From positions 898 to 64,897 of the forward strand of contig VMTD01000061.1 of NCBI GenBank assembly GCA_013791785.1: a stretch of DNA of 64,000 bases, given 5' to 3'. Below the pieces are notes generated by a model that did no database searches, was not told where the DNA came from, and was given only the letters and a program-made list of their open reading frames with translations. This DNA comes from Methanobacteriota archaeon (GTDB lineage Archaea > Thermoplasmatota > Thermoplasmata > SG8-5). The position numbers and the translations under genes were made by a program. Positions 1 through 64,000 of the stretch are shown piece by piece. Numbering within the stretch: position 1 is the first letter of the stretch; every line of letters begins with the position of its first letter.

Positions 1-1564
1 TTCCATATCTCCCCTGAGGAGCCAGTATTCCAGAGCTGATTTCAGCATCAAGAGGCTGGGAGTAATAATATCCCTTGACAAGGACCAGTACGCAGCCGGT
101 TCCCTGATGAGCCTGACCATCAGGACCTTCGCCACCGACAATCCGGCAAATCCGTCCGGCTCGGATACGGCAGAACCGGAGTGCAATGTTTCCATATCCA
201 TCAAGAAGGTGGGTACCATACAACCCATATACCCGAATATCGTGCTGAAAACCGATTCCCAGGGAGTTCTCAAACACATAATCGCACTCAACAACAACAC
301 CTACACGGAGGGTGCCATATTCGAGGTTGAGATATACGCTTCCAAGGGAACAACGAATTCGGTCCCGGATAGCCGAACCTTCGAAATAGTATCAACTTCC
401 TCAATAAGCATCGTTCTGGATTTCAATCGGGCCCAGTATGCATCAGGGGAGGAGCTCTTCGTCAATGCTACTGCTTCCGCCATCGGCGACGCTTCGAGTT
501 CCCAATTCACCTACATACTGGAAATAAGAGCGCTGTCATCCAACGGCTCACTGTTCGCCAGAGATACGCAACTTCATGGAAATTTCTCATTCAAAATACC
601 GGACAACTTCGAGGGGCTGCTCTGGGTCAGGGTCACCGCCGACGACGGCGCAGGAAACAGCGCATCCGTGATACAGCAGGTCAATGTTGCCTATGCCATC
701 ATTCTTGTCAACTCGGACAGGGAGTACTATGAACCGAATGACGTGCTGAAAATCACGTACTCCGTCATAGGAAACATGGACGGCGAACCGGAAACCTTCT
801 TCATAGTGTATGACAGCGACGGAAACGTGGTCGATGAAGGAATTACTGAACATGGCTCGTTCACCTTTGTGGTTCCGGCAGCCCCCTCCAGCACCTATGT
901 GTTCACCGTTTTTGCATCTGCAGGCGGTCGAGTTGTCCAGGGAACCGACCAGGCAAATCTGTTCTCCGGATACCTTCTGAACCTGAAATTCAACAGGGGA
1001 TACTACAAACCAGGCGATATCATTGTGCTGGATTACAGCATCATAGTTCTGGGCGGGGCAAACACGCCTGCAAGCTTCGTCATCACGTACGGGTTGGTGA
1101 ACGGCCCGGTTTCCAGCCTTCAAATCACCGAAACAAGCGGAACCTTGCTCTACACCATACCGGATGATGTGGATCAGGGAAACCAGTTATTCATGGCAAC
1201 ATGCATTTTTGGCAGCACGTCAGCGTCTGCCAGCGAAGTGCTTCTCATTAAGTCCGGGGCAAACCCGCTCTGGTTCCTGAGCATCAGCGACATACCCATA
1301 TTCAGCATCGGCCTGCTTATCCTTGTAATCATTTCCATCAACATGTCCTACAGGACAAGGAAAAGGATGAAAGCCATGGAAACGGACGGCGTGCACTCGA
1401 AGCCCTCCCAGAGCGATTCCCTCATTGCAAAGCGGGCCCAGGATGTACAGGGTGGCCAAACGGTTGAATGTATCGAGTGCGGCAATCCGATTGAGATAAC
1501 CACCACTAGGAGGCCCATAGAGGTAATGTGCCCGCACTGTGGGGAGATTCAACATATTGAATAG
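1..1564 (+). CDS. Surface or S-layer-like protein, 5'-truncated at the window edge. It has repeated beta-rich Ig-like modules, a C-terminal transmembrane helix, a basic stretch and a CxxC...CxxC zinc ribbon.
   Basis: The reading frame is open from nt 2 with no stop, so the gene starts upstream of the window. Motifs of the form YYEPNDVLKITYSV / YYKPGDIIVLDYSI recur along the protein. The C-terminus has a hydrophobic helix (LWFLSISDIPIFSIGLLILVIISI) followed by RTRKRMK and CIECGN...CPHCGE. Confidence 0.55.
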   Translation, partial: SISPLRSQYSRADFSIKRLGVIISLDKDQYAAGSLMSLTIRTFATDNPANPSGSDTAEPECNVSISIKKVGTIQPIYPNIVLKTDSQGVLKHIIALNNNTYTEGAIFEVEIYASKGTTNSVPDSRTFEIVSTSSISIVLDFNRAQYASGEELFVNATASAIGDASSSQFTYILEIRALSSNGSLFARDTQLHGNFSFKIPDNFEGLLWVRVTADDGAGNSASVIQQVNVAYAIILVNSDREYYEPNDVLKITYSVIGNMDGEPETFFIVYDSDGNVVDEGITEHGSFTFVVPAAPSSTYVFTVFASAGGRVVQGTDQANLFSGYLLNLKFNRGYYKPGDIIVLDYSIIVLGGANTPASFVITYGLVNGPVSSLQITETSGTLLYTIPDDVDQGNQLFMATCIFGSTSASASEVLLIKSGANPLWFLSISDIPIFSIGLLILVIISINMSYRTRKRMKAMETDGVHSKPSQSDSLIAKRAQDVQGGQTVECIECGNPIEITTTRRPIEVMCPHCGEIQHIE

Positions 1565-1592
1565 ATACGCAAATATTCGGTGAAACGATAAC

Positions 1593-1680
1593 GATTGTAG
1601 ATGTATGACGATTGTAGATTTAGGGATTGTAGATTGTAGATGTATGGCGATTGTAGATTTGGGGATTGTAGATTGTAGAT
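1593..1680. repeat. Tandem array of the 10-bp unit GATTGTAGAT (about 7 units with short spacers). It is the inverted counterpart of the array at 58317-58352.
   Basis: Direct reading. The reverse complement of 58300-58360 aligns with 1652-1700, including the shared flank tacgacggaNtgacgNcgttgcatattc. Confidence 0.8.
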
Positions 1681-1717
1681 ATACGACGGATTGACGGCGT
1701 TGCATATTCCCAGCACA

Positions 1718-1802
1718 AATCTAAAATCTAAAATCTAAAATCTAAAATACGGTTGGACATTCTGCCAGCAAAAATCTAAAATCTAAGATCTAAAATCTAA
1801 AA
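1718..1802. repeat. Two arrays of the 10-bp unit ATCTAAAATC separated by a conserved spacer (tacggttggacattctgccagca). This is the inverted copy of 57856-57940.
   Basis: The reverse complement of 1700-1800 aligns with 57841-57945 almost base for base. Confidence 0.8.
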
Positions 1803-1838
1803 TTTCGGAAGGCTGAATACTTATTACTTGGGTACAAT

Positions 1839-1848
1839 ATTTTATAAT
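1839..1848 (+). promoter_or_regulatory. TATA-box-like element (ttttataata) about 25 bp upstream of the expected start of the 1871 gene.
   Basis: AT-rich octamer at the canonical archaeal spacing upstream of the ATG at 1871. Confidence 0.35.
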
Positions 1849-1870
1849 ACGAGGCCGTATTCGCATTCCC

Positions 1871-2551
1871 ATGAAGCTGATTCCTGCAATTTCCATCAAG
1901 CACGGCCACGTAGCAACGGTAGTGGATGGACTGTATGCCTACATGAAAAATGAGGAAGGGCAATACAGGAATCCGGTGAATGTTCTAACGAAAATTGAAC
2001 ATGCCGGCGAGGAGGTGTTCGTTCTGGACATAGACGGCCTTGAGCGGAACAGCCCCGACCTGGACACCGTCAAGAAGATGGCGGCTTACAAGGACGTGTG
2101 GCTTGATGCCGGTACCGACGATGTGGACAACATGATGGACCTGTTCGTTTCCGATGCTACGAAAGTCGTCATGGGAACCCTGAGCCTGGAATCCTTGGGC
2201 GAGCTGAAAAATGCCCTGGAACTCTCAGACAATGTCATGTTCTCCCTTGGTTACGACGGTGGAATTGTCAGTCCGAACCGGGAGATAGGGGAGATGAGCC
2301 TGGAATCCATGGCAAGGGAACTGGAGAAGATGCCAGAGCTCAATACGGGAATGCTGTTCGACCTGGGGAGCATCAGAGATAAGAAACCAGTAGACATGGG
2401 CGCCATAACTGCCATTGCAGGTTTGTTCAAAGAATTCTATGTGTCCGGCCATGTAACCGAGACGGAGTTCGGTGTGCTGGAAGACTCCGGCGTCAGCGGG
2501 GTAATTCTGGACTTCAGAAAGATAGGGAGCATTCACGATGAAGGAACTTGA
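1871..2551 (+). CDS. HisA/HisF-family TIM-barrel protein, divergent.
   Basis: The N-terminus MKLIPAISIKHGHV resembles the HisA/HisF motif (IPAIDLKDGK). The length is 226 aa. The gene overlaps the next one by 14 nt, which suggests an operon. Confidence 0.45.
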   Translation: MKLIPAISIKHGHVATVVDGLYAYMKNEEGQYRNPVNVLTKIEHAGEEVFVLDIDGLERNSPDLDTVKKMAAYKDVWLDAGTDDVDNMMDLFVSDATKVVMGTLSLESLGELKNALELSDNVMFSLGYDGGIVSPNREIGEMSLESMARELEKMPELNTGMLFDLGSIRDKKPVDMGAITAIAGLFKEFYVSGHVTETEFGVLEDSGVSGVILDFRKIGSIHDEGT

Positions 2552-3014
2552 AATAACCATTGCCCAGGTTTTCAGGAAGAAGGGCAGAACAGCCATGGCG
2601 GAGAGGGACTTTGTCTTTGCACTGTCTCTGGACTTCGGGTGGTTCAATCCCAAGGACGCGCAAAAATTACTGGAGAAAGGACTGGAGAGCGAACTGCTGG
2701 TCATGGATGACAACAAGGTTAAGCCGACATTTGATTATAATGATATTGAGATACCCAGGGGCTTCAAGCCGAGTCCGGAAATGCTGCAGAAAAAGTCCGA
2801 ACCGAAGGGCGTTTTCATGAAGATGATCGACGAGATTTCCATAGCCATATCGATACCCGCAAAGGACGTCATATCCCAGGTCAACAGCGTCCAGGACAGA
2901 ATGAGCGTGGATATTGAAGTGGCGGCCCTCATAGTCGCCAAAAATAACGGCGTGGACCTTTCCGATTACTTCGACACGGTGGAAGAGGAAATAGGCAAGC
3001 GCTACCGCGGGTAA
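2538..3014 (+). CDS. Conserved archaeal hypothetical protein (158 aa).
   Basis: The ORF overlaps the upstream gene, and its TAA stop lies inside the palindromic element at 3011. Confidence 0.4.
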   Translation: MKELEITIAQVFRKKGRTAMAERDFVFALSLDFGWFNPKDAQKLLEKGLESELLVMDDNKVKPTFDYNDIEIPRGFKPSPEMLQKKSEPKGVFMKMIDEISIAISIPAKDVISQVNSVQDRMSVDIEVAALIVAKNNGVDLSDYFDTVEEEIGKRYRG

Positions 3015-3140
3015 ACTACCAGCCCTAAAGTGGCTGGCGTTTCTAATTGGGCTGGAAGTTTACCTGGGGGCCATGCATATGTGCACGATGCATGGCAGGC
3101 CATGCATATGAGCACGGCGGTCTACATTTTGTTTATATCC
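3011..3140. repeat. Family A palindromic element, copy 1. The core is 3011-3063 (gtaaactaccagccc...gggctggaagtttac), followed by a module with ATGCAT/CATATG-containing inverted repeats.
   Basis: The same core occurs at 10643-10698 and 58077-58131. The downstream module is shared with copy 3 (gggggccatgca ... gcacggcggtcta). Confidence 0.8.
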
Positions 3141-3201
3141 GTGTAAATGGCCAATTCATCTCAGGCGTGAACGCCAGAGGGTTCTTGACATTTATCACTA
3201 A

Positions 3202-3954
3202 TCATCCGATATATTTCAGTTCATCCGGCTTGACTGTCGGCGGCTTCATGTCATTGAGGCTCGCGGTGAGGTCGTCAATCTCCTTGGAATGCTGTTCCAG
3301 TTCTGTAAAATCTATCTTGACGCCTATCAATTTTCCAAGAATTTCGAGTATGGCCTGGGCACTCTTCGGGTCCGAGAAGTAGCCGGAAGTTTCCCCCATG
3401 AGGCATGCTGCCTCTATGTTCCTGAGTTGGCCAAGGCCCAGAAGCAGACCGGCGGCGCCGACTATGCCGCCTGCGGGCTCGTCCTTCGAGAACTCCACGC
3501 CGACGGCCTTGAGTTCCTTCACCAGTGGCAGTGTGGTTGTTGCCCCGAGGACTCTGGGTTGGTTGACCAGTTTACCGACGCTCCAGCCGCCCAGTGTGTA
3601 AATTCTCTTGCCCTTGTACCTCTCGAAAATGTCCAGTATCTCGTGGGATATATCGTATTGCCCCTCCTGGGATATGCCCTGGTAGTCACCGGAGAGAATA
3701 ATTATGTCCGACCCAGACTTGGTTTTATGATAGTAAAGGTCATTGGAAACGAGCCTTATCACGCCGTCATTACCTATAAGAACCTGCGGTGGGAAATGCT
3801 TTGAATAAATGCTGGCAAATTTCTTCGCTTTCAGTTTCATGATAAGATGCTCGGCTGCCAGTTTGCCCACGTTCCCGACGCCCGGAAGACCCTCTACAAG
3901 TATGGGGGTCCGAAGTTTCGGTTCTTCGTGATAGATAACCATTAATTCCTTCAT
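3202..3954 (-). CDS. Proteasome-assembly chaperone family protein (PAC2 / PbaA-like).
   Basis: Motif LVEGLPGVGNVGKLAAEHLI. The start is assigned to the ATG at 3954, which overlaps the Nop10 stop as ATGA. The longer ORF starting at 4107 is rejected as an N-terminal extension. Confidence 0.6.
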   Translation of the reverse strand: MKELMVIYHEEPKLRTPILVEGLPGVGNVGKLAAEHLIMKLKAKKFASIYSKHFPPQVLIGNDGVIRLVSNDLYYHKTKSGSDIIILSGDYQGISQEGQYDISHEILDIFERYKGKRIYTLGGWSVGKLVNQPRVLGATTTLPLVKELKAVGVEFSKDEPAGGIVGAAGLLLGLGQLRNIEAACLMGETSGYFSDPKSAQAILEILGKLIGVKIDFTELEQHSKEIDDLTASLNDMKPPTVKPDELKYIG

Positions 3955-4115
3955 TTCGAGGCCTCCTCGGATACGAGTTTCTTCAACTTTCTTCTGTAAT
4001 GGCCGTACTTGTCTTCCGGCGAGAACCTTGGTGGGTGGGGAGTCACTACCCTGCCGCTGCATTTCGGGCAGGCATCCCTGAGAGAATAGGAACCGCATTC
4101 CATGCACTTTCCCAT
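3951..4115 (-). CDS. nop10: H/ACA ribonucleoprotein component Nop10 (54 aa). This gene is absent from the ORF track because it is under 60 aa.
   Basis: My translation is MGKCMECGSYSLRDACPKCSGRVVTPHPPRFSPEDKYGHYRRKLKKLVSEEASK. It contains the zinc ribbon and the HPPRFSPEDKY signature of Nop10. The gene lies directly downstream of aIF2-alpha, as in many archaea. Confidence 0.8.
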   Translation of the reverse strand: MGKCMECGSYSLRDACPKCSGRVVTPHPPRFSPEDKYGHYRRKLKKLVSEEASK

Positions 4116-4128
4116 GTTGATGTCCATC

Positions 4129-4905
4129 TCAAGACCTCTCGAACTTTGCTGTTCCGCCGAATTTCTGTATCTCTTTTATGGCCTTGTCTGCAGCCCGGCG
4201 AATCAGTTCCTCGGCGACCTTGAACTCGGGAGCGGTCACCACTATGCGATAATTGGGAGCACCCATATACTGAATTTTTATGGTTGTGCCTTCGTCATCC
4301 GCTTCCTCGGCGAGCATAAGGGCACTTTTTATGTTCTCTATGCCGTCGCCGCCGGGGCATGTGATTTCGATGACGCCGTCCACCTTCGCGGTTGAAACTG
4401 TAACATTTTCCTTGGCTACCTGGATGAAGATATCCACCCATTCGCCCTTGAAAGACTCGGAAAGTACGCCTTCCTCGGCTGCAATCTCGAAAGCCACGTA
4501 ATGGCCCCCGAATTCGTCGATGATTTCCGGACTGTGTTTGGCTCTGAAATCCGGTACTGTGATGCCGAGGCGCTCGGCCACTATCTCTATCAATTTTGTG
4601 GCCTTTTGCTCGTTCTTCCATTCCTGAATTTTCTCCCGCTTCTGATGTGAATTCACTTTCTTCAGAGAAAGATCGATATGCCCCTTCTGGGAATCAACGT
4701 TCATTACCTTGCAGACTATGCGCTGGCCGTCACGGACATAATCACTCATCCGCTTGACCCAACCGGTGGCGATTTCCGCAACGTGGATGAAGCCCTCTTT
4801 GCCCGGGTATTCCTCGAGTTCGACAAAGGCCCCGAAATTCCTCACACTCTTCACGGTGCAGACAACAAGGTCGCCCTCTTCCGGGAAGATTGTTTCGGGT
4901 TCCAT
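4129..4905 (-). CDS. eif2a: Translation initiation factor 2 alpha subunit (aIF2-alpha).
   Basis: An S1 domain at the N-terminus and a 258-aa length are typical of aIF2-alpha. The start overlaps the S27e stop. Confidence 0.85.
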   Translation of the reverse strand: MEPETIFPEEGDLVVCTVKSVRNFGAFVELEEYPGKEGFIHVAEIATGWVKRMSDYVRDGQRIVCKVMNVDSQKGHIDLSLKKVNSHQKREKIQEWKNEQKATKLIEIVAERLGITVPDFRAKHSPEIIDEFGGHYVAFEIAAEEGVLSESFKGEWVDIFIQVAKENVTVSTAKVDGVIEITCPGGDGIENIKSALMLAEEADDEGTTIKIQYMGAPNYRIVVTAPEFKVAEELIRRAADKAIKEIQKFGGTAKFERS

Positions 4906-5093
4906 TACTGAACAACCTCAACAATTTCGCCCTTGATGTCGGCCTTTCCGCCGGTGGGCTTTGCCAGTGTAGAACCGCATGCCAGGCATTGAATCTTTGT
5001 GGCACATTTGACGAAAATGATCTGCTTGTTATCGCAATCCTTGCACTTAACCTCTACGAATTTGGCATCCTTTGTCTCATTTGGCTTGGTCAT
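4905..5093 (-). CDS. rps27e: Ribosomal protein S27e.
   Basis: MTKPNETKDAKFVEVKCKDCDNKQIIFVKCATKIQCLACGSTLAKPTGGKADIKGEIVEVVQ is a C4 zinc-finger S27e. The internal ATG at 5093 is preceded by GGAGGAGTG. The longer ORF running to 5276 is rejected. Confidence 0.85.
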   Translation of the reverse strand: MTKPNETKDAKFVEVKCKDCDNKQIIFVKCATKIQCLACGSTLAKPTGGKADIKGEIVEVVQ

Positions 5094-5095
5094 GC

Positions 5096-5377
5096 TCACT
5101 CCTCCGTAAGTTCGAACTTCTTTGCCCTGATGGCTGCCGGCTGAACGTACTTCTTGCATACGTTGCACTTGTACCTGAGCCACACTCTCCTGGTCGGCTT
5201 TTCCCTGCCCTCGGGCTTCGGTCTGGGGAAACCCCCGTAACCGGCAGTGACTTTCCTGAAACGCCTCTGACCCCATTTGAGCTCGCTCGTTTGCTTCTTC
5301 TTCACCCTCTCGACATCATGGGCGGTGTGTTTCTTGCATTTGGGGCAGTACATGTTCACTTTTCTTGGAAGCTTCAT
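5096..5377 (-). CDS. rpl44e: Ribosomal protein L44e.
   Basis: MKLPRKVNMYCPKCKKHTAHDVERVKKKQ...KCNVCKK matches L44e. The start was trimmed to the ATG at 5377. Confidence 0.85.
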   Translation of the reverse strand: MKLPRKVNMYCPKCKKHTAHDVERVKKKQTSELKWGQRRFRKVTAGYGGFPRPKPEGREKPTRRVWLRYKCNVCKKYVQPAAIRAKKFELTEE

Positions 5378-5476
5378 ATATATCCTTCCTGAATTTTCAT
5401 CTGCTCTGACAGTGGAATTCCCAAAGCCAAGGCGCTGGGGCGTCATGTAGCAGCATACTCTATATATAGGTTTTTA

Positions 5477-5613
5477 TGTAAGTGGTCAGTCTTCAGAAGT
5501 TATAATCCCGCAATAACAGATTTGATTTTCTAACTGGCTGTTATAATCTGTTCCTGTATCAGCTATATCAAATTGCCATAATTTATTGGCAGAGCTATCT
5601 GTAGTTTGCCAGA
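5477..5613. repeat. Family C intergenic repeat, copy 1 (about 135 bp), beginning tgtaagtggtcagtcttcagaagttat...ccgcaataacagat and ending ...ccataatttatt.
   Basis: The second copy is at 57955-58076. The 5' 44 nt and the ccataatttatt block are conserved between the two copies, and the middle parts are about 60% similar. Confidence 0.7.
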
Positions 5614-5614
5614 A

Positions 5615-6349
5615 TCACTGTTCCCCGGATGTGAAGTAATCTGCTAAATTGAGACCTTTCTTGGCAATCTGGCTTGCGGGTTTTATCTCAAGGGCACGGT
5701 TGAATAACGGAATCGCTTCGCTGAACCTGCCCAGGCCCTCCAGGACGGCGCCTTTCTTGCCCAACGCGTCCGGATTATTCGGGTCCAGGGAAATGGCCTT
5801 GTCAAAGTACTGGAGAGATTCCTCCAGCTTGCCCATGGCAGCCATCGCCACGGCCTTCTTGGTCCACGCGTCCGATTTCCCGGGGTTCTTGTCAATCTGG
5901 GCTTCCGCCTTCGAGAGTTCGCCCATGGCCTTGTCCAGGCGGTTCTGGGCGGTCTTCAGGTCCTTGGCAGCCAGGGGGTGCTTGGGCGCGAGCTTCGCAG
6001 CCTTTCCCAGCAGTTCCGTAGCTTTCACACAGTCGCCGTAGAACATCCAGGTGTAGCCCTTGAAGTGTAATTCGTTGGCTGCAATCATGTCAATCTGTTC
6101 CTGGCAGTACGCCTCCAGTTCGGATTTTCCTGCCTTCTGGGCTGTGCCCTTGAGCTTCGAGAAGACTTCAGGAGAATCCAGCGGACGCTCGAAGGCCTCG
6201 TCGACCTCCAGCAGCTTCTGGCGGATGACGTCCAGTATCGCACCGTCGCCGGCACCGCCGGTCAGTGCGTTCATGGCCTTCAGAATGGCCTCGGTCGTTC
6301 CCTTTATGCTCAACGTGACATCAAGATTCTTCAGTTCTTCAACGGACAT
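5615..6349 (-). CDS. TPR-repeat protein.
   Basis: Tetratricopeptide-like repeats are evident (LGKKGAVLEGLGRFSEAIPLFNRALEIKP and others). Confidence 0.7.
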   Translation of the reverse strand: MSVEELKNLDVTLSIKGTTEAILKAMNALTGGAGDGAILDVIRQKLLEVDEAFERPLDSPEVFSKLKGTAQKAGKSELEAYCQEQIDMIAANELHFKGYTWMFYGDCVKATELLGKAAKLAPKHPLAAKDLKTAQNRLDKAMGELSKAEAQIDKNPGKSDAWTKKAVAMAAMGKLEESLQYFDKAISLDPNNPDALGKKGAVLEGLGRFSEAIPLFNRALEIKPASQIAKKGLNLADYFTSGEQ

Positions 6350-6405
6350 ACTATCGCCCCGTGAGGGAATATGTGCGTGAGTTAATGTAATTTTCCCTGA
6401 CAGAA

Positions 6406-6633
6406 ATGCATTTAAACACCGTTTCCCATGGTATGCCGGATAACATGAAGCACCAGATGCTTGATAATATATGCTGCCCTGTCTGCAAGGAAGCCCTTTC
6501 CCTCAAAGCGGAAAAGGAAAACGACGTCGAAATACTGGCAGGTTTTCTTACTTGCAAGAAATGCAAGTTCGATTATCTGATACAGGAGGGAATACCCAAC
6601 CTGTTGCCGCCGGAACTGCAGAAAACGATGTAG
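6406..6633 (+). CDS. Trm112-like small zinc-ribbon protein (methyltransferase activator family). The true start is probably the internal ATG at 6445.
   Basis: The pattern LDNICCPVCKEAL...LTCKKCKFDYLIQEGIPNLLP matches Trm112/DUF343. Confidence 0.6.
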   Translation: MHLNTVSHGMPDNMKHQMLDNICCPVCKEALSLKAEKENDVEILAGFLTCKKCKFDYLIQEGIPNLLPPELQKTM

Positions 6634-6644
6634 GGGATTTTCAA

Positions 6645-6700
6645 GAGATTGGCCGGTGCCGAAGCCCTGGGGGTGGCCTGGCGCTATTCCAGACGATAGT
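6645..6700. repeat. Family D repeat fragment (ttggccggtgccgaagccctgggg...).
   Basis: It matches 7893-7918 (ttggccggtgccggagccctgggg). Confidence 0.55.
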
Positions 6701-7105
6701 TTATGCTAATTTATCCTTTACCCAGTTGTGGAATCTATTGCATGCTTTTTTTGCATTCTCCGTATCCTCTCGGTCCATCAACCGCTCTTCATATTCAGCC
6801 GCATTTTTGATTGCGAGAAGAGAGGTTAATTGCTGGCCTTTATTCTCAAGTTCTTTCGGTTCGATTTCCAATCTCTGAAATAACTGGAGAACATCCTGAT
6901 GCCTGTCGCCTGCATGTCTGAATCCGAGGTAAAACACCGTGATAGCGTCCGCGGAATTTATCGCGCAATGGATGGCATTCACCACGCAGGCATTCCATAG
7001 TTCGCTGTCATAGTTTGCGTTCATGGATTCATAATGTTCATCAGCTTTTTTCAGATAATTCCTGAACAACCGGCGGTCCACCGCTCTGGTTCTCAATTCC
7101 GCCAT
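6701..7105 (-). CDS. HEPN-domain protein (HepT-like toxin component).
   Basis: HEPN R-x4-6-H motif (FRHAGDRHQD), 134 aa, placed immediately downstream of the MNT gene. Confidence 0.7.
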   Translation of the reverse strand: MAELRTRAVDRRLFRNYLKKADEHYESMNANYDSELWNACVVNAIHCAINSADAITVFYLGFRHAGDRHQDVLQLFQRLEIEPKELENKGQQLTSLLAIKNAAEYEERLMDREDTENAKKACNRFHNWVKDKLA

Positions 7106-7106
7106 G

Positions 7107-7706
7107 TCAAATCTCCACCCCGCCTTTCACAATCACAATCCCGTCGGAAAGCGCTTCCTTGACAAATCCAGTCTGGCGCCTTGTCATGAATTCTTCCTCC
7201 GAGATTATTACGGATGCAAGCGAAACAGAGAATATGCGAAGCAAATTCTCGGCAAGATTCTGCGACCTTGCCTCGGCCTCGGCCCTGTTTCCGGTGATGA
7301 TAAGCACATCGATATCGCTGTCGTACTTTTCCTCCGCCCTGGCAAAACTTCCGAACAGGACGCAGGTGCCGAGACCGTCCAATTTCTCTTTCATCAGGTC
7401 AAGCATATCCTGCCGAACCTGCTTTTCCTTCCCGAATAACTCCGAGAACAGGGGAAAAAGCGCGGAATCCGGACTGCACCGATACGAATGCGTCCGCCCC
7501 AGACGCTTGTAGAGAAACACATTGGTCTTGCGCAGGTCGTTCAGCGCCAGATTGACCGTGTTCGGGCTCATGCCTATCATCCCGGCAATCTCCCTTTCCG
7601 TGAACTCGCGTTCGGGGAACCTGAACAGCAGCCGGAGTATTCTGATCTTGGATTTCGAGTCCACCGTATCGTCCAGAAGGTTGTGGAGTTTCATGGTATC
7701 ATTCAA
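7107..7706 (-). CDS. Minimal nucleotidyltransferase (MntA-like antitoxin) with an N-terminal winged-helix domain.
   Basis: GS-x9-10-DxD nucleotidyltransferase motif (LFGSFARAEEKYDSDIDVLII) with an N-terminal HTH. It is separated from the HEPN gene by 1 nt. Confidence 0.7.
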   Translation of the reverse strand: MNDTMKLHNLLDDTVDSKSKIRILRLLFRFPEREFTEREIAGMIGMSPNTVNLALNDLRKTNVFLYKRLGRTHSYRCSPDSALFPLFSELFGKEKQVRQDMLDLMKEKLDGLGTCVLFGSFARAEEKYDSDIDVLIITGNRAEAEARSQNLAENLLRIFSVSLASVIISEEEFMTRRQTGFVKEALSDGIVIVKGGVEI

Positions 7707-7719
7707 TCCTATTTATAGG

Positions 7720-8370
7720 ACATATGCCCCATTTATAGGATTGAAGGTATTTAAGGGTTTTGGCGGGGTTATTCCCCTGTTGCCCTTGAGATGAGAAATA
7801 CGCGGAAGGGTATATGTGGAAGCGGAGGGGGTGGGCGAAAGTACGGGGGCAGGGACTTGGCCGGGATGGCTGGAAGCGGCCGCTTGGGGGTTGGCCGGTG
7901 CCGGAGCCCTGGGGCCGGGTTGTGCGCCGGTTTAAGCTAACCCCGCCCTTCGCTTCGCTCAGACGGGGCTTTTAAAGAATGATGCGGTAATCGTGTCACA
8001 CGACATCGAATTTTATGGATTCGATGGCGGGTACCCCGCCCTCCAGATAAAATGAGAAGGGATTCAGACGGGGCATGATGGGGATGAGCGGTGTGGGGGG
8101 CGCTTTTTTGGTCGGCGCTATTTCAGGAAAGATGGTCCGCAACATCCCCATACCTCGACATACAAGCCAGCACGTCATTTGGCATGCAGCATGCCCCGCC
8201 TGTGAGGGCGGGGTTTTATACTATTCTGGCATCAAGTGATATTCTTCCAAACAAATGATGCATTTTGCATTCTTCAACTGTCAAACCTCGCCTGTAAGGG
8301 CGGGGTGACGACGGCACCCCATCAAGCCGACAATTGGGAGACGGCCGCGCGCCCCCAGCCAGCCACGCCA
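7720..8370. other. 650-bp GC/G-rich region without a credible ORF. It carries TATA-like direct repeats at its 5' end and GC palindromes including a hairpin plus T-run at 8194-8219, and is a candidate ncRNA locus.
   Basis: There are no long ORFs. ccatttatagga occurs twice (7709-7720 and 7739-7750). Palindromes of the form CCCGCC-N5-6-GGCGGG lie at about 8032, 8194 and 8288, and family D repeats at 7870-7952. Confidence 0.4.
8194..8219 (+). terminator. Intrinsic-terminator-like hairpin (ccccgcc tgtgag ggcgggg) followed by TTTTAT.
   Basis: A perfect 7-bp GC stem is followed by a T-run. There is no upstream protein gene on this strand for about 500 bp. Confidence 0.4.
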
Positions 8371-8874
8371 CTACACAAAAAGGTTTTGCGCCTCGATTAC
8401 CTGGGCCGCGTCCTCCGCCTTCTCATACTCCTCCAGCGGCTCCCTGTTCAGTTCCAGGAAGGTGTGGCCCCAGGTGAATTTCGAGAGGAGCATCTCGGCC
8501 TGTTCCCTGTAGCCCAGGATTATGAGCGCTGCTGCGAACGCCTCTACGCTGGAGAGGATGAACGGCTTTCCGTAATTCACTGGGTTTGCGGCAACTAAGA
8601 ATGGTAGCGCCCTCTGCCTGGATGATTTTATTCCGGTAGGAAAATCATCCCCTGTCTCCTTCCAGGAAAGGTCAAGAACTGCGATGCCGGACTTCCTGGC
8701 GACATCCAGATCGTCCTTTGAAATGACCTTGCTGGTGGTGGGCATGAGGACCAGCGATGCGAACGGTAGCTTATTGAGATTTTTCACCTGTCTTGCAAGG
8801 TCGAACCTGGCCAGCTTCCGTCCGGAGCATTTTTTCGGGTCGCATTGCTTTCCGTCGTAGAAATAGAGGGGTAT
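8371..8874 (-). CDS. tsr3: Tsr3-family 16S/18S rRNA aminocarboxypropyltransferase. The conserved N-terminus lacks a canonical start codon.
   Basis: The DPKKCSGRKLARF and VEAFAAALIILG signatures are present. The conserved region extends upstream of the GTG used by the ORF track. Between the in-frame stop at 8923-8925 and that GTG there are only ATA/ATT candidates (for example ATA at 8872-8874, which would give an N-terminus MPLYFYDGKQCDPKKC). Confidence 0.6.
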   Translation of the reverse strand: MPLYFYDGKQCDPKKCSGRKLARFDLARQVKNLNKLPFASLVLMPTTSKVISKDDLDVARKSGIAVLDLSWKETGDDFPTGIKSSRQRALPFLVAANPVNYGKPFILSSVEAFAAALIILGYREQAEMLLSKFTWGHTFLELNREPLEEYEKAEDAAQVIEAQNLFV

Positions 8875-8961
8875 CTGGTCCTGTGTTATGGGTTCACTTC
8901 CGTTCTTTGGAATGGCGGGTGATTATAAATATGTTCGTGAAACCCGGAAAATCAGGACACA

Positions 8962-8970
8962 ATTTCAGGG
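8962..8970 (+). promoter_or_regulatory. TATA-box-like element (attataaac) upstream of gap.
   Basis: Its position is about 50 nt upstream of the GAPDH ATG at 9022. Confidence 0.3.
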
Positions 8971-9021
8971 CGGATGCATACAGATTATAAACATGAAATC
9001 CTATTCCGGGCCGGTGAGCAA

Positions 9022-10065
9022 ATGCCTGTGAAAGTTGCAATCAACGGATACGGAACAATCGGAAAGCGCGTGGCCGATGCCGTGCGCCAGCAGGATGACA
9101 TGGAGATTGTCGGGGTAGTCAAGAGACGCCCCACGTTCGAGGCCACGGATGCAATGCGGGAAGGTTACCCCTTCTACGCCGCTTCAAAGGAGAACATTCC
9201 GGACCTGGAGAATGCCGGAATAAAGGTTGAAGGCGTTCTCACTGACCTACTGGAGATGGCAGACATAGTGATTGACTGCACTCCCAAGAAGGCAGATTAC
9301 AAAACGCTCTATGAGAAACACAACGTCAAGGCCATCTGGCAGGGCGGCGAGAAACACGCACTTACAGGATTATCTTTCAATGCAATGGCGAATTACGAAG
9401 AGGCAATAGGCAAGCAGTTCGCCAGAGTGGTCTCCTGCAACACCACGGGGCTGTGCCGGACTCTTTACCCGATCAACGAGAAAATCGGCATCGAGAACGT
9501 CGAAGCCGTCATGATCCGCAGGGCTGCGGACCCCTGGGACACCAAGACCGGGCCGATAAATGCCATAGAGCCGGAAGTGAAAGTGCCCAGCCACCACGGA
9601 CCGGACGTTAAGACGGTCATGAAGGGCCTGAAAATCCAGACCATGGCCGTGAAAGTTCCAACCACTCTGATGCATCTGCACACAGTGGTTGTCACGCTGA
9701 AAAAGGAAGTGAGCAGCCAGGAAGTTCTGGACATCTGGGCAGCGACCCCCAGAGTACTGTTCTTCAGCACTGCCAACGGCATAAAATCCACCGCCCAGGT
9801 AATGGAGTGGGCCAAGGACACGGGCAGAAAGAGAGGCGATTTGTTTGAAATCGCAGTCTGGAAGGACGGCGTTCATGCAGTGAATGACCGGGACGAGAAC
9901 GTGAAGGATTTCGGCAGGATGCTGTACTACTCCCAGGCGATACATCAGGAGAGCGACGTGATACCGGAAAACATAGACTGCATAAGGGCCATGTGCGAAC
10001 TGGAAACAGACAAGCTGAAATCCATAAAGAAAACTGACGATGCAATGGGCATGCTGAAGGTGTGA
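9022..10065 (+). CDS. gap: Glyceraldehyde-3-phosphate dehydrogenase, archaeal type II.
   Basis: N-terminus [18 protein letters not shown], the catalytic SCNTTGL motif and a length of about 347 aa. The start was trimmed from 8974 to the conserved Met. Confidence 0.9.
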
Positions 10066-10646
10066 ACATGATTACCGAGAAAGACGTTGAAAAGCTCTTC
10101 GGAGCGTATCTGAAACAGATAAAGAACAAGAAGATGCGCGACATGACCGTGAAGGTATGGGTCGACGGATGCAAGCAGGGCGGCTGGACCACTGTCAAGC
10201 AACTGGAGAAGATGCCATACACTCTTCTGACAGAGACTTACGGCATCAATTTCATAGAGCACACCATCGCCGTAACGAGAGGCGCAATGGAACTCGCCAA
10301 GGCCCAGCTGGACACCTACAGGAAAATGCCTTACAAGATAGACATGGACCGATTGATTGTCGGCGGTCTGCTGCATGACATAGGAAAGCTGGTGGAGACA
10401 GAGCCGGACGGAAAGGGCGGGTACAGGAAGAGCCATGCAGGAAAATGCCTCCGGCATCCGGTGTCCGGAACCGTCATGGTCAAGATGGCCGGATTTTCTG
10501 ACGAGATAGCCAACACCATAGCATGCCACGCCAAGGAGGGCGAGGGCGCACCCCAGTGCATCGAGACAGTGTTCATCCATCAGGCTGATTTCGCTACGTT
10601 CAACCCGCTGGTCATGATGAACGGCGGAAAGCTGATACAGGAGTAA
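10062..10646 (+). CDS. HD-domain phosphohydrolase.
   Basis: It has an H...HD...D motif (GLLHDIGK). Its start overlaps the gap stop as ATGA, and its TAA stop lies inside the palindromic element. Confidence 0.7.
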
Positions 10647-10698
10647 ACTACCAGCCCCTAAAGTGGCTGGCGTTTGTTGCCAGGGCTGGAAGTTTACT
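10643..10698. repeat. Family A palindromic element, copy 2 (56 bp): gtaaactaccagcccctaaagtggctggcgtttgttgccagggctggaagtttac.
   Basis: The arms GTAAACTACCAGCCC and GGGCTGGAAGTTTAC are inverted repeats. The left GTAAAC contains the TAA stop of the HD gene on the plus strand. The right GTTTAC contains, on the minus strand, the TAA stop of the methyltransferase gene. Confidence 0.85.
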
Positions 10699-11407
10699 TC
10701 TCCTGTTTGAGGCGCTTCACGACCTTCACGGCCCGGCTGAAAACGCCGGCCAGGGTGTGGAATTCGTTCGACGAGAGCCCGGCCCTTGCCACTATCTTGC
10801 GGAACATTACCTTGGTCTTCTCTTTCTTGTAGGGCTGGTATGTTATCTCTTCCAGAAGGTCGGCAAAAAGTTTGTTCATGACCTTCTTTTCCTTGGAACC
10901 GGCAAACGTTTTCACTCTGGTTGATTTTGGGGGGCTGAACAGTTCATAGAATAGGATTGTCGCGGCATGGGAGAGGTTCAGAATCGGATTAATCTCGTGA
11001 GTGGGAATTGTCACCAGAATGTCGCAATTCTTCAGCTCTTCATTGAGCAGGCCCCTGTCCTCGCGACCAAATAATAAACCAACTCGGCCGGTTTTACTGG
11101 CCATGAAAGTTGCCAGCTGCTTCGGGGTTATCGGTTCCCTGAGAAACTTTCTGTTGCTGTCTGTGGGCTTTCCGGTACTTCCGACAATGATGTCCGCCAT
11201 ATCCAGTGCTTCACTGAGCTCATTGACGACCATTGCATTCTCCAGGATGTAGCGGCCGTGTTTGGAATACCGGTAAGCATCGTCCCCCAGTTCGCACGGG
11301 TTGACCAGCACAAGGTGTCCCAGGTCAAAATTGCTCATGGCCCTGGCTACCGAGCCTATGTTGCCAGGAAATTTCGGCTCCATCAGGATGACTATGTATT
11401 CGGGCAT
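10694..11407 (-). CDS. SpoU/TrmH-family RNA 2'-O-methyltransferase (TrmJ-like).
   Basis: SPOUT motifs are present (GNIGSVARAM and LLFGREDRGL...HAATILFYE). Confidence 0.8.
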   Translation of the reverse strand: MPEYIVILMEPKFPGNIGSVARAMSNFDLGHLVLVNPCELGDDAYRYSKHGRYILENAMVVNELSEALDMADIIVGSTGKPTDSNRKFLREPITPKQLATFMASKTGRVGLLFGREDRGLLNEELKNCDILVTIPTHEINPILNLSHAATILFYELFSPPKSTRVKTFAGSKEKKVMNKLFADLLEEITYQPYKKEKTKVMFRKIVARAGLSSNEFHTLAGVFSRAVKVVKRLKQEK

Positions 11408-11455
11408 CGCCTCCCCATAGAATCGGATTTATAAATATAAGCCCTTCACCGGCCA

Positions 11456-12253
11456 ATGAGATATGCCATAAAGTTCGCCTACGATGGCTCGAAGTTCGAC
11501 GGATATGCAAGACAGCCAGGGAAAAGAACCGTGGAAGGGGACATCATAAAAGCCATGAAGTTCCTTGGCATGATAGAGAGCGTCGGAAAGAGCAGACTGG
11601 AAGGCGCAAGCAGGACCGACCGAGGCGTCAGCGCCGCGGGCAACGTGATAGCACTGGACACGGAATTCAGGGGCGATGCAATACTCAAGGCGCTGAATTC
11701 CAACCTGGAGGGGATTGTCTGCCACGGCATCGCAGACGTCCCGGACGATTTCAACCCGAGACATGCCAGACAGAGATGGTATCGTTACTTTTTTCAAGCC
11801 GACGGGCTGCCGCCGACAGATGAGCTGGAAAAGGCCGCGGCATACTTCACCGGGAAACACGATTTCAGGGTATTTTCCAAAAAGGACGCAGACAAGAACA
11901 CCGTACTGGCTATAGATTCCATAGAATTCTCGAAGCGCGGCAAATTTATAATAGTCGACATCAGGGCCCACAGATTCCTCTGGGAGCTGGTCAGGCGGCT
12001 GCTCTCGGCAATACTGGAAACGGCGAACGACAGGCTCGGCCCGGACATGGCAGAGGAGATGCTGGCAGGGATCAGGCATTACCCGAGGGGGCTGAAACCG
12101 CTGCCGCCGGAATTCCTGGTGCTGATGGACGTTATTTATGATTTTGAGTTTGAACATCCTGTTGCGGCCCCGGATTATTTCGGGGATGAGGCCAGATACC
12201 TGAAACAGCGGTCCGATGTAATGAAAGAGATATCGGAAATTATCCGCGTTTAA
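11456..12253 (+). CDS. truA: tRNA pseudouridine(38-40) synthase TruA.
   Basis: N-terminus MRYAIKFAYDGSKFDGYARQPG with the catalytic motif RTDRGVSAAGNV. Confidence 0.85.
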   Translation: MRYAIKFAYDGSKFDGYARQPGKRTVEGDIIKAMKFLGMIESVGKSRLEGASRTDRGVSAAGNVIALDTEFRGDAILKALNSNLEGIVCHGIADVPDDFNPRHARQRWYRYFFQADGLPPTDELEKAAAYFTGKHDFRVFSKKDADKNTVLAIDSIEFSKRGKFIIVDIRAHRFLWELVRRLLSAILETANDRLGPDMAEEMLAGIRHYPRGLKPLPPEFLVLMDVIYDFEFEHPVAAPDYFGDEARYLKQRSDVMKEISEIIRV

Positions 12254-13532
12254 GCGGCTTGGATATATGCCGCCTGGCGCCCACCGGCGGCTCGTACCAG
12301 CCGGTTTTCAGGCCTCTGTCCAGCACCTCAAATTCCGCATCGGAGTTCTTGGCCTTCTTCCCGCACCTGGCGCACTTGTAGCCTTGGCCTTTTCCGACGG
12401 ATTTCATGCGCTTGTTGCATTTTCCGCAGAGGGGGTTGGCCTTCTTTTCAATAACAGTGGCCAGTTCCTCGACAAACAGCTTTTCCACGTTTATGGTGAA
12501 AGGAGATTCCCGGACTGCGCCCATGACCGTTATGACATCGCCTGGCCGAAGTTTCTCGCCCACATGACGGAAGTTCTTCGCAGGCTCGTAGACGGTGCAA
12601 TCGACAGTTTTCTTGCCGTTGGTAATGGGGAAGATGAGATGGCCGCCCCCGATTATCCTGGGCATGCCGGCAATCGTCCCACGAATTCTGGCGGACGTGA
12701 ACGGACGCAAATTGGAGATGCTGGCATTGATTATGTGATCGTCCGTGCCCTGATTGGTGAGGAATATGAGCCAACGACCGATTATTTCCGATTTCACGGT
12801 GTTCATGGCCGCCGGAAGGTAATCCGGCGCATTTCCGCGAATGCCGTAAAGAATGGGGCAGGGTGAGCTGGGAGAGAAGGCAACGTGCTTTTCCTCGTAA
12901 TCATAATTATTGAACGTGCCCGGAAATTTCTTATCCATGGCGATGACGCTGGCCGCCTCCACCTTCCTAGGGGTGCCCCACTTTTTCGGTTCCCGGTAGG
13001 CAATCAGTTCATACGTCCGGTCGAGCGGACGCCAGGCCATGGCCGATACCGCGCCGATGAGTCCACGTCGGTTCTTCCAGCCGTGGCAGAACTTGGGGTT
13101 GGCGTGTTCCAGGTGCGGCCCTAGTTTGACGACTTCTCTCACAGCCTTCCAGTACAGGTCCGCAGGTGGCTTGTGAGCCGATATTGCCAGGCCGGGGTTG
13201 GTCTTGGGGTCCTCAAACATTGCCAGCCTCTCTATCAGCGCGGTAGCCCTTTTGAAATGCGCTTTCTCCGGTTCAGCGTCTCTGCCGGTACCGTAGCAGA
13301 CCAATTCCTTGCCGTCAATATTGCCAATGACCCTGGGGTTGCCAGTGCCTTTTCCCAGACGAACACAGATTGCCGCGTTCCCGCGGGTCTTCCAGGGGAC
13401 ATTGGGATTAAGCCGCACCAGCCTTGGAAATCCTATTAAATCGAAATCAGAAAATTCCCTGATAAGTTCAGTAGCCAGATAGGTTGTGCACATGCCTTCC
13501 GTCGAGTCCGTATCATCAACGCCGACGTACAT
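12240..13532 (-). CDS. tiaS: tRNA(Ile2) 2-agmatinylcytidine synthetase TiaS.
   Basis: MYVGVDDTDSTEGMCTTYL is the TiaS N-terminal kinase-like signature. The protein is 430 aa with a C-terminal zinc ribbon. Confidence 0.85.
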   Translation of the reverse strand: MYVGVDDTDSTEGMCTTYLATELIREFSDFDLIGFPRLVRLNPNVPWKTRGNAAICVRLGKGTGNPRVIGNIDGKELVCYGTGRDAEPEKAHFKRATALIERLAMFEDPKTNPGLAISAHKPPADLYWKAVREVVKLGPHLEHANPKFCHGWKNRRGLIGAVSAMAWRPLDRTYELIAYREPKKWGTPRKVEAASVIAMDKKFPGTFNNYDYEEKHVAFSPSSPCPILYGIRGNAPDYLPAAMNTVKSEIIGRWLIFLTNQGTDDHIINASISNLRPFTSARIRGTIAGMPRIIGGGHLIFPITNGKKTVDCTVYEPAKNFRHVGEKLRPGDVITVMGAVRESPFTINVEKLFVEELATVIEKKANPLCGKCNKRMKSVGKGQGYKCARCGKKAKNSDAEFEVLDRGLKTGWYEPPVGARRHISKPLKRG

Positions 13533-13536
13533 GTGC

Positions 13537-14460
13537 TCACTTCCAGATATCGTATGATTGGCCGCAGGCGCATTCTATTATCTTTTCATTCGCCGGGTTC
13601 TTCCCGTCCTTGGCATAGCTTTCCCCGAGGCGGCGGCGGCATTTCGGGCATCTGGCCGCTTCCTTCATGAAGAACTCAAGCCAAGCCTTGCGCACGTCCG
13701 GTTCCGTTTCGTTCTCTATCTTCTCCAGCACCTGCAAATCTTCCGGTCTCAGGGCCATCTTTCTCAGCAGGTCAAAATCCAGGTAGGCTTTCTTTTTCAA
13801 GGTCGCTTTCCTGACCAATATCGGCGCCAGGAATATGCCGCAGACAATGCCGCCCACGTGGGCTATGTGCGCTGTCCCGTCATCCACGGCCATGGCCACC
13901 AGTATCGTTTCCATTACGAACATTATCCCGACGGCGGCCCAGACAGGCGCCCTCATGCTGAAAATGGGGCCCAGGAACATGGGAATCCTGTCTCTGGGAT
14001 ACAGAATCAGGAGCGCCCCTCCGATGCCGAATATGGCCCCGGAGGCGCCCAGCAAATATGTATAGGCTGACATGTGGAATAGCCAGAACAGCATGGTAGC
14101 CGCAATTCCCGTGACCAGGTAGATTATCCCCCAGTTCTTCGAGCCGATGCGCTCCTCCAGGGGAAGTCCTATGAGGTAGAGAACAAGAACGTTGCCGATG
14201 AGATGGAACGGATGGGCATGCATGAACATGGAAGTGAAAATCGTGTGGATGTACAGCGGGTCCCCGAACTTCGAGGGCATGAAAGTGAATGCGTTAATCA
14301 TGTCATTGTGCAGGGGGCTCGCCATGTTATCCAGAACGAAAACATAGATGAAGATGAAGAAATTGGCTATCACCATTACCTGGGTGAGATAGGCTTTTCG
14401 CCACCAGGCATAAGCCAACGAGCCGATAATGATGGCCGGTATCGGAATGTATTCAAGCAT
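13537..14460 (-). CDS. Rhomboid-family intramembrane serine protease with a C-terminal zinc ribbon.
   Basis: GASGAIFG (catalytic Ser) and AHVGG (His) motifs, multiple TM segments, and a CPKC...CAC tail. Confidence 0.8.
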   Translation of the reverse strand: MLEYIPIPAIIIGSLAYAWWRKAYLTQVMVIANFFIFIYVFVLDNMASPLHNDMINAFTFMPSKFGDPLYIHTIFTSMFMHAHPFHLIGNVLVLYLIGLPLEERIGSKNWGIIYLVTGIAATMLFWLFHMSAYTYLLGASGAIFGIGGALLILYPRDRIPMFLGPIFSMRAPVWAAVGIMFVMETILVAMAVDDGTAHIAHVGGIVCGIFLAPILVRKATLKKKAYLDFDLLRKMALRPEDLQVLEKIENETEPDVRKAWLEFFMKEAARCPKCRRRLGESYAKDGKNPANEKIIECACGQSYDIWK

Positions 14461-14532
14461 CTATTGGCTTTAATCGCAGATTTGATTTAAAGGTAACGTT
14501 CGAATTATATAATCCGGTAGCAATTCGGTTCC

Positions 14533-15129
14533 GTGGATTCCGACAGCACAATCCAGATAGAATCATGTGCCCGTGTCTACCCCCCCGCCGAGGACACCTA
14601 CCTGCTCTTATCCGCAGTTGAGGTTAGCGAGGGCCAGCGTGTCCTGGAGATGGGAACGGGAAGCGGCATCATTGCCCTCCATTGCGCCAAGGCCGGGTGC
14701 CGGACCACTGCTGCGGACATATCCCCGGATGCGGTGAAATGTGCCCGGGAAAATGCCGAAATCAACGGACTGGCAATGGAAATCATCGAATCGGATTTGT
14801 TCGAAAATATTAACGAAAAATTCAATGCGATCATCTTCAACCCGCCGTACCTCTCCGGCCAGGATTCCGAGGGGCTTACCGATTCCGAAAAAAGACCCCT
14901 GGTAGGGGGGGAGAAGGGTCATGAGATATCGGCCAGATTTCTGGAAGTGGCTCCCAGGTTCCTTGCCCCAGGTGGGAGGATATACCTGCTGACCTCGTCC
15001 GAGTCCGAGACGGAAGTCCTGAAAAAGGCCAGGGAACGTTTTTCAATTGCGAAAATTACCGAGAAACGGATATTCTTCGAGACACTGGCCGTGCATATGT
15101 TGAAAATGTTAACGGTGTCTGAGAAATGA
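14533..15129 (+). CDS. HemK/Mtq2-like class I methyltransferase with an NPPY motif.
   Basis: LEMGTGSGIIAL (SAM-binding) and IIFNPPY, typical of N5-glutamine methyltransferases. Confidence 0.75.
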   Translation: MDSDSTIQIESCARVYPPAEDTYLLLSAVEVSEGQRVLEMGTGSGIIALHCAKAGCRTTAADISPDAVKCARENAEINGLAMEIIESDLFENINEKFNAIIFNPPYLSGQDSEGLTDSEKRPLVGGEKGHEISARFLEVAPRFLAPGGRIYLLTSSESETEVLKKARERFSIAKITEKRIFFETLAVHMLKMLTVSEK

Positions 15130-15136
15130 GAGGGCG

Positions 15137-15220
15137 GGGAACTGGGGAATTGGATGGATTTAGGTTGCAAGGGAACTGGGGAATGTGGATGGATTTAGGT
15201 TGCAAGGGAATGGGGAATCG
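15137..15220. repeat. Tandem direct repeat of a 34-bp unit, about 2.4 copies (ggaactggggaat(t/g)tggatggatttaggttgcaag).
   Basis: Direct reading of the intergenic region upstream of arcC. Confidence 0.8.
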
Positions 15221-15365
15221 TACGGAATGGCTGCCAAAAACAGCATTGAACCTGCCACCGATTCCCAACGCTTCAATAACCAACCAGGATTCCCGATTCC
15301 CAAGAGTGGGCAATCCTTAAATAGCCCGTCCAGGATTTAGTGTTTCTCTTAAAAGGGGGTTATTC

Positions 15366-16307
15366 ATGAAGACAGCAATCATCGCCATAGGCGGTAACGC
15401 ACTCATCAAGAAGGGCGAGGAAGGGAATATCTACCAGCAGTTCGCGAATGCGCGGGAGACTTGCGCCAAGCTGCTTAAAGTTGTGGAAATGGGCTATGAT
15501 ATTATTATCACGCACGGCAACGGACCCCAGGTGGGCCATGCCATCAGACGGCACGAGAACGCCAGGAAGATTTTCCCGCCTTACCCGCTGGGCATGTGCG
15601 TCGCCGAGACTGTCGGAAGCATGGGATACATGCTCCAGCAGACGATGCAGAACACGGTGAAGAAATCGAAAGTCGTGAGAAAAGACACTGTCACCATAAT
15701 CACCCAGGTCGTCGTCGACGATGACGACCCCTCATTCCAGAATCCCACAAAACCCATTGGCCAGTTCTTTTCGAAAGAGGACATTGAAAAGATAGCGAAG
15801 GCCGAGAAGTGGGCCGTCATTGAAGATTCGGGCCGGGGCTGGCGCCGCGTTGTGCCGTCGCCCAAACCGTTGCGCATAGTGGAGAAGGATACCATCGGCG
15901 ATTTACTGGCCAAGGGCAAGATAGTCATTGCCTGCGGCGGGGGCGGTTTGCCTGTTATTCAGCTGGAGGACGGGACGCTTGACGGCGTCGAGGCAGTCAT
16001 CGACAAGGATTATGCCTCATCCAAGCTGGCTCAGCAACTTGATCTTGACGAATTGATAATTCTCACCAGCGTGGACAAGGTCTCCCTGAACTTCGGGAAG
16101 CCGGATTACGTCGACCTGGATATCCTCACAGTCGCAGAGGCAAAGAAACACCTGAAGGACGGGCAATTCCCGCCGGGCTCCATGGGACCGAAAATCGAAT
16201 CGGCAATAGAATTCATCGAGAGCGGCGGCAAGAAAGCCGTCATCGCCAGTCACGAGAATCTGGTGGAAGCCATGCGGGGCAAGGCTGGGACTAGGATTGT
16301 GCGGTGA
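15366..16307 (+). CDS. arcC: Carbamate kinase.
   Basis: N-terminus MKTAIIAIGGNAL, amino-acid-kinase fold motifs and a length of 313 aa. Confidence 0.9.
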   Translation: MKTAIIAIGGNALIKKGEEGNIYQQFANARETCAKLLKVVEMGYDIIITHGNGPQVGHAIRRHENARKIFPPYPLGMCVAETVGSMGYMLQQTMQNTVKKSKVVRKDTVTIITQVVVDDDDPSFQNPTKPIGQFFSKEDIEKIAKAEKWAVIEDSGRGWRRVVPSPKPLRIVEKDTIGDLLAKGKIVIACGGGGLPVIQLEDGTLDGVEAVIDKDYASSKLAQQLDLDELIILTSVDKVSLNFGKPDYVDLDILTVAEAKKHLKDGQFPPGSMGPKIESAIEFIESGGKKAVIASHENLVEAMRGKAGTRIVR

Positions 16308-16445
16308 GTGTTACTGCAAAAATGAAGAGAAAGCACAGCCATGCGGGCAAGGCTGGGACCAGGATTGTGCGGTGAGTGTTAGTGGAATAATGAAGAGATA
16401 GCCCAGCCATGCGGGCAAGGCCGGGACCAGGATTGTGCGTTGAAC
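16271..16445. repeat. Tandem repeat of about 68 bp, 2.6 copies. The first copy encodes the last 12 codons of arcC plus its stop.
   Basis: ccatgcgggcaaggctgggaccaggattgtgcggtgagtgtta...gaagag..agc.cag is repeated at 16271, 16340 and, partially, 16407. Confidence 0.8.
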
Positions 16446-16481
16446 GGTAAATTTTAATCACCCTTCCAACTATCCCGGCGC

Positions 16482-17177
16482 ATGATTCGTGGCATCATCG
16501 AAGTTTCATTTCTCGACTGGGACGGAAAGGTCGTCATGGTACTGTACACGCCCAGCTGCAATTTCAGATGCCCGTTCTGCCATAACTGGGAACTGATGGA
16601 TAACCCGGAACGTTATCCGGAAAAATCATGGGAGGACATCAAGGCACTGCTGGAGGAGCACAGAGATTTCCTGGATGGCGTATGTTTCACCGGCGGAGAG
16701 CCGCTTATGGAGCCGGACCTGGAGGAATGGCTCCGCAAGGTAAAGGACATGGGGCTGCTGGTAAAGCTGGACACAAACGGCTCGTTCCCGGATGTTCTGG
16801 CGGATCTGCTGGAGAAGAAGCTCATCAATTACATTGCAATGGACGTGAAAATGCCCCCGAACGGCGATTACGCCAGGGCTGCGGGGACTGAAACGGACGT
16901 TGAGGCCATGAAGAGGTCCATCGACATCATCAGGAATTCCGGCGTGGGCCACGAGTTCAGGACGACGGTGGTTCCTGGCATCCACACCATGGAGGATGTG
17001 GTCGAAATCGCAAAATTCCTGGGCGGCGGAAAGTACGTGTTGCAGCAATTCGTCCCCTATCACGCGCTGGACGAGGCCCTGAGGGAAATCAAGCCCTATG
17101 ATAATGAAACAATCATTGACATGGCTGACGTATGCTCGGAATATGTGGATGACATGGCCGTCAGAGGATTAAGATAA
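16482..17177 (+). CDS. Radical SAM activating-enzyme-like protein (NrdG / PFL-activase family).
   Basis: CNFRCPFCHN is a CxxxCxxC motif close to the N-terminus. The protein is 231 aa. Confidence 0.6.
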   Translation: MIRGIIEVSFLDWDGKVVMVLYTPSCNFRCPFCHNWELMDNPERYPEKSWEDIKALLEEHRDFLDGVCFTGGEPLMEPDLEEWLRKVKDMGLLVKLDTNGSFPDVLADLLEKKLINYIAMDVKMPPNGDYARAAGTETDVEAMKRSIDIIRNSGVGHEFRTTVVPGIHTMEDVVEIAKFLGGGKYVLQQFVPYHALDEALREIKPYDNETIIDMADVCSEYVDDMAVRGLR

Positions 17178-17188
17178 AAATGAAGATG

Positions 17189-17212
17189 GAACATCCCGAA
17201 ATCGGGATGTTC
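17189..17212. terminator. Perfect 10-bp hairpin (gaacatcccg aaat cgggatgttc) between the convergent radical-SAM and ndk genes. It overlaps the ndk stop codon.
   Basis: Direct reading. A-runs and T-runs flank it. Confidence 0.5.
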
Positions 17213-17657
17213 ATTCGTACAGCCAGACTTCGTCGATTCTGGTATACTTCTGTATTTCTGACCTGTCGAAGAACAGGTTTATCTCTCTTTCCGCGCTTGA
17301 CGGCGAATCGGAAGCGTGAATTATGTTGCGGCCGGTGGTCATGCCGAAATCGCCGCGGATTGTGCCCGGGCCCGCTTCCTTGGGATTGGTCTTGCCTACA
17401 AGGGTTCTGACGACCGATATTGAATCCGTACCTTCCCAGACCATGGCCATTACCGGTCCCGAAGTGATGAAATCGACCAGTTTTTCATAGAAAGGTTTGC
17501 CCAGGTGCTCGCCGTAATGCTTGGCCGCGAGTTCCGAATCAATTTTCATGAACTTTGCCGCTACAAGTTTCAGGCCCTTGGCTTCGAATCTGGATATGAC
17601 CTGACCCACTATCCCGCGTTGGACGCCGTCCGGCTTGACCATGACGAAAGTGCGCTC
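17211..17657 (-). CDS. ndk: Nucleoside diphosphate kinase.
   Basis: [16 protein letters not shown] and the NIIHASD active-site region. The start was trimmed to the conserved Met. Confidence 0.9.
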
Positions 17658-17671
17658 CATGATATCGCCCA

Positions 17672-17989
17672 TCACTTGGATTTTTCTTTCTTCTTGGGTG
17701 CGGCTTTCTTGGCAGGTGCTTTTTTGGCCGGTGCCTTATTTTTCTGCTTTGCCTCCGGCTCGGGTTTCGGTTCTTCCGGGCCCTTCTGCCTGTTGAGGGC
17801 GCTGGCCTTCAGCTCGCCGTATCTGTTTGTCCAGCGGGTTCGCCTGGGAACGCGTCCAAGTCCGACGTTATTTTTCTTGCATTTATTGCTGCAGAAATTG
17901 AATACTGAGCCGTCTTTCTTGACGTACATCTTGCCGGTGCCCGGTTCTATCGGTTCTCCGCAGAAGGAGCAGTTCCTTTTCTCAACCAT
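17672..17989 (-). CDS. rpl24e: Ribosomal protein L24e with a Lys-rich C-terminal tail.
   Basis: N-terminus [31 protein letters not shown]. Confidence 0.85.
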
Positions 17990-17997
17990 GTTACCAC

Positions 17998-18216
17998 TTA
18001 CCTCATGCCAAGCTTTCTGGCTTCTCTCTGGGTCTCCCTGAGCATGAGTATGTCCCCAAGCTGCACGGGCCCGATGACGTTTCTGGTGATGATGCGGCCC
18101 TTGTCCCTGCCATCCAGTACCCTTACCTTGACCTGGGCTGCTTCCCCGGTCATACCTGTTCGGCCTACGATTTCCACTATCTCGGCCGGTATGCTGTCGT
18201 TCATCATTTCAATCAC
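17998..18216 (-). CDS. rps28e: Ribosomal protein S28e.
   Basis: [41 protein letters not shown] is characteristic of S28e. Confidence 0.9.
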
Positions 18217-18226
18217 CCTGGTGAAA

Positions 18227-18598
18227 TCACTTCTTAAGTGAAGCTACCTTTCCGGCAATCTCTTCCATGAGAGGTTTTCCCTTGCCGGCGTCCATAATCG
18301 CAACCGAGGAAGTGGGCTTCTCCAGTCCGCATGCAACACCCAGCTCTTGCTTGCTGGGCACATAGGCATACGGGATGTTCTTGTCATCGCACAGGAGAGG
18401 CATGTGGGCCAGTATTTCTTCAGGCTGAACATCTTCCGCTATGATGACGAACTTGGTCGTCCCCCTTTCCACGAGTTTTGTCACCTCGTTGGTTCCCTTT
18501 CTCAGCTTACCGGTGTCCCTTGACAGTTCCACAAGCTGGTAGGTCTTGTCCACGAGTTCTTTTTCCATCTCAAATCTTACATACATGGGTTTTGCCAT
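18227..18598 (-). CDS. rpl7ae: Ribosomal protein L7Ae, the K-turn-binding component of C/D and H/ACA snoRNPs.
   Basis: The start was trimmed to [10 protein letters not shown]. Motifs [13 protein letters not shown]...FVIIAEDV are present. Confidence 0.9.
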
Positions 18599-18716
18599 TT
18601 CAATTCCTCCTTCATCTCCCCCGGGCGACAGCCAGAGGGGACTCATCAGTCATTGGCTCGAAAGAGCATCCGTGCAAAGAAGGGTCACTATATATTGGTT
18701 TCGGAAACGGACATTA

Positions 18717-19538
18717 TCAATCTTTTCGCTTGAAATCCGCCCAGGCCAATTCTCCTATGACCTCGAAGCCCATTAACTTGCACACGGCTATGCTGGCCGC
18801 ATTGTCCTTTATCACATCGGACGTGGCCCTGGAACCCTTGGTCGCGAGACGGTTGACCAGCGCCTTTGTGACCGTCCGGGCAAGGCCCTTCCTCCTGTGC
18901 TCCTCAAGGGTATGGGCGAACCCGAGATTCCCCACGCCGTCGAACTCGAAATGAAGACCGCACCATGATACTGGTTTGCTGTCAATTCTCACGCAGGCAC
19001 TGTCGAATCGCTTCACGCAGTCCCGGATATGTTCCTCCCGGTCATCCCCGCCCAGTTCCCAGAACTTCGCAACATAGGAAACGTCACCGTCTTTCAACGG
19101 GCCCAGTTCGTCCCATTCTCCGGGACCGTACCCGACCGGTGCCAGAAAATGCCAGCATGGCCATTCCCCGACAGGTTCGTAATGTTCCTTCAGTTTTTCA
19201 ATGGCCGACAGTGGGCTGGCCGAGACAAATGCGCCTTTCACCGGCAGCAGTTCGTCCGGAATATCTGTCTCCGACCAATCGCCTGCGAATATAAGATGAT
19301 TCTCAGAATCTTCTATGGCCATGGTTGCGCCCATGTCCCCGACGGAATAAATTCTGAAAACATCTCCGCTGTGGAACGCCCTCCATAGGAATCCGGAATT
19401 TTTTGCCAGGTCAAGGGCCAGCCTCTTCCTGAGAGCCCCGAGATCGAATGCGGATTTGAGGTGCCTGAGCATGAACACTTGTATGAGGAACGGATATATT
19501 AATCCGGGGCATGAATGGTTACCCGAAGAAACACCCAA
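18717..19538 (-). CDS. GNAT-family N-acetyltransferase (two-domain).
   Basis: C-terminal GNAT motif (EHRRKGLARTVTKALV) and a length of 273 aa. Confidence 0.55.
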   Translation of the reverse strand: MGVSSGNHSCPGLIYPFLIQVFMLRHLKSAFDLGALRKRLALDLAKNSGFLWRAFHSGDVFRIYSVGDMGATMAIEDSENHLIFAGDWSETDIPDELLPVKGAFVSASPLSAIEKLKEHYEPVGEWPCWHFLAPVGYGPGEWDELGPLKDGDVSYVAKFWELGGDDREEHIRDCVKRFDSACVRIDSKPVSWCGLHFEFDGVGNLGFAHTLEEHRRKGLARTVTKALVNRLATKGSRATSDVIKDNAASIAVCKLMGFEVIGELAWADFKRKD

Positions 19539-19582
19539 TAAATTTATAAGACAGTAGATATATTACAGCGCAAAGGGAAGAC

Positions 19583-20089
19583 ATGGTAAAGGACATGTAC
19601 GCCGACCTCGAAAAGATCGAGGCACGCGGCAAGAGGAAGAAAGAAAAGAACAAAGGTCTGTTCTCATCGTTCGGCAAGAAGGATGAGCCCGAGCCAGTTC
19701 CTGAACCGCAAGCTTCACCGGAACCGGTCCCGAAGGTTGTCCGGCCGGAACCGCCAAAACCTGAGCCTGTCAAAAAGACATCCCCTGTTCCCCAGCCCAA
19801 GCCCGTACAGGAACCGGTTGCAAGGCCAGCACCGAAGGTCGAGAGTCCCCCGCCACAGCCTGTGCCGAAACCAATTATTGCCCAATCGGCACCGGAGCAA
19901 TCGGCCCCGGAAACGAACAATGGGTGGGAACCCCTCACCGGCGGCAAGCTGAAAAAGGCGGAAGTGGATATTCTGACTTACAAGAAATGGCTCAACAATG
20001 GCTACAAATCCGGGATTCTGACGAGGGAACAGTGCACCGACATGGTCAGAAAGAAGGAAATCGAACTCGGGCTCAGGGCGCCGGAATAA
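19583..20089 (+). CDS. Proline-rich low-complexity protein with a short conserved C-terminal domain.
   Basis: PEPxP repeats. It may be a small anchoring or disordered protein. Confidence 0.35.
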   Translation: MVKDMYADLEKIEARGKRKKEKNKGLFSSFGKKDEPEPVPEPQASPEPVPKVVRPEPPKPEPVKKTSPVPQPKPVQEPVARPAPKVESPPPQPVPKPIIAQSAPEQSAPETNNGWEPLTGGKLKKAEVDILTYKKWLNNGYKSGILTREQCTDMVRKKEIELGLRAPE

Positions 20090-20650
20090 TTACAGTACAG
20101 CAAATTTTTCTATCTTCTTCCTGAGCACGGGATTTTTCTGCATCTCCAGCATGATTATTGCAGTTTGAAGCTTCCAGATGGTGTAAAAATTCAGGCTATC
20201 GTCCGGCTTCAAATCCCGGATTTTGGCAGAGACAGTTTTCTCTATCTCGAGGAACGCTTCCCTCAGGGCATCCTCATCCACGCCTTCATAACCCACCTGC
20301 CTCAGGAGCCTGGCAACCTTCTCGGTAGAGCGTTCCCAGTGCTTCAGCAGCGCGTCCTTGCCCGGAACAGCATCGACCCCCGGGGCCAGGAAAAAGATTC
20401 TGGCAGTGCGGCCATAGACTTTCTCAGGAATGTGATGGTCCTTCCTTTCCCCGGTTTGCTCTATCAGCCCGGCCTTGAGCAGCTTCTCCACGTGCCTGTA
20501 GATGGTCGACTGGTCCTTCTCCAGAATGCTGGTCATCTGCGCCACTGTGAGTTGATTAAGCCTGAGGAGCTCCAATATAGACCTGCGAGTTTCGTCCGTT
20601 ACCAGCTTGATGACCGCGGGGTCGTCAATGACCCGTATCTCGTCAACCAT
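20090..20650 (-). CDS. ArsR-type winged-helix transcriptional regulator.
   Basis: ETRRSILELLRLNQLTVAQMTSILEKDQSTIYRHVEKLLKAGLIEQ is an HTH with the ArsR signature. Confidence 0.75.
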   Translation of the reverse strand: MVDEIRVIDDPAVIKLVTDETRRSILELLRLNQLTVAQMTSILEKDQSTIYRHVEKLLKAGLIEQTGERKDHHIPEKVYGRTARIFFLAPGVDAVPGKDALLKHWERSTEKVARLLRQVGYEGVDEDALREAFLEIEKTVSAKIRDLKPDDSLNFYTIWKLQTAIIMLEMQKNPVLRKKIEKFAVL

Positions 20651-20742
20651 GTGATTTCCAAAAGGTGGCTAGCATATTTATAATTTTGCATACTTGCGCA
20701 TCCGTGCATATGTTTATATAGGCTCAAAAAATATGCATAACT

Positions 20743-22104
20743 GTGCGAATGTTCGAGAGCACCAACGGCTCCAAGCGCCGCCGGGACATCGTGGCCTTCA
20801 CCTGGCCCGTGATACTGACCAATCTGCTCCATACCCTAACGATCACCGTTGACATGATGATGCTCGGGCAGCTGGGCGGAGACCTGGGCAGGGACGCCAT
20901 TGCCGGCGCCGGTCTTGGCGGCCAGGTGGTTTTTCTGTCTCACTCTATCATGATGGCAGTGAGCGCCGGAACCATTGCCCTTGTGGCCAGGCATACCGGT
21001 GCAGGTGACAGGGAAAAGGCCGGGCGGGTGATGGAACAGAGCATCGTACTTGGAATTCTGCTTTCGATCCCCCTGACCCTGTTCGGATGGTTCCTGGGAG
21101 GCCAGGCATTGGGTCTGTTCGGCGCAGAGGCGGGGGTCCATGCCCTTGGCGAGATTTACATAAAATATGTGTTCATGGGTACCATATTCAGCTTCTTCTC
21201 TTTCATACTGGGCGCGGCATTGCGCGGGGCAGGGGACATGAAAACACCCTTGGCCATCGCCCTGATAACGAACGCGGTGAACATCTGCGGAAATTATATC
21301 CTGATATTCGGTCGCCTTGGATTTCCTGCCATGGGGGTGCAGGGTGCGGCCATTGCCAATACCATAGGATTCTTGGTTGGTGCGCTGGCATACGTGTATC
21401 TGCTCTTCGCCGGAAAGCTGGTGATTAAATTACCTGCCCTGAGGAAATGGTTCGATAAAGAAGTGATTCGCAGAATCATGAAGATAGGAACTCCGGCCGC
21501 CGCGGAACAGGGCGTCCTCCAAATCGGATTCTTACTTTACACAGCCATAATCGTGTATTTCGGCACAGCGGCACTTGCAGGCCATCAGATAGGGAGCCGC
21601 ATTCAAAGTCTCGCGTTCATGCCGGGCATGGGTTTCGCCATGGCTGCGACGGCGTTGGTCGGCCAGAATCTGGGGGCGCTGAAACCGGACGATGCCGAGG
21701 AAAGCGGGTGGGAATCCACCAAACTGGCTGTGCTGGTCATGTGTGCCATCGGGATCGTGATGTTCATCTTCGCCGAGCCAATGGCAAGGCTTTTCGTTGA
21801 CGATGCAGAGACTGTCCGGCTAGCGGCATTATGGATGCGGCTCCAGGCTCTGGCCATGCCCGCAATAGGCATACATTTCACCCTATCCGGGGCGCTCAGA
21901 GGTGCGGGTGACACGCGCTGGCCGCTGAACGTTTCCATAATCGGAATGTTCGTGGTTCGGTTGCCCATAGCGGTGCTCATAGGTTTCATGCTGGGCATCG
22001 GGGTTCTGGGGGCCTGGATAGCCTTCGTGATAGAATATAACGTCCGTGCGGCCATCATTGCCTGGCGGTTCAAGAAGGGCGCCTGGAAAACAATAAAAGT
22101 TTGA
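20743..22104 (+). CDS. MATE-family multidrug/Na+ efflux transporter.
   Basis: 12-TM protein of 453 aa with MATE duplicated-half architecture. Confidence 0.85.
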   Translation: MRMFESTNGSKRRRDIVAFTWPVILTNLLHTLTITVDMMMLGQLGGDLGRDAIAGAGLGGQVVFLSHSIMMAVSAGTIALVARHTGAGDREKAGRVMEQSIVLGILLSIPLTLFGWFLGGQALGLFGAEAGVHALGEIYIKYVFMGTIFSFFSFILGAALRGAGDMKTPLAIALITNAVNICGNYILIFGRLGFPAMGVQGAAIANTIGFLVGALAYVYLLFAGKLVIKLPALRKWFDKEVIRRIMKIGTPAAAEQGVLQIGFLLYTAIIVYFGTAALAGHQIGSRIQSLAFMPGMGFAMAATALVGQNLGALKPDDAEESGWESTKLAVLVMCAIGIVMFIFAEPMARLFVDDAETVRLAALWMRLQALAMPAIGIHFTLSGALRGAGDTRWPLNVSIIGMFVVRLPIAVLIGFMLGIGVLGAWIAFVIEYNVRAAIIAWRFKKGAWKTIKV

Positions 22105-22475
22105 TGCTCATACACCCTCACGGTGAAAGCATGTCGGATATTTCAGAATTCCAGAGAGAAAGGGAGAGACTGACCACACTGATGACGGAGAAGGCCGATA
22201 TGAACATGAAGAGATTTCTCAACCTGGACACGAAGGTCTATGAAGATGGCGCCCTGCCGGCGAAACAGAAGGAGATGCTGGGCCTGGTTGCCTCCCTGGT
22301 CCTGAGATGCGATGACTGCATAAACTATCACCTGGTACAATGCTACAGAGCCGGAGTCTCGGAAGCTGAAATTGTGGAGACCATGGACATCGGCCTCATC
22401 GTGGGCGGGTCCATCACCATACCGCACATCCGTCGGGCGCTGAAGGCCTGGGATGAACTGGGGAGGAAAACATGA
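22101..22475 (+). CDS. Carboxymuconolactone decarboxylase / AhpD-like family protein.
   Basis: CxxxH motif (CDDCINYH). Its start overlaps the MATE stop. Confidence 0.7.
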   Translation: MMLIHPHGESMSDISEFQRERERLTTLMTEKADMNMKRFLNLDTKVYEDGALPAKQKEMLGLVASLVLRCDDCINYHLVQCYRAGVSEAEIVETMDIGLIVGGSITIPHIRRALKAWDELGRKT

Positions 22476-22930
22476 GCAGAAAATATGATGACCTTTTTGA
22501 CATGGCAAAAAAGCGGATAAGTTCCGGGGGCCGGAAGGACGAGGTTCTCACAGCCCTTTGCCACCTCCTGAAAGAGGAAGTAGAGCACTATGACTGGGTA
22601 GGCATTTACACTGCCGATTCCAGAAAAAAGGAACTGAAGCTCGGCCCCTTTGCCGGTGAACTCACTGAACATATAAAAATCCCGTTCGGAAAGGGTATTT
22701 GCGGACAGGTTGCCATGAACCACAGGACATTCGTTTCCCAGGACGTGGCCAGCGAACCAAATTATCTATCATGCAGCCCCTGGGTGAAATCCGAGATTGT
22801 CGTACCGATAATGAAAAACGGAAAATTTGTCGCCCAGCTGGACATTGACTCGCACACCAAGGCATCAATCGACGAGGATGATGTCCTTTTCCTCGAGGCG
22901 CTGTGCAAAGAGCTGGCTGTACTTTTCTAA
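22472..22930 (+). CDS. GAF-domain protein (free methionine-R-sulfoxide reductase-like).
   Basis: GAF fold signature (DWVGIYT...GKGICGQVA...SEIVVPI). Confidence 0.7.
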   Translation: MSRKYDDLFDMAKKRISSGGRKDEVLTALCHLLKEEVEHYDWVGIYTADSRKKELKLGPFAGELTEHIKIPFGKGICGQVAMNHRTFVSQDVASEPNYLSCSPWVKSEIVVPIMKNGKFVAQLDIDSHTKASIDEDDVLFLEALCKELAVLF

Positions 22931-24378
22931 TGATGATGCGCCGGTTCCACATGGGCCTCGCCACGTTCGTGCATCTGGAAATGCTCGTACTGGGCAACGG
23001 ACATGAACCGGCCGCAGGCCCTTTCGACGACCTCGCTGAGCGCCGGGTGTATGTGCATGGCCTTGGTAAGTGGAAGAATGCTGCCCGATGGGGTGTACAT
23101 GAGATTGATTATTTCCTGTATCAGAACCGATGCCTGCGGTCCAACAATATGGGCGCCCAGTATCTTTTTGTCGGATGCACTAACGATTACTTTGACGAAG
23201 CCGTCGGCGTCCATGGCCGTGCCCTTGGCAGTGTCTTCATACTTATGGAATCCGATGAGCACACCCGTTTCACCGTGAACTTTCACCGCCTCTGCCTGGG
23301 TCATTCCAACACCGGCAATCTCGGGATAGGTGAAAACCGCATGCGGAACAGCGTGGTAATCCATCGGCATTTTCTTGCCCAGAACGGCATTGTAATACGT
23401 GACTATGGATTCTTCATTGGCCACATGCTTGAACAGGTGTTTTCCGTTGGCATCGCCGAATGCCCATATTCCCGGTTGGGTGGTTTCCATGTACTCGTTG
23501 GTCTTCACCCAGCCCTTGGCATCCAATTCGATTCCGGACTTCTCGGGATGCAGCATTGCGGTGTTCGGAACCCGGCCGGTTGCCACCAGAACCTCGTCCG
23601 CGGTGAATGAGACTGTTTTGCCGGACTTCCTGTCCTTGGCAATGAGGGTCTTCTTGCCCAGCATGCCAGACTGGGCCTCGATTATCTCGTGATTTGTGAC
23701 TATTTTCATGTGCCCGGACATTTGCTCGATAGCAAACCGGGAAATTTCCGTTTCTTCACCGGGCAGGAATTGCGGATTCCGTCCGACGATAGTGACTTTG
23801 GAGCCCATGGCAGAGAAGAAATGTCCGTACTCCGCTGCGACGTAGCCGCCACCGATTATGACGATGGTGTCAGGAAGTTTGTTTATCTCCAGGATTGTGT
23901 TGCTGGTGTGATATTTTATCTTATCCAGACCCTTTACCGGGGGTATGGCTATCTCCGAGCCCAGGCACAGCAGAATGAATTTTGATTTGATGGTCTCTTT
24001 GCCGACCTTCAGCGTGTACGGCGCGATGAATTCCGCCGCCACGGGATAATAATCGATGTTGTCGGAATGGCCCAGCCCCTTCCGGATGCCCTCTATCTGG
24101 GGTTTGATGTGAGACCTCATGCGCCCCATAACCTTCTGAAAATCTATCTTTTTGATGGACGCGTCAATGCCGAATTTTTCCGCCTCCTGGATAAGGCGGA
24201 GGAGTTCTGCGGGATACACCAGCATCTTGGTGGGGATGCACCCTCTGGTGAGGCAGATTCCGCCCGGGTCGTCCTTGTCGATAACCGCCGCCCTGAATTT
24301 CGGATCTCTGTCCAGGTACGCCGGAACAATGTTCATGCTGGAGCCGCTGCCTATGGCTATGATGTCGTAATTCTTCAT
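22927..24378 (-). CDS. Class I FAD-dependent pyridine-nucleotide-disulfide oxidoreductase (dihydrolipoyl dehydrogenase-like).
   Basis: N-terminal FAD-binding YDIIAIGSGS, a redox-active disulfide GGICLTRGCIPTK and a C-terminal dimerisation domain. The protein is 483 aa. Confidence 0.8.
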   Translation of the reverse strand: MKNYDIIAIGSGSSMNIVPAYLDRDPKFRAAVIDKDDPGGICLTRGCIPTKMLVYPAELLRLIQEAEKFGIDASIKKIDFQKVMGRMRSHIKPQIEGIRKGLGHSDNIDYYPVAAEFIAPYTLKVGKETIKSKFILLCLGSEIAIPPVKGLDKIKYHTSNTILEINKLPDTIVIIGGGYVAAEYGHFFSAMGSKVTIVGRNPQFLPGEETEISRFAIEQMSGHMKIVTNHEIIEAQSGMLGKKTLIAKDRKSGKTVSFTADEVLVATGRVPNTAMLHPEKSGIELDAKGWVKTNEYMETTQPGIWAFGDANGKHLFKHVANEESIVTYYNAVLGKKMPMDYHAVPHAVFTYPEIAGVGMTQAEAVKVHGETGVLIGFHKYEDTAKGTAMDADGFVKVIVSASDKKILGAHIVGPQASVLIQEIINLMYTPSGSILPLTKAMHIHPALSEVVERACGRFMSVAQYEHFQMHERGEAHVEPAHHH

Positions 24379-24446
24379 GCTTCCACCTGAGTGCGGATTG
24401 GGGTACCGGTTAAAATGGTTATTGTCGGTATTTGATTGGAGATTGC

Positions 24447-25193
24447 CTATTCAGAAGCTGGCGGCTCGACAGGCTCGACGGGCTCGGCGGGCGGTCTCTT
24501 TCCGCCCGGCTCCTCATCTATGATTGGCACTTCCTCGGGTTCCATGAGCCTCAGGTATTCCGGCGGGACCGAATCCACCACGAAGACCGTGTTTCCGGCC
24601 TTCTTGATGACTATTTCGGCCTCCACCATTGCCTTTGTGTTCACTTCGAATATGAGCGGTTCGGGGCAGCGGACCTTGCCCGCGATGATGGCCGACTCAA
24701 TGGTCTTGCTGAGATGTACCCGTTTCCTGTCGGACGGCATGAGGCCGGTCTCCAGGAGAATATCTTTCTCTTCCTCGGTGGTCGGGTAGAAAAGCAAGTC
24801 CGGTGTGCCGCGGGTCGGGAGGTCGAGGTCCACATCAACGGAATGCGCGTAGGTTGCGCGTATCATCCCGTCCCTGAACTGGTACCGCCCCTTGGGGTCG
24901 GTATCGATGATTGCCAGCACATGGTGGGGCTTGAGCCATCTGAAGCGTCTTTGCTTCTTTCGGACCATGTTTATGAACTCTTCCAGGTCTATCCACCCAT
25001 GCTTGTCCATCCGAAGACCGTACCGCTCCGGGAAATGGCGCAATACGCCGGCCATGGTCCTTCCGAGCTTGTCCAGCTCTTCTTCGTTCATAAGGAAACG
25101 CCCCTGCTCACCGCATATCGGGCATTCCTCTTCTCTGAAATATCCGTGTGTTCTGCATTCTTTTAGCATCGTAATATCCCCTAAGGAGAACAC
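24447..25193 (-). CDS. kptA: RNA 2'-phosphotransferase Tpt1/KptA with an N-terminal zinc ribbon.
   Basis: VLRHFPERYGL...GWIDLEEF...KGRYQF...IRATYAHSV matches the Tpt1 family. Confidence 0.75.
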   Translation of the reverse strand: MFSLGDITMLKECRTHGYFREEECPICGEQGRFLMNEEELDKLGRTMAGVLRHFPERYGLRMDKHGWIDLEEFINMVRKKQRRFRWLKPHHVLAIIDTDPKGRYQFRDGMIRATYAHSVDVDLDLPTRGTPDLLFYPTTEEEKDILLETGLMPSDRKRVHLSKTIESAIIAGKVRCPEPLIFEVNTKAMVEAEIVIKKAGNTVFVVDSVPPEYLRLMEPEEVPIIDEEPGGKRPPAEPVEPVEPPASE

Positions 25194-25235
25194 CCTATTA
25201 CCAAGTAAGCTATTATAATTTTCCCTCGGGCATTC

Positions 25236-26072
25236 TCAATGTCTGGGTTCAAGGTCTGCCGACCTCACCACGCGGATATTGCGCTCTTCCAGAAGTACCG
25301 TCAGCTCGCCCTTCCGCGGCTGTTTCACGGCCTTCTTGTGAAAGTATGCGACAGACGCGCCCGGTGTTCTCTCAATGATCTGGTCAAGCATGGTTCCGTC
25401 GACGTGAGCAATGGCATAATCCGGAACCATGTGGCCCATGGAGATTTTCATTCTTTCCACAACATCAGTATGCCTGGGAGCGTAATGGCCCCCGCCGAAA
25501 CCGATTCCTACAACGTCGTTTCCGGTGATGTTACTTTGGCCCAGTTCCAGTATCACCCTGGCAATGGCCTTTGCGGGTTCCGGTTCCGGCCATGCTTCCG
25601 GGCCGCTGCCTATCTCGATGAAGAGGGTGGGCGTCTCGAGGTACGGGCCGTGATGCGTGGTCTCGAAGGATATGCCGAAATCAAGACCGCTGCCGTGCTT
25701 CTTCAGCAGGAGAAGGGCTTCAGTCATTAGCATGGGATTGGTGGGCACCAGCCTCCCAGGCTCACCGCCGAAATCCGCATTTCCGTAATTTCCCAGGGCG
25801 TGAACTGTGAGGGTCCGCAGGCCGGACTCGGACCTGTGCCTGGAGGCGAAGATGAATGTGTCATAACGGTTGCCGGTATCATTCTCCACGTCTCTGTCAA
25901 GGCATTCCCTGTGGAGGTGGATGTCCTTTATGAGAATCATGTGGAAATTTCCGTGGCTCAGCACCGGCTCATCTTCGAAGATTCCGGTCTCTTCCCATTC
26001 GGCCATGCCGAGCAGTTTGCCGCGAATATTCATGCTGGCCACATCCTCGGCCGAGGTGATTATCAGATGCAT
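25236..26072 (-). CDS. dtdA: D-aminoacyl-tRNA deacylase, archaeal DtdA-type.
   Basis: N-terminus MHLIITSAEDVASMNI matches the archaeal DTD family. The protein is about 278 aa. Confidence 0.65.
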   Translation of the reverse strand: MHLIITSAEDVASMNIRGKLLGMAEWEETGIFEDEPVLSHGNFHMILIKDIHLHRECLDRDVENDTGNRYDTFIFASRHRSESGLRTLTVHALGNYGNADFGGEPGRLVPTNPMLMTEALLLLKKHGSGLDFGISFETTHHGPYLETPTLFIEIGSGPEAWPEPEPAKAIARVILELGQSNITGNDVVGIGFGGGHYAPRHTDVVERMKISMGHMVPDYAIAHVDGTMLDQIIERTPGASVAYFHKKAVKQPRKGELTVLLEERNIRVVRSADLEPRH

Positions 26073-26166
26073 GTTTCTCTTGAAAGGGCCCGTGATAGAT
26101 TAATTTATTGGAACGTGGAAACATCTTAATAGATTCCGCCCTATCCACAATACAGGAGAAAAATTC

Positions 26167-26328
26167 ATGGATCGGCCGAAGAAGGTTCTCACTTGCCCCC
26201 AGTGCGGGAGCGCCAGCCTGTATTACGAGGCAGGACTCGTCACCGGCTACAAATATCACTGCAAGGACTGCGATTATGTGGGGGCGTTCGTCATTGAAAA
26301 GGACATTCCTGCAAAAAAGATGCAATAA
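26167..26328 (+). CDS. Small zinc-ribbon protein (53 aa), not in the ORF track.
   Basis: My translation is MDRPKKVLTCPQCGSASLYYEAGLVTGYKYHCKDCDYVGAFVIEKDIPAKKMQ. AGGAG lies 7 nt upstream. The 92-aa ORF 26108..26386 is in a different frame and looks spurious. Confidence 0.45.
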   Translation: MDRPKKVLTCPQCGSASLYYEAGLVTGYKYHCKDCDYVGAFVIEKDIPAKKMQ

Positions 26329-26407
26329 CGTTTCATTTCCCCCCAGTATCCTCTTTCTTACGGGAAAAAACCAAAAGTTTATGTAATCATGATATTATGG
26401 ATGGGTG

Positions 26408-26824
26408 ATGATTGAACCGAAGAGGTTGAACCTGGTGCTCGGGGCGATTGCGGTAGCAATACTGCTCCTGTCTTTCACAGCTTACGCTTACACGCTCATA
26501 CCCCAGGGCGACCCCGATGTCCTGGTGGTGAATGGTATCGAATACGATTGGGATGCGATATTCTCTGATTTCGAGATGCTGTCTTTTGAGGCCAACGGAG
26601 AACAGTATGAGGGCATAAGTCTCGAAGCTCTGATACTGGATGCGGGCATCGAGAATCCCGAAACCCATGGTTACAGGTTCAACGCCCTTGACCCGTATGA
26701 AAAGGACGTAACATGGAATGACATTCTGAACGGGTACCTGATTGAGACGGAGCACCGGAGCGTGTTTCCGAAACTCACCCAGAGCTTCTGGGTCAGGGAC
26801 CTTGCGTCGATAGAGGTGATTTAA
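26408..26824 (+). CDS. Membrane-anchored protein (N-terminal TM helix) and the first gene of the AOR operon.
   Basis: N-terminal hydrophobic helix followed by a soluble domain. It is colinear and tightly spaced with the following genes. Confidence 0.5.
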   Translation: MIEPKRLNLVLGAIAVAILLLSFTAYAYTLIPQGDPDVLVVNGIEYDWDAIFSDFEMLSFEANGEQYEGISLEALILDAGIENPETHGYRFNALDPYEKDVTWNDILNGYLIETEHRSVFPKLTQSFWVRDLASIEVI

Positions 26825-26833
26825 TTGGAAAAA

Positions 26834-27487
26834 ATGGACAAGTACAGAGTTTTTGCAGGCATCATCCTGTTCGGCTCCCTTTGGGGGATGCTGGAATGCA
26901 TGTTGGGCGAAGTCAGCATGGGCGGAGTTCCCATGGGCGCCTTCCTGGGCGGATTCGTCGGGCTTGGCCTGATGGTCCTGACCAGGAGATTGTACAACAT
27001 CAGGTGGATGCAGCTGGGTATGGCCATAGTGGCCGGCATGCTCAGGTTCTGGGCACCGGTTGGCACCTGCGTGATCTGCTCCGCCCTGGCCATAATGGCT
27101 GAAGGCCTGATATTCGAAATCATCTTCAACAGGCCGATGTTCGATTTGAACCGTTCGTCCTTCATGAAGAGCGGCAAGACCCTGGCGCTGGTGGGAATCA
27201 TCGCGGGATTTACCATCTATGTGACTGGATACATGTTCACCCAGATATTCACACCCATACTCACCACGGGAACGTTCAGCATCTCCAACTTCGTCAACGC
27301 CCTGCCGATAATATTCGGCACCGGGTTCTTCGCTGCGGTCTTCGGGGGAATTTCCCTGCCGCTGGCTGTACTGGCCAAGCAGCTCTACTTCAATGTATCC
27401 ACTGTCAAGAGGGAACATTACTACGCAGCCGCAGCCGGAATAACCACATTCTGCTGGGCGCTGGTCTTCGTGTTCTTCCAGTTCTGA
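26834..27487 (+). CDS. Polytopic membrane protein (about 6 TM).
   Basis: Hydrophobic throughout. The ATG at 26834 (MDKYRVF) is preferred over the TTG at 26825. The long antisense ORF 26387..27583 is rejected. Confidence 0.5.
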   Translation: MDKYRVFAGIILFGSLWGMLECMLGEVSMGGVPMGAFLGGFVGLGLMVLTRRLYNIRWMQLGMAIVAGMLRFWAPVGTCVICSALAIMAEGLIFEIIFNRPMFDLNRSSFMKSGKTLALVGIIAGFTIYVTGYMFTQIFTPILTTGTFSISNFVNALPIIFGTGFFAAVFGGISLPLAVLAKQLYFNVSTVKREHYYAAAAGITTFCWALVFVFFQF

Positions 27488-27496
27488 GGTGATTGC

Positions 27497-27943
27497 ATGG
27501 CCACAGCCAAGATAATTGTCTTCAACGCGGAGAAGTGCAAGGGATGCGGAGAATGCGAAAAAGCTTGCTCCAACGTTCATCACAAGAACGACCTCGGTGG
27601 AGAATACTCCGCCATCCGGATAATTAAATCTGACTCAGGCTTCCAAATGACAGACTGCAATATGTGCGGCCTGTGCATAGACATGTGCCCGGTCCTGGCC
27701 ATAAGGCGATTGGGAAGCGGGACGGTCGTGCTTGACAAGAAGAAATGCGTGGGCTGCCAGGCCTGTGTGGGTTTTTGCCCGAGAGGGGTCATGAGAAAAG
27801 CTCCGAACGTCATTACGCCGTTCAAGTGCATAGCCTGCGGTGCATGCGTCCGTGCATGCCCGGAAGGCGCGTTGGAGTTGAAAGAAGTTGATTTGGCTGA
27901 AATTGAAGAAACAGTCTATTCTTATCAGGGGGTCTGCGAATGA
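27497..27943 (+). CDS. Poly-ferredoxin with multiple 4Fe-4S cluster motifs.
   Basis: Four CxxCxxCxxxCP-type motifs. It overlaps the AOR start as ATGA. Confidence 0.85.
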   Translation: MATAKIIVFNAEKCKGCGECEKACSNVHHKNDLGGEYSAIRIIKSDSGFQMTDCNMCGLCIDMCPVLAIRRLGSGTVVLDKKKCVGCQACVGFCPRGVMRKAPNVITPFKCIACGACVRACPEGALELKEVDLAEIEETVYSYQGVCE

Positions 27944-30297
27944 GCGGCGGAAAATGTGTGAGCAAGGACATTACAACCATCGGCGACAGGAACAAGGGAT
28001 TCCAGACTGGAAACACAAAACACGAGTGGGACCTTGAGAAGCTCAAAGCCAGCCGCAAAATTATTGCCGAGTTCAAGTATGAAAAGCGGGCCGTGGAAAA
28101 GGGATATGCCAACCGCACGCTGTTCGTTGACCTCACCAAGAACGAGATTCGCGAGGTTCCGGTTACCGAGGATATGAAGCAGAAGTTCACCGGCGGCCGC
28201 GGTTTCGGACTCAAGCTGCTCTGGGATACCATAAACCCGTCAACACGCTGGGACAGCGACGAGAATGGTCTTGTTCTCACGGCCGGGCCAATGTGTGGCT
28301 CGACTCAATACCCGGGCTTTGGAAAGACGCTTAGCTTGACAGTTTCTCCCTCAACATACATTATTTGCGACTCCAATGCCGGCGGTTATTTCGCGCCGTA
28401 CATGAAATTCGCCGGGTTTGATGCTATCCAGGTGCATGGAAAAGCGTCAGAAGACGTGGTCATCGTAATTGATGGCGAAGAGGGAAAAGTAACGATTGAG
28501 ACCGCGCCGGATGTGGAAGTTAATTCACACATGGTTGCAGAACAGCTTACCCATTTCTATGCCATTGAGGATTCCGAGGCAGCCAGACAGCGCGTCGCAA
28601 TCGTATCCGCGGGCAAGGGCGCCGAGCATTCTTACTGGGGCTGTCTGAACATATCGTTTTACGATGTACGAAGAAAGGTAGCCAGACTTAAACAGCACGG
28701 CCGCGGCGGCCTGGGAACTGTCCTGAGGAACAAGAAAGTGAAAGCGATTGTTGCCAGGACCGAGCACTTCGATGGACTGACCAATCACCCTGTGAACGCA
28801 GACAAGGTTGCAGAAATTGGAGCCAATTATCACAAGGAGATGCGAGACCTGGACAAAGAGCAGTGCAATATGCGAACTGTTGGAACTGGCCACCTTGTGG
28901 AAATCATGGATGCTTATGATTTACTGCCTACTGAAAATTACAGGTTCGGCAGCCATCCGAAGGCAAACAAAATTTTCTCTCCGCATTTCTACAAACTCTG
29001 GACCCAGGTTATTCCGGACGGATGCTGGTACGGCTGCACAATGGCCTGCGCCAAGGCATCGGACGGATTCCAGCTAATGACAGGACCGTACAAGGGCCAA
29101 AAAGTTACTGTTGATGGCCCGGAGTATGAAACACTTGGGTGCGCTTCAAACATGAGCATGTGGGACCCGCTGTACGTCCTTGAGTTCAACTTCTATTGCG
29201 ACACATACGGCCTGGACACGATTTCCACCGGAACAGCAATAGCATTCTACATGGAGATGTATGAATACGGCATTCTCAACAAAGAGAGATGCGGCGGCCT
29301 GGAACTGTGCTTCGGCAACAATGATGCAGTAATGCAATTCATCCACCGCCTGGCAGCCGGAGACGATGACGAATTCATCCAGGTTGCTGGAAAGGGCGCA
29401 AGAAGAGTCAAGGACTGGCTGAAAACCAAGAACTGGGGCGATGCCCAGTTGATTGAAGACACCGGCATGGAGAGCAAGGGCCTTGAGTATTCCGAGTACG
29501 TTACAAAAGAATCCCTGGCAATGCAGGGCGGTTACGGTCTAACGCTCAAGGGACCGCAGCATGACGAGGCCTGGCTAATCTTCATGGACATGGTGAACAA
29601 TCAGATTCCGACTTTCGCCGATAAAGCGGAAGCGCTCTGGTACTTCCCCATGTGGAGAACCTGGTTCGGGCTTCAGGGCCTGTGCAAGCTCCCGTGGAAT
29701 GATGTCGAGCCTTCGGATAACGCGCAAACAAGTGAGCCTGCAAAAGTTCCTGGCCACGTGCAGAATTATGTGGAAATCTTCAACGCGATTACCGGACAGA
29801 ACGTTGACAAGAACGGTCTAATATCCCAGAGCGAGCGCGCATACAACTGGCAGCGCGCAATGGCTGCCTGGCTTGGGCGCGGACGCAGAAAGGACGACTG
29901 GATACCCTACCGTTCAATGGGGCCGGTAACAGACATGGAATATATCTCCAGAAAGGAAAGATATGACAAGTACCTGGCCGAGGTTGCAGGAATACCCGCA
30001 GCAGAAGTCGAGGAAATGACCTTGCCCAGGAAGATGGAAGCTCTGTACAATTTCAGGCAAAATCAATATCAGAAACTTGCGGACGCAGTTTATTACCGCA
30101 GGGGCTGGACTCCGAACGGCGTGCCGACGCCACAGAAGATGAGGGGCATCGGCTTCGGCGACGAAACAGAGATGCTGGAAATGCTGCAAAAGAAGATTGA
30201 CGAGGATGAAGCAGCAGGACTCAATGTCTGGGGCGGGGAATACGGCCCGGGCGAGGAGCCGCCGACAAAGGACAGGAAGTACTGGGAGAAGTGGTAA
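27940..30297 (+). CDS. Aldehyde:ferredoxin oxidoreductase family protein (tungsten/molybdopterin-dependent) with N- and C-terminal extensions.
   Basis: AOR N-domain motif (ANRTLFVDLTKNEIREV) begins at about residue 55. The protein is 785 aa, against about 600-650 aa for characterised AOR, FOR and GAPOR. Confidence 0.8.
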   Translation: MSGGKCVSKDITTIGDRNKGFQTGNTKHEWDLEKLKASRKIIAEFKYEKRAVEKGYANRTLFVDLTKNEIREVPVTEDMKQKFTGGRGFGLKLLWDTINPSTRWDSDENGLVLTAGPMCGSTQYPGFGKTLSLTVSPSTYIICDSNAGGYFAPYMKFAGFDAIQVHGKASEDVVIVIDGEEGKVTIETAPDVEVNSHMVAEQLTHFYAIEDSEAARQRVAIVSAGKGAEHSYWGCLNISFYDVRRKVARLKQHGRGGLGTVLRNKKVKAIVARTEHFDGLTNHPVNADKVAEIGANYHKEMRDLDKEQCNMRTVGTGHLVEIMDAYDLLPTENYRFGSHPKANKIFSPHFYKLWTQVIPDGCWYGCTMACAKASDGFQLMTGPYKGQKVTVDGPEYETLGCASNMSMWDPLYVLEFNFYCDTYGLDTISTGTAIAFYMEMYEYGILNKERCGGLELCFGNNDAVMQFIHRLAAGDDDEFIQVAGKGARRVKDWLKTKNWGDAQLIEDTGMESKGLEYSEYVTKESLAMQGGYGLTLKGPQHDEAWLIFMDMVNNQIPTFADKAEALWYFPMWRTWFGLQGLCKLPWNDVEPSDNAQTSEPAKVPGHVQNYVEIFNAITGQNVDKNGLISQSERAYNWQRAMAAWLGRGRRKDDWIPYRSMGPVTDMEYISRKERYDKYLAEVAGIPAAEVEEMTLPRKMEALYNFRQNQYQKLADAVYYRRGWTPNGVPTPQKMRGIGFGDETEMLEMLQKKIDEDEAAGLNVWGGEYGPGEEPPTKDRKYWEKW

Positions 30298-30339
30298 TCA
30301 TCGGCATGCCAAATCCTTCGGATATTGGCAATTAAGAAT

Positions 30340-30372
30340 GCCAGGCTGAAGCCTGGCATCTTTACTATTTTT
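30340..30372 (+). terminator. Hairpin gccaggc-tgaa-gcctggc followed by a T-rich tract, downstream of AOR.
   Basis: Direct reading. A 7-bp stem is followed by atctttactattttt. Confidence 0.5.
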
Positions 30373-30470
30373 GAAATATATCCTACCATCGTAACCCAAT
30401 ACTTTCGCCCACCTCTAGGAATTGTTTATAACCGTCTGAGTGTTTTACCTGATTGAAGGAATGGTAATAC

Positions 30471-31481
30471 ATGGCTAAGAACAAAAAACTACCAGACAAC
30501 CAGATAACGGTTTACCAAACTCCAGATGGTGAAATTAATATTGAAGTGATGTACGTCAATGAAAATCTCTGGATGCCTCAAAAAAGAATGGCGGAGCTTT
30601 TTGGTGTAGAACGAAGTGTTGTTACCAAGCACCTGAAGAATATCTTTTCGGATAATGAGTTACAGAAAGATTCAGTGTGTGCAAATTTTGCACATACTGC
30701 CGAGGATGGCAAGGAATATCTGACTAATTTTTATTCTCTTGAAGCCATCATTGCCGTAGGTTACCGGGTAAATTCGGAACGTGGCATTCAGTTTCGACAA
30801 TGGGCGATTTCAATTCTCCAGCAATATATTCACAAAGGATTTGCGATTGACAATGACCGATTTAAACACGGCTCCCGTTTCAGCACGAGATATTTCGATG
30901 ACTTGCTGGAGGAGATACGTGACATCCGCTCCAGTGAAAGGATGCTGTATCAGAAAATAACTGATATTTATGCTACATCTATTGATTATTCTCTAAAAAC
31001 TGAGGACACAAAACAGTTTTTTGCGACAGTACAGAATAAACTGCACTTTGCCATTACTGGGCAGACCGCTGCAGAAATAATATCTGCACGGGCCAAGAGC
31101 GACAAGCCAAACATGGGATTGACATCATGGCGAAAAGGGCATGGGGGTAAAATCATGCCAGGTGATGTTATCATAGCAAAAAACTATCTGGATAAACAGG
31201 AGCTTGATCATTTAAACCGCATTGTAACCTTGTATCTTGATTATGCGGAGCTGCAAGCGGTTCGTAATAAACCCATGTACATGAAAGATTGGACTGAAAA
31301 ACTGAACGCTTTTCTGAAGTTCAGCGAATATGAAATACTTACCAATGCAGGGACAATCAGCCATGAAGTTGCTCTTGCCCTGGCTAACAAAGAATATGAA
31401 ACATTCAAGAAAATTCAGGATACAAATTATCTCTCGGATTTTGATAAAGAGGTTAAAAGGGTTAGAGAGTGTAAGAAATGA
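30471..31481 (+). CDS. RhuM-family protein (Virulence_RhuM domain), a common marker of mobile and defence islands.
   Basis: N-terminal region ITVYQTPDGEINIEV...NLWMPQKRMAELFGVERSVVTKHLKNIF matches the RhuM/Fic-associated DNA-binding family. The coding region is AT-rich. Confidence 0.65.
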   Translation: MAKNKKLPDNQITVYQTPDGEINIEVMYVNENLWMPQKRMAELFGVERSVVTKHLKNIFSDNELQKDSVCANFAHTAEDGKEYLTNFYSLEAIIAVGYRVNSERGIQFRQWAISILQQYIHKGFAIDNDRFKHGSRFSTRYFDDLLEEIRDIRSSERMLYQKITDIYATSIDYSLKTEDTKQFFATVQNKLHFAITGQTAAEIISARAKSDKPNMGLTSWRKGHGGKIMPGDVIIAKNYLDKQELDHLNRIVTLYLDYAELQAVRNKPMYMKDWTEKLNAFLKFSEYEILTNAGTISHEVALALANKEYETFKKIQDTNYLSDFDKEVKRVRECKK

Positions 31482-31984
31482 TTGAGACTGAAAGACTGTA
31501 CCTGAGACTGATGAAAGAATCAGACACTGACGATATGCTGGGTATATTCAATGAACCCAAATTAATGAAAGCATTTGGTTTTGAGTCCTTTTCCAGAGAG
31601 CAAATGATACGATGGGTGAGTAGAAATCTCCAGTATCAAGAAAAGTATGGCTACGGTTTATTTTCTGTCATTCTGAAAAGCAATGGAAAATTAATTGGAG
31701 ATTGCGGTCTGGAATGCACGACTTTTGAAGGAAATGAATGTATTGAGATTGGGTATGATTTTTCCAGTGTTTATTGGAATCAGGGCTATGCGACAGAAGC
31801 TGCTTCAGCGGTCAGGGATTTTTCCATCAATGACCTGAACATTGATTCCAGGCTTTTGTGTAGTTTTATCCGAAAAATAAATGCCCCATCAATTAGGGTA
31901 TCTCAGAAAATTGGCATGAAAAAGACAAAAGAATACTCTCAAAATGGAATTGAATATTATCTCTATCAGTTTCCACCGCCCTGA
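31478..31984 (+). CDS. GNAT N-acetyltransferase (RimJ/RimL-like).
   Basis: It overlaps the RhuM-family stop. GNAT motifs are present and the region is AT-rich. Confidence 0.7.
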   Translation: MIETERLYLRLMKESDTDDMLGIFNEPKLMKAFGFESFSREQMIRWVSRNLQYQEKYGYGLFSVILKSNGKLIGDCGLECTTFEGNECIEIGYDFSSVYWNQGYATEAASAVRDFSINDLNIDSRLLCSFIRKINAPSIRVSQKIGMKKTKEYSQNGIEYYLYQFPPP

Positions 31985-32055
31985 ATGATGCTATTTGTCA
32001 CAAAACCCCAAACCATATCTAACACAACAATATTCCCTTCCATAAAGGTGATATC

Positions 32056-32448
32056 ATGGACAGCAGAGTCAAGAACATGTTCGCAGACGAGAAAATAAAA
32101 TTCGGAGTACTGGCCGAAGCATTTCCGGGCATGAAGGAATACTTCGAGGGAACGAAACCCGGCAGAATAAACCGGTATGACAACGGCGTCATGAGCATTG
32201 TCATCAACGGCCAGGGCAAGGAAAAGCCCTCGACGTTCGGGTACCTACCAGTGGGAAGATTCGTGTTCAACGTGGGAGGCAACCGGGAGACCATGCATTT
32301 CCTCCACGGCGAGATTGACTGGGGCTTTGGAAAGAACCCGACTGTTAGACCAAAGCAATATGACATTCTGGTGATTCCCGCAGGCGAGGATTTAATCCTG
32401 AACGTTAAGAAACCGACGCTCTACGTTTGCGATTATCTGAAACAATGA
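32056..32448 (+). CDS. Small cupin-like hypothetical protein (130 aa).
   Basis: Short beta-rich protein with HFLHGEIDWGF...LVIPAGEDL. Its stop overlaps the radical-SAM gene start as ATGA. Confidence 0.4.
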   Translation: MDSRVKNMFADEKIKFGVLAEAFPGMKEYFEGTKPGRINRYDNGVMSIVINGQGKEKPSTFGYLPVGRFVFNVGGNRETMHFLHGEIDWGFGKNPTVRPKQYDILVIPAGEDLILNVKKPTLYVCDYLKQ

Positions 32449-33317
32449 AAAAGATTGTTTTGGCTTCCCACCTGGCTCATTTCGAACTGAAGAGAAAGCT
32501 CACAGGAATTAAATACTTCGCTGAAATCGACATCACCGACAATTGCAATCTCAGGTGCGGCCATTGCTATCACTTTCACGGCAAGAACGTTTTCGAGAAA
32601 AAAGAATTGCCCCTGGGGGTTTGGAAAAAGCGGTTCAGAACGCTTCACAGAGGGGGAATTCGATGCGTTCTGCTGGTTGGCGGCGAACCCGCCCTCAGGG
32701 CAGACGTGCTAATGCTGGCCCACAATATTTTTCCGTTTGTATATGTGATTACCAACGGTACAGTTTTCATCCCGAAGAAGTTCAATCATCTTCTTTTCGT
32801 GTCGCTGGACGGCATGCGGGAGACCAATGATATAATTCGCGGACGCGACACATTCGACAGAGTTTTAAAGAATTATTCAGGAGATAAGCGCGTCGCCATA
32901 AACATGACCATAACCATGGACAATTACAGGGAACTGGAGAACGTTGTTCGCCTTTCCAAAAAACACGGGTTCAGAGGCGTGGTGTGCAATATCTGCGCAT
33001 CGGGAACAGACGTAAAAGTACCCATGCACATCAAGGCCGATGAGAGAAAAACAGTCATGAAAGAGCTGAGGCGCGTTAAAGAAAAATATCCGAAGCAATT
33101 TTTGCTCAGCGATGCCATGCTCAGGTGGTATGAAAAAGCGGACCATCGCGGCAGATGCTACTGGGGCGATGATGTACTGCATTTTGATGTGAACTGGAAA
33201 AAAAGGCGGTGTTTCGGCTCCAATGCGGACTGCTCGAACTGCGGATGCCTGGCAGGCTCTTTCCAGAACCCGTTTTTAATGGCTTTTACCGCCAAGGAGT
33301 TCAGGAAATTGGTTTGA
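32445..33317 (+). CDS. Radical SAM enzyme with a C-terminal Cys-rich auxiliary-cluster (SPASM/twitch-like) domain.
   Basis: CNLRCGHCYHF is a CxxxCxxC motif. A SLDGMRETNDIIRG motif is present. The C-terminal cysteines are C-x17-C-x6-C-x2-C-x-C. The start was placed at the ATGA overlap (MKKIVLASH). Confidence 0.7.
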   Translation: MKKIVLASHLAHFELKRKLTGIKYFAEIDITDNCNLRCGHCYHFHGKNVFEKKELPLGVWKKRFRTLHRGGIRCVLLVGGEPALRADVLMLAHNIFPFVYVITNGTVFIPKKFNHLLFVSLDGMRETNDIIRGRDTFDRVLKNYSGDKRVAINMTITMDNYRELENVVRLSKKHGFRGVVCNICASGTDVKVPMHIKADERKTVMKELRRVKEKYPKQFLLSDAMLRWYEKADHRGRCYWGDDVLHFDVNWKKRRCFGSNADCSNCGCLAGSFQNPFLMAFTAKEFRKLV

Positions 33318-33351
33318 AAATGCTTATAAGGTCCATCATCTTTCCAGAATT

Positions 33352-34122
33352 ATGGTGTTCCCGAACTATCCGAACAAACAGTCCGAAAAGGCTTTGTTCA
33401 GTCCGTCTGATTTCATGGAATATGCAAAGAAGAGAGGCCAATACCCGACGATTGAACCGCCCGATGGACTGATCCTTTGTTATGACAGGAATCTGCTTGC
33501 GTTCATCCTGGCCAACCACAAGACAACTGTAGCGAGGATTTTCGGAGAGGTTCATGTTCTGGATGAAACTGAGGGGAAGATTGCCATTGCCAGCGTTCAC
33601 GGAATTGGCGGGCCATGCGCTGTCACCACCATGGAGGAGAAGATCGCGTTCGGGATCAACAAGTTCATTTCCATTGGCCTAGCTGGCTCCCTCCAGAAAA
33701 GCATTGGGATCGGCGATATCGTTGTATGCGACAGGGCGATAAGGGACGAGGGCGTTTCCCACCATTATCTGGAGAGTTCAAAGTATGCCCATGCCTCGGA
33801 GGAGATGACGAAACGCATCAAGAGTTCGTTGGACAAGTTGGGTATCGAATATGTTACAGGCACCAGCTGGACCACAGATGCCGTGTACCGGGAAACGACC
33901 GCCGAGGTTTCCCAGTATCAGAAAGATGGCGTGGCAACCGTGGAAATGGAGGCCGCCGCGCTCTTCGCGGTGGCCCAATACCGCAAGGTCCAGATTGGTT
34001 CGATACTGACTATAAGCGATTCGCTGGCTGACATGAAATGGCAGCCCGAGTTCCATTCCGAAAATGCGAAAACGGGTTTGGAAAATCTTTTCAAGGCAGC
34101 AGTCAACGCCTTGTTGATGTGA
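33352..34122 (+). CDS. PNP/UDP-family nucleoside phosphorylase or nucleosidase (MTA/5'-deoxyadenosine nucleosidase-like).
   Basis: Motifs GIGGPCAVTTMEE, DIVVCDRAIRDEG, VEMEAAALFAVA and ILTISD are typical of PF01048. Confidence 0.65.
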   Translation: MVFPNYPNKQSEKALFSPSDFMEYAKKRGQYPTIEPPDGLILCYDRNLLAFILANHKTTVARIFGEVHVLDETEGKIAIASVHGIGGPCAVTTMEEKIAFGINKFISIGLAGSLQKSIGIGDIVVCDRAIRDEGVSHHYLESSKYAHASEEMTKRIKSSLDKLGIEYVTGTSWTTDAVYRETTAEVSQYQKDGVATVEMEAAALFAVAQYRKVQIGSILTISDSLADMKWQPEFHSENAKTGLENLFKAAVNALLM

Positions 34123-34162
34123 AGAATTAAGTATCTTAAAAAGAATTCCTTTTTGCGATACC

Positions 34163-34504
34163 ATGGACAAAATAATCGGCTTCTGCGGACTTGTGTGCAC
34201 GGAATGCCCGACCTACCTGGCCACGGTGAATGATGATGAGGCGCTGAGAAAAGCCACAGCCGCCAAATGGTCGGAGATGTACAAATCGGACATCAAACCG
34301 GAAAACATCAAATGCAACGGCTGCACCACGCCGGGCATCAAGTTCCACCACTGCACCGAGTGCGAGATGCGGATTTGCGGCATTGCCAAGGGCGTGAAGA
34401 ACTGTGGGCGGTGCGGGGATTACCCGTGCGCCAAGATCGAGGCATTCTTGAAGTACGTGCCCGATGCGAAGGCAGTACTGGATGAGGAGAATCGGGCACG
34501 CTGA
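34163..34504 (+). CDS. Small Cys-rich protein, DUF3795-like.
   Basis: GFCGLVCTECPTY...CNGC...CTEC...CGRCGDYPC pattern. Confidence 0.5.
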   Translation: MDKIIGFCGLVCTECPTYLATVNDDEALRKATAAKWSEMYKSDIKPENIKCNGCTTPGIKFHHCTECEMRICGIAKGVKNCGRCGDYPCAKIEAFLKYVPDAKAVLDEENRAR

Positions 34505-34514
34505 TGCATTTGGT

Positions 34515-34566
34515 TGGCTGGAACCAACCGCTTGGCCAGGATGTGCGCCGATTTAAGCTAACCCCG
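34515..34566. repeat. Family D repeat copy (...gtgcgccgatttaagctaaccccgc).
   Basis: It matches 7924-7950 (gtgcgccggtttaagctaaccccgc) and shares the ccgcttgg prefix with 7874-7881. Confidence 0.7.
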
Positions 34567-34571
34567 CTCCA

Positions 34572-35336
34572 CTATTTCGGTGGACAATATCTCCCGATGA
34601 TGAACCAAGTCGGATATTGTGAGTACATGCCCATCACAAAATGGAAGTTGGTTTTTTCCAGCATTTTAATGAAATACTTATCTTGAAGCTTTTCCCAGAG
34701 AATTTCCGGGGTTTGATACCTCGGCCCCCAGCTCCTGTAAGATTCGAATAGTTCCCAGTCCTCGCACTGCATGTTATGCTCGCTTTCTCCGCAACACTGG
34801 CATTTGAATTTATACTTGAAAATGTGTGGTATTTTGGTAACTTTTGGAATGATTTCACCGTCGAGATTCATGGTGGCGGACCATCCGTTGTTCTCGTATA
34901 TTTCCAAATTGTCGGTTTTGATGAAATCCAGCAATTCTGTCGGTTTGATTAATCCAAGAGATGTTTTGTCTGTTTCATAGGCGTCTTTCAATGCTTGGAT
35001 GGAATTCGAAACATGAGGCAGTACAATCTTGTTCCTGGCATTCCAGTCAACCTTTGGTTTGGTTAAACTGCGGTCAATTATCGTAATTGAGTCTGGCCTT
35101 ACCTTGTGGCTCTCCTTTCTGCCGAGCTTGTCAGCGTCTTTCTGGCACATGACCTCTATGACATCAAATTTGGATATTTTGTTCTCCCCGATGAAATGTC
35201 GCATGTCAATCGGATAGAGCCTTATCCATTCCCCTTCATCGGTAATTCCTGCGGTACAGGCCACATCCCCATGTTTCAGGCTTGGTTCAGGATATGCCTT
35301 GGTGATAATGGTAATTCTTTTCTTTTCCCACGTCAA
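34572..35336 (-). CDS. Uncharacterised protein with a C-terminal CxC...C zinc ribbon. It is probably translationally coupled to the upstream gene through a TTG start.
   Basis: Non-repetitive sequence throughout. A TTG start overlapping the upstream TGA (TTGA) gives MTWEKKRITIITKAYPEP... The longer ORF running to 35654 overlaps the DUF488 gene and is rejected. The region is AT-rich. Confidence 0.45.
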   Translation of the reverse strand: MTWEKKRITIITKAYPEPSLKHGDVACTAGITDEGEWIRLYPIDMRHFIGENKISKFDVIEVMCQKDADKLGRKESHKVRPDSITIIDRSLTKPKVDWNARNKIVLPHVSNSIQALKDAYETDKTSLGLIKPTELLDFIKTDNLEIYENNGWSATMNLDGEIIPKVTKIPHIFKYKFKCQCCGESEHNMQCEDWELFESYRSWGPRYQTPEILWEKLQDKYFIKMLEKTNFHFVMGMYSQYPTWFIIGRYCPPK

Positions 35337-36166
35337 ACTATTACAACTCCTTTCTCTCTCCTTCCCAACTCTTCCGCCAGCACTGTCCTGTGGCACATCT
35401 CCGGATCCTTCTCGAAACACATCAATGCAATCTTCTTTTCTCTCCCCAGTCCAAGAAGCATATCCAATTCTTTCTCTTTCTTTGAAATGAATTTTCTGTA
35501 ATGTCTGAAAAGAGCATCGTAATCTTCCTTGGTTTCCAGCGTCTTCCTCAACTCGCTCGGAATGCCAACTTCCGGTAGACCGATGTATTCTACCCCCATC
35601 TTCCCGCAAAGGATGTTGAGAGATTTTCCGGTGAATCCGTATTTCATGCTCCACGGATTGTTTCGCACATCTACCAGAACCTGGATTTTTTCATCAATTA
35701 ATTTCATCATGAATTCATCGATGGACAATCCTTCATATCCAATTGTTATGATTCCAATTTCGTCCCGACTATAAGCCATTTTTTTCTTGATTTCACTGAA
35801 TATGGTATATTTTGGGTATTTTTCATAGGTGAATTCCACCATATCATTGTCATCCATTGATTTCGTTTCATCGAAAAAAAAGTCGACCATATTCATTGTA
35901 TCCTCTTGTAAATCAACGGTACCATTGATGAATTTAATGTTTGTGTCATCTGTTTCAATAATACCTTCTCTTTCCAGCATTTCCAGGTCATGAAACAATT
36001 CGAATGAATATGGACCGTACTTATAAGGAACGAAACCGTAAAATTTGAATTTCGTCAATGATTTATCCTTGCTCATCAGGAAGAATACCTTGGAAAGTTT
36101 CATTTTTGAGCATTGCCCGGATTGTTTTAAAAAATATACCAGGCATTTTTGTCTTGTATTCATCAT
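35333..36166 (-). CDS. Fusion protein: N-terminal Panacea (DUF4065/SocA-like antitoxin) domain plus C-terminal DUF488 domain.
   Basis: N-terminus KMKLSKVFFLMSK...YGFVPYKYGPYSFELFHDLEML is the Panacea pattern. C-terminus ITIGYEGLSIDEFMMKLIDEKIQVLVDVR...GVEYIGLPEVG...ALMCFEKDPEMCHRTVL is the DUF488 pattern. Confidence 0.55.
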   Translation of the reverse strand: MMNTRQKCLVYFLKQSGQCSKMKLSKVFFLMSKDKSLTKFKFYGFVPYKYGPYSFELFHDLEMLEREGIIETDDTNIKFINGTVDLQEDTMNMVDFFFDETKSMDDNDMVEFTYEKYPKYTIFSEIKKKMAYSRDEIGIITIGYEGLSIDEFMMKLIDEKIQVLVDVRNNPWSMKYGFTGKSLNILCGKMGVEYIGLPEVGIPSELRKTLETKEDYDALFRHYRKFISKKEKELDMLLGLGREKKIALMCFEKDPEMCHRTVLAEELGRREKGVVIV

Positions 36167-36445
36167 ATAAACGTGGTAAATCTCATCAAGGTATAAATAC
36201 CCTTATCGTGGGGGGTGGTGAAAGTGTTTGAATTGAACAATAAGTCTCAGACTGAGAGTTGCCAACCACACAACAATGCGAAGCTACAAAGAAAAGCCTC
36301 CTGTGCAAGATCCGTGTAATGGATTTCGCCCAGCAAGCGAGGGCCGGGCGAGTACCTGCCACCCCGCCCTCACGGGCGAGGCTTCATGATAGCAGTAATA
36401 ACATTGTCCATATCTGAAGGGGTGAATTCGCACTCGATTGAAAAA

Positions 36446-36476
36446 TGATTAAAAACCCCGGCCTCACAGCCGGGGC
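36446..36476 (-). terminator. Intrinsic-terminator-like hairpin (ccccggc ... gccgggg) plus T-run on the minus strand, downstream of the carboxylase operon.
   Basis: The minus-strand reading is gcatgccccggctgtgaggccggggttttt. Confidence 0.55.
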
Positions 36477-36507
36477 ATGCTGTTGGGATACAGTCTTTGT
36501 TTGTAAA

Positions 36508-38115
36508 TCACATCCGATACAAACTGAACCCGGCGTCCGTTATCGGCGCATTGAGCGACGCCGATATCCCCAGTGCCAGCACCAGCCGCGTTTGCGTCGG
36601 ATCGATTATGCCGTCATCCCATATCCTTGCGCTTGAGTAATATGGATTTCCTTCCTGCTCATACTTTTCCAGAATGGGTTTTTTCAGATTATCGACGTCC
36701 TCCTGGGTCATCTCCACGCCCTTGCGGAAGAGCTGGTCCCGCTTTACTGTCGAGAGGACATTCGCAGCCTGCTCGCCACCCATGACACTTATTCTCGCAT
36801 TGGGCCACATCCAGAGCTGACGCGGCCCGTAAGCGCGGCCGCACATACCGTAATTTCCTGCGCCGAAGCTTCCGCCGATTAGCACTGTGAACTTCGGCAC
36901 CTGGGCATTGGAGACGGCCGTAACCATCTTGGCCCCGTCCTTGGCAATTCCCTTTTCCTCGTACTCGCGACCAATCATGAACCCGGTTATGTTCTGAATG
37001 AAGACCAACGGTATCTTCCGTTGGCAGCAGAGTTCGATGAAATGCGTTCCCTTGAGGGCGCTTTCCGAGAATAGTACGCCGTTATTTGCCAGTATGCCCA
37101 CCGGGTATCCCATGATGTGAGCAAAACCGGTAACCAGCGTTTGGCCGTAAAGCTCCTTGAACTCATGGAATTTGCTGCCGTCGACTATCCTGGCTATAAC
37201 CTCGCGGACTTCGAAAGGCCGCTTCGAGTCCTTGGAAATGATGCCGTAGATTTCTTCAATTGGATATTTCGGTTCCTCCGGCTTCCTGGTCTTCATGTGG
37301 GCCTTGGGCTGGCGATTGAGGTTCTCCAGGATGTTGCGGCCTACATGGAGCGCTTCCTCGTCATTGTGAGTGTAATGGTCGGAAACCCCCGATTTCCGGC
37401 AGTGTACGTCCGCACCGCCCAGGTCCTCTGCGCTCACTATTTCGCCTGTCGCCGCCTTAACCAGCGGGGGGCCGCCCAGGAAGATTGTGGCATTGCCTTT
37501 GACCATGACGGTTTCATCGGACATCGCGGGAACGTACGCGCCCCCGGCTGTGCAGGAGCCCATGACCAGCGCTATCTGGGGTATCTTCATGGCGCTCATC
37601 CTCGCTTGATTGTAAAATATCCTGCCGAAGTGTTCGCGATCCGGAAAGACTTCATCCTGGAGCGGAAGGAACGCCCCGCCTGAATCCACCAGATAGACGC
37701 ATGGCAAGTTATTCTCCATGGCAATCTCCTGGGCCCGGAGGTGCTTCTTCACGGTCATGGGGTAATAAGTTCCGCCTTTCACGGTGGCATCATTGGCTAT
37801 CATCATTACCTCGCGTCCGTGAACGACGCCGATGCCGGTGACTATGCTGGCGCAGGGCGCCTGGTTCTCATACATTCCGACGGCGGCAAGCGGATTCAGT
37901 TCCAAAAACGGAGTATCGGGATCGCAGATGGCGTCTATGCGTTCCCTGGCCAGCATCTTTCCCCGGGACTTGTGGAGCTTTACCTGTTCCTCGCCGCCCC
38001 CGGCCTTGGCCCACTCTATCTTTTCCCTCAGATTGGCTATGAGCTTGAGGTAATGTTCCTTGTTGTCCTTGAATTCCTGGCTGTTGGGGTCTATCTTGCT
38101 CTCTATTGCGTCCAT
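36508..38115 (-). CDS. Acyl-CoA carboxylase carboxyltransferase subunit (propionyl-CoA carboxylase beta / methylmalonyl-CoA decarboxylase alpha family).
   Basis: 535 aa with duplicated crotonase-like carboxyltransferase domains. Confidence 0.9.
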
Positions 38116-38119
38116 GCTA

Positions 38120-38614
38120 TCACTCCGTTTTCTCCATCTGAACCAGCAGTTCGCCGATGTCCACCTGGTCGCCCAGCTTGAAATTGATTTTCTCCACTTT
38201 CCCGGCGTATGGCGCTTTTATCTGATATTCCATCTTCATTGCCTCGATTGTGATGAGGACCTGACCTGCTTCAACGATGTCGTTATCAACCGCGCCCACC
38301 GCTGTCACTTTGCCGGAGATGGGGGATGTGATACTCGACGGCAATTTATCAAAATCTGCCGGCCTGGCACCGGCCTCAACGCGGTTGAAACGGTAAACGT
38401 CCCCGTTGATGAAAATGTGGCGCTGGTTGCCCTCGGTTGCGATATTGCACTTGGTCACCTTGCCGTCTATGGTCAGGGCAAAGTACCCCGGTTTCGTCTC
38501 CTTGGATTCCACCCGGAATGACTTGTCCCCAACACCTATGCTGAAAGCCTCGCCGTCGCGGGTTATCCTGACCGGATACAGTTTTCCCTGGTGCTCGTAA
38601 TGCAGTTCCATCAT
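38120..38614 (-). CDS. Biotin carboxyl carrier protein.
   Basis: Biotinylation motif EAMKM ([10 protein letters not shown]). Confidence 0.85.
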
Positions 38615-38620
38615 ATCACC

Positions 38621-40117
38621 TCAGCTGTCTATTCTCCATCTGCCCACGGTGGTCCATGGGGAAGCGGTTTCATGCTCTGTTTTTTCGTCACCCATTCCCT
38701 CGACCACGCCGGAATGCTTCATATCATCAATGGCCGCGGCTATCAGCACCTCCGACGGAAGCGTCTTCGCTGATGACCAGGAACCGAAATATGTCTCGAT
38801 GAAGTGAGTGTCGATATCACCGTTGACGAACGCGGGATGCTTCACGATGGCCCTTAGGAAAGGAATATTGGTTGTAATGCCAAGCGCGATGTAGTTGGAA
38901 AGTGCCCACTCCAGTTTCCTGGACGCGTCCTTCCTGTCCTCACCATACACTATCAGCTTGGCCATCATGGGGTCATAATAGGGAGAAATCTTGTAGCCCT
39001 GGCTTATGCCTGTGTCGTGGCGTATGTTAACGCCGGTTGGGAGTTCGACAGTCTGGAGCGTGCCGGTGCTGGGCATGAAGTTCTTCTCAGGATCTTCAGC
39101 ATAAATGCGGCATTCGATGGCATGGCCCCGCTGGGTTACCTTTTCCTGCTCCAGCGTCAGCGGCTCCCCGGATGCGATTTTGATCTGCCATTTCACTATG
39201 TCGATGCCTGTCGTCATCTCCGTAATTGCATGCTCCACCTGAAGCCTGGTGTTCATCTCGAGAAAATAGAAATTACGTTCAGCGTCCAGCATAAATTCGA
39301 CGGTTCCGGCGTTGGTATAATCGATGGTCTTGGCAGCCAGTATCGCGGCCCGACCCATTTTCTCCCGGAGTTCATCATCAATCGCGATGGACGGCGTTTC
39401 CTCAACGACTTTCTGATGCCGCCTCTGGATTGCACACTCTCTCTCGAACAGATGGATTATTTTTCCGTGTTCGTCCGCAAGAATCTGGAACTCGATATGC
39501 CTTGGTTTCGGAAGATATTTCTCGAGAAGAAGCTCATCATAGCCAAAGGATGATTTCGCTTCCCTTCTGGCGGACGCCACGGCCTCATCGAGTTCTTCCA
39601 TGGAACGGACGATTTTCATGCCCTTTCCCCCGCCGCCTGCAGAGGCCTTTATCAGCACTGGAAAACCTATGCGCTGGCATGCTTCCTGCAACGTTTCCTT
39701 TTCCTCGCCGGTGTATCCCGGTATTACTGGCACTCCGGCGTCACGCATGGTGCGCTTCGCTTCTATCTTGTCGCCCATGCCATGTATGACTTCCGGCGTT
39801 GGGCCGATGAATTTTATCCCGGCCTTGGCGCAGACCCTGGCGAAGTCCGCGTTCTCCGAGAGGAAGCCGTAACCGGGGTGAATGGCGTTGGCGCCGCTCT
39901 TCAGGGCTATGTCGATTAATTTATCCATGTTCAGGTAACTGGCCGACGGCGTCGGATCGCCTAGCGGGAACGTTTCATCAGCCATTTCAACGTGAGGAGA
40001 CTTGGCATCTACGTCGGAATAAACTCCGACGGTCAAAATACCCATCTCCTGGCAGGCGGTCATTATCCGGACCGCAATCTCGCCGCGGTTGGCCACCAGT
40101 ATCTTGGTTATCTCCAT
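38621..40117 (-). CDS. accC: Biotin carboxylase (ATP-grasp).
   Basis: N-terminus MEITKILVANRGEIAVR, an ATP-grasp domain and a length of 498 aa. Confidence 0.9.
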   Translation of the reverse strand: MEITKILVANRGEIAVRIMTACQEMGILTVGVYSDVDAKSPHVEMADETFPLGDPTPSASYLNMDKLIDIALKSGANAIHPGYGFLSENADFARVCAKAGIKFIGPTPEVIHGMGDKIEAKRTMRDAGVPVIPGYTGEEKETLQEACQRIGFPVLIKASAGGGGKGMKIVRSMEELDEAVASARREAKSSFGYDELLLEKYLPKPRHIEFQILADEHGKIIHLFERECAIQRRHQKVVEETPSIAIDDELREKMGRAAILAAKTIDYTNAGTVEFMLDAERNFYFLEMNTRLQVEHAITEMTTGIDIVKWQIKIASGEPLTLEQEKVTQRGHAIECRIYAEDPEKNFMPSTGTLQTVELPTGVNIRHDTGISQGYKISPYYDPMMAKLIVYGEDRKDASRKLEWALSNYIALGITTNIPFLRAIVKHPAFVNGDIDTHFIETYFGSWSSAKTLPSEVLIAAAIDDMKHSGVVEGMGDEKTEHETASPWTTVGRWRIDS

Positions 40118-40118
40118 C

Positions 40119-40910
40119 TCAGCGCCTCCATTTCGGTTCGCGTTTCTCCAGGAAAGCGGTTACGCCTTCCTTGCCCTCGGGTGATGCGCGAATTATCGCA
40201 ATTGCGTTGATGCAGTATTTCTTGAATTCGCCCCGTTCCATGTGCGCCCCTGTCCTGGCCAGGCGCTTGCATTCTTTCACTGCCTGGGGGCCGCCGGTCA
40301 TGATTTGCCTGATGAAACGGTCAACAACACCGTTCAAATCGTCTGGCTCCACCACATCGTCGAAAAGTCCCAATTTCCTGGCCAACTCTGCTTCGAGCCT
40401 TTCACCGGTGATGAACAGCTGGGTCGCCCTTTTTGCGCCCACCCGGTCGATGACATACGGCGATATCACGCCCGGAAGCAGCCCCAGTTTTACCTCGCTG
40501 AAACCGATTTTCGCCTTCTCGCTGGCAATGACAAAATCACAGGCACATGCAAGGCCCGCGCCGCCGCCCAGAGCGGCGCCATTTACTTTAGCAATGACCG
40601 GTATCTCAATATCCTCCAGCGCCTGGAACATTCTGGAAAGGTCGGTCGCATCATAAACATTCTCTTCGTGTGAATACTGGCCCATTCTCTTCATCCAGTT
40701 GAGGTCCGCACCCGCGCAGAATGACTTGCCGGCACCGGTGATGACCACGGCTCTGGCAGTATTATTCTGATTCACGCTTTTGAAGAAATCCGTGAGTTCC
40801 GATATCATTTTTTCATCGAAGGGGTTATGAATCTCCGGGCGGTTCAGCGTTACCGTGACAATGTCCTGGCCTTCAACGATTATGTAATCATATTTATTGC
40901 CTGAAGCCAT
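40119..40910 (-). CDS. Enoyl-CoA hydratase/isomerase (crotonase family).
   Basis: Crotonase oxyanion-hole motifs (TGAGKSFCAGADL and others). It is the first gene of the carboxylase operon. Confidence 0.85.
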   Translation of the reverse strand: MASGNKYDYIIVEGQDIVTVTLNRPEIHNPFDEKMISELTDFFKSVNQNNTARAVVITGAGKSFCAGADLNWMKRMGQYSHEENVYDATDLSRMFQALEDIEIPVIAKVNGAALGGGAGLACACDFVIASEKAKIGFSEVKLGLLPGVISPYVIDRVGAKRATQLFITGERLEAELARKLGLFDDVVEPDDLNGVVDRFIRQIMTGGPQAVKECKRLARTGAHMERGEFKKYCINAIAIIRASPEGKEGVTAFLEKREPKWRR

Positions 40911-41187
40911 AATGATGCACCCAATCCAGTGCTCTCACAAAACGCCGATTCGGTTATATAATTTACTATGTGAAGTTCGGCAATTGCCTACTTTAATAAA
41001 TAAGCGCCGAGGGGGAGACTTTCGGGCTGGGGGTTATTTCCCCCAGGCACTTCGAACTCCCGTGGTGCAGGGCACCACCGGCTCTCAAGGCCGGCGCCGT
41101 ATTCCGGGGTTCCGGGCCGAAACCTGGAATCCTAACCGGGCTTAGCTACCTCGGCAATTGTAAAGAAGATGCAATCAAGCGATATAT

Positions 41188-42822
41188 TTATGATTGTGGG
41201 GGTTCCAACTCAATCTCGAACCCTGCCACCGGGTAGCCTAATTCGAAATTCTCCAGCACCTGCGGATGGTACTCCCCGAAGCTGCCGATTGAGTTATCGG
41301 CCACGATTATCTCCGCAGCCCGGCCCGGAATGTATACCGGGTCATCGCACTGAACGAGTTCGAACGTGATGTTCAGGTCCCGCAGGACTGTCTGGACAAG
41401 GGATTTCATCTCTGTGAAAGACGCTTTCGAGTGCATGGACAGGGCCGCGAGATGGCGTATCGTTTTTGTACCGGACACTATGCTTCCGGCCTCGAAGATG
41501 TTCTGCGGTAAATCACGGTGCTTATTCGCCTTGAGGAACATCATCATGCTGGGGGCCAGGGTCATGCGCACGCAAGTGAGATATTCATTAATCGGGTTCT
41601 GTATCTTCACGAGAGCGGATGATTCGGACCTATGCATCATTTCGAACTGTTCTTTCTCGCAGGAAAGGGCGAGGCTCTTCACCTCCAGGTAGGAATGGCC
41701 GAACATGAGCCGTCTAGCGTTGTTGGAAAGAACCTCCAGGGGGCGCTCGCTGCCGAAGGTTATGCTCCTTGGAAGTGTGCTGGGGATGTTGCCGAAACCC
41801 GCGCTGATGGCAATATCTTCAATCAAATCCACATTGTGAATTATGTCATTGCGGTATCCGGGCACCTGAACAGTAATTTTATCGCCGCTGGCTTCTGCGC
41901 CGAATCTCATTCTCCGGAGGTGCTCGGCTATCAGTTTCGGCGAATAATCGGTGCCGAGGAGTGCGTTGACCTCCAGGGCGGTTATCTCGCGAACCCTGGG
42001 TGCCAGGTCGGGCAGTACGAGTTCGTTATCGGGGTAAATTACCTTGACTGTCTCGATTTTGCCGCCCCTCTCCGCCAGCAACGTGGCGATGATGTTGAGC
42101 GCCGTCTTCAGAGTGTTCAGGTCAGTTCCGGTGAGGTCCAGGAAAATGTCCGTCGTTGATTCAGTTACGGTGGTGATATTACCGTTGATTATGGGAGGGA
42201 AAGAGAGCACCTTTCCGTCCGCGTCCAAGATTATCGGGTACAGGGACTTGCCCTCCAGGACACTGGCATATTCCATGCCTTTCTCGTGCCGTTCCAGTAT
42301 CTCGGCCATGTCCATCTCCATGGTGTAGCCAAGGGGCGCGAATTTTATGCTCTTCGGCTCAACGGCCCTGTAGGTGAAAGGGAACTTCAACTGGCTCATG
42401 TCATGGACGCCGATTGCCACTTTCTTTCTCTTCCTGCCAAGAGTCAGATGCAATTTCTCCTGAGCCTCCATGAGAGACGCGATTAATTCGTCAGTCATGG
42501 TGACGTTCCGGACTATGCCGGCCACGATGAACGGCCGTATTTCCGCAACGGACGGGTCAACGTTCAGGACATTGTCGGTGTGAGTTATGTCGTAATTAGC
42601 CAGGCCGGTTTCTTTACCTATGAAACCGCGGACCGCCCTTGCAACTCCTTCAACGGAATAGAGGTCAGGCCGGTTTGGGAAGAATTCGACGTTCATCACG
42701 TCGCCGTCAACGCTGTCGATGTCCGAGCCGAGCATTGGCAGCATGGCTAGTAACTCTTCCTGGGGGATATCCTGGCCCATGAGGGCCGTCAAATCCCGGT
42801 AGCTCAATGTGATTATTGCCAT
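41188..42822 (-). CDS. pheT: Phenylalanine--tRNA ligase beta subunit, archaeal type.
   Basis: 544 aa with B3/B4 and B5 domain architecture and a conserved C-terminal catalytic-like fold. Confidence 0.9.
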   Translation of the reverse strand: MAIITLSYRDLTALMGQDIPQEELLAMLPMLGSDIDSVDGDVMNVEFFPNRPDLYSVEGVARAVRGFIGKETGLANYDITHTDNVLNVDPSVAEIRPFIVAGIVRNVTMTDELIASLMEAQEKLHLTLGRKRKKVAIGVHDMSQLKFPFTYRAVEPKSIKFAPLGYTMEMDMAEILERHEKGMEYASVLEGKSLYPIILDADGKVLSFPPIINGNITTVTESTTDIFLDLTGTDLNTLKTALNIIATLLAERGGKIETVKVIYPDNELVLPDLAPRVREITALEVNALLGTDYSPKLIAEHLRRMRFGAEASGDKITVQVPGYRNDIIHNVDLIEDIAISAGFGNIPSTLPRSITFGSERPLEVLSNNARRLMFGHSYLEVKSLALSCEKEQFEMMHRSESSALVKIQNPINEYLTCVRMTLAPSMMMFLKANKHRDLPQNIFEAGSIVSGTKTIRHLAALSMHSKASFTEMKSLVQTVLRDLNITFELVQCDDPVYIPGRAAEIIVADNSIGSFGEYHPQVLENFELGYPVAGFEIELEPPQS

Positions 42823-42893
42823 TGGTTGCCGATATTTGCCTACCTATTTATGTTTTCGCAAGGTTCTTCTATTCTTACGTGATAGGGCATCGC

Positions 42894-43937
42894 ATGACAA
42901 AGCAGATGCGGGTTGCCATGTACTATTCCAACAAGGACGTTCGACTAGAAAAGCTGCCGGTTCCCGATATCGGGACTGGCGAAATTCTTATGCGGGTCGA
43001 GGCCAGCGGCATCTGCGGCTCGGATGTCATGGAATGGTATCGACGGGATAAGGTCCCGCTGGTGCTGGGACATGAAGTTGCCGGAACTGTCGAAAAAGTT
43101 GGAAAGGGCGTTGAGAAGTTCAAGCCTGGGGACAGGATTGTGGCTGCGCATCACGTGCCCTGTAACACCTGCGATTACTGCCATCACGGTCATCATACCG
43201 CATGCAAGAGTCTGCAGGGTGGTACGAATTTCCACCCTGGCGGCTTCGCGGAATTCGTCAGGCTTCCGGCCATCAATGTTGACAGGGGAACATTCCTTAT
43301 TCCCGAGAAAGTGAGCTTCGAGGACGCGACATTCGCAGAACCCCTGGCATGCGTCCTCCGGGGCCAGAAGAAGATGTCAATAAAGCACGGCGCCAGCGTG
43401 TTCGTAATCGGCGCAGGAATTTCAGGACTGCTCCATGTGAGCCTGGCAAGGGCAATGGGCGCTGGGAGAATCGTCGCGGCAGACATATCCGAGTACAGGC
43501 TGGACATGGCCATGCGGTTCGGCGCGGACGATGCGATAATGTCCGATGAGAATCTGGTAACCAACCTCATCAAGGCCAACGGCGGGAAAAAAGCGCAGAA
43601 CATCATTGTCTGCACAGGCGCAATGCCGGCAATCAAGGCAGCCCTGGAGGCCGTGGACAAGGGCGGAACAGTTCTCTTCTTCGCACCGACTGCCGAGGGA
43701 AAGACATTCCCTTTCTCAATCAACGACGTTTTCTGGAAGAAGGAAGTAACGCTGATGACCACCTATGCGGCAGCGCCGGCAGACCATGTTGCCGCGCTGG
43801 AACTGATTCGCGTCGGCAGCATTCCGGTGGATGAAATGATAACCCACAGGTTCGGGCTGGCTGATGCACAGAAAGGGTTCGGCCTGGTGGCCGGCGGCGG
43901 GGATTCCGTTAAAGTGATAATACTGCCGCAGGTATGA
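42894..43937 (+). CDS. Zinc-dependent medium-chain alcohol dehydrogenase (threonine/sorbitol dehydrogenase-like).
   Basis: GHEVAGTVEKVG and the structural-zinc motif CNTCDYCHHGHHTAC. The start was trimmed to MTKQMRVAMYY. Confidence 0.85.
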   Translation: MTKQMRVAMYYSNKDVRLEKLPVPDIGTGEILMRVEASGICGSDVMEWYRRDKVPLVLGHEVAGTVEKVGKGVEKFKPGDRIVAAHHVPCNTCDYCHHGHHTACKSLQGGTNFHPGGFAEFVRLPAINVDRGTFLIPEKVSFEDATFAEPLACVLRGQKKMSIKHGASVFVIGAGISGLLHVSLARAMGAGRIVAADISEYRLDMAMRFGADDAIMSDENLVTNLIKANGGKKAQNIIVCTGAMPAIKAALEAVDKGGTVLFFAPTAEGKTFPFSINDVFWKKEVTLMTTYAAAPADHVAALELIRVGSIPVDEMITHRFGLADAQKGFGLVAGGGDSVKVIILPQV

Positions 43938-44606
43938 TTATTTCGGAACCAGCCTGGCCTCGGTGATCTTCATCTCCCCGCGGGAGCCGTCCCAGATTGT
44001 TTCGGATTCTATGATTTCCAGTTTCTTTAGGAAATTTGGGCCGTCAATGACCAGCGTCTCGAACTCGCCGCCCTCACCACTGATGTTCATGCGGTTCTTT
44101 TCAGATAATGCCTTCAGTTTTTCCATGGAATTTGAATCGAGAATTCTGCCGAGCCATTCCTTGCCCAGCCCGTCGGCGTAAACACCTACAATCATGACTT
44201 TGAAACCGGCGGCCAGTATGTCGGTTAATACTGCCTCCTGGCCCCATCTCCAGATTGGCGAGAAGGACCTCATATCCAGTTCATGGCAGAGGCGGTCTAT
44301 CCGCGTTGACTGGTAGTCCGATGCGATGGCGCCGGTGATTATGCCCTCAACGCCCTGGCCAGTAAGTGCCTTTCTCAGGTCATCCAGTTCTAATTCCTCG
44401 GCACCCTGGGTCGGGAAAGCGGTATGGGGTATTCCCATGGCTTCCGCCAGCATGTCGCAGAGCCCGATGTTCGGCACGTGGAACATGTATGATTCTCCCT
44501 TTTCCGGTACCATGGTGATGAGCCGTGCAACGTTCCAGCCCCGCATCTGAGCGAGATATATGGCGTAAGTAGAGTCTTTCCCTCCGGAGAACAGGGCGGC
44601 GACCTT
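43938..44606 (-). CDS. Diphthine--ammonia ligase-like PP-loop ATPase (Dph6 N-domain family).
   Basis: MKVAALFSGGKDSTYAIY is a PP-loop SGGKDS motif. The start was trimmed. Confidence 0.75.
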   Translation of the reverse strand, partial: KVAALFSGGKDSTYAIYLAQMRGWNVARLITMVPEKGESYMFHVPNIGLCDMLAEAMGIPHTAFPTQGAEELELDDLRKALTGQGVEGIITGAIASDYQSTRIDRLCHELDMRSFSPIWRWGQEAVLTDILAAGFKVMIVGVYADGLGKEWLGRILDSNSMEKLKALSEKNRMNISGEGGEFETLVIDGPNFLKKLEIIESETIWDGSRGEMKITEARLVPK

Positions 44607-44787
44607 CATGGATCCCGGGTATTGCAGCCATGCCACATAAATCTGTTGCCACTTGGTTGAAAGGCCGCAAATAATATTTTATAATAGTCAGGCCATGATG
44701 TTTCAATTCGCAGGAAGAGGAACGGAAGGTGCTGACTTGGCTGAAGTGGATTACTGTCCAAAATGTGATTAACTGGTTCGCGAATTT

Positions 44788-45780
44788 TTGGACAAATGCA
44801 TGGACTGCGATGGCAGAACAGTCAAACTGTACGTCAACACCGAAATATTTGGCATTAGAATGATAGCCATGATTGTTACAGGATTCGTTCTATTAATCAT
44901 CTGGTCGCTCCTGGACTTGTTCGATAACATGTTCCTGGATGTTTTCATCGGCGCACTTATTCTTTCGGCTATTATATTCGGGGGAACGTTCTATATTTAC
45001 AACAAGCAGAAACCCATACTCGATGCGGCCCGGGAGAGGGGACGCAAGTTATACTCGGAACACATTCGGGAGTATGATGCGGGTGAGATAATCATCGATC
45101 ATTGCATGCCGCTCCCGGCAACCCAGTATCCCTGGGGCATCAGAAACATCCACAGACTGCGCATTGCCCTTGTTGTGACCATTATCCTTACCCCAATGCC
45201 GATGTTACTCGGTTTGTTTGTCTTGAGATCCGCGACTTCATCCGGAACCCTGGCCATCTCTTTCCTGACGACTGCTTTCATCGCGGTTGCCATATTCATA
45301 CATATCGAATACAGCCCGGCAAAAAAGCATTATGAACTTATCAAAGCCCTGAACCTCAAACCCGACGAGGTCAAAAAAAGCTTCAAATCCCTCACAGTGA
45401 AAAGCAATATTTACGGAAATTTCGAGCTCAAATATGACTCTGATTACGGGTACCATCTCAGAATGGCCCTGGACTCGGATATTGCAAAATCCGTTCCGGA
45501 AATGGACATCTGGACAAGGCCGAATTTTATTTCCAAATTCAGGAATAAGACCGCGAATCAGGCAATCAGATTTCAATGGATGAATTCGTCTCAGCTCGAA
45601 GCAATCAAGAGCCTCAAACAGATCAAGGTAGAGAATGTTTTTCATAACAAAATGCTATTTGCCGCCCTGGACAACAAGGCATTGTACTCCGAGACAGGGG
45701 ATATCGTTCTGGTGGTGCGCCTGCTCAGGGAGACAAAGAGCAATCTGGAGTCTGAATACGCGGACCGGCTGAACAAATGA
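44788..45780 (+). CDS. Hypothetical membrane protein (AT-richer than its neighbours).
   Basis: N-terminal CxxC, several TM helices and no recognisable domain. Confidence 0.35.
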   Translation: MDKCMDCDGRTVKLYVNTEIFGIRMIAMIVTGFVLLIIWSLLDLFDNMFLDVFIGALILSAIIFGGTFYIYNKQKPILDAARERGRKLYSEHIREYDAGEIIIDHCMPLPATQYPWGIRNIHRLRIALVVTIILTPMPMLLGLFVLRSATSSGTLAISFLTTAFIAVAIFIHIEYSPAKKHYELIKALNLKPDEVKKSFKSLTVKSNIYGNFELKYDSDYGYHLRMALDSDIAKSVPEMDIWTRPNFISKFRNKTANQAIRFQWMNSSQLEAIKSLKQIKVENVFHNKMLFAALDNKALYSETGDIVLVVRLLRETKSNLESEYADRLNK

Positions 45781-45885
45781 ACAATCGGAATGGTTCATAT
45801 TTTTTCGCAGATATTAATTGGAAAGAGTTATATAGACGTTCTGATATTGATTAGACAGAACCCATAAAAAAGGGGGGCAAAAATT

Positions 45886-47526
45886 ATGCAAGGACAACAG
45901 CAGCAACCGATAATCATACTGAGAGAAGGAACGGACAGGAACAAAGGAAGGGGCGCCCAGCTCAACAACATCGCGGCAGCAAAAGCAGTCGCAGATGCAG
46001 TGCGCTCAACCCTGGGACCGAAGGGCATGGATAAAATGCTCGTGGACAGCATGGGCGATGTCGTCATCACCAATGACGGCGCAACCATTCTGAAGGAAAT
46101 CGACATCGAACACCCAGCCGCCAAAATGGTCGTGGAAGTCGCCAAAACACAGGACAACGAGTGCGGCGACGGAACAACAACCGCAGTCGTGCTGGCAGGC
46201 GAACTCCTCAAGAGGGCGGAAGCCCTCATCGACCAGAACGTTCACCCGACAGTCATAGCCAACGGATACAGACAGGCCGCGGAAGAATCCATCAACATTC
46301 TGAAGAAGCTCGGAGTGAAAGTGAATCTCAAGGACGACAAGATGCTCAGGAACATAGCCATGACCGCAATGACCGGCAAGAGTGTCGGCCACAACAAGGA
46401 ATCACTGGCCAATGTGGCAGTCGGGGCAATCAAGGCAGTCGCCGAGAAGAAGAATGGCGTCTATGTCGTTGACATCGACAACGTAAAGGTCGAGAAGAAG
46501 ATAGGCGGTTCACTGGCTGATACAAGGCTCATCGAAGGCATCATCCTGGACAAGGAAAAGGTCCATGCAAGGATGCCAACCAGCGTGAAGAACGCAAAGA
46601 TTGCGCTCATCGACACCGCACTGGAAATCAAGAAGACCGAAGTAGATGCAAAGATCCAGATTACCGACCCGGGCCAGCTCCAGAAATTCCTGGACGAAGA
46701 AGAGAAAACACTCAAGAAGAAGGCCGACATCATCAAGAAGTCCGGCGCCAACGTTGTCGTCTGCCAGAAGGGCATTGACGACCTGGTGCAGCACTTCCTG
46801 GCCAAGGATGGCATATTCGCGGTTCGCAGGGTGAAGAAGTCCGACATGGAGGCGCTGGCCAAGGCAACAGGCGCAAAGCTGGTCACCAATCTGGAAGATC
46901 TGACGCCCGCCGATCTGGGAAAGGCCGGAATGGTCGAAGAGAAGAAGATCGCTGACAGCGACATGACCTTCATCACAGGCTGCAAGGACGCTAAATCTGT
47001 TTCAATACTCATAAGGGGCGGAACAGAGCATGTGATTGACGAGGCCGAACGCGCACTCCACGACGCACTCAAAGTTACCGCAGTCGCCATGGAAGACGGA
47101 ATCGCACTTTCCGGCGGCGGCTCAATGGAGATCGAGCTTTCCCTGGCGCTGAACAAATTCGGTTCCAAGGTTGGCGGCCGTGAGCAGCTGGCCATAGAGG
47201 CTTTCTCCAAGGCAACGGAGATAATTCCGTGGACACTGGCAGAGAATGCAGGTCTTGACGCCATTGACGTCCTCATCCAGCTCAGGAGCGAGCACGAGGG
47301 CAAGAAGCGCAGGAACGCCGGCATAGATGTTATCACCGGAAAGGTCGTCGACATGCTGAAAGAGAACGTTATCGAACCCATGAGGATCAAGACCCAGGCC
47401 ATAAACGCGGCCAGCGAGGTCGCCATAATGATTCTGAGGATCGACGATGTCATCGCAGCCAGAAAGGGCGCGGGCGGACCACCGGGCGGAATGCCGCCAG
47501 GCGGAATGGGCGGAATGGATTACTAG
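45886..47526 (+). CDS. ths: Thermosome subunit (group II chaperonin).
   Basis: N-terminus [19 protein letters not shown], the ATP-binding GDGTTT motif and a C-terminal GGM repeat tail. Confidence 0.95.
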
Positions 47527-47635
47527 GCCCAAAACAAAATGAATGGGCTGGCTCAATGGCCAGCCCCAATTTTCAATTTTCTCTGAATATCGGAAAATAC
47601 GGAAGAATCTATTTGTATAATATCCACCCATCCCA

Positions 47636-48583
47636 TTGCAGACCATGAACTCGGAAGATATAGAACGGTTGAGGCACGCCCACACCTTCAGCGCGGACAA
47701 GCGATACATTGAACGGCTGACCCTGGCAGTCGTGGTCATCACCCTGGTCACCATGTTTGCCGAGATTGTCTTCGGGCTTCTGACGAACTCAATGGCCCTG
47801 CTGGCAGACGGGATGCACATGGGCACGCATGCCTTTGCCCTGGTGCTGTCCTATGGCGCATACAGACTGGCAAGGAAGCATGCGGAGAATTCCAAGTTTA
47901 CCTTCGGGACATGGAAGATAGAGATACTGGGTGCTTACTCCAGTGCCCTTGTTCTGGGAATTGTGGCCATCGCAATAGCCTATGCTTCGGTCGAGAGGTT
48001 GGTCAATCCCCTGGTAATCCATTACGACCAGGCTTTGCTTGTGGCCTTCATAGGGCTGGCAGTCAATGTGGCGAGTGCGGCAATATTGAGCCGGGGCAAC
48101 CGTCACCACCATCATCATGAAAATAATGGAAATGAATCCCATGACCATCAGGACCTGAATCTCAAATCCGCGTATTTGCATGTAATAGCCGACGCCCTCA
48201 CCTCAATATTCGCAATTGCCGCGCTCCTCGGGGCAAAATACTATCGGCTGGGATGGCTGGATCCCCTCATGGGAATACTGGGTGCGACCCTTATAATAAG
48301 ATGGGGGTGGCTTCTGCTGCGGGACTCGGCACACATCCTTCTTGATTATAAGGCAGATGGTTTCCTGGCAAATGAAATCAAGAGAGCCATCGAATCAGAC
48401 GGGAGCAGCGTTATTTGCGACCTTCACCTGTGGAAGGTCGGGGATGGTGCCTACGCCTGCATAGTTTCCCTGGTATCCGACTCTGAGAGGCCAGTGGATG
48501 AGTACAAAGAGAGGCTTTCAAAGTTCCATGAGCTGGCCCATGTTACGATAGAGATAAATCTGTCCTGCAGAATCGCAAAATAA
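47636..48583 (+). CDS. Cation diffusion facilitator family transporter with a His-rich loop.
   Basis: CDF signature, six TM helices and an NRHHHHHENNGNESHDH loop. Confidence 0.85.
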   Translation: MQTMNSEDIERLRHAHTFSADKRYIERLTLAVVVITLVTMFAEIVFGLLTNSMALLADGMHMGTHAFALVLSYGAYRLARKHAENSKFTFGTWKIEILGAYSSALVLGIVAIAIAYASVERLVNPLVIHYDQALLVAFIGLAVNVASAAILSRGNRHHHHHENNGNESHDHQDLNLKSAYLHVIADALTSIFAIAALLGAKYYRLGWLDPLMGILGATLIIRWGWLLLRDSAHILLDYKADGFLANEIKRAIESDGSSVICDLHLWKVGDGAYACIVSLVSDSERPVDEYKERLSKFHELAHVTIEINLSCRIAK

Positions 48584-48616
48584 TGGAGAAGGGGCAACCC
48601 AGTTTCGGACTGCCCA

Positions 48617-48931
48617 TTACAAAGATTCCTTGGCCTTCCGTATGGTTCCGGAGGTGGTGATGGTGCTGATGCTTATCTTCACTCTGTCGTCGCCCACCTC
48701 GCTGATGCTGGTCAAAAGCTCAATGGCCTTGTCCTTGTCGCAGTGCGAGCATCGCAGAATTCCGCGATTGGTCTGGAACGCCGTTAGCCAGGGCCTGATT
48801 TCATCGGATTGGTCGAGGCCCATCTGGCTGGCGCGCCGTTGAAATTCCTTGATGAGCTCCCAGCGCTCGATTGCTCTGGGGGCGTCTATCTCGAATACAA
48901 TGTACCTGTGCCGGAACTCCTTAACACCCAT
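48617..48931 (-). CDS. rnp2: RNase P protein component Pop5 (Rpp14 family).
   Basis: RYIVFEI...GILRCSH...RVKISISTITTSGTIRKAKE matches archaeal Pop5. Confidence 0.75.
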   Translation of the reverse strand: MGVKEFRHRYIVFEIDAPRAIERWELIKEFQRRASQMGLDQSDEIRPWLTAFQTNRGILRCSHCDKDKAIELLTSISEVGDDRVKISISTITTSGTIRKAKESL

Positions 48932-48943
48932 GGTGAATCACGA

Positions 48944-50068
48944 TCAGTGGACAAAGTCCATTCCGGTTGTGCCAGCGGGTGCATCCGCGCCCATGAGTTG
49001 CGGACTCTTTACGCCGGTTATGACAACGAGAATGTTTACATCGCCGCGTATGGTGGGGTCCACTGTGCAGCCCCAGATTATGCGTGCCTGCGGACTTATC
49101 TTTGCACTGACCAGTTCAGCTGCCTGCTGGGCCTCGGAAATCGTCATGTCCTCGCCACCGACAACACGGATGAGGGCCCCTTTCGAGCCGGAAAGGTCGA
49201 TGTCACCCAGTAGCGGGGAGTTCAGTGCTTCATTGACTGCCAGTTCCACACGCTCGCGGTCGTCGTTGGACGAGCCGATTCCGACCATTGCCACGCCGCC
49301 GTTTTCCATGACTGTCATGAGGTCGCTGTAATCCAGATTTACAAGGCCGGGCTTGGTGACTATTTCGGTCATGCCCTTTATGGAGTTCATGAGTATTTCA
49401 TCTGCAACCTTGAATGCTGCGTCCAGCGGAAGTCTGGGGACCAGTTCCAGAAGCCTGTCGTTCTGAATTACGATGGTGGTGTCGCACTTGTTCCTGAGCT
49501 TGGTCAGACCTTTTATTGCGTTCTCCATCCTGACACGGCCCTCTGCCTTGAACGGCAATGTGACAACGCCCATGACCAGTGCACCGGCCTCCTTTGCGAG
49601 CTCGGCAACTACGGACGCTGAACCGGTACCGGTACCGCCGCCCATTCCGGCGGTGATGAAAACTATGTGCGCACCTTCCAGGTATGCCCTTATCTCGTCC
49701 TCGTTCTCCCTGGATGCCTGCTCTCCCACTTCCGGGAGCGCGCCGGCGCCCAGGCCCTTGGTGGCCCTTCTGCCGATGAGCATCTTCTTGGGTGCGTGTA
49801 CGTGCAAAAGGTGAGTGGCATCGGTGTTAATGGCCATCATCTGGGCGCCCACGACGCCGGTCTCGGTGAGACGGTTCACGGTATTGGAACCGCCGCCGCC
49901 GCAACCAATAATCTTCACGTTTAACTTGAGAGTTTCAACGAGCCTCTTGAGCTCCTCATCATCCGGGCTCTCGTTGTAGATACCGGTGGATTTTGTAAAC
50001 TCCTGTTCCTTCTTGTGTTCATCATGCCTAGCTAGTGCTTCTGTGATTATAGATTTCATTTGATTCAC
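48944..50068 (-). CDS. ftsZ: Cell division GTPase FtsZ.
   Basis: GGGTGTG tubulin signature and a length of 374 aa. Confidence 0.9.
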   Translation of the reverse strand: MNQMKSIITEALARHDEHKKEQEFTKSTGIYNESPDDEELKRLVETLKLNVKIIGCGGGGSNTVNRLTETGVVGAQMMAINTDATHLLHVHAPKKMLIGRRATKGLGAGALPEVGEQASRENEDEIRAYLEGAHIVFITAGMGGGTGTGSASVVAELAKEAGALVMGVVTLPFKAEGRVRMENAIKGLTKLRNKCDTTIVIQNDRLLELVPRLPLDAAFKVADEILMNSIKGMTEIVTKPGLVNLDYSDLMTVMENGGVAMVGIGSSNDDRERVELAVNEALNSPLLGDIDLSGSKGALIRVVGGEDMTISEAQQAAELVSAKISPQARIIWGCTVDPTIRGDVNILVVITGVKSPQLMGADAPAGTTGMDFVH

Positions 50069-50170
50069 CCATCCCTCGTGAATTATTTAAACCATAATGG
50101 TGTTTTATGTATTTAAAATTTAGCTGTGTATATATTAAACAACAAAAACATAATGCTGGCCATGTCTGGC

Positions 50171-51154
50171 TTACATTATTTCATCGAATATGTAATTGTC
50201 CCAGTGCCTTTTTCCGAGCAATATTTCGACCTCCGGCGGCGTGAGCACCGGCCTCGGGAATACTGCATAATCGTCTATAGCCAGCCTCGGACAGGCAGTG
50301 GAAACCCATGCATCCAGGCCAAGGTTCTCCAATTTTCCCGGGGTCACCATGTTCAACTCCACCATTACGGATTCCAATCCTGCGTCGGTCAGCATTTCCG
50401 AGATGCGGTGGGCAAGTATTTCCCTTCTCTGGCCCTGCTTGGAAGAGAGTATTATGCCGAATCGTCCGGCTTCCCTGGCCTTCTCTATGACCCCATGTCT
50501 TTGTCTGAGCATCCTGTCCCTCACAGAAGATATATCACTGATTTCGCCGCTCACCGGGTCGGCCACAATGACCGGTTTGGAAGTAACCAGCGATACGGCC
50601 AGAGCGTGAAAATTGCCTGTCCCGACGAAGAGGAATGAGTCCACCCTGTCAGAAACGGCCCTGGCACAGGAGGCATTGCAACCCAGAACCTGGCCTTCAG
50701 CGTACAACCGCGAGTCGCCCTTGCCAACCAGCACTTCGATTCCTTTGGATCTGAGAAAGATAACCATATCACCGAGAACGTGAAGATGCTGGGCTGTGGT
50801 CAGCAGTCCGATCCTTCCGCCGAGTTTCGGGAGCACTTTCTCCAGCACCGGGAACGGGTCGGCGCTGGACCTGAGCTGTATGTACAGGACGCTTTTGGGC
50901 GTGCTGAGGTTCGGTATGGGCAAGTGCCCGTAGTTAACGATGAGGTCTGCATCAGTATCCGGAATGTCGCAGGCCCCGAAGCACGGGTCGCCGGAAATTA
51001 TAACGATTGCAGAGACCCTGTCGGCAATGGCCATTGCGATTTCCGGCGCACGCCTTTTCATGCCCTCGGGAAATTGCAGCAGAACCTTGCGGCAGCCCTT
51101 ATCCCGTACGGTGGAAATGACCTTTTCAATCTCGAAATCGAAATCTTCCTGCAT
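50171..51154 (-). CDS. dph2: 2-(3-amino-3-carboxypropyl)histidine synthase Dph2 (radical-SAM-like diphthamide enzyme).
   Basis: Conserved Dph2 sequence starting MQEDFDFEIEKVISTVRDKGCRKVLLQFPEGM. The longer ORF running to 51565 is a stop-free 5' extension. The ATG overlaps the mfnA stop as TGATG. Confidence 0.8.
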   Translation of the reverse strand: MQEDFDFEIEKVISTVRDKGCRKVLLQFPEGMKRRAPEIAMAIADRVSAIVIISGDPCFGACDIPDTDADLIVNYGHLPIPNLSTPKSVLYIQLRSSADPFPVLEKVLPKLGGRIGLLTTAQHLHVLGDMVIFLRSKGIEVLVGKGDSRLYAEGQVLGCNASCARAVSDRVDSFLFVGTGNFHALAVSLVTSKPVIVADPVSGEISDISSVRDRMLRQRHGVIEKAREAGRFGIILSSKQGQRREILAHRISEMLTDAGLESVMVELNMVTPGKLENLGLDAWVSTACPRLAIDDYAVFPRPVLTPPEVEILLGKRHWDNYIFDEIM

Positions 51155-52299
51155 CACAGTTCCCCCAGAACTATTTCCAGCTCCGCGAATAAGTCGTCGA
51201 TCGAGCCCATGGTCACGTGAGGCATCATGACAAGTCTCAGGCTGGACGGATTTTGAGCAACAGATACCTTCCAGCCGCGTTGGTCCAGCATTTTCTGGAC
51301 CTTCTTCGGGTCCGGAACCCGAAGGCAGAGAATGTTCATTATCGGTTCGATGACCGGTTCCAGGCCCAGCCTCTCTGCGGATGCCAGGGCGTGGCGGGTC
51401 ACTTTCATGCAATCTTCCACAATACGAGTATAACCATCTCGTCCGAGGGAACGCATTGCCGCATAAGATGCGGCAACCGCCGCGCTGCACCTTGTCCCGG
51501 AGAGAGCGGAGAGCTGGCCAATCATATCGAGATATGGCGCGTCCTTGTGAATGGTCCTTATCCATTCCCTGTTCCTCACCAGCAGGGCGCCGGACGGGAC
51601 CGTTGACATGCCCATCTTGTGCGGATCCGCGGCAATGCTGGATACCCCGAAAATGGATAGATCGAAATCCGGAACGTCGTGGCCCAGCTCTCTCAGGAAC
51701 GGCAGAACAAAACCGCCGAAGGCCGCGTCCACGTGGAGAAAGACGTTTTCAGGCAGCATCTCCGAAATCCCGCGGATGTCGTCAACGGCGCCCAGTTCGG
51801 TGGTTCCGGCTATGCCGACCACGGCCGCGACATCGCCGTCAAGATGCCTGGCTACCTCATCAAGGTCCATAGTAAAATCATCTGTCAGGGAGACCATGAC
51901 CGACTCCATGGCCAGTATGTCACAGGCTTTGTGAAATGAAAAATGCGCACTTCTGGGAAATATCACCTTTTTCTTTCCGGTGATGTTCCTGGCAATCCAG
52001 AGAGCGGTAATATTGGCCTCGGTCCCGCCGCTGACCACGCCGCCGGCGGTATCCGCGGGACCATTCAAAAGTTGGCTGATGGCGTCTATTACCTGTTTCT
52101 CCAGGTCCAGTGTGCCCGGGTAAAGGCCGGCATTGCCCAAATTTGATTCCAGGAACATGCCATGAGCTTCTGCGGCGATATCCAACGGTTTTGTGCACAT
52201 TGAACTTATTACATGACCGTCGGAAAAATGATGGTCCCGGTCCAGGGCAGCTTCCAGCTCCAGCATGACAGTGTCACGGTTCTCGCCCTTTGCCCACAT
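51154..52299 (-). CDS. mfnA: PLP-dependent L-tyrosine/L-aspartate decarboxylase MfnA.
   Basis: Group II decarboxylase motifs SGGTEANITAL and HVDAAFGGF. The length of 381 aa is typical of archaeal MfnA. Confidence 0.8.
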   Translation of the reverse strand: MWAKGENRDTVMLELEAALDRDHHFSDGHVISSMCTKPLDIAAEAHGMFLESNLGNAGLYPGTLDLEKQVIDAISQLLNGPADTAGGVVSGGTEANITALWIARNITGKKKVIFPRSAHFSFHKACDILAMESVMVSLTDDFTMDLDEVARHLDGDVAAVVGIAGTTELGAVDDIRGISEMLPENVFLHVDAAFGGFVLPFLRELGHDVPDFDLSIFGVSSIAADPHKMGMSTVPSGALLVRNREWIRTIHKDAPYLDMIGQLSALSGTRCSAAVAASYAAMRSLGRDGYTRIVEDCMKVTRHALASAERLGLEPVIEPIMNILCLRVPDPKKVQKMLDQRGWKVSVAQNPSSLRLVMMPHVTMGSIDDLFAELEIVLGEL

Positions 52300-52302
52300 G
52301 AC

Positions 52303-53961
52303 CTACGCCCTCCCCTCTTCCAGTAGTATGCGTTTTTCCACGGAGGCGATTATGTGTTTAACTGTGTGAACTTCAGAAAGTCCAACGCAGATTATGTCGG
52401 CGGTGTGCCTAACAAGAAACTCCAGCATGCTGGGCGTGGATACCAGGTCATCGGACAATATGGCAAATGTACCGGACTTACGCTGGAACGCGGTTTCCAG
52501 GGCACCTTCCAGTGCGGGTATGGAATAGTGAAGCCAGTCACCGCCGTCGTCAGCTCCGAGCATGAGCCTTGCCAGGGAATCAAGGTCCAGAAGAAGAACA
52601 TCCGAAACAGCGGCCAGGGATTCCATGAAGAAGAGATTGCTGGGGTACATGACCTTCACCCACACGGACGGTTCGGGAAGGCCTTCGAGTGCGGTACGGA
52701 TGGTCCTCATGACCCTTGCCAGTTCCTCGGCGCTGCGTATGCCTGGGACGAGTATTCCGGGCTGCATGCCGGCTTCCGATATGGTGGTCATGGCATCGGC
52801 AAGGCGCTCCGCGGTCTCATGGCCGGTATCGCCCAGTTCGATGACCATGGTGGATACCGTGAACAACCGTTTGGTCTCGGACGCAATACCGGACAATTCG
52901 GACTTCCAGGCCCCATTCCCCAGCAGATTTCCGGAAACCAGTATTCCGTCGAGATAGGTTCCGGTCACGGTTCCCAGTTCCGCCCGGTTCCTCAGGTTCA
53001 GGAAAAGCTTGGTGGCCACCACGGGTCCCTGGGGCTGGGCCGGCTGCGCGAATTTCACAGGTTCCAGAAGGCTGAGGCTACGCTCTCTCGGCGGCATTTC
53101 TACAGTGGCGCCAGCCTCGGACATCAGGCTGGCAGAGCATATGATGGGCCTGGAGGAAATGAAACATGCTGTGCAGGAAACTATGCCGGCATTCTGCTTC
53201 ATGAATTCGATGATCTCCCCGAGACTGGATATCATCTCGTCGGCGAGTTTTTCCTCGTCGTTGAAATCGTGAGACACTTCCACCCTGGACGGACCATGTT
53301 CCTTCATGATGTACTGAAAATTCTGGGAACGCATCTCCATTCTTTCCAGATTTCCGTCCGGCGTGAATTCAAAAATGTCGCTTGACACGGTGGGGTCATG
53401 AAGTCCTTCCGGGAGTCCGAAGACCGCCCTGGCACGGATTTCCCGGTCCTTGCGCCTGAACTCCACCGAGACCTCGGAATCCATAACCTCCTTCACCACC
53501 AGGGCCGGCATATCGTTGTCTTTCAGCCTGACCATACCGGTTTTGAGCCATTTCAGCCAGCAATGCTTTACAGCATCCAGAAGGTCCTGGCCCCTGGACG
53601 CGTACACCGGCGATACATTGGCCCCGTACTTCGAGGATGTGGTGACAGAAACTGTGGAATCCAATTCGCCGAAGGCAGCCAGTATCTCCATTTCGTGGCT
53701 CCAGTCCAGCCTTGACCTCGCGAACAATGATTTTATGGCACGCCAGCTGTCCTCCGGGGTCTCCGTACCGGAATCATAAAGGTCAATGGCGGCCGTTATC
53801 TCCCCCTTCCTGAGAAAGTCCGAGAAGGCCATTGGGGTTATGACGAAACCTCTTGCCACGGGAAACCCGGCATTTGCGAAAGATGCCATGCCAGCACCGG
53901 CAGAACCGGCCGCTGACTCGTTGAGGCATCCGATGTCGCTGAAGTTCAGTATGACTGCCAT
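52303..53961 (-). CDS. PEP-utilising-enzyme family protein. It has a PPDK/PEP-synthase-like N-terminal nucleotide-binding domain and a C-terminal TIM-barrel-like domain, with no obvious central phosphohistidine swivel domain.
   Basis: N-terminus GFPVARGFVITPMAFSDFL resembles the PPDK_N region. The protein is 552 aa. Confidence 0.5.
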   Translation of the reverse strand: MAVILNFSDIGCLNESAAGSAGAGMASFANAGFPVARGFVITPMAFSDFLRKGEITAAIDLYDSGTETPEDSWRAIKSLFARSRLDWSHEMEILAAFGELDSTVSVTTSSKYGANVSPVYASRGQDLLDAVKHCWLKWLKTGMVRLKDNDMPALVVKEVMDSEVSVEFRRKDREIRARAVFGLPEGLHDPTVSSDIFEFTPDGNLERMEMRSQNFQYIMKEHGPSRVEVSHDFNDEEKLADEMISSLGEIIEFMKQNAGIVSCTACFISSRPIICSASLMSEAGATVEMPPRERSLSLLEPVKFAQPAQPQGPVVATKLFLNLRNRAELGTVTGTYLDGILVSGNLLGNGAWKSELSGIASETKRLFTVSTMVIELGDTGHETAERLADAMTTISEAGMQPGILVPGIRSAEELARVMRTIRTALEGLPEPSVWVKVMYPSNLFFMESLAAVSDVLLLDLDSLARLMLGADDGGDWLHYSIPALEGALETAFQRKSGTFAILSDDLVSTPSMLEFLVRHTADIICVGLSEVHTVKHIIASVEKRILLEEGRA

Positions 53962-54385
53962 TGCGCTACCTTAAGCGGCTTCGGGTAAAAAACGTTTTGT
54001 AGCCGCAATCAAATCGTTTGCAGAATGTCGATTGCGGAAATTCCTCACACCCGTAATCAAAAACGTATCTAAAATGTCGATTACGGAAATTTTATGATGG
54101 TGCATGATGATTAAATGGCCCATCATGGCGAACGCTCTTTTTTGTTTTCATTTAGATTTCGCATTCACCATTTGTTTGTAAAACGATTATAATTTTATGG
54201 CCCCTGGATTTAGTTTGAAAACGTTTCCGGGCCATAGGCGAATGCGATGTTTGGATATGTTCGGAACTGCATTCACCACACGTCGTAAATCGAAAATCTA
54301 CAATCTAAAATTGACAATCGCCAATGTTGCCGCTTCCGGTAAAAAACATTTTGTAGTGCGGCAACATGGACGTGTTGGTGAACCC
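53962..54385. repeat. Repeat-rich divergent intergenic region.
   Basis: Paired direct repeats: gcttc.ggtaaaaaac.ttttgtag.gc at 53976 and 54325; cgatt.cggaaatt at 54039 and 54081; gcattcacca at 54155 and 54258. A partial family B array (cgtcgtaaatcgaaaatctacaatctaaaattgacaatcg) lies at 54278-54317. Confidence 0.6.
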
Positions 54386-55168
54386 ATGACCTACAAGAGC
54401 ATCGAATTTGAAATTACGGACGGCAAGGCGGTCATCACCCTGGCCACGCCGGACAACATGAACGCCCTGGATGAGACAATGTCGGAAGAACTGGACAGCG
54501 CCCTCACCGAGTGCCAGGAAGACGATTCCGTGAAGGTAATCATACTCACCGGGAAAGGAAAAGCGTTCTGCGCCGGGGGCAATGTCAAGGCCATGGCCGA
54601 CGCGCCGGATGCCGAAATATTTCTTGAGGAACTGTCGGGCTGGATCCACAGACCGGTGCACCGCATCCAGACAATGGAGAAAGTGGTCATCGCCGCAGTT
54701 AACGGCCACGCGGTGGGCGCTGGCGCGGCGCTTGCAATGGCCTGCGACCTGCGGTATGCCTCGAAAACCGCAAAGTTCAACATGGGGTTCATGAAGATCG
54801 GCCTGGCGCCCGGTTGCGGTACGTACTTCCTGCCCAAGCTGGTGGGAAAAGCGAAGGCCAGTGAGCTAATCTACCTCTCCGAGACAATAGATGCAGATAC
54901 TGCGGAAAAACTTGGCCTGGTGAATCACGTGCTGGAGCCGGAAAAACTCATGCAGGAAGTGATGAACATCGCAGAAATCATCGGAAAAGGACCCACACTG
55001 GCAATCGGCCGCGCGAAAACATTGCTGCGGCTGAGCGACAGCAGCCGGTTGGAGGAGCATCTTGCGGCCGAGCGGCACATGATATCCATATCAGGGGCGA
55101 CAGAGGATTTCCGGGAAGGGGTTACGGCGTTCGCGGAGAAGAGGGAACCAAAGTTCGAGGGAAAGTAA
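54386..55168 (+). CDS. Enoyl-CoA hydratase/isomerase family protein.
   Basis: Crotonase motifs (LTGKGKAFCAGGNV). The start was trimmed to MTYKSIEFE. Confidence 0.85.
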   Translation: MTYKSIEFEITDGKAVITLATPDNMNALDETMSEELDSALTECQEDDSVKVIILTGKGKAFCAGGNVKAMADAPDAEIFLEELSGWIHRPVHRIQTMEKVVIAAVNGHAVGAGAALAMACDLRYASKTAKFNMGFMKIGLAPGCGTYFLPKLVGKAKASELIYLSETIDADTAEKLGLVNHVLEPEKLMQEVMNIAEIIGKGPTLAIGRAKTLLRLSDSSRLEEHLAAERHMISISGATEDFREGVTAFAEKREPKFEGK

Positions 55169-55196
55169 TTTAATCTCCGAGGAACATTAACTTCCC

Positions 55197-55976
55197 ATGG
55201 AGAGTGCGTTTAGGAAGAAGGCCTTGGCGGTCTGGGTAATCCTCATTATTGTGTTCGGGGGATATTGCACTTACCTGGCCAACATAGAACCTGAGAGAGA
55301 AACGGTTATCTTCATTACGATGACAAGGTATGACATTCAATCGATGAATATTTCGGATGCCTGCGATGCCTTCAATCAAACCTCTTTTCTGGACAATTAT
55401 TCGGTCGGAAATTTTACTGGAACAGATTCCCGTAGATTAAAAATAATTCCTGTTGATAATGAATATATTGAAATTCAATTCTGCAGGCAAGAAGAGATTG
55501 ACCAAACATATTTTTTGGCGATTGGATATGCAGATTTACGTCCATTAATCGGGAATGAGAATTACAATGAATTGGGGACGACATTACAAACAGAATTGGC
55601 TCATGTCCTTGAATATGTAGGCATACAGGTAAGTCCCGAGGAACTGAACGTAATAAGTTACAATCGAGTTACTCCGGATTTTATTTCGCTCACTGCTTTT
55701 TTTGGGCTATTGGCATCGGTTGTGACATATTCATTTTTATTATTTTTCAAGAAGGGGCTCATCCTGCGAAATCTTGGGGGGAGTTTCGTAGATCATCCGA
55801 GACTGCTCATAGGGTTGGCTGGAATGTTCCTTTCCGCATTCCTGGGCCTATGGGAACTCTGGTGGATGGTAGGCGTTGAAACTTTTTCCAGTATTGGCTA
55901 TTTGGCATTATATATTCTACCATTCATCGGAGGACTATACCTGATTAATCGGGAGATTCCGAAGCTAACTCAGTAG
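55197..55976 (+). CDS. Hypothetical membrane protein (AT-rich).
   Basis: N-terminal and C-terminal TM helices and no recognisable domain. Confidence 0.35.
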   Translation: MESAFRKKALAVWVILIIVFGGYCTYLANIEPERETVIFITMTRYDIQSMNISDACDAFNQTSFLDNYSVGNFTGTDSRRLKIIPVDNEYIEIQFCRQEEIDQTYFLAIGYADLRPLIGNENYNELGTTLQTELAHVLEYVGIQVSPEELNVISYNRVTPDFISLTAFFGLLASVVTYSFLLFFKKGLILRNLGGSFVDHPRLLIGLAGMFLSAFLGLWELWWMVGVETFSSIGYLALYILPFIGGLYLINREIPKLTQ

Positions 55977-57775
55977 CCCAGCTTCTTCGCCTCTTCCTCG
56001 GCCTGGGTGACCATTCCGTCCAGCAGGTCCAGACCGTTCTGCCAGAATTCCGGTTTTGTTATGTCCAGGCCCATCTTGGCCATGAGGTTCTTCGGATAAT
56101 CGGAGCCGCCGGCGGCCAGCATGTCCATGTACTTCGGAACGAACGGCTGGCCCTGCTTGCGGTACTGCTCGTAGAGCGACAGAACCATCAGTTCCCCGAA
56201 TGAGTATGCGTAGGTGTAGAACGGGTAATGAACGAAATGAAGGACGTACGACCACCAGGAGCCGTATTCCTCGGTCATCTCAACCGAATCGCCGAACATC
56301 CAGCGGTTCTCGTCGAGCCACATCTGATGTATCTCTTCCGATTTCAGTTCGCCCTGCCCGCGCCTTGCGGCATGGAGCTTTGTTTCGAACCGGTTCATCA
56401 TTATCTGGCGCATGACGGTTGCGAACGTTCCTTCAATTTTGCCGCAAAGGAGATTGAGCCGCTTCTTCGGGTCCTGCTCCTTGGCCAGAAGGTCCGTGAA
56501 CAGCACCATCTCGCCGAATATGCTTGCGGTTTCGGCCATGCACAGAGAGGTGTCCATGAGAAGGTCGCCGCGTTCTCTGGCAAGGTACTGGTGTATGCCG
56601 TGACCCATCTCATGGGCCATTGTCGAGGCGTCGCTCAGGGTGTCGGTGAAGTTCAGCATGATGTAAGGATGATGGTCGGAAGCGGTACTCGCGGAGAAGG
56701 CGCCGCCCTCCTTGCCCTGCCTGGGGTCTGCGTCTATCCAGCCGTGGTCGAAGAATTGCTTGGCTATCTCGCCCGCTTTCGGGCTGAACGACGAGTATGC
56801 AGCCAGGGTCATGGCCTTTGCGGCCTCGTAATCGCACGGCTCTTCTTCCTGGGTGATGGGGCAGTATCTGTCGTAATCCTTGAGATTGTCCATGCCCAGC
56901 AGTTTGGCCTTCAGCCTGTAATACCTGGCCACCATGCCCACATTCCTGTCCACCGCGGCCTTGAGGCTCTCCACTGTCTCGTCGTCGACCTCGTTGGCCA
57001 GGTTTCGCTTCCTGGCAGGGTGCGGAAATTTCCTGAACTCATCTTCTGTGGCATGATGCTGCACCAGGGTGTTGAATATGAACGTGAGAAGGTCCATGTT
57101 TGCGGCCAGGGCCTCGGTGACGCCTTTGTGGGCCATCTTCCTCTTATCCCTGTCCGGGTGGAACAGCATTGCCAGGGCGCCGTCCATTGGCAGGGTCTGC
57201 TCCTGTCCGTCCACCGTGACCTTTACCTGAATCTTGCCCATTGTCTCGTCGAAGAGCCTGACGAACGCCTGTCTGCCGGATAATTCAAGCGCGCTCATGA
57301 GCTTCTCCTCGGCCTCTGAAAGCTGGTGGGGCTTCATCAGCCTCTTCGCTTCCAGCAGATGCCTGTAATCCGCGAGCTCCGGGGATGCCATCAGGCTGTT
57401 GGCAACGTCGTCCTCAATGGCACACCACGCAAGCTCCACGAATATGAGCTGGCTCTCGGCCTTGACGTATAATTCCATCAGGGCCTGTTTCAGCGCAGCC
57501 GCATCTTTGGAAGTGGTGTTCTGGGAGAATCTCAGGTGCGCATAATAATACGGTTTGCGGACATCCCTGGTAATTGCCTCCAGTTCCCTGACAATATCGT
57601 ACATCTGCCCGGGAGTCACTGATGAATTCAGCACCGGCCTGTACTTGGCCTCGAAAGCTTCCGCGCGTTTGACGGCCGCTGCCATCTGTTCCTTGATTTG
57701 GGCACCGTCCAGAGACGGGCATATACCCTCAAAATTCCATTCAATTCCCTTGGCACTTGAATCCTTTGCAACCAT
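55970..57775 (-). CDS. pepF: Oligoendopeptidase F (M3B metallopeptidase).
   Basis: HEMGHGIH zinc-binding motif and a length of 601 aa. Confidence 0.9.
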   Translation of the reverse strand: MVAKDSSAKGIEWNFEGICPSLDGAQIKEQMAAAVKRAEAFEAKYRPVLNSSVTPGQMYDIVRELEAITRDVRKPYYYAHLRFSQNTTSKDAAALKQALMELYVKAESQLIFVELAWCAIEDDVANSLMASPELADYRHLLEAKRLMKPHQLSEAEEKLMSALELSGRQAFVRLFDETMGKIQVKVTVDGQEQTLPMDGALAMLFHPDRDKRKMAHKGVTEALAANMDLLTFIFNTLVQHHATEDEFRKFPHPARKRNLANEVDDETVESLKAAVDRNVGMVARYYRLKAKLLGMDNLKDYDRYCPITQEEEPCDYEAAKAMTLAAYSSFSPKAGEIAKQFFDHGWIDADPRQGKEGGAFSASTASDHHPYIMLNFTDTLSDASTMAHEMGHGIHQYLARERGDLLMDTSLCMAETASIFGEMVLFTDLLAKEQDPKKRLNLLCGKIEGTFATVMRQIMMNRFETKLHAARRGQGELKSEEIHQMWLDENRWMFGDSVEMTEEYGSWWSYVLHFVHYPFYTYAYSFGELMVLSLYEQYRKQGQPFVPKYMDMLAAGGSDYPKNLMAKMGLDITKPEFWQNGLDLLDGMVTQAEEEAKKLGY

Positions 57776-57855
57776 ATTTGTTCACCGAGGACGGGGATAA
57801 GGTGATAGGTTAATAATTTTAGCCACCCTTGTGGAAGGAAAATGCCCAACCATAT

Positions 57856-57940
57856 TTTAGATTTTAGATCTTAGATTTTAGATTTGTGCTGGCAGAATGC
57901 CCAACCGTATTTTAGATTTTAGAACTTAGATTTTAGATTT
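57856..57940. repeat. Family B arrays of the unit GATTTTAGAT, in two blocks separated by tgctggcagaatgcccaaccgt. This is the inverted counterpart of 1718-1802.
   Basis: See 1718-1802. Confidence 0.8.
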
Positions 57941-57954
57941 TTGTTGAGAATATG

Positions 57955-58288
57955 TGTAAGTGGTCAATCTTCAAAAGTTATTATTCCGCAATAACAGATG
58001 TAATTATATGACTGACTATTGTAATCAATTCCCGTTTCAGTTAAATCAAAAAACCATAATTTATTGTTAGAACTATGTAAACTACCAGCCCCTAAAGGAG
58101 TTGGCGTTTGTTGCCAGGGCTGGAAGTTTACCCAGGGGGCCATGCACCTAATTTATCAAAGCCAAATGGCTTTGATTTCATATGCTGGCATATGCACGGT
58201 GCACGGCGGTCTATTTTTTGTTCAGAGGGGTACTTGGGGATGCGGACCACTTACCGTTGTAAGAGGCTTCACATCAGTGACCTCTTAC
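57955..58288. mobile_element. MITE-like composite insertion of about 334 bp. It consists of family C copy 2 (57955-58076), the family A palindromic core (58077-58131), the family A downstream module and a terminal hairpin. It is flanked by a GAATATG direct repeat and has imperfect terminal inverted repeats GTAAG(T/A)GGTCA.
   Basis: GAATATG occurs at 57948-57954 and again at 58289-58295. The paralogous locus at about 1697-1712 has a single catattc (reverse-complemented) and no insert. The 5' end is tgtaagtggtca. The reverse complement of the 3' end is gtaagaggtcac. Confidence 0.4.
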
Positions 58289-58316
58289 GAATATGCAACG
58301 TCGTCAGTCCGTCGTA

Positions 58317-58352
58317 AATCTACAATCTACAATCCCTAAATCTACAATCGTC
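58317..58352. repeat. Family B array of the unit ATCTACAATC (3.5 units) abutting the stop codon of the 58351 gene.
   Basis: The reverse complement matches 1640-1680. Confidence 0.8.
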
Positions 58353-58800
58353 AATCCGCCAGCCATTCTTTAATTGCGGCCACGGCGGCCTCCCGCCTGG
58401 CTGGGTACACGCCCACCTTGAGCCGCACGTCGATGACATCCCTGCCAGACGCCAGGGCCAGTTCTTCGAGATATGCTTTCTGCTTGTCCAGCCTGAAATG
58501 GAACGCGCATTCCTCGTCCACGCGCTCTTCCTCCTGGCCAATTAGATTTTCGGGAATGTGTGCTTCTGCCAGCCGTCCGAGAAAATTCTTTATCTGGCCG
58601 GCCTTCAGGAGTTCTGTTTCGAAAACCGTAATCGGATTGCCGAAGTGGCCTGTTGTCGCGGTCACATTCACCTCTTCGGTACCGGATGCGAATTTCATGG
58701 CTGCCAGGACCCTTTCCTCGATTTCCGTGGCCTGGGCGAAGGCGCGGAAGCGGATGCTGAGAAACTTGATTTCGCTCATTGCTGTATGTAATATTGCCAT
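58351..58800 (-). CDS. Conserved archaeal small protein (UPF0201/COG1931-like putative RNA-binding protein).
   Basis: 149 aa. The identification is by general resemblance only. The alternative-frame ORF 58370..58819 is rejected. Confidence 0.4.
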   Translation of the reverse strand: MAILHTAMSEIKFLSIRFRAFAQATEIEERVLAAMKFASGTEEVNVTATTGHFGNPITVFETELLKAGQIKNFLGRLAEAHIPENLIGQEEERVDEECAFHFRLDKQKAYLEELALASGRDVIDVRLKVGVYPARREAAVAAIKEWLAD

Positions 58801-58878
58801 GTATGAAATAGCTATCCATTACTGCAAAAATGGCGATATAATTAATAAGGAAACTGCATTCCTCTCCCGGTGCTTTGA

Positions 58879-59442
58879 ATGATAGAAGTGAGATTTCACG
58901 GCAGGGGGGGGCAGGGCGCGGTCATTGCCTCCAACATTCTGGCCGAGGCAGCGTTCATAGAAGGCAAGGAGGTATCCGCTTTTCCGTTCTTCGGAGTGGA
59001 GAGGAGAGGAGCCCCTGTAACTGCATATACAAGGATTGCGGATACAAAGATACGGAACAAGTCCGGCATCTATGCTCCCGATTTCGTGGTGGTCATGGAC
59101 CCGTCACTGCTCAACGCTGTTAACATAGTTGAAGGCCTGAAGCCAGGCGGACTGGTGCTGCTCAATACGAAACTTGAACCGGAGAAGCTCCGTGCGAATC
59201 TGGGCCTTTCCCCGGACCAGAGACTCGCCACGATACCGGCAACGGACATAGCCATAAAGCACAGGCTGGGCAGTAAATCTGCGCCAATCGTCAACAGTTC
59301 GGTACTTGGCGCATTCGCCAGGGTCTCTGGCGTCGTGGGGCTGGAACCGCTCATCAAGGCAGTGAAGAAAAATGTTCCAATCAAGATTGACGAAAACGCT
59401 GCCGCAGCCAGGGAGGCGTACGAGTCGGTGGTGATACTATGA
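58879..59442 (+). CDS. porG: Pyruvate:ferredoxin oxidoreductase gamma subunit.
   Basis: N-terminus MIEVRFHGRGGQGAVIASNILAEAAF. Confidence 0.9.
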   Translation: MIEVRFHGRGGQGAVIASNILAEAAFIEGKEVSAFPFFGVERRGAPVTAYTRIADTKIRNKSGIYAPDFVVVMDPSLLNAVNIVEGLKPGGLVLLNTKLEPEKLRANLGLSPDQRLATIPATDIAIKHRLGSKSAPIVNSSVLGAFARVSGVVGLEPLIKAVKKNVPIKIDENAAAAREAYESVVIL

Positions 59443-59735
59443 CGAAGGAGGAACTCAAGGGTGTCTACAAAACATACCGGGATTTGCCCCTCACCCCGAT
59501 TACCAGCGTGAACTCGGCCGCGAACCGGACGGGATTCTGGAAGACATTCAAGCCGGTGATGGATGCCGAGAAATGCATCAAATGCGGCATATGCTGGAAG
59601 TTCTGTCCGGACGTCGCGGTCAAGATGAAACCCGGCGAACTGCCAAGCTTCGATCTGGAGCACTGCAAGGGCTGCGGAATATGCGCCCACGAGTGCCCGA
59701 AAAAGGCCATAACAATGGTAATGGAAGGTGAGTAG
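59439..59735 (+). CDS. porD: Pyruvate:ferredoxin oxidoreductase delta subunit (2x[4Fe-4S] ferredoxin).
   Basis: CIKCGICWKFCP and CKGCGICAHECP motifs. Confidence 0.9.
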   Translation: MTKEELKGVYKTYRDLPLTPITSVNSAANRTGFWKTFKPVMDAEKCIKCGICWKFCPDVAVKMKPGELPSFDLEHCKGCGICAHECPKKAITMVMEGE

Positions 59736-60915
59736 AATGAAAATGGTCATGACTGGCAATTATGCCTCGGCCTACGGTGCCAAGGTTTGCAGGGCTGAAG
59801 TCATCTCCGCCTACCCGATTACGCCGCAGACCTCCATTGTCGAGAAGATTGCGACACTGGTATCTTCCGGGGAGATGAAGGCACAGTTTGTAAAAGTAGA
59901 GAGCGAGCACAGCGCCATGGCAGCCCTGATATCGGCGTCCATGACCGGCGCCAGAACTTACACTGCAACGTCGTCTCACGGGCTTCTGCTGATGCATGAA
60001 CTTCTCATATGGGCGGCAGGCGCCAGAACGCCGATAGTCATGAGCAATGTCTGCCGTGCCAACGGCCCGCCGTGGAGCGTCTGGGCGGACCATCACGATG
60101 CGATAGCGCAGCGCGACACAGGCTGGATGCAGGTGTTTTGCGAAGGCAATCAGGAAGTCCTGGATTCAATAATAATGGCCTACAAACTTGGGGAAAATCC
60201 CAACATCCGTTTGCCTACCATGATAAACGAGGATGCGTTCATTCTGTCGCACACCGTGGAACCGGTGGACGTCCCGGAGATGGAGGATGTTGATGATTTC
60301 CTGCCGCCGTACAATCCGAGATTCAAACTGGACGTTGACGAGCCGTACGGCTTCGGAAGCCTGGTCATGCCCGAGATGTACATGGAATTCAGATTCAAGA
60401 TCAACGAAGCCATGGAGGCCGCAAGGCAGGGCTGGCGTGACGTGGAGAAGGATTTCGAGAAGAAGTTCGGCCGGAACCACGGCGGCATGGTGGAGTTCTA
60501 TCAATGCGAAGACGCGGACGCCGTCCTGATAATGGCCGGCTCCATTGCCAGTACCGCGAAAGATGTGGTCGACAAACTGAGGTCGGAGGGAAAGAAGGTC
60601 GGACTGGCTCGCATCAGGATCTTCAGACCATTCCCGGTGGAGGAAATTCGGAAACTCGCCGGCATGACAAACATCCTGGCAATGTGCGATCATTCCTACA
60701 CATTCGGACATTGGGGGCCCATGGCCCAAGAGGTCAGGGGGGCGCTTTATGACCTGGCAGATAAACCGCTTCTGAAGAATTACATCGTCGGACTGGGGGG
60801 CAAGGACATGACCCCTGAAGTCATCGAAAAGATTTACCTGAAAACACTGGCACTCAAGGATGGATTGGATGCCGACATTGAATGGATTGGCGTAAAGGGC
60901 CACGGGGGTTGGTAA
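59728..60915 (+). CDS. porA: Pyruvate:ferredoxin oxidoreductase alpha subunit.
   Basis: N-terminus MTGNYASAYGAKVCRAEVISAYPITPQT. Confidence 0.9.
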   Translation: MSRMKMVMTGNYASAYGAKVCRAEVISAYPITPQTSIVEKIATLVSSGEMKAQFVKVESEHSAMAALISASMTGARTYTATSSHGLLLMHELLIWAAGARTPIVMSNVCRANGPPWSVWADHHDAIAQRDTGWMQVFCEGNQEVLDSIIMAYKLGENPNIRLPTMINEDAFILSHTVEPVDVPEMEDVDDFLPPYNPRFKLDVDEPYGFGSLVMPEMYMEFRFKINEAMEAARQGWRDVEKDFEKKFGRNHGGMVEFYQCEDADAVLIMAGSIASTAKDVVDKLRSEGKKVGLARIRIFRPFPVEEIRKLAGMTNILAMCDHSYTFGHWGPMAQEVRGALYDLADKPLLKNYIVGLGGKDMTPEVIEKIYLKTLALKDGLDADIEWIGVKGHGGW

Positions 60916-60916
60916 C

Positions 60917-61825
60917 ATGGCAAAATTCACCATACCGGAAGAAGAGTACATGAACCCGGGCCACGTCGGTTGCCTGGGCTGCGGCGCGTGCAATGCCATG
61001 CGTTACACACTGAAGGCGCTCGGCCCCAAAACAATAATGAGCATACCGGCCTGCTGCTGGGCAGTGATGCCTGGCCCGTTCCCGGCGAAATGCCTTGAAG
61101 TGCCGCTGATCAATACTGCATTTGAAGTGACGGGTGCGTCCATTTCCGGCATCAAGGCAGCGCTGGATGCGAAAGGTATTACTGATGTTACGGTCGTGGG
61201 ATTCGCCGGCGACGGCGGTACGGCGGATATCGGCATTCAGGCACTCTCCGGCATGGTCGAACGCGGCACCGACGTAATTTACATAATGTATGACAATGAA
61301 GCATACATGAACACCGGCATCCAGAGATCTTCGTCAACGCCGATTGGCGCATGGACGACCACAACGCCAGTTGGCAATACCAAGGACTGGAAAAAACAGC
61401 CAAAGAAGAACATGATGGACATCATGGTGGCGCACAAGATCCCGTACGCCGCAACATGCAGCATCGGGTACCCCGAGGACATGATTAAGAAACTGCGCAA
61501 GGCCAAGGAGATACGCGGCCCCAAGTTCATTCAGGTGTTTGCACCTTGCCCAACGGGGTGGAGAATGCTGCCAGAAAATACAATAGAGGTCTGCAGGCTG
61601 GCCATTGATACGGCCGCCCAACCGCTCTACGAGGTGGAGAACGGCGTTTACACCATCAGTCGGAAACCCAAGGAACTCAAGCCGATAAAGGATTACATGG
61701 CCATCCAGGGGCGGTTCAGGCATCTCCCCGTGGAAGAGATAGAGGCAATTCAGAAAACCGTCAACTGGGAGTGGAACAGGCTCCTGAAACTCGAAGAATT
61801 CACGAAAGGACTGGTGGAACAATGA
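60917..61825 (+). CDS. porB: Pyruvate:ferredoxin oxidoreductase beta subunit (TPP-binding).
   Basis: TPP-binding GDGG motif (GFAGDGGTADIG) and the Cys ligands CLGCGA. Confidence 0.9.
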   Translation: MAKFTIPEEEYMNPGHVGCLGCGACNAMRYTLKALGPKTIMSIPACCWAVMPGPFPAKCLEVPLINTAFEVTGASISGIKAALDAKGITDVTVVGFAGDGGTADIGIQALSGMVERGTDVIYIMYDNEAYMNTGIQRSSSTPIGAWTTTTPVGNTKDWKKQPKKNMMDIMVAHKIPYAATCSIGYPEDMIKKLRKAKEIRGPKFIQVFAPCPTGWRMLPENTIEVCRLAIDTAAQPLYEVENGVYTISRKPKELKPIKDYMAIQGRFRHLPVEEIEAIQKTVNWEWNRLLKLEEFTKGLVEQ

Positions 61826-63690
61826 ATCAATTACTTACAAAGGAAAAGGGAAAGAAATTATTTTTGCTGGGCAATGAGGCAATAGTCAGGGGTTCGCTGG
61901 AAGCGGGTCTCGATTTTGCAGCTTGCTATCCCGGCACGCCGTCATCCGAAATAGGCAACACGTTCTTCGAAATCGGCAAGGACGCGAATGTCTACTTCGA
62001 ATTCTCAACCAACGAGAAAGTTGCGTTGGAAGTTGCCGCTGCGGCGTCGGCCTGCGGCCTCAGGGCCATGACATTCATGAAGCATGTGGGCCTGAACGTT
62101 GCCGCTGATGCCTTCATGACTGTTGCATACACCGGCGTGAGAGGCGGATTTGTAATGATTTCCGCTGACGATCCGGGATGTCATTCCAGCCAGAACGAGC
62201 AAGATAATCGTTATTACGCCAGGATTGCCAACATACCCATGTTCGAACCCGCAAACGCCAACGAGGCAAAGGACATGACAAGAAACGGGTTCGCACTTTC
62301 GGAGAAGCTGGAACTGCCTGTACTTGTGCGCACCACAACGCGGCTGAACCACGTGAGGGGCGCGGTTGAGACGGGCAATCTGGAACCCCAGAGGGGAAAG
62401 GGCCATTTCGACAAGGACCCGGGACGATTCGTGACCATTCCCGCCCATGCCAGAATAGGCCACGTCAAACTTCTGGAGCGCATGACCAAGGCACTGGTGA
62501 TTTCTGAAAATTCCGAGTTCAACAAGGTCATCGACATGGGGGGTTCCGAGTACGGTGTCATTACTTCCGGCGTATCATACAACTATGCCGTGGACATAAT
62601 GGGCGCAGCCGGAATCAAGGGCAAGATACTCAAATTGGGCATGACCTGGCCCCTGCCGGAAAAGATGATGACGGAATTCATAAAATCCGTCGATAAACTG
62701 GTAATAGTGGAGGAAGGCGAGCCGCTGCTTGAGAACGCGATTATGGCACTGGCCAAGGACGTTAAACCCGAAATAATGGTTTACGGAAAGCGTTCCGGCC
62801 ATTTCTCAGTCATGGGCGAATACGGCCCGGACGTTCTGAAATCCGCATTCTCCGGAATAACCGGAATGGACCTTATGCCGAAGAACGTGCCCAAGGCCAG
62901 CACGCCGCTGCCCGCACGCCCGCCGTCCCTGTGCCCTGGCTGTCCGCATCGAAGCACGTACTACGCGGCCAAACTGGCCCTGAAGCAGAACTTCAAGGAC
63001 GCGATTTTCTCGTCCGATATAGGATGTTACACGCTGGGCATCCAGGAGCCGCTGAACGTTGCGGATTTCCTGCTGTGCATGGGCTCCAGCGTTGATGCCG
63101 CTGGCGGATTTTCAAAGGCCACTGACCAGCCGGTTCTGGCGTTCCTGGGCGATTCCACGTTCTTCCATTCGGGAATTCACGGCGTCGTGAATGCCGTGTA
63201 CAACCGTCACAAGTTCGTCTACACCATTCTGGATAACCGGACGACTGCAATGACAGGCCACCAGCCCAACCCGGGAATGGGTACCGACGGCCGCGGAGAC
63301 CCCGCGCCCATGATTTCCATCGAGGATATTGTCAAAGGCTGCGGCGTTGATTTCGTGCGAACGGTCGATACCAGCAATATCAAGGAGATGCAGAAGGCAT
63401 ATGAGGATGCGCTGGCACACGACAAACTGGCAGTCATAATCGCAAAGAGGGAATGCGTCCTTCTGGAGATTCGGGCTCGCAAGAAGGCAAAGGATTTCCA
63501 TACCTGGCAGATAAACCAGGAGGAATGCACAAAATGCCAGGTCTGCATCAAGACCTGGGGCTGTCCGGCTATCTACCTGGCGGACGACGGAAGCGTGCAC
63601 ATCAACGATGGCATCTGCAATGGTTGCGGCATCTGCTCGAAAGTTTGCCCGTTCAAGGCAATCCATGAGAACACGGAGGTGAGGAAATGA
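61822..63690 (+). CDS. iorA: Indolepyruvate:ferredoxin oxidoreductase alpha subunit.
   Basis: N-terminus LLGNEAIVRGSLEAGLDFAACYPGTPSSEI, a TPP domain and C-terminal 4Fe-4S motifs. The start at ATGA overlaps the porB stop. Confidence 0.9.
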   Translation: MNQLLTKEKGKKLFLLGNEAIVRGSLEAGLDFAACYPGTPSSEIGNTFFEIGKDANVYFEFSTNEKVALEVAAAASACGLRAMTFMKHVGLNVAADAFMTVAYTGVRGGFVMISADDPGCHSSQNEQDNRYYARIANIPMFEPANANEAKDMTRNGFALSEKLELPVLVRTTTRLNHVRGAVETGNLEPQRGKGHFDKDPGRFVTIPAHARIGHVKLLERMTKALVISENSEFNKVIDMGGSEYGVITSGVSYNYAVDIMGAAGIKGKILKLGMTWPLPEKMMTEFIKSVDKLVIVEEGEPLLENAIMALAKDVKPEIMVYGKRSGHFSVMGEYGPDVLKSAFSGITGMDLMPKNVPKASTPLPARPPSLCPGCPHRSTYYAAKLALKQNFKDAIFSSDIGCYTLGIQEPLNVADFLLCMGSSVDAAGGFSKATDQPVLAFLGDSTFFHSGIHGVVNAVYNRHKFVYTILDNRTTAMTGHQPNPGMGTDGRGDPAPMISIEDIVKGCGVDFVRTVDTSNIKEMQKAYEDALAHDKLAVIIAKRECVLLEIRARKKAKDFHTWQINQEECTKCQVCIKTWGCPAIYLADDGSVHINDGICNGCGICSKVCPFKAIHENTEVRK

Positions 63691-64000
63691 CCAGAATAGT
63701 CGTTGTCGGAGTCGGGGGCCAGGGCGTCCTGTTCGCCTCCAAGGTGCTTTCGGAAGCCGCACTCATGGAAGGCAAAAACGCAGTGATGAGCGAGGTCCAC
63801 GGAATGGCCCAGCGCGGCGGCGTGGTCATGTGCAATATCTGCGTCGGGTGCATCGAAAGCTCGCTCGTCGGCGACGCCGAAGCCGATATAATATTCGCAT
63901 TCGAGCCAATGGAAGCCTACCGGGCTCTGCCGAAAGCGAACGCGGGAACGCGGTTCGTCACCAGCACCTCGAAAGTTGTGCCTGTGGTCGTCTCGATAGG
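63687..64000 (+). CDS. iorB: Indolepyruvate:ferredoxin oxidoreductase beta subunit, 3'-truncated at the window edge.
   Basis: N-terminus MTRIVVVGVGGQGVLFASKVLSEAALMEGKNAVMSEVHGMAQRGG. It overlaps the iorA stop as ATGA. Confidence 0.85.
   Translation, partial: MTRIVVVGVGGQGVLFASKVLSEAALMEGKNAVMSEVHGMAQRGGVVMCNICVGCIESSLVGDAEADIIFAFEPMEAYRALPKANAGTRFVTSTSKVVPVVVSI

Follow-up and report, generated by a model that had tools for sequence, protein, structure and literature searches.

At positions 57828–58356, the 64,000-nt stretch of DNA analyzed here (the window) very probably carries a three-layer nest of non-autonomous mobile elements, termed R, C and A, whose mobilization we infer from their ends and target sites. 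C is a 197-bp miniature inverted-repeat transposable element (MITE) inserted in R, which is itself a MITE family with ends related to those of C, and A is a truncated copy of an unrelated mobile element of ~230 bp without inverted ends that lies within C (Table 1). An earlier note, made from the sequence of this region, had proposed a non-autonomous, MITE-like transposon that lies within a repeat locus, ends in terminal inverted repeats, is flanked by a target-site duplication and has no transposase nearby. This core proposal is supported by the present analysis; its description of one composite element was right as to mobility, but the insertion resolves into three nested elements, and the canonical unit is 197 bp long and lacks family A. 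Likewise, C is indeed nested in a repeat locus, but that locus, described as tandem repeats, is the MITE family R, which has its own 8-bp target duplications.

Thermoplasmatota are known almost exclusively from metagenome-assembled genomes (MAGs), and a full-text literature search turned up no paper that treats MITEs together with Thermoplasmata. The three families are undescribed for Thermoplasmatota archaea, whereas nested conglomerates of MITEs and PATEs are well described in haloarchaea (PMC3119063). The nesting is ordinary selfish DNA, and nothing in it alters the known working of MITEs; its value lies in adding three delimited repeat families to the annotation of Thermoplasmatota. The most interesting part is family A: its structure is conserved across six or more other MAG species, it is linked to stop codons, and it is absent from Rfam.

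Table 1. Coordinates of the nested elements, their target copies and related copies in the window.
Feature	Position	Strand	Description
R left arm	57828..57947	+	Two ~55-bp units with ATTTTAG heptad arrays; outer R inverted repeat missing
Target, left copy (GAATATG)	57948..57954	+	8-mer GAATATGT; from self-BLAST
MITE C, left part	57955..58076	+	Terminal inverted repeat GTAAGTGGTCA at 57956–57966; AT-rich, unstructured (z = +0.9)
Element A, truncated	58077..58222	+	55-bp palindromic core 58077–58131; domain-2 helix with inner hairpin 58132–58209; T-run; domain 3 missing
MITE C, right part	58223..58288	+	Inner end-motif copy 58245–58254 (reverse), CGTT spacer, 29-bp hairpin 58260–58288
Target, right copy (GAATATG)	58289..58295	+	From self-BLAST
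R right arm	58296..58356	+	AATCTAC heptad array, truncated before the inverted repeat; holds the stop codon of the RNA_binding gene
Paralogous R copy without C ("empty site")	1569..1827	-	Degenerate ends GCAAATATTCGGTGAAACG and GTAATAAGTATTCAG
MITE C copy, 3′-truncated	5477..5606	+	Left end present, right end absent; stops after CTATCTGTAGT
Element A, near-full	3011..3201	+	Exactly fills the gap between convergent stop codons TAA 3012–3014 and TCA 3202–3204
Element A, core only (55-bp palindrome)	10643..10697	+	The two arms supply the TAA stops of both convergent genes

The Insertion at the 58-kb Locus and the MITE C

A self-BLAST of the window aligned 57854–57954 with 1803–1703 (93%) and 58289–58350 with 1709–1648 (93.5%), and the two matches overlap in the inverted paralogue by exactly seven bases, GAATATG (1703–1709). 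This overlap indicates that 334 bp (57955–58288) are extra at the 58-kb locus and lie between two copies of GAATATG, confirming the 7-bp target duplication that had been claimed. The paralogue contains a single GAATATG, which reads GAATATGC as an 8-mer. At the R site, C is flanked by the 8-mer GAATATGT (or GAATATCT) on one side and by GAATATGC on the other, so that the duplication measures either 7 bp or, if one mismatch is allowed, 8 bp. The claimed terminal inverted repeats were also found, since tGTAAGTGGTCA (57955–57966) and TGACCTCTTAC (58278–58288) form an inverted repeat of 10/11, and the ends of C, written as GTAAGTGGTCA and GTAAGAGGTCA, match in inverted orientation at 10 of 11 positions, as in a MITE.

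The motif GTAAGWGGTC occurs four times in the window (5478, 57956 and, in reverse, 58245 and 58279) against 0.08 expected, a count reached in none of 100 shuffles; both ends that the earlier note had proposed are among these sites, but a third, internal copy of the end motif (58245–58254) had been overlooked. The perfect 8-bp terminal hairpin noticed earlier is real (−16.6 kcal/mol, z = −5.7) but longer than described, with 12 bp and a 2-nt bulge, and it occupies the last 29 nt of the insertion (58260–58288), its outer arm being the right terminal inverted repeat of C (58278–58288). This hairpin is a fixed part of canonical C and not a separate module: the right part of C (58223–58288) is conserved at 90–95% in all copies, and the canonical right end reads GGACCACTTAC-CGTT-GTAAGAGGctTCAC-ATCA-GTGACCTCTTAC, in which an inner end copy abuts a 29-bp pair of inverted ends. 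Matches of smaller modules at 5477, 10643 and 3011 were all reproduced by self-BLAST, with 57955–58076 resembling 5477–5598 (80%), 58077–58131 resembling both 10643–10697 (94.5%) and 3011–3077 (83%), and 58201–58222 resembling 3112–3133; A, however, is a separate nested mobile element and not a building block of the insertion.

Contigs from JGI metagenomes were scanned with the pattern of the C left end, which yielded 19 loci. Eight of these are true copies with the same two ends, of the kind that the earlier note had proposed to search for, and all eight come from assembly Ga0180732; the other 11, from outside that assembly, were rejected as chance matches, as only the 18–28 nt of the pattern matched and no inverted partner was present within 6 kb. 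The same pattern had no match in representative genome contigs, a set that does not include the source species. The left end of C is common to the eight metagenome copies and to that at 5477 in the window. In seven of the metagenome copies, the sequence corresponding to 57955–58076 is joined directly to that corresponding to 58223–58288 through ~10 bp (CTGAGATAAC or CTGTAGTAATAG), and these seven copies without A are exactly 197 bp long, whereas the copy at 58 kb in the window and that on the metagenome contig L019 consist of 187 bp plus A. Family A (58077–58222) is thus missing from seven of nine C copies. In the two copies that carry it, A replaces the same 10 bp, indicating that it entered C once; its junctions inside C are not clean, and the same imprecise junction is found in both.

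One copy of C (L013 8564–8760) lies outside any R or heptad-repeat locus. It begins with GTAAG and ends with CTTAC, and the sequences that flank it, TGTGCTCT and TGTGCTGT, are identical at seven of eight positions (chance ~4e-4). The earlier note had named the lack of any other copy with the same ends or a flanking duplication as the outcome that would count against a transposon, and this copy, outside R, has its own duplication; a deletion at the 1.6-kb locus is consequently not needed for explaining the difference between the two loci in the window. At the R site, the duplication is imperfect as an 8-mer in every R-borne copy of C (7/8 or 6/8). Both C and R are non-coding, containing only ORFs of 36–91 aa, none of which is common to the copies, and at least nine copies of C and at least 12 of R were found with differing flanks, as in small multi-copy MITEs.

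The MITE R

The left end of R reads GTAAGAGTTCAGTCTTCTGAAAT and is followed by ATTTTAG heptads, and the right end, which follows AATCTAC heptads, is ...TTATCGTTTCACTGAA(C/T)ACTTAC. The terminal inverted repeats are accordingly GTAAGAGTTCAG and GTAAGT(G/A)TTCAG, or, in short form along one strand, GTAAGAGTTCAG... and ...CTGAA(C/T)ACTTAC, and the size of the element ranges from 260 to 550 bp. R and C have an end class in common, GTAAG(A/T)G(G/T)TCA. The left arm at 58 kb aligns to 1703–1803 and to R copies on contigs L011–L025. Perfect 8-bp target duplications were identified around three copies, namely CCTTCAAC at L013 4100–4500, AATACTCC around a 552-bp variant at L021 8593–9144 and GGAGGATG at L021 14321–14584; two further copies show duplications of 6/8, and several (L024, L025 and the 1.6-kb copy in the window) have no recognizable duplication.

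All seven R-borne copies of C in Ga0180732 occupy one identical position in R, and a variant in the R flank (TAAGAATATC vs TGAGAATATG) tracks the subtype of C, which argues for one insertion of C followed by the spread of R::C as a unit. Among 12 copies, the orientation of R towards neighboring genes showed no consistent bias; both R copies in the window lie directly upstream of a promoter. In L049, the spacer orthologous to the 1.6-kb locus contains no R. The variant at L021 8593–9144 (also at L021 ~8100–8290 and L050 ~190–300) combines GTGAATA heptads with hairpin-rich modules, GATGCCGCGACCTTGAGGTCTGCGGAT and GGGCTCCCC...GGGGAGCCC; pieces similar to these modules adjoin A cores elsewhere and have no match in Rfam.

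The Block between the RNA_binding Gene and pepF

The nested block sits in a 575-bp spacer between two minus-strand genes, a PF01877 RNA_binding gene (58351–58779) and pepF, which encodes an M3 oligoendopeptidase (55970–57775). Four relatives keep the synteny PFOR–RNA_binding–pepF, with pepF identities of 88, 82, 77 and 76%, and a look for empty sites, as suggested in the earlier note, found their RNA_binding–pepF spacers to be 56, 42, 61 and 58 bp long and free of repeats, indicating that the block (~57828–58356) is an insertion in this lineage. A promoter-like box, GGCTAAAATTATTAACCTATCACC (57803–57827), which is conserved with L075, lies next to pepF, on the pepF side of the block. No match to the block was found in plasmid or phage collections.

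The block, which has neither R inverted repeat and no outer duplication, may have arrived by transposition and then lost both ends, or it may have been brought in by recombination. A complete R::C::A arrangement with both R ends was identified at L019 4879–5363; over 445 bp it aligns with the window at 93.7% identity, and it lies at a non-orthologous site, its neighbors of 474 and 379 aa being unrelated genes. Since the R::C::A block occurs elsewhere and the whole block is absent from the orthologous sites, the insertion of C into R probably did not happen at the 58-kb locus.

Mobile DNA reshapes gene ends here: the stop codon of the RNA_binding gene (58351–58353, minus strand) is R-derived sequence (...GAT TGA, from GATTGACGATTG), and copies of A elsewhere sit exactly on stop codons. 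A possible older end of the RNA_binding gene with its stop, GGTGGCTAA, was noticed ~520 bp away beside the pepF promoter box (57819–57827, reverse), and the block may have cut off a few C-terminal codons of this gene.

Two other MAGs of the same population have the same sequence from pepF into C or the A core, where their contigs end. The independent assemblies L003, L004 and L005–L008 stop 362, 266 or 106 bp upstream of pepF, points that lie within the A core, C and the ATTTTAG heptads, respectively (the Logan contigs end in the heptads). Such breaks are what multi-copy repeats would produce, which argues against a chimeric join, and the repeats explain why the assemblies of this population break at these points and its MAGs are fragmented.

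The order of events that we infer begins with an R MITE with the ends given above, sub-terminal heptads and 8-bp target duplications. C, with the ends (T)GTAAGTGGTCA and TGACCTCTTAC, would have inserted once at GAATATG(C) of an R copy, duplicating its target, and A would then have entered C, replacing 10 bp and losing its 3′ third. R::C and R::C::A would subsequently have been copied as units, and in this lineage one of the copies would have settled in the spacer that separates the RNA_binding gene from the pepF promoter, both R ends being lost later at that site, where R sequence now supplies the stop codon.

Anatomy and Target Site of Element A

In the related loci examined, BLAST identified 65 copies of A with a sharp GTAAAC start, and the pattern of the 55-bp palindrome identified 46 loci in six other Thermoplasmata/Methanomassiliicoccales MAG species. 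The full element of ~230 bp starts with GTAAAC and ends with CA(C/G)TAA, and its left (GTAAACTACC...) and right (...TTATCACTAA) ends are not inverted copies of one another. It comprises a sequence-invariant core hairpin at the left; domain 2, a 10-bp long-range helix around a 7-bp hairpin; and domain 3, a two-tier hairpin that ends ~11 nt from the right end. Copies of A may also be truncated, arranged in tandem or located within another A copy or a MITE; three lie in the loop of another core, and the core variants found there have GTAA in the loop (L029, L043). Many copies carry a T-run after domain 2, and none of those examined has domains 2–3 split from the core by a gene.

In an alignment of 37 copies, 94.9% of cells are paired, and a compensatory change on both sides was observed in 22 of 42 pairs; none of 500 shuffles reached this level, and slid controls gave 26–40%. 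The bottom strand folds better than the top strand (alifold −57.6 vs −42.6 kcal/mol; z −6.6 vs −3.8), and both folding and G–U counts favor the strand opposite to that suggested by the logic of insertion. Across the window and eight loci, no match to Rfam was obtained at the gathering score except for two tRNAs elsewhere, and at E values up to 10 only chance-level matches appeared.

A sits at GTAA/TAA sites, which are often stop codons. The left TAA is preceded by an invariant G (36/37 copies), the orientation of A relative to G-TAA is fixed in the same proportion (36/37), and the base before the right TAA, in (C/G)TAA, is subfamily-specific. In 13 of 56 copies, an open frame of 60 codons or more terminates at the left TAA, as against 8% of random TAA triplets (p = 4e-4). 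Filled and empty orthologous sites can be compared in one usable pair, the window and the syntenic contig L049: the empty site in L049 reads ...AAACAA TAA CTATCCGATATATC, with a single TAA, and the filled site in the window reads ...CGCGGG TAA (ACTACC...ATCAC TAA) TCATCCGATATATT, with TAA on both sides of A (the element in parentheses). At the L049 site, which is orthologous to window position 3011, two stop codons abut (TAA CTA). The simplest model would be an orientation-specific insertion 3′ of GTAA of an element ending in (C/G)TAA, which is the IS200/IS605 pattern; the alternative, which fits these sites as well, would be a 3-bp duplication of TAA by a DDE enzyme with a preference for GTAA.

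Paralogues of a KaiC/RecA-like ATPase recur near copies of A (L059 3242–3958, L063 3368–4057, L033, L062 and L064), and in two cases the KaiC-like gene lies immediately downstream of A in the same orientation. This proximity may be a coincidence, or the right end of A (TTTAT box) may act as a promoter.

Candidate Mobilizing Enzymes and Related Elements

In line with the claim that the window contains no transposase gene, no Pfam transposase domain was found in its 20 largest unassigned ORFs, a set above the size of a TnpA of ~130–150 aa, nor in the precomputed annotations of genes on the source contig around pepF. In ~0.5 Mb of related loci, where recurrent ORFs were used as a proxy, no transposase or autonomous partner was identified and only the KaiC-like ATPase paralogues recur; no tnpA or tnpB gene lies next to any of the A copies in these loci. 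In viral contigs, the C, A and R patterns gave nothing or chance-level matches, and no transposase was found there.

IS66-family ends, as summarized in ISfinder, generally begin with GTAA and are accompanied by 8-bp repeats. All R and C ends begin with GTAAG, and the duplications are of 8 bp (perfect around three R copies, 7/8 around C). GTAA-starting ends and 8-bp duplications provide a lead, drawn from end sequence and duplication length only, that R and C might be moved in trans by an IS66/ISBst12-type transposase; the enzyme would be a DDE transposase, most likely of the IS66/ISBst12 group, that recognizes GTAAG..TCA ends and cuts its target with an 8-bp stagger. ISDge4, of the ISBst12 group, has ends GTAACTGCTCAGCA and an 8-bp repeat (PMC12898284), and ISPsk01 has ends GTAAGCGTCC..., also given as GTAAGCGTCCGGCG... 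(PMC12888890). Between the right end of R, GTAAGTGTTCAGCG, and the ISDge4 end, GTAACTGCTCAGCA, 11 of 14 positions agree. In contrast to these insertion sequences, R and C are non-coding elements of 197–550 bp from a Thermoplasmatota archaeon, R has sub-terminal heptad arrays, C has a doubled right end, and no IS66-type transposase with R or C ends was found.

A would have been moved by a different system. The likeliest is a single-strand (HUH) transposase of the IS200/IS605 type, which would place the element 3′ of GTAA and always in one orientation; A would then be a PATE. PATEs are gene-less, non-autonomous derivatives of IS200/IS605 (PMC3119063, PMC10055086), and among known elements A most resembles these. 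Points of likeness are the lack of terminal inverted repeats, the palindromes at or near both ends, the fixed orientation relative to the target, the short motif at the 5′ flank (GTAA) and 3′ terminus ((C/G)TAA), the many gene-less copies, and internal structured domains resembling those of guide-RNA-bearing ends. A differs in that its ends were not seen around any tnpA or tnpB gene, that TAA is present on both sides, and that its left palindrome is strictly terminal and does not begin 10–20 nt in. In Haloquadratum walsbyi, which contains MITEs, PATEs and SMRs, transposase-free elements outnumber transposons and are preferentially nested, with MITEs inside PATEs and 52-bp "terminal-only" palindromic remnants (PMC3119063). 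These remnants parallel the 55-bp core-only copies of A, whereas the archaeal class and the sequences differ, and here a PATE-like element lies inside a MITE inside another MITE.

REP/BIME, ERIC and Correia elements are short, hairpin-forming, multi-copy intergenic repeats that often follow stop codons and lie between convergent genes. We take the nested repeats to resemble these elements, without any relation in sequence.

A further reading of A can be put forward only tentatively, being possible but more doubtful than probable. A would be an undescribed gene-less family of IS200/IS605 type, widespread in Thermoplasmatota and homing to GTAA, typically of a TAA stop, and its multi-helix RNA would be comparable to TnpB/IscB guide-RNA scaffolds and serve a nuclease encoded elsewhere in the genome. 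If this were true, the three-layer nest would record competition between two transposition systems.

Alternative Explanations

The two loci in the window could instead have arisen by segmental duplication, the 1.6-kb copy having lost 334 bp by deletion between GAATATG microhomologies with nothing mobile involved. The junction at 1703–1709 is just what would remain if the DNA between two 7-bp direct repeats had been deleted, and archaea are known to lose mobile elements by deletion between repeats (PMC3119063), but the 197-bp unit with the same two ends and its own duplication outside any R locus (L013 8564–8760), the truncated copy at 5477, and the C-less R copies at unrelated sites with their own 8-bp duplications make this history extremely unlikely. 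C, A and the hairpin might also form a single composite transposon family moving as a 334-bp unit, as the second arrangement of this length in L019 (93.7% identity) could suggest. Seven of nine copies, however, lack A and measure 197 bp, A occurs ~65 times alone with unrelated ends and a different target, and the identical imprecise junction in both A-bearing copies points to a single nesting event; we therefore regard a composite family as very unlikely.

Functions for the host, with A as a small structured RNA gene or a 3′-end/terminator module and the R heptads as regulator-binding sites upstream of promoters, would account for the helices of A that are kept by compensatory change across species, for the T-run after domain 2 in many copies, for the excess of left TAA triplets that end open frames and for the position of both window R copies just upstream of a promoter. 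Yet A is found truncated, in tandem, self-nested and inside a MITE and belongs to no Rfam family, R is inconsistently oriented in 12 copies, the orthologous sites in four relatives do without the block, and conservation of structure is equally expected of a substrate of a single-strand transposase, and such functions appear improbable. That the nest is an artifact of metagenome assembly, joining repeat copies from different places, is scarcely credible: other assemblies of the population do break inside the repeats, but two further MAGs have identical sequence from pepF through the R left arm and C, which in one case continues into the A core, and the unrelated assembly L019 has the same internal order R–C–A–C–R. 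The reading as a nest of three mobile elements is accordingly preferred.

Other Repeats and Genes in the Window

Another repeat family occupies the 420-bp spacer between a PPDK_N-like gene and an ECH gene (53962–54380). Within it, 54003–54247 is similar to L014 6513–6709 and to sequences in L033, L042 and L045, a piece resembling the R right arm lies at 54281–54325, and the direct repeat CTTC(G/C)GGTAAAAAAC(G/A)TTTTGTAG is present at both sides. A 75% match between the window and L014 was considered as a measure of coding divergence and rejected, as it is another intergenic repeat, and the idea that the elements exceed the genome background in conservation was dropped for this reason. An ORF with a strong match to Virulence_RhuM (30471–31481; E = 2e-105) lies amid small unassigned ORFs, and this stretch (~30.4–35.7 kb) may be an accessory island. 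Tandem arrays unrelated to R, C and A were found at 15137–15218 (35 bp x 2.4 copies) and 16268–16443 (68 bp x 2.6 copies), with 91–95% matches.
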